DNA of 29,931 bases from a virus (Duplodnaviria; Caudoviricetes): IMG/VR virus record IMGVR_UViG_3300033446_000004, positions 1 through 29,931 of that record. The stretch is one strand, 5' to 3'. Position 1 is the first letter of the stretch. Each line of letters opens with the position of its first letter. A model generated the notes under the pieces. The model ran no database searches, had not been told where the DNA came from, and saw only the letters and a program-made list of their open reading frames with translations. The translations under genes and the position numbers were made by a program. This document shows, piece by piece, positions 1 through 29,931 of this stretch.

Positions 1-220
1 ATATACTTTACTCCAAAAATCAACACCTAAAATCCCTAATGCGTATGAGGCACGAATAGTATTAAACCTTTATTGCAATAGGGATTGAAACGTTATCGTT
101 TTATTGTTAGCATTAGATATGCTTATTGGAAAAGATTTGACAAAGGAAAATCCATTTACTATTAGCATACCTTATGCAAACAGTAAAAGGATATAAGCGT
201 AAAGCCTGGCAATTGCCAAA

Positions 221-1876
221 CTATTTATAAACATTGGGCAAAGATATTCGAGAGTATATCTCATCAACTCTATAATTATTGCAACCAATGAAAAGAGTAT
301 CCCAAGCATCGCCACCATCTGTACGAAATTCGGCAGGATCTTCAGGCGTGTCAGGTTTCTTTTCGCCTGACTTATCTTTCCCCCAACCATTAAGCCCAAC
401 GCTTGTACCTGTTTGCTCCATGCCCTGCAATAGTATCTCATTGTTTGGCTGGTTGAATAATGGGAATAGGTTACGACTGCCCTTCAATGCGTCATCAATC
501 TCTTTGTGCTTTTCATTATGTTTCATTGGTTGTCCGATATATGTATCAGTAACGTACCAACCTCTATTAGTCAATACTCTTATTATTGTTTCAAAAAATG
601 CTTCAGTTGAGTTCCCACTCTTTCCTTGAGTAAATGTAGAATCATAATAAAAGATAACTTCTTTGTTGGGCAATGGCTCGTAATAGTCAGCAAATTCATT
701 GCATAGCTCTGTGAGCATTCGTGGGTGTTTAACAAAGAAAGATTTCAATGTTCGTAACTTATTCTTTTCGTAGTCAGGCTGCCCAACAATGCACCAATTG
801 ATATTAATATTGGTGTCAAATGCGATACATAAAGGTCTATCAACATTAATATCTGTATCTTGCGAACAATCATAAACATGTTCCGTTGCTGATTTCCAAT
901 CTATATCGCCGTAACCTGTTCTGAAAGAATTCAAATAACTATTATCATAAGATTGATAATAATGAATTTTATCATTTAATGCAGCATAAAATCCGCCTTC
1001 TGTGTTCTTCATACGCTGCGATAAAAGAGCAGTCATAAATATAAATTTAGGCAAATTTCTATACATATCTTCAATGTACCTTTCTCCTACTATTTCAAGA
1101 TTATCAAGAATGTCAAAAACAACAAATAATGATAATTCTTTTCGATATAAATTCAATTCATTTGTTAGTGCTTTTATTTTATTTTGATACCAAACACTTT
1201 CACTCCCTAACGATTTGGCTTCATAAATAGAATAAATAATAGCTTCAATTAAACAAAGCAATTCTTTATCCATCTTAGATTCTTCCTCAAGCATCCATAA
1301 GCCACGCTTATTTGTAGGCATATCCGAAACCATCGTATATCCTGTATGCCAAGGGCAATCTTTAAAATATACTAATCCCGAATTTGCAGGAATAGTTTCA
1401 TTTAATAATTTTTCACGATTCAATGTTTTTACCTCATCTGCAATCCAATAATCTAATGTTAAAGAATTTGAAGAAAAAGGAATATCTTGAGATATAATAG
1501 GATTTACTGACCCGTTATACCAATGAATATAATAATCCCAAGCAGACGCTGAACGTGGTTTTATATATGGGTCTTTAAATCCTGAACCTTTTGGTGCTTG
1601 CCGTCCAACATAATAATGCTCACGTTCATGATAGCCTAGTCTATCTAATGCATGTAAAGTTGCGGGCAAAGTTCTTGTAAGAACTTGTTTATAAGTTTGC
1701 CCAACAATTGCACCCGATGACCTCGGCATTGCTTGAATATTGCGTAATAAAGTTGGCATTATAATTCCTTCAGACTTACCAAATCTTCGAGATGCAATAA
1801 CTGTCAAGTTGCGTGGTGCAATTTGCCAAACATATTGCTGTGCAGCATTCATGTAAAATTTCTTAGTCTTGCTCAT
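221..1876 (-). CDS. terL: Terminase large subunit
   Basis: 551 aa; Walker A-like ASRRFGKS, Walker B WIADE, C-terminal RNase H-like nuclease acidic motifs (IAFD...DGGDAWD); next to head genes. Confidence 0.88.
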   Translation of the reverse strand: MSKTKKFYMNAAQQYVWQIAPRNLTVIASRRFGKSEGIIMPTLLRNIQAMPRSSGAIVGQTYKQVLTRTLPATLHALDRLGYHEREHYYVGRQAPKGSGFKDPYIKPRSASAWDYYIHWYNGSVNPIISQDIPFSSNSLTLDYWIADEVKTLNREKLLNETIPANSGLVYFKDCPWHTGYTMVSDMPTNKRGLWMLEEESKMDKELLCLIEAIIYSIYEAKSLGSESVWYQNKIKALTNELNLYRKELSLFVVFDILDNLEIVGERYIEDMYRNLPKFIFMTALLSQRMKNTEGGFYAALNDKIHYYQSYDNSYLNSFRTGYGDIDWKSATEHVYDCSQDTDINVDRPLCIAFDTNININWCIVGQPDYEKNKLRTLKSFFVKHPRMLTELCNEFADYYEPLPNKEVIFYYDSTFTQGKSGNSTEAFFETIIRVLTNRGWYVTDTYIGQPMKHNEKHKEIDDALKGSRNLFPLFNQPNNEILLQGMEQTGTSVGLNGWGKDKSGEKKPDTPEDPAEFRTDGGDAWDTLFIGCNNYRVDEIYSRISLPNVYK

Positions 1877-2447
1877 CTTCTTTTATTATTTCAACGTCCA
1901 AAATTTTATTATCGATTCCGTATTTTTTACGCAATTTATCTTTCAATTCCTGCAAGTTTTTCATTGGTTTTATGCCTAAAACAGTTGGATCAGAAGTAAT
2001 TTCAGGATAAAATGGGATTATATCTTCAAAAGGCGGTGCAATAACATCTTCTTTGTCGGTTAAATTATGTTTCCCTATAATATTTAAGAGAAAACCCATT
2101 GTATAAGCATCTCCCTTTCCTGCTGCAACTTGGTAAGCTAATTTAGCATTTTCAACAATAAAATACCTGGTCCAAGTTTTTTTCGCATCACCGTTCGGGT
2201 CTTTTTCACTTGCAATCATACGCTCGATAATTGAAATATCATTGCAAACCTGAGGGAAGGAAATAAATTGATACTTCTTTTGAACCAATCTATATAATTG
2301 AATATCCTGTATCATCAAATTATTCAATTTTTCTTCCATGATATACAGAAGTCGCTCTCTATAAATATTTTCCTTTTCATCTAAAACAATATTAGAATCC
2401 TTTGAAAAACTTTCAATTATCCTTTGGATTACTGCTTTTTTAGGCAT
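1863..2447 (-). CDS. Hypothetical packaging-module protein (possible terminase small subunit component)
   Basis: 194 aa helical ORF overlapping the terL start; assignment by position only. Confidence 0.5.
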   Translation of the reverse strand: MPKKAVIQRIIESFSKDSNIVLDEKENIYRERLLYIMEEKLNNLMIQDIQLYRLVQKKYQFISFPQVCNDISIIERMIASEKDPNGDAKKTWTRYFIVENAKLAYQVAAGKGDAYTMGFLLNIIGKHNLTDKEDVIAPPFEDIIPFYPEITSDPTVLGIKPMKNLQELKDKLRKKYGIDNKILDVEIIKEDEQD

Positions 2448-2727
2448 TTGTTATTTCATTTAATTTTTGATTATTAATCAATTTTAAAGCTTCAATTTGA
2501 GCAACTGCACTGCCGAACTTTGCCATTTTTATAATTTCTTCTCTTATTTCACATTCTGAGATTAATTTACCTCTTTGATAAGATTTATATATTTCAGAAT
2601 AGCAGTCTGTTACTTCACTTTTGAACGTTTCTATTGATATTTTTAATAAAATTGCAATTTCTTTATAAGAAAAAAATAAATTGGCATATTTTTCAATGTC
2701 TGCAAGCTGTTCGTCTGATAAATTCAT
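2440..2727 (-). CDS. Small HTH-like protein, candidate terminase small subunit
   Basis: 95 aa; HTH-like segment FSYKEIAILLKISIETF; overlaps its neighbours upstream of terL. Confidence 0.5.
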   Translation of the reverse strand: MNLSDEQLADIEKYANLFFSYKEIAILLKISIETFKSEVTDCYSEIYKSYQRGKLISECEIREEIIKMAKFGSAVAQIEALKLINNQKLNEITNA

Positions 2728-3229
2728 TCTTTTTAATTATTGTTTTTTCATTAAATAGTTTTTCTATATTTTCTTTATAAATATGATAAATATCATGTTT
2801 TGTGCAAACAATACCCGATTCGTCGGAATAATTAACAGTTGCATTTGCAGATTGATTTACCATTATTTTATAATTATCATTTTCGATTATCATAATTTTA
2901 GAATGATTATTATTCAATGCAATTTTATTTATAACATTACTTGAAAAATATAATAAATCAACCTTATTCCTTTTTACTGAATAGTTTAATAATAAATCAA
3001 TAGAGCTTATATAATCGGCTTCGATAGCTTTTTTAATTGTTCTGATAGTAATATCAGAAATTGAATAAGAAGTTAAAATAACTTTTGCTTTCCCTGTTAT
3101 TGAAAGAATATAAAGAAGCAATTCATAACTGCTCCATTGCCCTTCTGTAAAATAGTGAGTGTAATCGGCTGTTAAATCACCAATTTTATTTTGAATTATT
3201 TTATATTTTTTAAAATCAAATAACTTCAT
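2693..3229 (-). CDS. Phospholipase D-family (single HKD-like motif) nuclease
   Basis: NHSKIMIIEN...QSANAT...E resembles HxK(x4)D/E...GSxN...E of PLD/Nuc nucleases. Confidence 0.7.
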   Translation of the reverse strand: MKLFDFKKYKIIQNKIGDLTADYTHYFTEGQWSSYELLLYILSITGKAKVILTSYSISDITIRTIKKAIEADYISSIDLLLNYSVKRNKVDLLYFSSNVINKIALNNNHSKIMIIENDNYKIMVNQSANATVNYSDESGIVCTKHDIYHIYKENIEKLFNEKTIIKKNEFIRRTACRH

Positions 3230-3716
3230 CGAATTTATCTATTATTTGCCATAATGCAGCCTTTTCATCATCAAGTTTAACCAGCATTACTGCTAAATTT
3301 TGTAATTCATCACCTTCTTTTGTTAATTTCAATTTCGCATGCAATGTTTTCATTTCATTATTTATTCTTGATATATCAATAAAAGCCTTTTTCTTCAATA
3401 GAAAAAGGCTTTCATCGTTATTAAAATATTGTTTTTCCTTGTAAGAAAGTTCTGAGTAATTATAAATTAAGAACTTATTCGTTAAAGAATTAATTCTTAG
3501 GATATTATCCCCTTTATTTTCTTCTGTTTTAAGTTGGGATCTTCGATTATCTTTACCGATTCCGTTACTGGTTCCGTTATTGTTTCCGTCACTGGTTCCG
3601 TTATTGTTTCCGTTTCCTGTTCCGTTATTGTTTCCGTTTCCGAGGTTGTCGTTTCCGGATCTGAGGTTGTTTCTACTTTCGTTTCTGCTTCCAATATCGA
3701 AACAATCTCTTCCTTT
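3216..3716 (-). CDS. -1 frame extension of the 3497..3916 gene (track lists only 3216..3398)
   Basis: Frame read by hand is stop-free from 3722 to the stop at 3216-3218, with no ATG upstream of 3398; opens at the A10G run. Confidence 0.6.
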   Translation of the reverse strand, partial: KGRDCFDIGSRNESRNNLRSGNDNLGNGNNNGTGNGNNNGTSDGNNNGTSNGIGKDNRRSQLKTEENKGDNILRINSLTNKFLIYNYSELSYKEKQYFNNDESLFLLKKKAFIDISRINNEMKTLHAKLKLTKEGDELQNLAVMLVKLDDEKAALWQIIDKFDEVI

Positions 3717-3916
3717 TTTTTTTCAAATTGAGAAAGATAATTCAATCGATTTTCCAACATTTTAAATTCTAAAGAACCGATTTTTGAATCTTTTTTTTGT
3801 TCAAAAAAATTCAACCATTTTTTTGAATCCTCAAATGGATTTAATCGGAAATTATTTTTATATAACTCCAATCCTTCTTCAAAGGTTCTATCAGGGTTTT
3901 TAATAAAATTTTTCAT
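3497..3916 (-). CDS. Hypothetical protein with Glu/Thr-rich repeats, possible tail assembly chaperone-like frameshifting gene
   Basis: 139 aa with TETITEPV-type repeats; follows the tail-tube-like gene; contains A AAA AAG. Confidence 0.7.
   Translation of the reverse strand: MKNFIKNPDRTFEEGLELYKNNFRLNPFEDSKKWLNFFEQKKDSKIGSLEFKMLENRLNYLSQFEKKKEEIVSILEAETKVETTSDPETTTSETETITEQETETITEPVTETITEPVTESVKIIEDPNLKQKKIKGIIS
3561..3656. repeat. Coding tandem repeat, ~24-bp unit (GTTCCGTTATTGTTTCCGT...)
   Basis: Three clear copies of TTCCGTTATTGTTTCCGT plus degenerate flanks. Confidence 0.85.
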
Positions 3917-3928
3917 AATAATAAATTT

Positions 3929-3965
3929 AAAAATAAGTAAGCACCTTTTCAGTCAGTGCTTACTT
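3929..3965 (-). terminator. Hairpin, probable intrinsic terminator after the tail-tube-like gene
   Basis: AAGTAAGCAC (3935-3944) / GTGCTTACTT (3956-3965), T-rich flanks on both strands. Confidence 0.6.
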
Positions 3966-4013
3966 TTTCAGAATAAAAAATAAAAGAAAGTATAAATCTA
4001 AAATCGCCAAAAG

Positions 4014-4958
4014 TTAGCTGAAGAATCCGTCAGTGATGACGTAAGTAGTTGCACCTGTTTTTGTTACTTCAAACCATTCGCCTGCTGCATTCAATAAAGC
4101 TGTTCCCGAGAAAGCTCCTGTAAATGCTACGCTTTGAGCAGAAGAAGAATCAAATTCAACTCTTGCAACGTCGCCATTTACCATATTATTAAAAGCAGAT
4201 ATAGTTTTAGCTCCTGTGTTTGCTCCAACAACAAATCGTTTACCCAAAGAATAATCAATAGTTGTGGCATCAATAGCCATTCTATAAGGTGCATATAAAA
4301 CCGTAGTGTCAGTAACAATTGCTCCTGAATAAATCATTGGAGGTCTGCAACCTGCGGATTCAATCTCAAAAGTAATTCCTTTGGTATCTCCAAAAGCTTT
4401 ACCAGAGTCTTCAGAACCGGATATTGTTGCAGGAATATCAACTGAGCCAACAACTCGCATTTGACCGCCTGCACTAAATTCTTTAATTATAACCACACAA
4501 TCTCTGTCTTTCAAAATAGCTGACATTCCTAATGCCTCAGCTGTAGTTCGAGGATGAAAGGCTGTTGCCTTGTGTCTAAAAAATTTGCCATCAGTAGCTC
4601 CTTCAATAGCAGCAGTAAGCTGTCCCATTTCTTTTGTAGAATATAAAGTTGTCCAATATTTATTTGCTTTCAAAGTAAAATCCCCGACATAAGTAACCAC
4701 AGATGCCGTTGTCGTAGGTGCTGCTATTGATGGGAATGACTCAATATCATTTATATCTATAATATAAACAATTGAAGCAACTCCAGCCATATTGCAACCG
4801 GAAGTTTTATTAAGATTTATAAAAGGAACGGACATCGCTGTAACGCCCGCCGTAGAAAAGAAAATTCCCCCTAAAGAAGTATCAATTATAATTCCTACAA
4901 ATAACACTAAAAGCGTTATCAATATATTTTTTGAGGTAAAACCTAAAATATTTTTCAT
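4014..4958 (-). CDS. Virion structural protein, probable major tail tube protein with C-terminal beta-rich extension
   Basis: 314 aa, Gly/Thr/Ala-rich beta pattern; directly after the capsid gene; hydrophobic ~40 aa leader. Confidence 0.55.
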   Translation of the reverse strand: MKNILGFTSKNILITLLVLFVGIIIDTSLGGIFFSTAGVTAMSVPFINLNKTSGCNMAGVASIVYIIDINDIESFPSIAAPTTTASVVTYVGDFTLKANKYWTTLYSTKEMGQLTAAIEGATDGKFFRHKATAFHPRTTAEALGMSAILKDRDCVVIIKEFSAGGQMRVVGSVDIPATISGSEDSGKAFGDTKGITFEIESAGCRPPMIYSGAIVTDTTVLYAPYRMAIDATTIDYSLGKRFVVGANTGAKTISAFNNMVNGDVARVEFDSSSAQSVAFTGAFSGTALLNAAGEWFEVTKTGATTYVITDGFFS

Positions 4959-4985
4959 TTGATTAATTTTTTTAAAAATTTGAAT

Positions 4986-5014
4986 AAAAAAAGAAAGAAA
5001 GCGGTCGGAACCGC
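4986..5014 (-). terminator. Intrinsic terminator after the major capsid gene
   Basis: Minus strand GCGGT-TCCG-ACCGC followed by TTTCTTTCTTTTTTT. Confidence 0.7.
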
Positions 5015-5024
5015 AATCTTATAA

Positions 5025-6053
5025 TTAAGCTGAGTAATCACCTGCCATTGAAGCTCCCACAGCTGTTCCATCATTAATAAGAAATTCCTTTTTATGAACA
5101 GAAGCAATACGAGTTCCAAAACCAGCCTGCAACCAAAATTGCATGATGTTTGGATCTTCATAAGGCGCACGAACTTGAATAAATTCCTTGTCGGTTGTTG
5201 TGTCCATCCCAAAATGAAAATTTCCCGGAACTGTCAAAATCATTCTGTCTCCTGTTCCAAACATGTGAGAAACAACAATAGTTACGTTTGCTTGAGCTTT
5301 TTCGTTTAAGTACAATTGAACTGCATTTAAGTCCCATTGTTTAGATTTCATCTTATTTTCCAAAGAATCAACCAAGTGCATATAAGTACTTTGCGTTAAC
5401 ATAAGTACACCTCTTTTTTTCAAAAAAGTATCAGCCGCTCTAACAAAATCCACAACTTGTTTAATTGCAATAGTGTCAGCATCATTTATCGGAGCAACAA
5501 TTGCTCCTGTATTAAATCGATTTCCACTTGCAGCTGCAATTTCAACAGCAGTTATTAAAGCATCGATTTTTGTGTTAAAACCGTCAAAACAACCGAGCGG
5601 ATTTCTAACAGCTATGTTATATTCTGAAAAAAACATTGCGTCAAGAATATCCTCGGCAGCAGTAATAACAACATTACTTGTAATTAAGTTCTTGAAAGGA
5701 TGTTCTTTTGTCTGATTTTGAGCATCGCCTGCCATAGGTTTATTTAAAAGCTTTTTCCCTTGATAATTTTTGATAGAATCTTTCATTGAAATTACTGATT
5801 TTTTTGTTTCCAATGAACGCTCTTTAAATCTTAAAAAATCGGCTGAATAATCCAAATTTGCAGGGTCGTAAGGTTTCAAAAGTCCGCCTTTTCTTAGCAT
5901 TTGAGTCATTACATCAATTCCTGCAACCTCCATGAGTTGAATTCCAACTTTCGCAAGTTCAGGAGCAAGAACAAAGTACGGAAGTGTTCTTAATTGGGGC
6001 TGGTAGGTTTTCGCTTCTTGCGAAATTCCTGCTATTGTTAATACATCTGGCAT
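5025..6053 (-). CDS. Major capsid protein (probable)
   Basis: 342 aa; follows protease and scaffold-like genes and precedes a terminator; size and position typical of HK97-fold capsids. Confidence 0.75.
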   Translation of the reverse strand: MPDVLTIAGISQEAKTYQPQLRTLPYFVLAPELAKVGIQLMEVAGIDVMTQMLRKGGLLKPYDPANLDYSADFLRFKERSLETKKSVISMKDSIKNYQGKKLLNKPMAGDAQNQTKEHPFKNLITSNVVITAAEDILDAMFFSEYNIAVRNPLGCFDGFNTKIDALITAVEIAAASGNRFNTGAIVAPINDADTIAIKQVVDFVRAADTFLKKRGVLMLTQSTYMHLVDSLENKMKSKQWDLNAVQLYLNEKAQANVTIVVSHMFGTGDRMILTVPGNFHFGMDTTTDKEFIQVRAPYEDPNIMQFWLQAGFGTRIASVHKKEFLINDGTAVGASMAGDYSA

Positions 6054-6062
6054 AAAATATAA

Positions 6063-6428
6063 TTATTTTCTATTTAAAGCTTGAGTTAATTTTTCGAGTT
6101 GTTCTACAATTGAACCTGTTCCAAGGTCAATCATACAAGGATCTACATCGGTATTTCCGTCAGTTTCTTTAACTGCAACTGCGGTTGCTGCACCGGGAGT
6201 TTTTCTCAATATTGCTATTTCAGCTTTTAGCTCTGAATTTTCAGTTGCAAGATTAGCAGCAGCAGTTATTTGTGTTTCCAATTCCGATATTTTAGCTTCG
6301 GCAGCTTCCAAATCAGAAATTATTTTACCTGAAGCTTCCATTTGGGCTTCCGTTAATTGAACATTTGCCATTCCGTCTTTCAACGTAATTTCCAAAAGTC
6401 CCAAAAATGCTAGGAATTTTTTTATCAT
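6063..6428 (-). CDS. Scaffold-like coiled-coil protein
   Basis: 121 aa with central Ala/Glu-rich heptads, between protease and capsid. Confidence 0.6.
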   Translation of the reverse strand: MIKKFLAFLGLLEITLKDGMANVQLTEAQMEASGKIISDLEAAEAKISELETQITAAANLATENSELKAEIAILRKTPGAATAVAVKETDGNTDVDPCMIDLGTGSIVEQLEKLTQALNRK

Positions 6429-6432
6429 GATA

Positions 6433-7290
6433 TTAATATTTAATGGTTTTTATTATTGGTTGGTGAAGTGCGTTTATTCTCTCAACTGCATAATTGAAGT
6501 CGCCAACTTCATCTATTAGTGAGCCTTTCAAGTCTTTTGCAAAAAACATTTTCCCTGTTAATTCTTCTTTCTTAACATTAGGTCTGTTGTTTTTAATAGT
6601 TTCGATAAATAGCTCAGCAATCGGATTTAAAATTTCTTTTTTAATAGCATCATAATTTCCTTCACGAGCGTCTTGAAATGTTTTGTTTTTTTCAGAACTT
6701 TGATCAGCATTTATATTGTGGAATTTCACTCCTTGAGCTTCCAATGCAGGTTGCATATCAGCAAAAGAAATCATAACACCAATTGAGCCTATTTGGTCAT
6801 TCGGCAAACCTGCAATAATTTCATCGCAAGCTGAGCCTATCCACATTGCAGCTGATGCCATCATCCCATCAACAAATGCAACGATAGGTTTTTTGGTTTC
6901 TTTAACAATATTTGCAAGTTGTTCAGTTCCATCAACAGTTCCCCCCGGAGAATCAATTCTTAAAATAATTCCTTTAATGTTTGGATTTGCGTCAGCGTTT
7001 TGAACCCATGCACCTATTTTCTGCATTCCTGCAGCTCCGCACATTTCTGAATATTTTGTTAAAGCTCCAACAATTGGAATTATAGCAATATCTCCTTTTT
7101 GAGAATCTTCAATTTTACCTCTTACAACTCCCGAAGAAGTAACAGCGAATGGAAGAATTTCTTTTGCAGTAATTTCTTCATCAACATTTTTATTGAGAAG
7201 AGAAACAATAAATCCTGACATGCTTGAAGCAGTAATCGGGTCAATTGCCCAAACACCGCGTAAAATTGCTGAAGTCAAAAGGAAGTTCAT
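6433..7290 (-). CDS. S49 (SppA/ClpP-like) prohead protease
   Basis: IDSPGG, MASAAMWI, IGSIGV motifs; start revised to ATG 7290 (MNFLLTS), 285 aa. Confidence 0.92.
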   Translation of the reverse strand: MNFLLTSAILRGVWAIDPITASSMSGFIVSLLNKNVDEEITAKEILPFAVTSSGVVRGKIEDSQKGDIAIIPIVGALTKYSEMCGAAGMQKIGAWVQNADANPNIKGIILRIDSPGGTVDGTEQLANIVKETKKPIVAFVDGMMASAAMWIGSACDEIIAGLPNDQIGSIGVMISFADMQPALEAQGVKFHNINADQSSEKNKTFQDAREGNYDAIKKEILNPIAELFIETIKNNRPNVKKEELTGKMFFAKDLKGSLIDEVGDFNYAVERINALHQPIIKTIKY

Positions 7291-7311
7291 GTAAACAGTA
7301 TTTTGATTATA

Positions 7312-7346
7312 CAATTTTACAATGAAAAAAAAGCGGTGGAAAGGAC
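7312..7346 (-). promoter_or_regulatory. Putative late promoter GTCCTTT-N20-TAAAATTG
   Basis: Same two boxes with the same spacing at 26455-26489; upstream of the head operon. Confidence 0.6.
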
Positions 7347-7359
7347 TGATTTTTAAATG

Positions 7360-7389
7360 AAAAAACCCGTTGGAAATAAATCCAACGGG
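7360..7389 (-). terminator. Intrinsic terminator between middle genes and head operon
   Basis: CCCGTTGGA/TCCAACGGG 9-bp stem followed by a T run on the minus strand. Confidence 0.75.
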
Positions 7390-7419
7390 CGAAACAAACA
7401 AATCAAAAAAAACAAAAAG

Positions 7420-7875
7420 TTAAGATAAAAAAGGTGCAGGATATGTCGATTGTCGCATAAATGAAATATCTCTTTTCGAGGAATAGTCTTGATTTTTAAA
7501 ATCCTCAGAAAAAAAGCATGGATTATCGAGAGTTCCAATAATTTTAGAAAAAGGATTTGAGCAATTTGAAAATTGCATTTTAATAACTAAGGGTTTTTGA
7601 AAAAGAGATTTTAATTGCTGTTGGGTTTCAATTCCATCACCCGGATATGAAAGTTCAACTGACTGAGTAAACAAATCTCCTTCATCTACTGATTTGTGTT
7701 TTTGTGAAAAAACACCTGAGCCTTTTGAAAAATATAATTCAGACCAATCTTTGCCTGATGCAAAAGTTATCGAAGAAGTTCCATCGGGATTTTCGGTTAT
7801 ACTTTCAATATCGGAAAGCTCAGAAAAATAAATTTTCGATATTGCTAAAAAAAGTTTTTCGTTTTTTTGTATCAT
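7420..7875 (-). CDS. Hypothetical protein, apparent paralog of the tail-tube-like protein core
   Basis: Colinear motif similarity to 4014..4958 (see findings). Confidence 0.6.
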   Translation of the reverse strand: MIQKNEKLFLAISKIYFSELSDIESITENPDGTSSITFASGKDWSELYFSKGSGVFSQKHKSVDEGDLFTQSVELSYPGDGIETQQQLKSLFQKPLVIKMQFSNCSNPFSKIIGTLDNPCFFSEDFKNQDYSSKRDISFMRQSTYPAPFLS

Positions 7876-7945
7876 TTTGTTAAGTTATTAATAATCATCA
7901 TTATGGGTAATTTAATTTTTAATTATTTATTGACAATAATAGACT

Positions 7946-8428
7946 TTAACTGGTTGTGTTTGTAAATGAGTATATTAGCTTGCATTTTTCAATATATCTT
8001 GTAAATTTTCGGTAAAATGATTCTAATTTCAAATCATCTTCTGAAATATTATGAATTTTAAAGAATTTTATAATTGCTTCTTTCCTTTGTTCACCTGAAA
8101 GTAATTTGTCTTTTGTGAAAATATAAAAAGCAAACATAATATCAGATTTAATTTGTTTTCTGAACTCTATTGCAGAGTTTCTAGCAATTTTATTATAAAA
8201 ATCTACATTTTTTATTTGATTATATCTTAATTTTATTTTAACAGAATTTTCTTTAAATATTTTTTCATTTACAATATCATATCTATTTGATATTAAATTT
8301 ATCAAAAGTCTATTATACTCATGTTTCCTTGAAAATTCAAGAGGTTCACATTTATTCTGCGAAATAGAAATTAAATATTTTTTTACCCACGGCTGAATAT
8401 TTATTTTAATGCTAATTGGCGATGCCAT
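7946..8428 (-). CDS. Basic hypothetical protein, possible late transcription regulator
   Basis: 160 aa, Lys/Arg-rich, HTH-like C-terminus; upstream TATTTTTG (8450-8457) matches the Bacteroidota -7 element. Confidence 0.5.
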   Translation of the reverse strand: MASPISIKINIQPWVKKYLISISQNKCEPLEFSRKHEYNRLLINLISNRYDIVNEKIFKENSVKIKLRYNQIKNVDFYNKIARNSAIEFRKQIKSDIMFAFYIFTKDKLLSGEQRKEAIIKFFKIHNISEDDLKLESFYRKFTRYIEKCKLIYSFTNTTS

Positions 8429-8554
8429 AATATTTAGTATTTATTTCCACAAAAATATAACTAAATATTTGGGATATACAACATTAAACCAAAAAGATAT
8501 TAAAAAGATAGTAACAATTTATTAATTTATATATTAAAAAGAACATTTAAAATA

Positions 8555-8785
8555 TTAAATGTTCTTTTTGAAATTAATTAAAGGAAATTTATGTTCTGAA
8601 ATTTGAAAAGTTTTAATTTTTTCAAAAGTAATATGATCATAAATAGTCCTTCTTGGCATGCCCATAATATTTGAATAATCCTTTATTGAGACCATTCCCA
8701 AAATCTCCGCACATTCGTGCATGATAACCAAAATATCCTCTTTGGGCAACTTATTTAAGTTTTCTAATTGTCTATCAGTTATCAT
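8555..8785 (-). CDS. Small HTH / excisionase-like DNA-binding protein
   Basis: VSIKDYSNIMGMPRRTIYDHI; start revised to ATG 8785 (76 aa). Confidence 0.6.
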   Translation of the reverse strand: MITDRQLENLNKLPKEDILVIMHECAEILGMVSIKDYSNIMGMPRRTIYDHITFEKIKTFQISEHKFPLINFKKNI

Positions 8786-8816
8786 AATGCACGTTTGTGT
8801 GGCGGTTATAAAATCG

Positions 8817-9221
8817 TTAGCGGTTACTGCAAATTTGATTAAATTGTTTAAAAAAACTTGTTGTTCGTTCTTTGAAAGCATCACAACTTAATTGGATAGA
8901 ATAATTATGAACACAATCACGATTTCCAATTTCAAAAGAACTATTAAAAACAGATAACCATAAATCAAAACCTTGTATTTCCGGTTTGCCGGTTTTGTTA
9001 AAATGATTGATAACTATAAAATATTTTCTATCATCTTGTTTGTAAATATCTTGGTCAAGGTAAATAGATTGTTGAGCAAGTAATTGATAATTTTCAAAAC
9101 TAATTTCGTGATAATACAAGTCAGCATTTTTGGAATAACAAAAACATTTATCAGTAGTTTTTTGAAACTTATTTTCTATCAAATTATTGATAAAATCCTG
9201 AATATCTTCTTTTGATTTCAT
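8817..9221 (-). CDS. Cassette 1 hypothetical protein
   Basis: 134 aa; TAA stop lies inside the AACCGCTAAC core. Confidence 0.8.
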   Translation of the reverse strand: MKSKEDIQDFINNLIENKFQKTTDKCFCYSKNADLYYHEISFENYQLLAQQSIYLDQDIYKQDDRKYFIVINHFNKTGKPEIQGFDLWLSVFNSSFEIGNRDCVHNYSIQLSCDAFKERTTSFFKQFNQICSNR

Positions 9222-9266
9222 ATTATAAATTATTAAATATTAATTAATTGACGAATGATAAAAAAC

Positions 9267-9406
9267 CGCTAACATATTATTGAGCGTTCAGTGCGGCTTT
9301 CTGAACTTTGATACTTTTGTGCCATTTATTGGCTTCGGTACGTTTCGATACTTTTGTGCTTTTTAGATACGAAAGCCGCACCGCCGCCAATAATTGTTCG
9401 TTAGGC
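9267..9406. repeat. attC-like site A (140 bp)
   Basis: CGCTAAC-AT-ATTATTG-A-GCG-TTCA-GTGCGGCTTTC...GAAAGCCGCAC-CGC-CGC-CAATAAT-TGTTC-GTTAGGC. Confidence 0.85.
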
Positions 9407-9853
9407 TCAATTTAGAACCCGTCCTAATTTGATAATGAAAACAGGATAGTTTGGTGCACCCAAGTTGTACATTCCTACTCCTATTTCAATACTTTTGCAT
9501 TCAACCCAAATAATAGGAGAGTTTTTACTGTAACCATTACGGAATTGAATGAAATCATAGTGAATTGGATAACGGTTTAAATCTCTTTTTACTTTTTCGA
9601 TATTTTCAGGATTTAAAATATTAAAAGGTTTTTCATTCATCGAATACTTTATAAACTTTTTAACATAAAAAAGTTTAATTTCTCTGTACTCTTCGTCTTT
9701 TTCTCCCGATTTTATCATTTCGAACCAATCTTTTTTAATAGGAAGAATTAATCTTTGAGATTTTGAAATTGTTCTTTGTATCGCACCGTCATCGGTTTTT
9801 TCCCAAAAAGCTGTTATTTTGTCTAATGGACTTTTAAAAGTTACTTTTTTCAT
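9407..9853 (-). CDS. Cassette 2: ASCH/PUA-like domain protein
   Basis: LPIKKDWFEMIKSGEKDEEYREIK...FRNGY matches the ASCH GxKxxExR motif; TGA abuts GCCTAAC. Confidence 0.8.
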   Translation of the reverse strand: MKKVTFKSPLDKITAFWEKTDDGAIQRTISKSQRLILPIKKDWFEMIKSGEKDEEYREIKLFYVKKFIKYSMNEKPFNILNPENIEKVKRDLNRYPIHYDFIQFRNGYSKNSPIIWVECKSIEIGVGMYNLGAPNYPVFIIKLGRVLN

Positions 9854-9891
9854 TTGTATTTGTATTAAACGATTAATAATAAGATTAATGA

Positions 9892-9986
9892 GCCTAACGT
9901 TAGCTTGAACGTCAGCGGGCTGATAATTTGTTGGAAATTGACTACGGCAAAAGTATGCCCGCCGTAGTCAAGCCCTGATGTTATAA
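9892..9986. repeat. attC-like site B (95 bp, divergent)
   Basis: GCCTAAC...GCTTGA-ACG-TCA-GCGGGC...GCCCGC-CGT-AG-TCAAGC...GTTATAA. Confidence 0.75.
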
Positions 9987-10325
9987 GCAACCTGAAATTA
10001 GATTATCAAAATATAAAATTTCTAATTTCCATTTTTCGATAACGCCAATTAATGCAGATTGATTAGATTTACAAAAATTGATATTCCAATTAAGCCGACT
10101 AATCCAACTTTTAAAAATATCTATTTTCAAACTTTTTTGAATACTTGCTATTTGATAATTCCATACATCAAAAATCCAATTTCCGCCCGCTGGTCTTACT
10201 TCTACTTCTTCACCTGTTATGTAAACAGGATAACCAAAAAAACCTTTAATTTCAGTATCATAATAATCACATAACCAATATTGATTTTCGTAAAATATGA
10301 TAGTTCCCTTTTTATCTTCCGCCAT
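9981..10325 (-). CDS. Cassette 3 hypothetical protein
   Basis: 114 aa; stop inside GCTTATAAC. Confidence 0.75.
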   Translation of the reverse strand: MAEDKKGTIIFYENQYWLCDYYDTEIKGFFGYPVYITGEEVEVRPAGGNWIFDVWNYQIASIQKSLKIDIFKSWISRLNWNINFCKSNQSALIGVIEKWKLEILYFDNLISGCL

Positions 10326-10346
10326 AACTAAATGATTTAAAAACGC

Positions 10347-10475
10347 TTATAACATATAACAGACCGATAATTTTTTGGGGTGCAATAACTAAGCATTTGG
10401 TTTATAATTAGAACTTTATTTTTTAAATTAAACATTTGACAGCCAAAAAACTACGGCTGTTATTGTTCGTTATAA
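10347..10475. repeat. attC-like site C (129 bp)
   Basis: TTATAAC-AT-ATAACAG-A-CCG...TTTTTTGG...CCAAAAAA...CGG-CTGTTAT-TGTTC-GTTATAA. Confidence 0.8.
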
Positions 10476-10483
10476 ACAATAAA

Positions 10484-11098
10484 TCACGACAAATAAGGAT
10501 ATAATTTATAGAGATTTATTGAATTTGGATTAGCCCAAATTTTTAGAAAAATATTACTTGAAAGCAATGTATGTAAATTAGTTATATTCCTTACATACTC
10601 AAATTTTGATAGTTTTTTTCTACATAATTCTTTTGTGATTTTTTCAGTAGCTTTTAAGGTTTCAGGTAAAACAACTTCGTGATTAACCGGACTATTAAAG
10701 ACAATATCAAATATTTGAGAATATGTATAATCAGTATTACCTGCGCCAGATGTAGCAATTCTGTAAATTTCATTGCCTTCGTTGTCTTTTTGGTCTAATA
10801 TTTTCCACATTTTATCAATATCGGAATAATATTTTGCCTGTTTTTTATTCAGTAAAAAGTATTCAATATCTTCTAAAATGTTGTCAAAAAATACGTCTAA
10901 TAATCTGAAAACGATAAAGTGTTTTTCGTTTTCATCAAGTCGATAAAACCTGAAATATCTTTCAAAAACAGTTGGTAATGAAAAACTTTTATTGTAAAAG
11001 CAAACTATTGATAGATATTCAGTTCTATTTTCAATGATTAAAGGCTTCATATCTTGCAACAAAGCATATTCTTTCATTTTTTCGATTAAATTTCCCAT
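10484..11098 (-). CDS. Cassette 4 hypothetical protein
   Basis: Start revised to ATG 11098 (204 aa); the longer track start lies inside site D. Confidence 0.75.
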   Translation of the reverse strand: MGNLIEKMKEYALLQDMKPLIIENRTEYLSIVCFYNKSFSLPTVFERYFRFYRLDENEKHFIVFRLLDVFFDNILEDIEYFLLNKKQAKYYSDIDKMWKILDQKDNEGNEIYRIATSGAGNTDYTYSQIFDIVFNSPVNHEVVLPETLKATEKITKELCRKKLSKFEYVRNITNLHTLLSSNIFLKIWANPNSINLYKLYPYLS

Positions 11099-11118
11099 GA
11101 TACGATTAAATAAAGTGT

Positions 11119-11256
11119 TTATAATATGCAATTTAGCGTTCAGTGGGCTTTCCTGAACTTGAAACATTGTACGTACTTAAAAACTTTGTACGTTATTGAT
11201 CCTTAGTAGCTTTTTGCGACAGAAAGCCCACCGCCGCAAATTGCTATTCGTTATAA
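11119..11256. repeat. attC-like site D (138 bp; left core TAAT instead of TAAC)
   Basis: TTATAAT-AT-GCAATTT-A-GCG-TTCA-GTGGGCTTTC...GAAAGCCCAC-CGC-CGC-AAATTGC-TATTC-GTTATAA. Confidence 0.85.
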
Positions 11257-11262
11257 ACAATA

Positions 11263-11727
11263 CTATTCAACTTCAATAAGATTGAATTGATATAATTCGC
11301 TAATTTCATTAATAGTATCGTCATCTATTTCTCTTAATTTTTCTCTAAATTCTTCCAGTTCGTCTACGTCTATTTCAATTTCAACAATTTCATAAAACTG
11401 ACGCATATAATCGTCTGTATATGTTGAAGTGTCGTATTCTTGCAATTCTTCATCTGTTAATTTAATTGCATCTTTCGGCTTTAACCCAAAACATTCTGCA
11501 ATTTCATTAAAACTATCCGGTTCTAATTTTCTAATATCAGATAAATCGGCACTTACAGCAAAAGGGCAATTCCATGAGTAACATTTAAAAGCATCATCTT
11601 TATCGCCAAAAATACAACCATAACCGCCATTCAAATAAGTTCCACCGACAAAACATTTTCCACATTTGACATCGTTTAATGGAATTATTTTCTCTGATTT
11701 TTTAACTTTTATATTAATTTCTTTCAT
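11263..11727 (-). CDS. Cassette 5: Cys-containing acidic hypothetical protein
   Basis: 154 aa; CGKC...C...C...CP cluster and acidic C-terminus. Confidence 0.75.
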   Translation of the reverse strand: MKEINIKVKKSEKIIPLNDVKCGKCFVGGTYLNGGYGCIFGDKDDAFKCYSWNCPFAVSADLSDIRKLEPDSFNEIAECFGLKPKDAIKLTDEELQEYDTSTYTDDYMRQFYEIVEIEIDVDELEEFREKLREIDDDTINEISELYQFNLIEVE

Positions 11728-11758
11728 AACTAAATGATTAAAAAATGTTTATAAAAAA

Positions 11759-12532
11759 TTAAAATCTTAAACTTAATTTTTCAGTTCTGCGTCGATTATA
11801 AATATCTTCTATTAATAATCTATATTGTGAAACATTATTGCAGTGTTGAAGCATAGTTGGAGCGTTTTTTAATTTTGTTAAAAATTCAGCAAATACAAAC
11901 CCTTCAATTTTCAAACAACCAATCATTGCACGAATAAAAGTAGGTCTATTAAAACCTTTGTAGTAAGGTTTTATCATCATCAATTTGTCGGCAACTTCAC
12001 ACGATTTATCAAAATTCGGCATTTTAAAATCACCACGAGAGAAAGTATTAATTTTAACCTTTACACCTTCCAGTGTTTTTTCTGTATAACCAAAATTCAT
12101 ATATTCAGTTGCCATTATAATACTTGCAGAAATTCCAAAATCTTTAAACTTTCGCATGAAGTTTCTAAATTTAATATATTCAGGCATTTTCATATCACAA
12201 TAAGCATCTAAATAATCTTCTTGTTTCCAATTTGCGGAATTTGTGTTTAAAATTTGAACTTCTTTTAATCCGTAGCCTTCAATAATTAGATAATAAATAG
12301 GCAATTGCAATTCCATTGCAGCTTTATATCTATGCTGCCCGTCGATAATCTGCAATTTTTCATTAACTAAAATTGGCGAAATAAGATAATTAACTTTCAT
12401 ACTTTCCTTTAAGCGTTTTATGTGCGCTTCATTGGGGGTTCTGTTTCCGTTCAAAAAATTGAACATTGCATAATTTGTTGTTTCTTGCACTTGTCTTGTT
12501 TTTAAAACAGTGGTGCTGATTTGATTTGTCAT
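11759..12532 (-). CDS. Cassette 6: ParB/Srx-like N-terminal domain protein
   Basis: GNR...HIKRLKESM...PILVN...IIDGQHRYKAA motif. Confidence 0.85.
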   Translation of the reverse strand: MTNQISTTVLKTRQVQETTNYAMFNFLNGNRTPNEAHIKRLKESMKVNYLISPILVNEKLQIIDGQHRYKAAMELQLPIYYLIIEGYGLKEVQILNTNSANWKQEDYLDAYCDMKMPEYIKFRNFMRKFKDFGISASIIMATEYMNFGYTEKTLEGVKVKINTFSRGDFKMPNFDKSCEVADKLMMIKPYYKGFNRPTFIRAMIGCLKIEGFVFAEFLTKLKNAPTMLQHCNNVSQYRLLIEDIYNRRRTEKLSLRF

Positions 12533-12592
12533 TTTACTTCGATTTTAAATTTAACACTATGATAATTAATAATTAACAATTGATAAAAATGC

Positions 12593-12731
12593 CACACACA
12601 TCAGGTAGAGCGTTCAGCATGGCATCTCTATTTTGATACTTTTGTACTATTAAAGAACTTTGTACGTGGTTGATACATTTGTGTTATTTACAGGCAGTTG
12701 CCACGCCGCCGCCTACCTGTGTTCGTTAGGG
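12593..12731. repeat. attC-like site F (139 bp; degenerate left core)
   Basis: CACACAC-AT-CAGGTAG-A-GCG-TTCA-GCATGGCA...TGCCACGC-CGC-CGC-CTACCTG-TGTTC-GTTAGGG. Confidence 0.85.
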
Positions 12732-13079
12732 CTTATTGATAAAATCTAAATACTCTTGTTCAGTTGCCGGAACAAATAGCTTCAAATCATAATGACTACC
12801 AAACATTGTTTCATTCGTATTTGCTTGCAAATATTCACGACCTTTCCAACTTATTAATTCCCATTCAGGTTTTACGACTTGCATTTCTGATTTTATATAA
12901 ATTGGCATATCTGAAATGCTTCTACTATCCCACCAATTTAATTTTTTAAATAAATGTGGATATTTTTCAAATTCAAAATCTATCTCATTTTCTAAAAAAA
13001 TAGTCCCTATTTTTGTTCTATTTAGTGGAAAATCCGCGATAATTTGAAAACGTGGGTTTAATAATTCTTCTATACTCAT
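12726..13079 (-). CDS. Cassette 7 hypothetical phage protein
   Basis: 117 aa; stop inside AAGCCCTAAC. Confidence 0.8.
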   Translation of the reverse strand: MSIEELLNPRFQIIADFPLNRTKIGTIFLENEIDFEFEKYPHLFKKLNWWDSRSISDMPIYIKSEMQVVKPEWELISWKGREYLQANTNETMFGSHYDLKLFVPATEQEYLDFINKP

Positions 13080-13122
13080 AATTTTAATGTAAAATGTGAT
13101 AATTAAACGATTGAAAACAAAG

Positions 13123-13154
13123 CCCTAACATACAATATAACGGTCAGTCAGGGC
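13123..13154. repeat. Half attC-like site G (left arm only)
   Basis: CCCTAAC-AT-ACAATAT-A-ACG-GTCA-GTCAGGGC fits the left-arm pattern; no complementary arm follows. Confidence 0.7.
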
Positions 13155-13155
13155 A

Positions 13156-13203
13156 TTAGCTTTGTTGATTCCCTTCTGTTAGTTTTAATTCAGATGCTTT
13201 CAT
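13156..13203 (-). pseudogene. 15-aa gene remnant MKASELKLTEGNQQS running into half-site G
   Basis: AT-rich leader similar to that at 13744-13766; ORF ends within attC-loop-like sequence. Confidence 0.4.
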
Positions 13204-13231
13204 CTTTTGTAAATTTTTTAAGTTTAATTAT

Positions 13232-13417
13232 TTAATTATTTTGTAACCATTCTATACATTCATCAAAATCGAAAAACTCTTCTATCCAAGCATCTCCCGA
13301 TGAATTATCGCATGCTATAAAATTATCTTCATCTTTGCACCAAAACAATCCTTTTGGCTTTCCTTCTTCGATAATCTCATAAATTTCTTCATTTGTTATT
13401 TCTTTAATTTCTGTCAT
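13232..13417 (-). CDS. Small acidic hypothetical phage protein
   Basis: 61 aa; ATGA overlap with the upstream gene. Confidence 0.75.
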   Translation of the reverse strand: MTEIKEITNEEIYEIIEEGKPKGLFWCKDEDNFIACDNSSGDAWIEEFFDFDECIEWLQNN

Positions 13418-13743
13418 TTTTTAAGTTTATTTTTTATAACTTTATTGTCAACTAAAATTAAATGAGAATTAGGATAACTAACCAATGCACTTGTATTATC
13501 AGGCGAATAATTATTTGCCACATAAATAGCAGCAATTAATCTCTCATCAATCGGAGTAGTATAAGTACTTGTGCCGTCATTATTTTTACGCGGTGGCATT
13601 TCGCTAACTATTTTAGCTGCTTGACAAATTTCAAGCAAGCTATATTCTAATTTTTTAGGAACTTTATTAAACATTCCTAAAACGGAATAACTTACATGTT
13701 CCCATATTAAATCATGTATTTCTATTGCTTTTTTCTCTTGCAT
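13414..13743 (-). CDS. Hypothetical protein
   Basis: Start revised to ATG 13743 (MQEKKAI, 109 aa). Confidence 0.7.
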   Translation of the reverse strand: MQEKKAIEIHDLIWEHVSYSVLGMFNKVPKKLEYSLLEICQAAKIVSEMPPRKNNDGTSTYTTPIDERLIAAIYVANNYSPDNTSALVSYPNSHLILVDNKVIKNKLKK

Positions 13744-13771
13744 TTTCTTGTAATTTTTTAAGTTTAAAAAT

Positions 13772-14005
13772 TTAATTAATTTCTTCAAATTGACAAATGT
13801 CAATTTCTTCATCTTCAATTATATATTCAACATCAAAATCTGTAACCTTTACAATAGCATTTGATCGAATAAATTCTTTTCTTTCTTTTATAGACATGGC
13901 TTTAAATTTTTCAAATTCTGTATCGAAAAGTTCAAGTGAAACCTCTATTTCTCCTATATCACTTCTTTGAATATAAGGTAGAAATTCTAATCTGTATTTT
14001 TTCAT
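13772..14005 (-). CDS. Hypothetical protein
   Basis: 77 aa; TAATG coupling with the upstream gene. Confidence 0.7.
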   Translation of the reverse strand: MKKYRLEFLPYIQRSDIGEIEVSLELFDTEFEKFKAMSIKERKEFIRSNAIVKVTDFDVEYIIEDEEIDICQFEEIN

Positions 14006-14235
14006 TAATCTTTCCTCCTTTTAAATCCGGTTAAATCTGCTTTTCTTATTTTTGTAAAATCATGGTTAAATTCCAGTCCTTCTAATATTGGATATTGATA
14101 ATTCATCAATTCTTCTATATAAATTGCTTGATCTTCTGTAAGCGTTTTTTCGCCTTTCGGAAACCAAGTATCTAAAGCTAATATGTTCGTTAACCAATCA
14201 AACATTTTATCAAGTTTTTCCTCTTCGTATTTCAT
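14005..14235 (-). CDS. Hypothetical protein
   Basis: 76 aa; AT-rich leader. Confidence 0.7.
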   Translation of the reverse strand: MKYEEEKLDKMFDWLTNILALDTWFPKGEKTLTEDQAIYIEELMNYQYPILEGLEFNHDFTKIRKADLTGFKRRKD

Positions 14236-14276
14236 ATTTTTTAAATAAAAAAAATAATTTCAGAATACCCTTTTCA

Positions 14277-14446
14277 CAGTTCCGCAGTTCCGCAGTTCCG
14301 CAGAAAAAGTTAAAAGTTCCGCACCGTTCCGCAAAATATATTGCGTTTCCGCAATAGAGTAAAATACATAAATACATAATAATCAAATAAATAAATAATA
14401 ATAATAATATAAAATATAGCTTGCGGAACTGCGGAACTAGCGGAAC
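14277..14446. repeat. Iteron cluster, putative replication origin
   Basis: GTTCCGCA at 14279, 14287, 14295, 14316, 14326 (plus TTTCCGCA 14346); ~68 bp AT-rich spacer; inverted GCGGAAC copies at 14423, 14431, 14440. Confidence 0.75.
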
Positions 14447-14557
14447 GATTTTTTCCTAAAATATTTTTATTTTTTTTGTTCTTTTGCATATTCCGTAAAT
14501 GCTTAAATATTAAATACATAATAAAATTTTAAAATTTGATGATTTTTGTAAAAATGG

Positions 14558-17500
14558 TTAAAAAGGCATTTCCTCGCTTTTTTTATCATATTGCGTTTCC
14601 GCAGGAAGCAAATCAATGTTTAAATCTTTGTAATTGAATGCCATACACGAAGTTCTCTTAGTTTCTTCAACTGATTTTTCTCTTAAATTGCTCTTTTCTT
14701 CAAACTTTCCAGTTATTGGGTCCTGCTCATTTGATGAATCATCAACAATTAATTTTGAAAACCAACGAAAAGTTATGTCATCAGCTTCGCCGTAATATGC
14801 GGAATGATTTTTAAGATAACTTCTCAAATTATTATATTTCAAAGCCTCTTGTTTTTGAACATCTTTATAATAATTAAAAATATCTTTTAATCTTATAAAT
14901 AGAACTAGTCCATCGGTTGTAGCCGAAATAGTTTCCCCATTTACATTTTTAACTTTCAAAGAACTATCGCAACGTGTAACGATATATTCACGACCATAAA
15001 CAAGTTTTTTCATATTTGTTAGATGTGACAGCACGTCAAAGAAATTTGAAACTCTATTTGTTGCCGTTACAAGTTCACTCATATTTATTATTTTCTTCAA
15101 AATAATATCTTTCAAAAATTTGTAATCGAACGGAAATTGAAGTTCAGGCGAAGCCTCCATAAAAGTTTTAGCAGTTGCCAAAAATTCAGAACCTGTGTTT
15201 AAAATACGAGTAACATAAGGCTTTTTATCCAATTCGGCTTTTAACTCAAGTTTTATTGATTTTTCGTTTTTTGCAAAATGAGAATCAAAAAATATTCGTT
15301 TAGATAAAATTTTGCATAAAACTTCTGAAAGTCCAGCATTTTCAAAAGTTTTCAATTTTTGAAATTTTGCATCTTCCTCTTCTGTAAAATTCTTTTTGGA
15401 GATAGTAACATGTAAAGATCTATTTAATAGAGCTTGGTCATCTCTTTCCGGCATTTCCTGCCCTAAAAGGCCTAAAGTTGTTAGAACTTGATATACTTTC
15501 CTTTCATTTATATTTGTTGCAGAAATTTTTTGTTTCCCGACTCCATCATACGCAGCTTTAGCTCCTTGAAATTTCGTATCAGTAACTTGAACATCATTAT
15601 ATTCTTCGCATACAAGAGGGAAATTTGATGCAAATTCTATAGCATTGAAAAATGCAGCATCCGAGCCTGATAGTAAATTGAATACAGGAAATTTATATGC
15701 AAACATATTCATTATGCTTTCTGCTACTTGACTTTTACCTGCATTGGTTTCTCCTGACATAAACAATAGCGGGCAATGCCCTAATTTTTGCATCAATATG
15801 TCCCGAAAGCATGTGATAATACAAAATATAAAAGCATAAATTCCAGAATTATCAATTTGATAAACTTCGTATATCAAATTTAAATATTCATTAAATTGAG
15901 CTTTTGAATATGATAAAATTGGAATTGGAGAATTTTTTCTATCAAATACAAAAAATTCTTTTGGATCGTCTTTTTTTTCTTCAACTTCATCTTTTTCTGT
16001 TTTTCTGTCGTTGAAAACAGAAAATACTTTACAATAAAAAACATTATCTCTAAATTTAGCAAATCCAAATTTATCAAAAGAGATTATTCTTTTTTCTGTA
16101 TAATCAAATATCCCATCAGATGCCGAATAAAAGCCCATTTGGTTATGACCAAGAGAAGTTAGTTCTGTAATTTTCGGAACATTTCTTGAAGCCTCGGAAA
16201 GTATTTTTTCATAAGCCCACGAAGCTCTTTTTTGAAAAAAATAATCACCTATATTGTATATTGCATCAGAAAATTTTTCATAACCTCTTAAATTACTGGA
16301 TAAAATTTCAAGATAATTCTCTTCGCCCATTTCATGTGTCATTTTCAAAAGCCTTTTATTCATTAAGCTTTCTTTATGATATACATGCCCGAGCATAAGA
16401 AAATGAAAATTGCTCGCTTTTATTAAATTCTCGTTTTTATCTTTTACTAAAAAATATACATGTTGTTTTTTATTATTTTGAACTGCAAAAAAACCAGTTC
16501 GAACAAATTCACTTTTATCTACATATTTTGGCAGGTTTTGTGGGTCGAAACTTTCCGCAATCGGAATATCAATATGTTTTGTTATTTCTGTATTATATTC
16601 ACGAATCCTGTCCTTTTCATATTTTCGTAAAGTTTTGCGAAAATCAGCGGAAGTGATTTTTACTTTCTTCTCTTTAAGTTGTTCCTGAATGAAATTTTGT
16701 TTTATTCCTCTTAAAGTTTCCGGAATGTAACTTAGTGTTTCTGCTAAGTTTTCGATTATCTCAGCAAGATAATCGTCGTCATTCCCAAAAATATGATCAA
16801 TTAAACATTTTAAATACCAATTTGTAAATGTAGTATCCTTTTGATCTTCATCAGAAGAAACAAAAACGGGCTGATCAAAGTCAATTGGCACGCTGATATT
16901 AAATCCGTTTTTTAGCAAAAGTTTTAAATCTTGAACATATTTTGGCTCATATTTATCATATCTATTCCAGTCAAGTTTACTTTCAACTATAACATTTGAG
17001 GTACATCTTTTCAGGTCTAAAATGTGTTTTTCGGTAATGATATGACCGTTTAACCCAATATATGACATATCCCCGTTTAAGTGATTTGTTATAACTTTTT
17101 CAATATCAGTTAAAACATGGACTTTATCTACTTTTTTAATTATTTCTTTCGCTTCTTCAAAACAAACAAACCCATGAAGTTTTTCTTCTATAAATTTTGC
17201 CTTTATACTTATTTCTTTTAGCTTGAACCGCTCTTCGAGACGTTTTATGTATTCATTTCTCAGAACTTCATCAGGAATAAACGATAAACTTTCTTTGATA
17301 GAATTAACTATTTCAGTGAATTTTTCAAGATTTTCACGGTCAACTTCGGCAATGTTACATTTGTAATCAAACCAACTATGTGTATTTTCGAGCAAATAAG
17401 CATTTATCTGTTGCAAACTCATAGGTTTGAAAAGGGTGTCAGGGTCTTCACTTTCGGGAAGCGTAACAACTTTAACATTCATTAATTTTGATAAACAAAT

Positions 17501-18454
17501 GTCAATATCTTTCCAAACAGCCGTTCTACCTGCTTTATCTCCGTCGGTGAATAGAATAATGTTTTTTGTAAATCGTTTCAATAATGCAATTTGTCCATCT
17601 GTAAAAGCTGTTCCGCTTGAGGCAACTGTATTGTTTAATTCTTTGGCATGAAGCGTAATACAATCGGTTTGACCTTCAACAACGTAAACTTCATTTGCTT
17701 TTTGAATAAACTTTTGAGCTTGAAAAAGTCCAAAAAGGAAATTTGATTTTGAGAATGCTGCATTCTCAGGACTATTCATATATTTAGGTTCGGACCCTTT
17801 TTGCAACAAATATCTTCCAGTATATCCGATATTATTGCCTGCCAAATCATAGAATGGAAAAATAATTCTATCTCTTATTTTATCAAAAATTTTGCCTGTT
17901 TCAATTTTTTTCGATAATAATCCAGCTGAAATAGCTGTATCAACATTTGCTCCTTTAGTTTTTATATGGTTCGTTAAATTATCCCAACTATCTTTTGCAT
18001 AACCAAGATTCCAATATGAAATTATTTCATCGTTATAGCCACGTTCGATAAGATATTCATAGCCTGCACTCCCAAAAATATTATTATGATAATATTCAGC
18101 AGCTAATTTATTGACAATTTGTATGTTGTCTTTTTCAAATCTTATTGCTGAAGCTTCGGCATCTTCAATAAATTCAATAGGAATATTCGCTTTTTTCGAT
18201 AATTGTTCAATAGCTTCAAAATAGGTAATATTTTGAAATTCCATTAAGAATTTAGCAGACCCTTTTCCCGATTTTCCGCAACCAAAACATTTAAAAATAT
18301 TTTTTGAAGGTGTAACTGCAAAACTTGGAGTTTTTTCATTATGAAAAGGGCAGCAACCTTTGTATCCTACACCACTTTTTTTAAGGTTTACATACTCTTT
18401 TACAGTATCGTATAATGCAACAGCTTCATCAATGTTTTTTGCATTTTTTATCAT
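14558..18454 (-). CDS. DnaG-type primase fused to a C-terminal P-loop NTPase/helicase
   Basis: CHC2 finger CPFHNEKTPSF...CFGCG; PKYMNSPE; TOPRIM VEGQTD...DGD; Walker A GETNAGKS and Walker B LVCEE. Confidence 0.92.
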   Translation of the reverse strand: MIKNAKNIDEAVALYDTVKEYVNLKKSGVGYKGCCPFHNEKTPSFAVTPSKNIFKCFGCGKSGKGSAKFLMEFQNITYFEAIEQLSKKANIPIEFIEDAEASAIRFEKDNIQIVNKLAAEYYHNNIFGSAGYEYLIERGYNDEIISYWNLGYAKDSWDNLTNHIKTKGANVDTAISAGLLSKKIETGKIFDKIRDRIIFPFYDLAGNNIGYTGRYLLQKGSEPKYMNSPENAAFSKSNFLFGLFQAQKFIQKANEVYVVEGQTDCITLHAKELNNTVASSGTAFTDGQIALLKRFTKNIILFTDGDKAGRTAVWKDIDICLSKLMNVKVVTLPESEDPDTLFKPMSLQQINAYLLENTHSWFDYKCNIAEVDRENLEKFTEIVNSIKESLSFIPDEVLRNEYIKRLEERFKLKEISIKAKFIEEKLHGFVCFEEAKEIIKKVDKVHVLTDIEKVITNHLNGDMSYIGLNGHIITEKHILDLKRCTSNVIVESKLDWNRYDKYEPKYVQDLKLLLKNGFNISVPIDFDQPVFVSSDEDQKDTTFTNWYLKCLIDHIFGNDDDYLAEIIENLAETLSYIPETLRGIKQNFIQEQLKEKKVKITSADFRKTLRKYEKDRIREYNTEITKHIDIPIAESFDPQNLPKYVDKSEFVRTGFFAVQNNKKQHVYFLVKDKNENLIKASNFHFLMLGHVYHKESLMNKRLLKMTHEMGEENYLEILSSNLRGYEKFSDAIYNIGDYFFQKRASWAYEKILSEASRNVPKITELTSLGHNQMGFYSASDGIFDYTEKRIISFDKFGFAKFRDNVFYCKVFSVFNDRKTEKDEVEEKKDDPKEFFVFDRKNSPIPILSYSKAQFNEYLNLIYEVYQIDNSGIYAFIFCIITCFRDILMQKLGHCPLLFMSGETNAGKSQVAESIMNMFAYKFPVFNLLSGSDAAFFNAIEFASNFPLVCEEYNDVQVTDTKFQGAKAAYDGVGKQKISATNINERKVYQVLTTLGLLGQEMPERDDQALLNRSLHVTISKKNFTEEEDAKFQKLKTFENAGLSEVLCKILSKRIFFDSHFAKNEKSIKLELKAELDKKPYVTRILNTGSEFLATAKTFMEASPELQFPFDYKFLKDIILKKIINMSELVTATNRVSNFFDVLSHLTNMKKLVYGREYIVTRCDSSLKVKNVNGETISATTDGLVLFIRLKDIFNYYKDVQKQEALKYNNLRSYLKNHSAYYGEADDITFRWFSKLIVDDSSNEQDPITGKFEEKSNLREKSVEETKRTSCMAFNYKDLNIDLLPAETQYDKKSEEMPF

Positions 18455-18960
18455 AACAAAGATCTTATTTGATTTATTAAATTCATTATATCTGTTACGT
18501 TTTTGGCTCTATTAATGCCAACCAAAACAGTACAATGACTTTTATTTATTAAACTTCCTATCAAAGTCAAGGAAGCTTCATTGAACTTTTCTTTTGCCAA
18601 AAGAAAATAAGCGGCTCTAATATCAGCCAAAAATCTTTTTTTGGATTTCATACCCAATAAATTGGGCGAAATATTACAGATTTTACAAAAATCTACAATA
18701 AAAATATTTAGCTTTTCTATTAAGTCTTTTTTAATTATAGTTTCAAATTCTAAAATTTCACTATCGTTAAATTTTTCATCAGATTCACGAAAATAAAGGA
18801 GTTGATGAAAATATTTTGCTCCTCTTGAAATTTGGAATTTGAATATATTTTTGTATATCATATCATCAAATTCCAAATATCCATCAACTTCTTTCACAAA
18901 TGAATATCTTTTGGTTGCTGTTGCAACATTTATGTAATATTCTTTTGATTTCGCATTCAT
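18451..18960 (-). CDS. Protein with DnaA C-terminal-like HTH domain
   Basis: SKKRFLADIRAAYFLLA...SLTLIGSLINKSHCTVLVGI resembles the DnaA domain IV motif; start revised to 18960. Confidence 0.72.
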   Translation of the reverse strand: MNAKSKEYYINVATATKRYSFVKEVDGYLEFDDMIYKNIFKFQISRGAKYFHQLLYFRESDEKFNDSEILEFETIIKKDLIEKLNIFIVDFCKICNISPNLLGMKSKKRFLADIRAAYFLLAKEKFNEASLTLIGSLINKSHCTVLVGINRAKNVTDIMNLINQIRSLL

Positions 18961-18962
18961 AA

Positions 18963-19157
18963 CTAAATCATTTTCAAGGTTAATGCTCCCACAAACGCAA
19001 CGCAAACGATAATTAATGTGATGCTTATAAAAAATAAGGCATTTGAACCCGACTTAGTTTTTAAATAAATTTCGCTTGGTTCTGAAAGCAAATTTTGGTT
19101 GTAATTTCTTAACCAATTTTCGGAATCTTCATTTAGTTTTTTTATTTCTTTGTTCAT
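18963..19157 (-). CDS. Small protein with C-terminal transmembrane helix
   Basis: 64 aa; ALFFISITLIIVCVAFVGALTL. Confidence 0.65.
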   Translation of the reverse strand: MNKEIKKLNEDSENWLRNYNQNLLSEPSEIYLKTKSGSNALFFISITLIIVCVAFVGALTLKMI

Positions 19158-19168
19158 GGCTTTAAATT

Positions 19169-19270
19169 TTATAAGATTTCATTAAAAATTGCAACAATTA
19201 TTGCCCAAATAAAAAGTATAATAAAGTATAATACTTCAAAATCATATTTTGTTTCTTTTATATTTTTCAT
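19169..19270 (-). CDS. 33-aa membrane microprotein (not in ORF track)
   Basis: MKNIKETKYDFEVLYFIILFIWAIIVAIFNEIL; fills the gap in the operon. Confidence 0.55.
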   Translation of the reverse strand: MKNIKETKYDFEVLYFIILFIWAIIVAIFNEIL

Positions 19271-19293
19271 AATTAATCTTTTATTAAATATCG

Positions 19294-19563
19294 TCAAAAT
19301 CCATTTTCAACCGACAAATCATTATGCGATTTTAGCATTATTATATCTCCTACATCGGTTGATTGAAAAGGTAAATGAATTTTTCTTAAATTAGTGCCTT
19401 CGAGAATTAAAATAATAAATTGAATTTTTATATCTTCTAATGGTTCAATTATTTCAAAATCAAGATTATCTAACTGTTCTTGGCTATATCTTTCAACAAA
19501 ATTTCTATCAAGAATAAATCTTGCATATAAATTTTTAGGTTCAGAAACGTGTACTATTTTCAT
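19294..19563 (-). CDS. Hypothetical protein
   Basis: 89 aa in the early operon. Confidence 0.65.
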   Translation of the reverse strand: MKIVHVSEPKNLYARFILDRNFVERYSQEQLDNLDFEIIEPLEDIKIQFIILILEGTNLRKIHLPFQSTDVGDIIMLKSHNDLSVENGF

Positions 19564-19599
19564 GGTTTTATAAATTTTATAAGGTTAAAAAATAAGTTT

Positions 19600-19670
19600 A
19601 AAAGTCAGCCGTGCCTCGCTGACAAGTACCGTCGCCGTTATTTTGCCTTATGTACATCAAGGACTTGCCC
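19600..19670 (-). promoter_or_regulatory. Structured intergenic element with terminator-like hairpin
   Basis: Minus GTCAGC-N8-GCTGAC-TTTT with an overlapping upstream stem. Confidence 0.45.
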
Positions 19671-20174
19671 TTATTGGGTTTTTATTACTTTATTTGGAGT
19701 AAAGTTTAATTTGTGTTGGATAAAAGTATTATCAAGATAGTTTGTAACATTGCCTTGAGTTTTTTGAATTTCACGACCAATAATTCCATACAATCTTTTT
19801 AATTTTCTCAGGCGAGTATAATCAACTTTGGCTTGCTCTTTTTCCAAAGTACTTCCATATATATAATCAAAAACCAAAATTTGATAAGAAATGAATTGTT
19901 TGTATAAATTTGGGTTTATTGTATTTGGATTTATTATTTGAATCCAGCGAATAAATCCTTTTTTTGTTAAACAAAATCGCGGATAATTATCACCGAATAA
20001 TAATTCATCGGACTTTTTTGTCCACTGATTTTGTAAAATAGGATCTTTTTTGATATTTCTATACTGATTTTGTTCATTAATCTTGAAAAAATCGCATAAA
20101 GGTTGCACGAAAATGCAGTCATTTTCATTGAAAATTACTGTTTGTTGAAACATTGAAATTTCTTGATTTTCCAT
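19671..20174 (-). CDS. Antirepressor-like protein (P22 Ant N-terminal-like domain)
   Basis: IFVQPLCDFFKINEQNQYRNIKKDPIL...FIRWI..INP; start revised to 20174 (167 aa). Confidence 0.72.
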   Translation of the reverse strand: MENQEISMFQQTVIFNENDCIFVQPLCDFFKINEQNQYRNIKKDPILQNQWTKKSDELLFGDNYPRFCLTKKGFIRWIQIINPNTINPNLYKQFISYQILVFDYIYGSTLEKEQAKVDYTRLRKLKRLYGIIGREIQKTQGNVTNYLDNTFIQHKLNFTPNKVIKTQ

Positions 20175-20176
20175 AT

Positions 20177-20347
20177 TTAAAATATTTTTGCTAAAAAAAG
20201 TAACCCAATTATAGTTCCTATTCCAAATATCACCTTCATCAATACTTGAATTGTGTGATCTTTGCAAAGAACTCTTTTTGTTCTTTTGCTGTAATATGCT
20301 GGAGTTTCACCGCATATTTCACATTTATTTTTGCCTGTTTTACTCAT
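20177..20347 (-). CDS. 56-aa Zn-finger-like plus transmembrane microprotein (not in ORF track)
   Basis: MSKTGKNKCEICGETPAYYSKRTKRVLCKDHTIQVLMKVIFGIGTIIGLLFLAKIF; start overlaps the upstream stop. Confidence 0.7.
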   Translation of the reverse strand: MSKTGKNKCEICGETPAYYSKRTKRVLCKDHTIQVLMKVIFGIGTIIGLLFLAKIF

Positions 20348-20705
20348 CTTGATAAGATTTTATTTTTTCTTTCAAATCATTCAATTGAATAGAATCTTTT
20401 TTTATTCCATCTTCGAGAGAATCGATCATTAATTGTAACGACCATGCTAAAGCTTCTTCCATTATTTGAAGAGTTTTTTCCAAGTTTTTCTTTGGAATTT
20501 TTAATGGATTGTTATACCGGAATTTCCAAGTTTTATAATCTAATGGATTTGTTGGATAAAATCCGTTTAGAAAAGTTACTAACTCAGTTCTAAAATTTTT
20601 AGCTCTATCAGCTTTTAAATGTCTGAATGCTTTATTTTTAATTAATAATGGAATATTAACATCACAAACTTGCAAAACGATGTTATTTTTTTTATCTTTG
20701 TCCAT
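20340..20705 (-). CDS. First early gene divergent from the repressor (Cro position)
   Basis: 121 aa basic protein; position only. Confidence 0.6.
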   Translation of the reverse strand: MDKDKKNNIVLQVCDVNIPLLIKNKAFRHLKADRAKNFRTELVTFLNGFYPTNPLDYKTWKFRYNNPLKIPKKNLEKTLQIMEEALAWSLQLMIDSLEDGIKKDSIQLNDLKEKIKSYQDE

Positions 20706-20762
20706 AGAATAATATTTAGCGATTAATTATATCACAAAAGAACAAATAAAAAATCAATTTGC

Positions 20763-20829
20763 AATAAAAATAGTTCACAATTTAATAAAAATAGTTCAAT
20801 TAATATTTAATCTAAATAAAAATAACTTA
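20763..20829. promoter_or_regulatory. Operator-like direct repeats in the divergent switch region
   Basis: AATAAAAATAGTTCA at 20763 and 20784; variant AATAAAAATAACTTA at 20815. Confidence 0.55.
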
Positions 20830-20831
20830 TA

Positions 20832-21218
20832 ATGTACTCATTTTCAGAAACAATAGAGAAATTAAGACTTGAGCAACGATTTAGTGAGAGAGGTTTTGCA
20901 AAAAAAATAGGATTAAGTGCTACAGGCTATAAATCTGCTGTAAAAATTGACGATTGGAAAGTTTCTGTACTAGAAAAGTGTTGCGATGTACTTAATTATA
21001 ATTTTATAGAATTGTTATCAGAATGTGAAAAAACCCCGCATAAATTATATAAAAAAGAAATTGAAATTAATTCAAGTATTGCAGCAGAGCCAAAAGTTGA
21101 ATATAAATTGAATCCAAGTATAAAAGAACAAAAATTAATTCTTGAAGCAACAATAAAAGAGCTCAGGGGGCAAGTTGAATATTTTAGAAATTTATATGAA
21201 ATAAATTTAAACAAATAA
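20832..21218 (+). CDS. XRE-family HTH repressor
   Basis: IEKLRLEQRFSERGFAKKIGLSATGY...LEKCCDVL; C-terminal coiled coil; divergent from the early operon. Confidence 0.8.
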   Translation: MYSFSETIEKLRLEQRFSERGFAKKIGLSATGYKSAVKIDDWKVSVLEKCCDVLNYNFIELLSECEKTPHKLYKKEIEINSSIAAEPKVEYKLNPSIKEQKLILEATIKELRGQVEYFRNLYEINLNK

Positions 21219-21240
21219 TTATACACTTAAAAGAAAGAAA

Positions 21241-21804
21241 ATGAAAAAGCTGATTTTAATCATAACTTTTAGTTTAGTACTGGGTAAACTTTTCTGTCAG
21301 GATTTAATTTATACAGAAGTTGTGGAAGTTTCAGGAAAAACTTCAAAAGAACTTTATAATTGTGCCCAAACGTGGTTTGCAGAAACCTATAACGATGGAA
21401 AGTCTGTAATTCAAGTTGATAAGTTTGAAGATGAAAAAGGAACTATAATTGGGAAGGCGTTATTAAAATACGATCAAGGATTTCTTTCAGCTTCAGGAAC
21501 TACAAGAGGAGTAATTAATTATTTGATAAAAATAGAAACAAAAGAAGGAAAATATAAATATGAAATATATCAATTTTATCACGAAGCAAATCGAACTGTT
21601 GGAAATGCTTCAGAAAATAGTTTTGGTAAAATAACTACTAATTTAGAATATGAAGGCGAAATAAGAGCTTTTTATAATCAAGGTTGGTACAATAGAGTTT
21701 GGAATGATATTAAATCTCAAATTTCTGAATATATAGAACCATTAATTTCTGAATTAAAAGAAAAAATGAAGTCGGATGCTTGTAAAGAAAAATCTGATTG
21801 GTAA
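21241..21804 (+). CDS. Secreted protein, DUF4468-like, probably lysogen-expressed
   Basis: Signal peptide MKKLILIITFSL...; YTEVVEV.GKTSKELY..AQTWFA...K.VIQ...KEGKYKY pattern. Confidence 0.7.
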   Translation: MKKLILIITFSLVLGKLFCQDLIYTEVVEVSGKTSKELYNCAQTWFAETYNDGKSVIQVDKFEDEKGTIIGKALLKYDQGFLSASGTTRGVINYLIKIETKEGKYKYEIYQFYHEANRTVGNASENSFGKITTNLEYEGEIRAFYNQGWYNRVWNDIKSQISEYIEPLISELKEKMKSDACKEKSDW

Positions 21805-21882
21805 AAAACTTAATGAAAAAGTTACGGAATGATAATTTTTAACTCATATAATGAATTGAATAATAACAACATAGCTGAACAG

Positions 21883-21906
21883 GTTGTGAACTCTCCAGCT
21901 TCACCA
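21883..21906 (+). other. Candidate attP core resembling the 3' end of tmRNA or a tRNA
   Basis: ...CTCTCCAGCTTCACCA ending in ACCA, ~140 bp upstream of the integrase and followed by a terminator-like inverted repeat. Confidence 0.6.
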
Positions 21907-21929
21907 AAACTCGAAAATTCGAGCAAAAT

Positions 21930-21988
21930 AACGACAAACTGCAACAAAGTCAAGCCTTTGAAATCCGCAGTTTGTCGTTTCTCTTTTT
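21930..21988 (+). terminator. 13-bp perfect inverted repeat with T tract
   Basis: AACGACAAACTGC (21930-21942) / GCAGTTTGTCGTT (21967-21979) then TCTCTTTTT. Confidence 0.65.
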
Positions 21989-22044
21989 AAAAAGTTTATG
22001 CAATTGTTTATCGGAGCTTTTTCTTAATATAACCCACAATCAAT

Positions 22045-23196
22045 ATGGCAAAACCTACAATTTTTATCGATACTGTGAGACCTAAGGTTGATAAAACCTG
22101 CTCCCTCTATTTAAGATTATACCTTAATGGTAGTTATTTACAAATCGCTTTGGAAATGTCAGAGTTCCCCGAAAACTTCAACAAAGAAACTTTTCAAATT
22201 TCGGGCAAAGGCTGTAAAGAAAAGAATCTTTTAATAAATAGAGCTATTGGGCAGGCTTCCGATATTTTGCTAAAATACCAAGTTCATAATAAAACTTTGA
22301 CAAAAGATTTATTTATTGCAGAATTTTCAAATCCTGCAATTTTTACTGATTTTTACGCTTTTATGTACTCACAAATAAAAATCAGACAAGGCGAAATTAC
22401 AGATACTTCAATAAAAGCACAGCTTTCAGTGTTGAATAATTTGAAAACTTATAGAAAAGAACTTTTACTTGCCGAAATTAACGAAGATTTTTTGCGAGAA
22501 TATCAAAAGTATTTGGTTAAAAAGCTTAAAATGATGCCCGCAACTGTAAATAATCAGTTTAAAACGATAAAAGTTTATGTTAACAAAGCCCGAAGATTGA
22601 AATTAATTGAGATTGATCCATTTCAATTCATTAAAATGAAGCCTGTTAACCAAATTCCTGAATTTTTGACAATTGAGGAAAGAACAAATTTGATAAACCT
22701 TTATTACAGTCATAAACTTCTTGATAATTATAGAAATGTTTTGCGCTGGTTTCTTTTTTCTTGCTTTACAGGTTTGAGAATAAGCGATTTGCGACTTGTT
22801 ACACATGAACAAATTACAAACGGAATCCTTTCATTTCATCCGTTTAAAACTTTGAATGTAAACAATAATAAAGTTTACATTCCTCTTTCAAAAACCGCAT
22901 TATTGCTAATAAAAGAAGAATCTTCTCGGAAATCGGGACTTCTATTTTCGTGTATTTCTGAAGCACGAATGAACCTATATATAAAAGAGGTATGCAAAGT
23001 TGCAAAAATAAATAGGAAAATTTCTTTTCATGCCGCCAGGCATACTTTTGCAACTATATTTTTGCAAAAATCGAAAAATGCAAATGGCATTATAATTTTA
23101 CAAAAACTGCTTGGGCATAAAAAACTAGAGAGCACTTTGAAGTACTCTCACGTTTTAGACTCTGACATTAAAAATGCCATAGATGAGTTCGATTAA
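22045..23196 (+). CDS. int: Tyrosine integrase
   Basis: TGLRISD, HAARHTF, LLGH, catalytic Y in LKYSH; N-terminal arm-binding-like region; stop overlaps the convergent gene at TTAA 23193-23196. Confidence 0.95.
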   Translation: MAKPTIFIDTVRPKVDKTCSLYLRLYLNGSYLQIALEMSEFPENFNKETFQISGKGCKEKNLLINRAIGQASDILLKYQVHNKTLTKDLFIAEFSNPAIFTDFYAFMYSQIKIRQGEITDTSIKAQLSVLNNLKTYRKELLLAEINEDFLREYQKYLVKKLKMMPATVNNQFKTIKVYVNKARRLKLIEIDPFQFIKMKPVNQIPEFLTIEERTNLINLYYSHKLLDNYRNVLRWFLFSCFTGLRISDLRLVTHEQITNGILSFHPFKTLNVNNNKVYIPLSKTALLLIKEESSRKSGLLFSCISEARMNLYIKEVCKVAKINRKISFHAARHTFATIFLQKSKNANGIIILQKLLGHKKLESTLKYSHVLDSDIKNAIDEFD

Positions 23197-23744
23197 ATTA
23201 GTTTAATCGAATCAATATTATTTCTCTTAACTAATAATTCATTAATATCTGTAACTTCGATAACACTTTCGTTCCCAAATTCATCAGTTACTAATTTTTC
23301 AATTTTCACGCCTTTACCTATGTATGAAAAAAGAATTTCTTTTGCGGGCGATAATAGTTCTTCTAAGTATTGAACTTTTTTGCCCTTAACTCTAACAGCA
23401 GATGTTTCTAAAGGTTGAATACTTTGGATTAAATTTGCTAAGATATTTTTGCTATCATACGCAATTTCTCCCAAAAGTTCTGTTAAAATAGAAACTCTTA
23501 TGAAAGTATCGTCACCTGTAGAGCCTTTTCTAATTACCCAGTTTACTTTACTGGTTGATATTTCATAATCGCTGCCTAAAATAACTAGTAATTCATTATA
23601 GGCATTTTCGATAATATTATCTAATGTTATCTTAACAGCATCGGAATTTATAATGTCTGAATCTGTTGCAAAAATAAAATATTTATCATCAAATTCTATT
23701 TTTATAACCTCGCCAGTAAATCTATTGTTAATTTGTTTGTACAT
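23193..23744 (-). CDS. Hypothetical protein after the tail fibre gene
   Basis: 183 aa; last gene of the tail operon. Confidence 0.7.
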   Translation of the reverse strand: MYKQINNRFTGEVIKIEFDDKYFIFATDSDIINSDAVKITLDNIIENAYNELLVILGSDYEISTSKVNWVIRKGSTGDDTFIRVSILTELLGEIAYDSKNILANLIQSIQPLETSAVRVKGKKVQYLEELLSPAKEILFSYIGKGVKIEKLVTDEFGNESVIEVTDINELLVKRNNIDSIKLI

Positions 23745-23764
23745 GTTAGTAGTTTAAATTTTGT

Positions 23765-25243
23765 TTATGATAATATATAAAAATTTATTTTGTTTGAAAT
23801 ATCCACATTACCTCCTAATATAAATGGTAACCCATCAGAGCCTTTAATTTGAGTTCCTGCAGTTACACCAACATTTATATCACAATTCATAACACCTGCA
23901 GCTAGTGATATAGTTCCTAAGGCTTTTCCAGTGAGTTTAGTGGAACTTGCTGTTCCTGCTAATGCAATATTCCCAGTAAAGTGTCCATCAATTTCATTAT
24001 TCTTGCCTGATATTGTCAAGTTGCTTTTGAAAATAGTACCCCTTAGAAACATGCTGTCCTGCTCAATTATAACAGTGCCGTTAAAAATACAACTTGTACC
24101 TTTTGCCCCTAAACGATGTGTTGAAACGTATAACTTGAAATTAATATTATTTAAAAACGTACAAGCTCTAAATAATAAGTTGTCTAAAAATGAACCTGCT
24201 GTATAATAAGAATAAAGTTGTGTATTGTAAATTTTTGAATTATCAATTGTGCCATTAAATCCAAATATTCCCTCAATATAAAATTCGCAATTTTTATAAC
24301 TTCCTGAACGAACTGTCCCATTTGGAGTTATATATCCATCAAACCCGGAATTAGCGAATATGCTAATGTTCAAGCTAGATGTAATATTCTTCACAAATCC
24401 GGCATAAATAAAAATTCCTCCAAATGTACCAGTTAAAGTGATATTTTCTAAAATAAAACCTCCGGTTCCATCATTCCAAAAGGTATTTGTAGCACCAGTT
24501 CCTGCACCATTTATTATTGAATTTGTTACTGTTTCGGCAGCATAATAGAAACCGCAAATTGAATAATTCGGAATATTTAATATACATTTATCAATTAGAC
24601 CTCTCCCAGCAGGGTGATTACTTACATTTCCTGTGCCGGCAATTGTGCAAATTGCAGCTGTCGAATTGTTATTTATTGTTATACCATATACATCGTGATT
24701 AACTTTAGACGTAATCGCAGTTGTATGAAATAATGCTTTTGATGCTGAATAAGAAAATGTTATATTTCCAACACCTCTAGTGTTTCTCAGTGTTAAGCAT
24801 TTTGTTGTTGGAATTATGAAACCAAAAGCCCCACAATTTATAGTGAATCCGTTTAAGTCTATATAACAGTCTTCTGATATATTATTATCAGTTGTTAATG
24901 CTACGTTTCCAACAACTTTCAATCTATATTTCCCTGCTGCAATTGCGGTTGAAGGTTCTGAGTATTGTCCCCCAACTCCAATTGTAGCATCGAAATAAGC
25001 AACAGCATTAATATTGGCAATCGAAGTTCCTGAATCTTTAATTAATTTTCCTGTGGCTAAATCATAAATTGCTATATTATTATCAAAAGCATTTGCAGGT
25101 CCTTTCACATAATCCGAAAGATTCGGAGCTACGTAATCGTCTAAATGCAAAAATGAGTCAAATATGTTTGCAAAATCTTCTTGAGGCGGTCTCATGAAAT
25201 TTAGAAACCTAGATCTTAAGTATGCTATAGTTTTTTTTGCCAT
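23765..25243 (-). CDS. Tail fibre/spike, putative receptor-binding protein with beta-helix-like body
   Basis: N-terminal LRSRF..MRPPQEDFANIFDSFLH, TGKLIKDSG motif, Asn/Gly/Ile-rich short beta repeats. Confidence 0.72.
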   Translation of the reverse strand: MAKKTIAYLRSRFLNFMRPPQEDFANIFDSFLHLDDYVAPNLSDYVKGPANAFDNNIAIYDLATGKLIKDSGTSIANINAVAYFDATIGVGGQYSEPSTAIAAGKYRLKVVGNVALTTDNNISEDCYIDLNGFTINCGAFGFIIPTTKCLTLRNTRGVGNITFSYSASKALFHTTAITSKVNHDVYGITINNNSTAAICTIAGTGNVSNHPAGRGLIDKCILNIPNYSICGFYYAAETVTNSIINGAGTGATNTFWNDGTGGFILENITLTGTFGGIFIYAGFVKNITSSLNISIFANSGFDGYITPNGTVRSGSYKNCEFYIEGIFGFNGTIDNSKIYNTQLYSYYTAGSFLDNLLFRACTFLNNINFKLYVSTHRLGAKGTSCIFNGTVIIEQDSMFLRGTIFKSNLTISGKNNEIDGHFTGNIALAGTASSTKLTGKALGTISLAAGVMNCDINVGVTAGTQIKGSDGLPFILGGNVDISNKINFYILS

Positions 25244-25247
25244 TTAA

Positions 25248-26450
25248 TTAAATTTTGCCGACAATAAAGTCGATGTTAATTCTCATAATTCCTATTCCGT
25301 CGGGTCCTGCAATAACATTTTCCATGTCAGAATATGATTCATCTGTAAATGAGTATTTATACTCAATTTCAGCTGAATGATTAAATATATCAGATTTGCT
25401 GACTTTATATTTTTCACTAAGGATTTGAATTGGAATTATAAAATATCCAACTATTTCATATATTTCGGTTGATTTCAAAAACTCCAACAAATATTCCTTC
25501 GCTTGTTTTGAGTTTGAATATGAATATGATAACCAACCTGAATTTACAGTTCGGTTTTCTGTAAAATTTGAAAAATCAATTGAAATTTCATTCTCATTTT
25601 CGCTTTCAATTCTTGAAATTTCGTGTTCGTTTGAATAAACTCCACGCAATTGAACAAAATCAAAGCAACCTAATGAATTTTTAAACAGAAACTGTTTCAA
25701 ATTGCTAAAGTATTGAGTTGAAATTTCAAAACTTCTGTTGTTAATAATTTTTACACCAAGCGAATTTTCGATGTATATTTCATATTTTACAATACTTTTT
25801 GTTTCTGTTTCATAAATTGCCAAACTGTTGGCATCAAAACCTGCATTCATTTCATAAATTGTATTTGCAAGTATTGCCGTTGGCTCAAATGATACAATTT
25901 CAGTTGTATTGTTTGAATAATATAATTTGAATTTTTGAGTAACAGTTTGAAATGTTAATGATAAAAAGTACAAAATGTCAAAATCAGTTCGGTTTATTTT
26001 TTTTTCGGGTTGCCAAGTGAAAAAGTTTCCCGAAAAATCGGTAATCTCATAAATATTATTTTTTAAATATGCTTTTGAAATTGCTCCATTAATTACTGTA
26101 AGTGGCTCACAATTTATTAAGGAATATTCAGTTAAACTGTCGCTAACAGTAGCATAAGCCTCAATATTGATATGTTTTGCAAGTGAAGTTTGATAAATTC
26201 CTTGTCGATAAAATCTATAAATATCAAAATTCATGTCAATTTCAAAATTTATAAATTCCGATAAATCAAAACTCGCAACTCCATTAATAACTGGTACTTT
26301 TATTTTGGCAAGAAAATTTAAGTTTGAATCTGTAATTCTTAAATTAATCCTGGTTAGAGCAGCATCAAGATTATTTATAGATATTCTAATTCTTGCCGGA
26401 TTGTCGGAAAAAATTAAAGAATTAGGATATTCTATTACGCTCAGTGCCAT
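25248..26450 (-). CDS. Tail tip/baseplate protein, paralog 2
   Basis: 400 aa; shares TWQPEKKI, KNS.G.FD and NSGWL motifs with 26494..27666. Confidence 0.65.
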   Translation of the reverse strand: MALSVIEYPNSLIFSDNPARIRISINNLDAALTRINLRITDSNLNFLAKIKVPVINGVASFDLSEFINFEIDMNFDIYRFYRQGIYQTSLAKHINIEAYATVSDSLTEYSLINCEPLTVINGAISKAYLKNNIYEITDFSGNFFTWQPEKKINRTDFDILYFLSLTFQTVTQKFKLYYSNNTTEIVSFEPTAILANTIYEMNAGFDANSLAIYETETKSIVKYEIYIENSLGVKIINNRSFEISTQYFSNLKQFLFKNSLGCFDFVQLRGVYSNEHEISRIESENENEISIDFSNFTENRTVNSGWLSYSYSNSKQAKEYLLEFLKSTEIYEIVGYFIIPIQILSEKYKVSKSDIFNHSAEIEYKYSFTDESYSDMENVIAGPDGIGIMRINIDFIVGKI

Positions 26451-26454
26451 GTTG

Positions 26455-26489
26455 CAATTTTAATACTTATAAAAATTTTAAAAAAGGAC
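26455..26489 (-). promoter_or_regulatory. Second copy of the putative late promoter
   Basis: GTCCTTT-N20-TAAAATTG, same boxes and spacing as 7312-7346. Confidence 0.6.
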
Positions 26490-26493
26490 AATT

Positions 26494-27666
26494 TTATTTG
26501 AAAAAACCAACATCAATGATTGAATGTTGATATTCTATTTCAACCGAATAAATGAATTTATCGGATTGATGCACTTTTATTTTATCCGATTTTATGGTTA
26601 TCGGAATTATAGAATTATCTAAAATTTCAAAAGCTTCAGTTGACTTTATAAATTCTATAATATATGTTTTTGCCCGTTTGGCATCAACAAATGAATATTG
26701 CAACCAGCCTGAATTTGCTGTTTGCATTTTGGAATATTTTGAAGAAAATGTTTTTTCAATGCCTTTAAAACTTCCTGCAGCTTTTGAAATTTCGTTACTA
26801 TTTTCACTAACTCCTTTAAACTCGATTAGGTCAAAACCTCCAATCGAGTTTTTGTACATGAATTTCTTTCTGTTATTGAAATAGTCATGATTTACGTGAA
26901 AAGTACGTTTTTCTATTATTGTTTCGCCCTGTTCATTTAATATTGAAATTTCGTATTTTGTGATTTTTTTATCTGTAGTTTCATAATTCTGTAAATTATT
27001 AGCATAAAAAGAACAATTTATAGAAAATATTGAATATTCATTATCAGATACAGGATCTAAATTTAAAACTTGAGAAGTGCCATCATCAAAATATAATACT
27101 ATTCTTGGTTGAATATAATTGAATGAATTATATGAATAAAAATACAAAAAATCAAACTCATCGAGTGATATTTTCTTTTCGGGCTGCCAAGTCAAAAATC
27201 TATTCAGAAATTCTAAAGTAGAACCTGAATAAGATTCTTTGAAAAGTTTTGAAAAACCGCCTGGTATAACATTAATATAAGCAAGAGTTTCATTTAAGTG
27301 TTCAATATTATCAATTCCGTAAGTTTCAAAAACCTCGCAATAATATGATTTTACCAAATTTGTTTGAACTATTCCTGTGGTTGAAAACATGGAATAATTT
27401 GGAAAATGTTTTTCGGAATTTTTAAAATAAGCCGAAATATCAAATTTTGCTATTGCATAATTCAAAGGCTCTCCAAGTTGACCTTGACCGTTTGAAATCT
27501 CTTTGCAATTTATAATTTCAGTTCCTAAAAGAACATTTGCGCTATTGAAAATCCGCAAATAAATCTTATGAAATGTACGGAAATAAGAATAATCACTGCG
27601 AATTTCAACAATAGCTTCGTGTTTTTCAAACACGTTAATTTCCGGATATTTTAAAATTGTTATCAT
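26494..27666 (-). CDS. Tail tip/baseplate protein, paralog 1
   Basis: 390 aa; tail operon position; coupled to the upstream gene. Confidence 0.65.
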   Translation of the reverse strand: MITILKYPEINVFEKHEAIVEIRSDYSYFRTFHKIYLRIFNSANVLLGTEIINCKEISNGQGQLGEPLNYAIAKFDISAYFKNSEKHFPNYSMFSTTGIVQTNLVKSYYCEVFETYGIDNIEHLNETLAYINVIPGGFSKLFKESYSGSTLEFLNRFLTWQPEKKISLDEFDFLYFYSYNSFNYIQPRIVLYFDDGTSQVLNLDPVSDNEYSIFSINCSFYANNLQNYETTDKKITKYEISILNEQGETIIEKRTFHVNHDYFNNRKKFMYKNSIGGFDLIEFKGVSENSNEISKAAGSFKGIEKTFSSKYSKMQTANSGWLQYSFVDAKRAKTYIIEFIKSTEAFEILDNSIIPITIKSDKIKVHQSDKFIYSVEIEYQHSIIDVGFFK

Positions 27667-29687
27667 TATCTATTTCCTTTAATTAAAATACATTTTACGG
27701 GCAAAATTTCAGTTTTTGTTAGTTGAACTGAAAAGCTTTTTATAAAATAAAAATTATTTCCTATTAACTTTTTTCTCGAAAAGTCGAAGTTTTTTATTTC
27801 GGCAACGGATAAATTAATTTCCATCTCAAATTCTTCTGTCATTGTATCTTGAAACCATGGTAAAAAGCTTTTCCAATGATTTTCATAACTTCCTTTTGCC
27901 GAAATATAATAAGTATCGCTTGGGAAACCTTGATGACTCCAAGGGAAGTTATCGGCATAAGTTAATCCATCTTTATAAATTGAAACGCCGTTTTGAAGAC
28001 CTTTATATATTGAAAGCCTTAAACCACATTTATTTTTTGAACTTCCAAAAACGCTGTGTCGGTTTCCAATCATTTCCACCCAAGGTATATTTTTTAAGTA
28101 CGGTATATAATCATCAGACCAGCCCCAAGAGCTGAGTGGAGTTATTCCTAAATTTATTTCAGTTTCTCTTGCTCCATCAAAATAAGAATTTTGGGAAGCA
28201 AATGAAAGGGAGTTATCAAACGTATTTGTAAAAGATGTTACGCTTAATGCAACATCTGTAAGTCCTGTAATAAAAGGTGCTTTATATGAAATATTAAAAG
28301 TTGTATCCTCAATATTTCCGACTTTTTGCGTAATGATAATATTCGCATCAGCTCCCGAAACATTATAGTTAGAAGCAACAGGAAAGCATGCAGCTCTGAT
28401 TTTTTGCGCAATCATCGCATCGGTGTCGTTAAGTGCAACTTCAACTAAAATCTCATAAGGCGAAGGTGTTACTTTTTCGCCCGAAATTTCCACATAAACA
28501 TAACCAACAAAACCTTGGATTGCTGTAACACTTCCAATTACGGTAATAGTTTGCACCATTGTTTGAGCTTCAGGACTTACCTGTTTTACCCAAATAGGAA
28601 CATCGGGAGATGAATCTGTTGTTTTTGCAATGTAAATAAAACCATCAACAAATATAACTTTATTTAAAGTTGCAACAACAGGTAAATTTGAATATATATG
28701 ACTTTCTTCTATTTCTGCAACATCTGCAATGCTTTTTATCAACGTGTCATTTTCATCTTTTTTTACGGATAAAATAAACCCGGATTTTTTTTTGCTTAAA
28801 GTTTTTGAGTGTCCTGTTATTTTTTTGTCGGTGTAGTCATCAAACAGAAATGAATTTATCATGTCATTTCTGTTTACAACTGTAACTTTTCCATGTTTTA
28901 CCATAAAAAAAATGTTGAAATAATTTTGAATTGCCATGATAAACTCAGATATAGTCATTGTTGGCAATTGTTCACATAAATTGAACATGCCTGGACCTGT
29001 AAGTGATTGAGTTGAATGTATGGAAAATATGTTAATGTTTTTGTAAATTCCTGTAAAGAAATTATCCACATAATTAAATCCAAAACTTAAAAAAAGGAAT
29101 TTTAAAGTTTGGTGCAGTAAAGGGAATGGAGTGAGCATATTATTAGCCAAATGGAATTTATTTGTGTCAAAATTCCACCTATTTTGTAAATGGTTTTGTC
29201 CATTATTTGGCTTAAATCCAATTTGATTTTTAAAAAAATATTGATTATAAACAGGATACAACACATATAAATCTATTTCTGTGTCGTAAACGACTTTTGT
29301 CATATCAACCGATAAATACTCTTCGCCGATACGGTGTTCGTTTAACATTTTATCTTTAAAATTTGAGTATAAATACCCATTATCAACAAAAAGCGAACAT
29401 GAAAATTCTGTATCTGTAAATTCTGAAGCTGAAATTTTTCCTGAAACTATCATTAAACCTGAGTGCCAAATCTCACAATCAAATTCCCGAACTGTATTAT
29501 CAGCTGAATTTAAATTGCTAGGGAAATTAAAAATTGCATTATTTCTAGGCGTTACAGGCAAACTAAAAGGGATGGAATATGAACCAACAATGGTATCAAA
29601 CTCAAATATACCACCATTCATTTGCAGTTCAATGCCGTTTAAATCGCCGAGGTCAACTTCTTTCGAGTTTATTGTTATTTTTAGCAT
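27666..29687 (-). CDS. Tail tip / baseplate hub-like protein
   Basis: 673 aa after the tape measure gene; GSYSIPFSLPVTPRNNAIF and LPTMTISEFI motifs. Confidence 0.68.
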   Translation of the reverse strand: MLKITINSKEVDLGDLNGIELQMNGGIFEFDTIVGSYSIPFSLPVTPRNNAIFNFPSNLNSADNTVREFDCEIWHSGLMIVSGKISASEFTDTEFSCSLFVDNGYLYSNFKDKMLNEHRIGEEYLSVDMTKVVYDTEIDLYVLYPVYNQYFFKNQIGFKPNNGQNHLQNRWNFDTNKFHLANNMLTPFPLLHQTLKFLFLSFGFNYVDNFFTGIYKNINIFSIHSTQSLTGPGMFNLCEQLPTMTISEFIMAIQNYFNIFFMVKHGKVTVVNRNDMINSFLFDDYTDKKITGHSKTLSKKKSGFILSVKKDENDTLIKSIADVAEIEESHIYSNLPVVATLNKVIFVDGFIYIAKTTDSSPDVPIWVKQVSPEAQTMVQTITVIGSVTAIQGFVGYVYVEISGEKVTPSPYEILVEVALNDTDAMIAQKIRAACFPVASNYNVSGADANIIITQKVGNIEDTTFNISYKAPFITGLTDVALSVTSFTNTFDNSLSFASQNSYFDGARETEINLGITPLSSWGWSDDYIPYLKNIPWVEMIGNRHSVFGSSKNKCGLRLSIYKGLQNGVSIYKDGLTYADNFPWSHQGFPSDTYYISAKGSYENHWKSFLPWFQDTMTEEFEMEINLSVAEIKNFDFSRKKLIGNNFYFIKSFSVQLTKTEILPVKCILIKGNR

Positions 29688-29688
29688 A

Positions 29689-29931
29689 TTACAGAGTTGC
29701 TGATGATTTTGTGTTATTTAACAGATTTTGTTTATATTCAATGTCAGAAATTGAAACAACAGCTTTTAAAGTTGATTTCCAAGTTTTCATTTCATTTGCC
29801 AAAGCATCGAATTTACTTGAAAGAACATCATTTTGGAATGAAGAATCTTGCGAAGTGCTTGTTTTTTGAACTTCAACAAACCCTCCTTCGGCAAGTCCTT
29901 TTACTTTGTTTTTTTGGATTGATCCTAAAAC
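29689..29931 (-). CDS. Tape measure protein, C-terminal end (runs off window)
   Basis: Open frame VLGSIQKNKVKGLAEGGFV...SSATL*; AxGGxV motif and position. Confidence 0.6.
   Translation of the reverse strand, partial: VLGSIQKNKVKGLAEGGFVEVQKTSTSQDSSFQNDVLSSKFDALANEMKTWKSTLKAVVSISDIEYKQNLLNNTKSSATL

Follow-up and report, generated by a model that had tools for sequence, protein, structure and literature searches.

Positions 8817 to 13154 of the 29,931-nucleotide stretch of phage DNA that we analysed (the window) most probably hold an array of mobile cassettes, one gene to each, that is live but partly decayed and resembles an integron array with its genes turned round, a reading to which we assign a probability of roughly 0.8. 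On the + strand, each cassette unit comprises the TT of a G|TT core, a gene on the - strand, a complementary core, and a hairpin body that extends to the next G. Natural populations include forms with and without one of the cassettes, the difference falling exactly at the core, and a single family of sites serves this array as well as bacterial-type arrays whose genes run in the canonical direction. The phage itself is temperate, with a member of Bacteroidota as its probable host. The features on which the argument depends are as follows.

7946..8428, - strand: conserved phage gene (160 aa), marker of the array locus in relatives
8555-8785: native gene; the array entry point lies 31 bases upstream of it
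8798..8816, + strand: array entry point, where the empty form joins; a half-site whose last base is the G of G|TT
8817..9400, + strand: cassette 1 (584 bp), made up of a core, the inverted gene, its matching core and the site A body
8817..9221, - strand: cassette 1 gene (134 aa, family-less)
9264..9409, + strand: site A, an attC-like hairpin with the + strand as its top strand
9401..9980, + strand: cassette 2, including site B; other left and right neighbours in contig run X6
9407..9853, - strand: cassette 2 gene (148 aa), of the common phage family phrog_625, putatively ASCH-like
9889..9988, + strand: site B, short, with an extra A at +10 like other sites
9981..10469, + strand: cassette 3, with site C (10345-10478)
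9981-10325, - strand: cassette 3 gene (114 aa, family-less)
10470..11250, + strand: cassette 4, with site D (11116-11259; AAC changed to AAT)
10484-11098, - strand: cassette 4 gene (204 aa); an in-frame ATG lies at 11167 within site D
11251..11755, + strand: cassette 5, truncated; the core at 11746 matches, the hairpin body is gone
11263-11727, - strand: cassette 5 gene (154 aa, family-less)
11756..12725, + strand: cassette 6, decayed, with site F (12590-12734); no left core remains, and ACAC replaces TAAC
11759-12532, - strand: cassette 6 gene, ParB-like (phrog_12305)
12726..13154, + strand: cassette 7; matching core at 13120, left half of site G
12726-13079, - strand: cassette 7 gene (117 aa, family-less)
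22045..23196, + strand: the phage's own integrase, of the arm-binding type, not an integron integrase

All 12 of the cores listed in a preliminary description of this DNA are present at their coordinates, and its claim that cores match across each gene rather than across each palindrome is borne out. When complementarity is scored over the six bases beyond GTTA/TAAC, 35 of 36 bases match across the six two-core cassettes, compared with 15 of 30 across the five palindromes. Among 720 left-right pairings of the cores, two reach 35/36; the second arises by exchanging cassettes 4 and 5, whose core is the same. Complementary R' and R'' cores flank six of the seven array genes, and the ParB-like gene lacks its matching left core. 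Leaders are as short as had been described (17 to 57 bases from core to ATG, given earlier as about 18 to 60), and stop codons lie inside the core for the genes ending at 8817, 9407, 9981 and 12726, and three to five bases away for those ending at 10484 and 11263. The palindromes reported between the genes are whole in five cases (A, B, C, D and F); the remainder are partial and the distal end of the array is decayed. Specifically, a core alone is left at 11746, positions 13120-13154 represent the left half of a site, and 8798-8816 has no left arm. The AAC is mutated in sites D and F; the core of the site F type is intact in a contig of run X6 and at a related locus (L078).

Sites A, B, C and D fold better than all 200 of 200 shuffled sequences, whichever strand is taken (z -3.2 to -5.3); site F folds weakly, with z of -2.1 for the - strand and -0.9 for the + strand. 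The long hairpin is not the lowest-energy fold of site B, and in the lowest-energy folds of sites A, C, D and F the terminal cores do not pair in register. An extra A is found at +10 of the + strand left arm in six of six sites (A, B, C, D, F and G). In attC sites an extra base marks the R'' arm, and the window sites likewise are imperfect palindromes that fold as single strands and carry the extra base on that arm. The base pair before it is 12 bases away from GTT (11 in site B), a spacing that is shorter in canonical attC sites, whose arm layout also differs from that of the window sites. Furthermore, whereas a canonical gene lies upstream of its own attC and is read from the top strand, seven of seven genes here occupy the opposite strand. 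Five whole sites, by our own criteria, fall within 3.5 kb, which agrees with the definition of a CALIN as at least two close attC sites with no integrase. With no IntI in the window, genes inverted relative to the site, and arm geometry unlike that of attC, the earlier wording that this is the established footprint of integron cassettes goes too far.

Evidence that the cassettes move comes from four runs (X3 to X6), which comprise contigs rather than reads, matched to the window at 88% likeness. In two of these, from two studies (X3 and X5), an empty form joins 8813 to 9398 and skips 584 bases, with 0 other letters differing and the shorter side of the joint spanning 255 letters; run X4 holds the filled form of cassette 1, also with 0 other differing letters. 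The empty form removes exactly gene 8817-9221 and the hairpin upstream of it. Since this hairpin is lost together with the gene downstream, the hairpin of each cassette precedes the gene, and in both runs the gain or loss falls at G|TT with the site body travelling along, as for attC. The joint contains seven identical bases with the core inside, and the crossover is located to within these seven bases. Another GTT lies four bases ahead of the core; it was rejected as the crossover because the empty joint starts after it. These contigs agree with the proposal that mobile cassettes are opened at the GTT core, the empty form lacking exactly one cassette and relatives differing wholly in content. 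The preliminary description had named a fixed gene order, or breakpoints away from G|TT, as grounds for abandoning its view, and neither was encountered.

Run X6 is relevant to reordering. One joint connects 11246 to 9397, with just 61 letters on one side, and another contig follows 9836-9984 and then continues into unlike sequence, such that site B is kept with gene 9407-9853 where gene 9981-10325 is missing. A circle of cassettes 2-4 is an unlikely source of the first joint, since in X6 the bins of cassettes 3 and 4 are uncovered (itself weak evidence). The end bases of site B look reversed, and we considered that it might be an inverted site; the extra A at +10 and the X6 contig rule this out. 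Thus, of the earlier claim that the phage gains and reorders cassettes, gain is upheld by the presence and absence of cassette 1, and reordering is suggested by this one run. No cassette-circle junction was seen in the contig runs, and no window cassette gene with the same ends was found in an unrelated genome. The longest contig encoding the cassette 1 protein is of 29931 bases, and the other six cassette proteins are also found on a contig of 34257 bases.

The strongest competing explanation is that a block was captured once and has since been shedding genes when look-alike sites recombine through homology or microhomology, with no dedicated recombinase. The lack of a recombinase nearby, the broken distal sites, and the seven identical bases at the empty joint are all consistent with such a relic. 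However, to the left of 8816 there is no hairpin body that could serve as a recombination partner, each cassette has its own complementary core pair, and the neighbours of cassette 2 differ in X6 with breaks at the cores. The cargo is phage-like and inverted, unlike that of bacterial arrays. Moreover, of three related phages with the same locus, two have no cassettes (L096 and L098) and the third carries an unrelated set of cassettes at the same place (L097). We therefore regard a static relic as unlikely. No partner arm is recognisable for the entry point at 8816, and the half-site at 8798..8816 may be what remains of a short site's right arm, or else a target resembling attI/attG; the one look-alike of this right arm, in L090, is weak and at about chance level.

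Sites approximately 86-91% identical to site A occur on other metagenome contigs, at 19 loci (26 retrieved, minus three that are the window itself, three chance matches and one overlapping duplicate). Genes run in the canonical direction with bacterial cargo at 15 of the 19 and are inverted with phage-like cargo at the other four, cargo being the sole basis for labelling a locus as host or phage. Defence genes are among the cargo of the bacterial-type arrays. At 14 of 19 testable sites the left core pairs with the GTT core one cassette upstream (13 at 9/9 and one at 8/9). Among related sites on viral contigs, both flanking genes are inverted in 40 of 55 cases and both canonical in 0 of 55. At one locus (L069), a group II intron lies on the opposite strand of an A-like site, directly in the left core; group IIC-attC introns are known to enter attC on its bottom strand, the one opposite the cassette genes (PMC3001079).

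These data bear on whether the array is an ordinary CALIN of textbook polarity, in which every gene has an attC of its own behind it (with the - strand as the top strand) and a host IntI acts. Stop codons in or near the TAAC cores are as expected of canonical cassettes, and CALINs are known in phages, including a Polaribacter phage, of whose two tested sites IntI1 recombined one (PMC9892861). However, what disappears together with gene 8817-9221 is its upstream hairpin, which refutes textbook polarity unless the contig joint is wrong, and site B remains with gene 9407-9853 in the absence of gene 9981-10325. The near-identical sites with genes facing the opposite way at those 15 loci, and the strand marked by the L069 intron, likewise make this alternative very improbable.

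Palindromes that fold well between co-oriented early genes could instead be RNA signals or repeats (terminators, processing sites or promoter modules) that ease the shuffling of early genes without site-specific recombination, and site B does contain two terminator-like stems. Yet this would explain neither the cores that match across genes nor the occurrence of the same sites facing either way with respect to genes. Rfam gave no match in 8000-14500 at E values up to 1, nor to sites from five other loci, and a sigma-70 promoter scan (47 versus 39) and a terminator scan (4 versus 2.2) are at chance level. We consider RNA signalling a highly implausible account. Rfam thus gave no confirmation that the sites correspond to the Flavo-1 motif.

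Other searches define the reach of these comparisons. A pattern scan of viral contigs returned 63 loci, all judged to be chance on reading, a genome scan returned one chance match, and a further viral contig scan for sites returned 0. Single-protein locus searches recovered no close relatives or only L067, which overlaps the window and ends short of the array. Annotated phages offered a weak match to the ParB-like protein (10 Flavobacterium phage records), and plasmids yielded none. No Pfam or NCBIfam family was assigned to six of the seven cassette genes, and none of the seven falls in an interbacterial immunity family. An Atlas search with cassettes 1 and 4 produced leads only, no solved structure was found for the cassette 2 family, and the cassette 5 protein has 15 relatives. 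In viruses, the cassette 2 family is flanked by a perfect core pair at 1 of 71 loci and is mostly an ordinary phage gene.

What might move the cassettes? The integrase at 22045-23196 is the sole tyrosine recombinase of the window, but it scores 39.9 bits on TIGR02249 (cut-off 265; the record is about 65% complete), it is of the arm-binding type and 24% identical to a short recombinase found beside a related phage array (L133), and relatives with a similar frame of 391-392 aa have no array; it is very unlikely to act on the cassettes. No cognate recombinase was found in the window, in the overlapping L067 contig, or at the 19 A/D/F-type loci, and no short recombinase adjoins the window array. 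The L133 enzyme has IntI4 as its best solved match and 27 residues in the I2 region compared with 69 in IntI4 (about 42 fewer). A recombinase lies within 5 kb at three of 56 viral loci, these having a shorter type of site, and an L133-type enzyme may be linked to the window array. On balance we lean towards an enzyme acting in trans, from the host or from a co-infecting phage: a short tyrosine recombinase of the IntI-like kind that lacks the I2 insertion.

If the mobile-cassette reading is correct, the - strand, which is the coding strand of the genes, would fold as the recombining strand. New cassettes would enter at the 8816 end and decay toward 13154, and transcription may come from the phage early operon, as their co-orientation suggests. 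With polarity fixed, neither a phage cassette in a host array nor a host cassette in the phage array would be expressed, unless it brought its own promoter. More tentatively, Bacteroidota and their phages could share a cassette system apart from IntI integrons, operated by an I2-less recombinase, in which phage genes are packed with the host site reversed. Hosts would stock defence genes, phages would stock counter-defence and other early genes, opposite polarity would silence each pool in the other's array, and the window would represent a recent insertion. If so, the window would be a testable model for cassette formation.

Because site A is about 90% identical to bacterial-type sites, the cargo is phage-like and the cassette 2 family is mostly an ordinary phage gene, two questions become testable: how new cassettes arise and gain their site, and whether folded single-strand sites can be recombined without an I2 insertion. 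Inverted arrays may also be places to seek counter-defence genes, as suggested by the orphan methylases and the Acb2/Tad1-like protein among the cargo of relatives.

Several known systems invite comparison. Like rAID-1 of Bacteroidales, a chromosomal element with a recombinase at its 5' end and immunity genes, the window array probably belongs to Bacteroidota and has co-oriented genes with repeats between them; rAID-1 is described as having low-GC genes, repeats 'reminiscent of integrons' and a XerD-family recombinase (Ross et al., 10.1101/471110). Compared by this description, the window differs in having no XerD-like recombinase (more than 44% identity to that of B. fragilis) at a 5' end and no recognised immunity family among its seven cassette genes. 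The L069 insertion resembles group IIC-attC introns in entering the bottom strand of an A-like site (PMC3001079), and no such intron is present in the window.

Sedentary chromosomal integrons (IntI, attI and attC; Vibrio cholerae IntI4, PDB 2a3v) share with the window cassette-specific GTT/AAC cores, a site that folds as a single strand and has an additional base in one arm, and the G|TT cut, and share with the related arrays group II introns in sites and, in bacterial arrays, defence cargo. Unlike them, the window has no IntI in cis and the hairpin precedes the gene, and the candidate enzyme differs from IntI4 in lacking I2.

Also close are the 17 phage-borne CALINs, Polaribacter phage P12002L included (Qi et al. 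2023, PMC9892861), as far as the consulted part of that paper describes them. They have attC-like sites and single genes in a phage with no integron integrase, as in the window, and orphan methylases as cargo, as in its relatives; for P12002L, that part reports divergent sites and no systematic inversion. Phage CALINs are thus already published, and the inverted form of such an array in Bacteroidota was not found described in the literature searched. Phage CALINs had been read as bacterial cassettes carried along, whereas in the window the sites serve genes of the phage itself, reversed. The array is set apart by these inverted genes, by natural presence and absence at the core, and by near-identical sites in bacterial-type arrays.

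All seven cassette genes of this phage lie on the minus strand, with the primase region on one side and a conserved 160-aa gene on the other, and they form an array that is real and mobile. Its parts are as follows.

8799..13154, genes on the minus strand: array of cassettes 1-7, numbered from the 8816 end
8817..9400, plus strand: cassette 1 (gene 8817-9221, minus strand)
9401..9980, plus strand: cassette 2 (gene 9407-9853, minus strand)
9264-9409: palindromic attC-like site A
9889-9988: site B
10345-10478: site C
11116-11259: site D
12590-12734: site F
13120-13154: site G, the left half of a palindrome

The region is partly present in ten sequencing runs, four of which (X3-X6, from two studies) were compared with the window as contigs only, at 88% likeness; two runs marked as possible sources were omitted. 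Runs X3 and X5, which come from different studies, each have a contig in which 8813 is followed directly by 9398; 584 bases are missing, the shorter side of the joint covers 255 letters, and no letters differ otherwise. Seven bases fit both sides of this joint and include the G|TT, and the distance from G8816 to G9400 is likewise 584. X4 carries the filled form on a contig that crosses 8629-9297 with no differences. The cassette 1 protein occurs on contigs of up to 29931 bases, and the other six proteins are additionally found on a 34257-base contig, consistent with an assembly of the empty form. In X6, the start of cassette 2 is preceded by a D-type right arm (a weaker joint, with 61 letters on that side), and another contig matches window positions 9836-9984 and then diverges for 1045 letters; cassette 2 with site B therefore has different neighbours in this run. 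No closed cassette circle was seen among the contigs of X3-X6. Contigs of X5 and X6 share an identical loose end before 8832, within the 3' end of the cassette 1 gene.

The preliminary description had proposed that the cores match across each gene rather than across each palindrome. All 12 cores are present where it placed them, and, with the fixed GTTA/TAAC excluded, they are complementary at 35 of 36 positions across the gene versus 15 of 30 across the palindrome; only 2 of 720 core pairings attain 35/36. For sites A-D, none of 200 shuffles folds as well as the site itself on either strand, and site F is only weakly better than its shuffles. The alternating series of palindromes that had been described holds for five whole sites (A, B, C, D and F), but the remaining ones are degraded: only the core is left of the site following 11755, site G is a left half, and the ParB-like gene (cassette 6) has no left core in the window array. 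The AAC is mutated in sites D and F, and damage grows along the array with distance from 8816, towards 13154.

Sites A and F each contain two plus-strand TAnnTTTG motifs (9312, 9349, 12637 and 12674), which we take to be the Bacteroidota -7 promoter box; no -33 box stands beside them at the usual spacing. In bacterial arrays these motifs could drive the cassette that follows, and in the phage they could drive antisense RNA. The leaders before the ATG are nearly identical in cassettes 3 and 5 (10326-10344 and 11728-11745), whose genes are unrelated. An in-frame ATG lies within the D-type site both in cassette 4 and in a cassette ending near 530 of the metagenome locus L081.

The unit lost from the array consists of gene 8817-9221 and site A, which lies upstream of that gene. 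Their joint loss makes the plus strand the top strand, with the genes inverted relative to their sites. Several features agree with inversion. First, an extra A occurs ten bases past the AAC on the plus strand in six of six left arms. Second, in locus L069 the start of a group II intron (Rfam; maturase) falls exactly within the left core of an A-type site, on the strand opposite to it (2328-2345); bottom strands are the insertion targets of group IIC-attC introns (PMC3001079), which the L069 intron resembles in its placement. Locus L084 has a similar, less clean case on the bottom strand of a site (1560-1575), and both sites are of the Bacteroidota type. Third, the related phage L097, like the window, has no hairpin after the last cassette in gene direction. 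A DUF805b motif (Rfam) lies directly past a GTT core in both a canonical array, with attC after the gene (L084:4136-4168), and an inverted one (L097:3227-3264).

A metagenome scan gave 26 loci, of which 19 remained after removal of the window itself (3), chance matches (3) and a duplicate (1). Their A-type sites share about 86-91% identity with site A, and by raw count a matching core lies one cassette upstream of 14 of the 19 sites that allow the comparison. Gene direction is canonical in 15 loci, with cargo that includes SMODS with SLATT, TIR, AIPR, restriction nucleases, AbiEii, TonB and sensor genes; the other four are inverted and carry, among others, orphan methylases and PAPS reductase. 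By cargo alone, we label the former host and the latter phage. Loci L081 and L089 combine A-type and shorter sites within one array. For one of the shorter types, 56 viral loci yielded 55 distinct sites; by a crude rule (nearest ORF of at least 60 aa), both nearest genes are inverted at 40, mixed at 9 and canonical at none, with a single, inverted flank at 6. In integrons, cassette orientation is set by bottom-strand choice (PMC8946536), and if this rule applies to the window as well, the cassettes of a phage would point away from the promoter of a host array, and vice versa. An Avd-like gene and a reverse transcriptase directly precede an A-type site at L094:334-2481, which suggests that this cassette holds a diversity-generating retroelement. 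The canonical array L082 carries SMODS with SLATT, and an inverted cassette of L097 (3287-3547) encodes an Acb2/Tad1-like hairpin protein.

Three other phages (L096, L097 and L098) share the 160-aa gene. L097 has six inverted cassettes at the same locus, with core pairs of 9/9 in five and 8 matched bases by eye in one; none is related to the window's cassettes, and they include a cytosine methylase and the Acb2/Tad1-like protein (29.4 bits, cut-off 27). In L096 and L098, no cassette sites were found up to the primase by a detector of low sensitivity, which recovered two of the window's five sites (A and C), but the genes there are packed without space for sites. The cassette 2 family is frequent in phages (529 matches), yet a perfect core pair occurs in only 1 of 71 distinct viral loci among the best 80 of 528 (shuffles: mean 0.09, maximum 2), so that the cassette 2 gene looks like an ordinary phage gene packed into a cassette. 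Five cassette 2 relatives (P0005, P0007, P0019, P0030 and P0045) have short N-terminal extensions, which may come from read-through of a site.

The virus record is 29.9 kb, about 65% complete by the estimate given, and codes for a head protease, a primase-helicase-sized DnaG fusion and an arm-binding integrase. The integrase type, matches between the ParB-like gene and Flavobacterium phages, and the cargo of related arrays point to a host that is probably a member of Bacteroidota. Short repeats built from TTCCGCA and from its reverse complement lie at 14280-14350 and 14420-14450, between the primase and small early genes, possibly marking the replication origin.

The window integrase reaches 39.9 bits with the integron integrase model TIGR02249 (cut-off 265), and similar-sized integrases also occur in relatives without arrays. 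Among the 56 viral loci, a short recombinase is encoded in L133 (276 aa, beside the array), L135 (cut) and L143 (split). The L133 enzyme scores 166 bits on TIGR02249 and has IntI4 as its best solved match, with 27 residues in the I2 region, for which IntI4 has 69. Its gene type was found neither in the window nor in the 19 loci with A/D/F-type sites, and we infer that such an enzyme acts on the window array in trans. A perfect inverted repeat between the L133 recombinase and the first cassette (4547-4640) ends in the first GTT core and is a candidate entry site.

In the mechanism that we propose, a recombinase would cut a site within its core on the folded minus strand, the cut site would be joined either to a second site or to the 8816 half-site, and cassettes would leave or enter together with their hairpin. 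New cassettes would enter at 8816, as suggested by cassette 1 being intact and polymorphic and having the most host-like site. Because the cassette genes share the orientation of the early genes and have short, AT-rich leaders, the array would likely be read through from the early operon.

Phage CALINs have been published, a Polaribacter phage included, and five of six tested sites were recombined by IntI1 (PMC9892861). Bacteroidota are among the taxa listed with integrons (PMC8618304), Bacteroidales have the rAID-1 cluster, in which integron-like repeats accompany a XerD-like enzyme (10.1101/471110), and defence systems are stored in chromosomal integrons (10.1101/2024.07.02.601686). An unusual attC was once proposed for a motif unrelated to the window sites (PMC5737381). 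Our literature search, largely outside subscription papers, found none on inverted phage cassettes that share sites with Bacteroidota arrays. The earlier reading of the array as integron cassettes survives as to mobility and an integron-like way of working, but the window departs from an integron array in two defining features: it has no IntI, and its genes are inverted. What the window contributes to these known systems is a natural filled and empty pair at the core, together with near-identical sites in use in both orientations.
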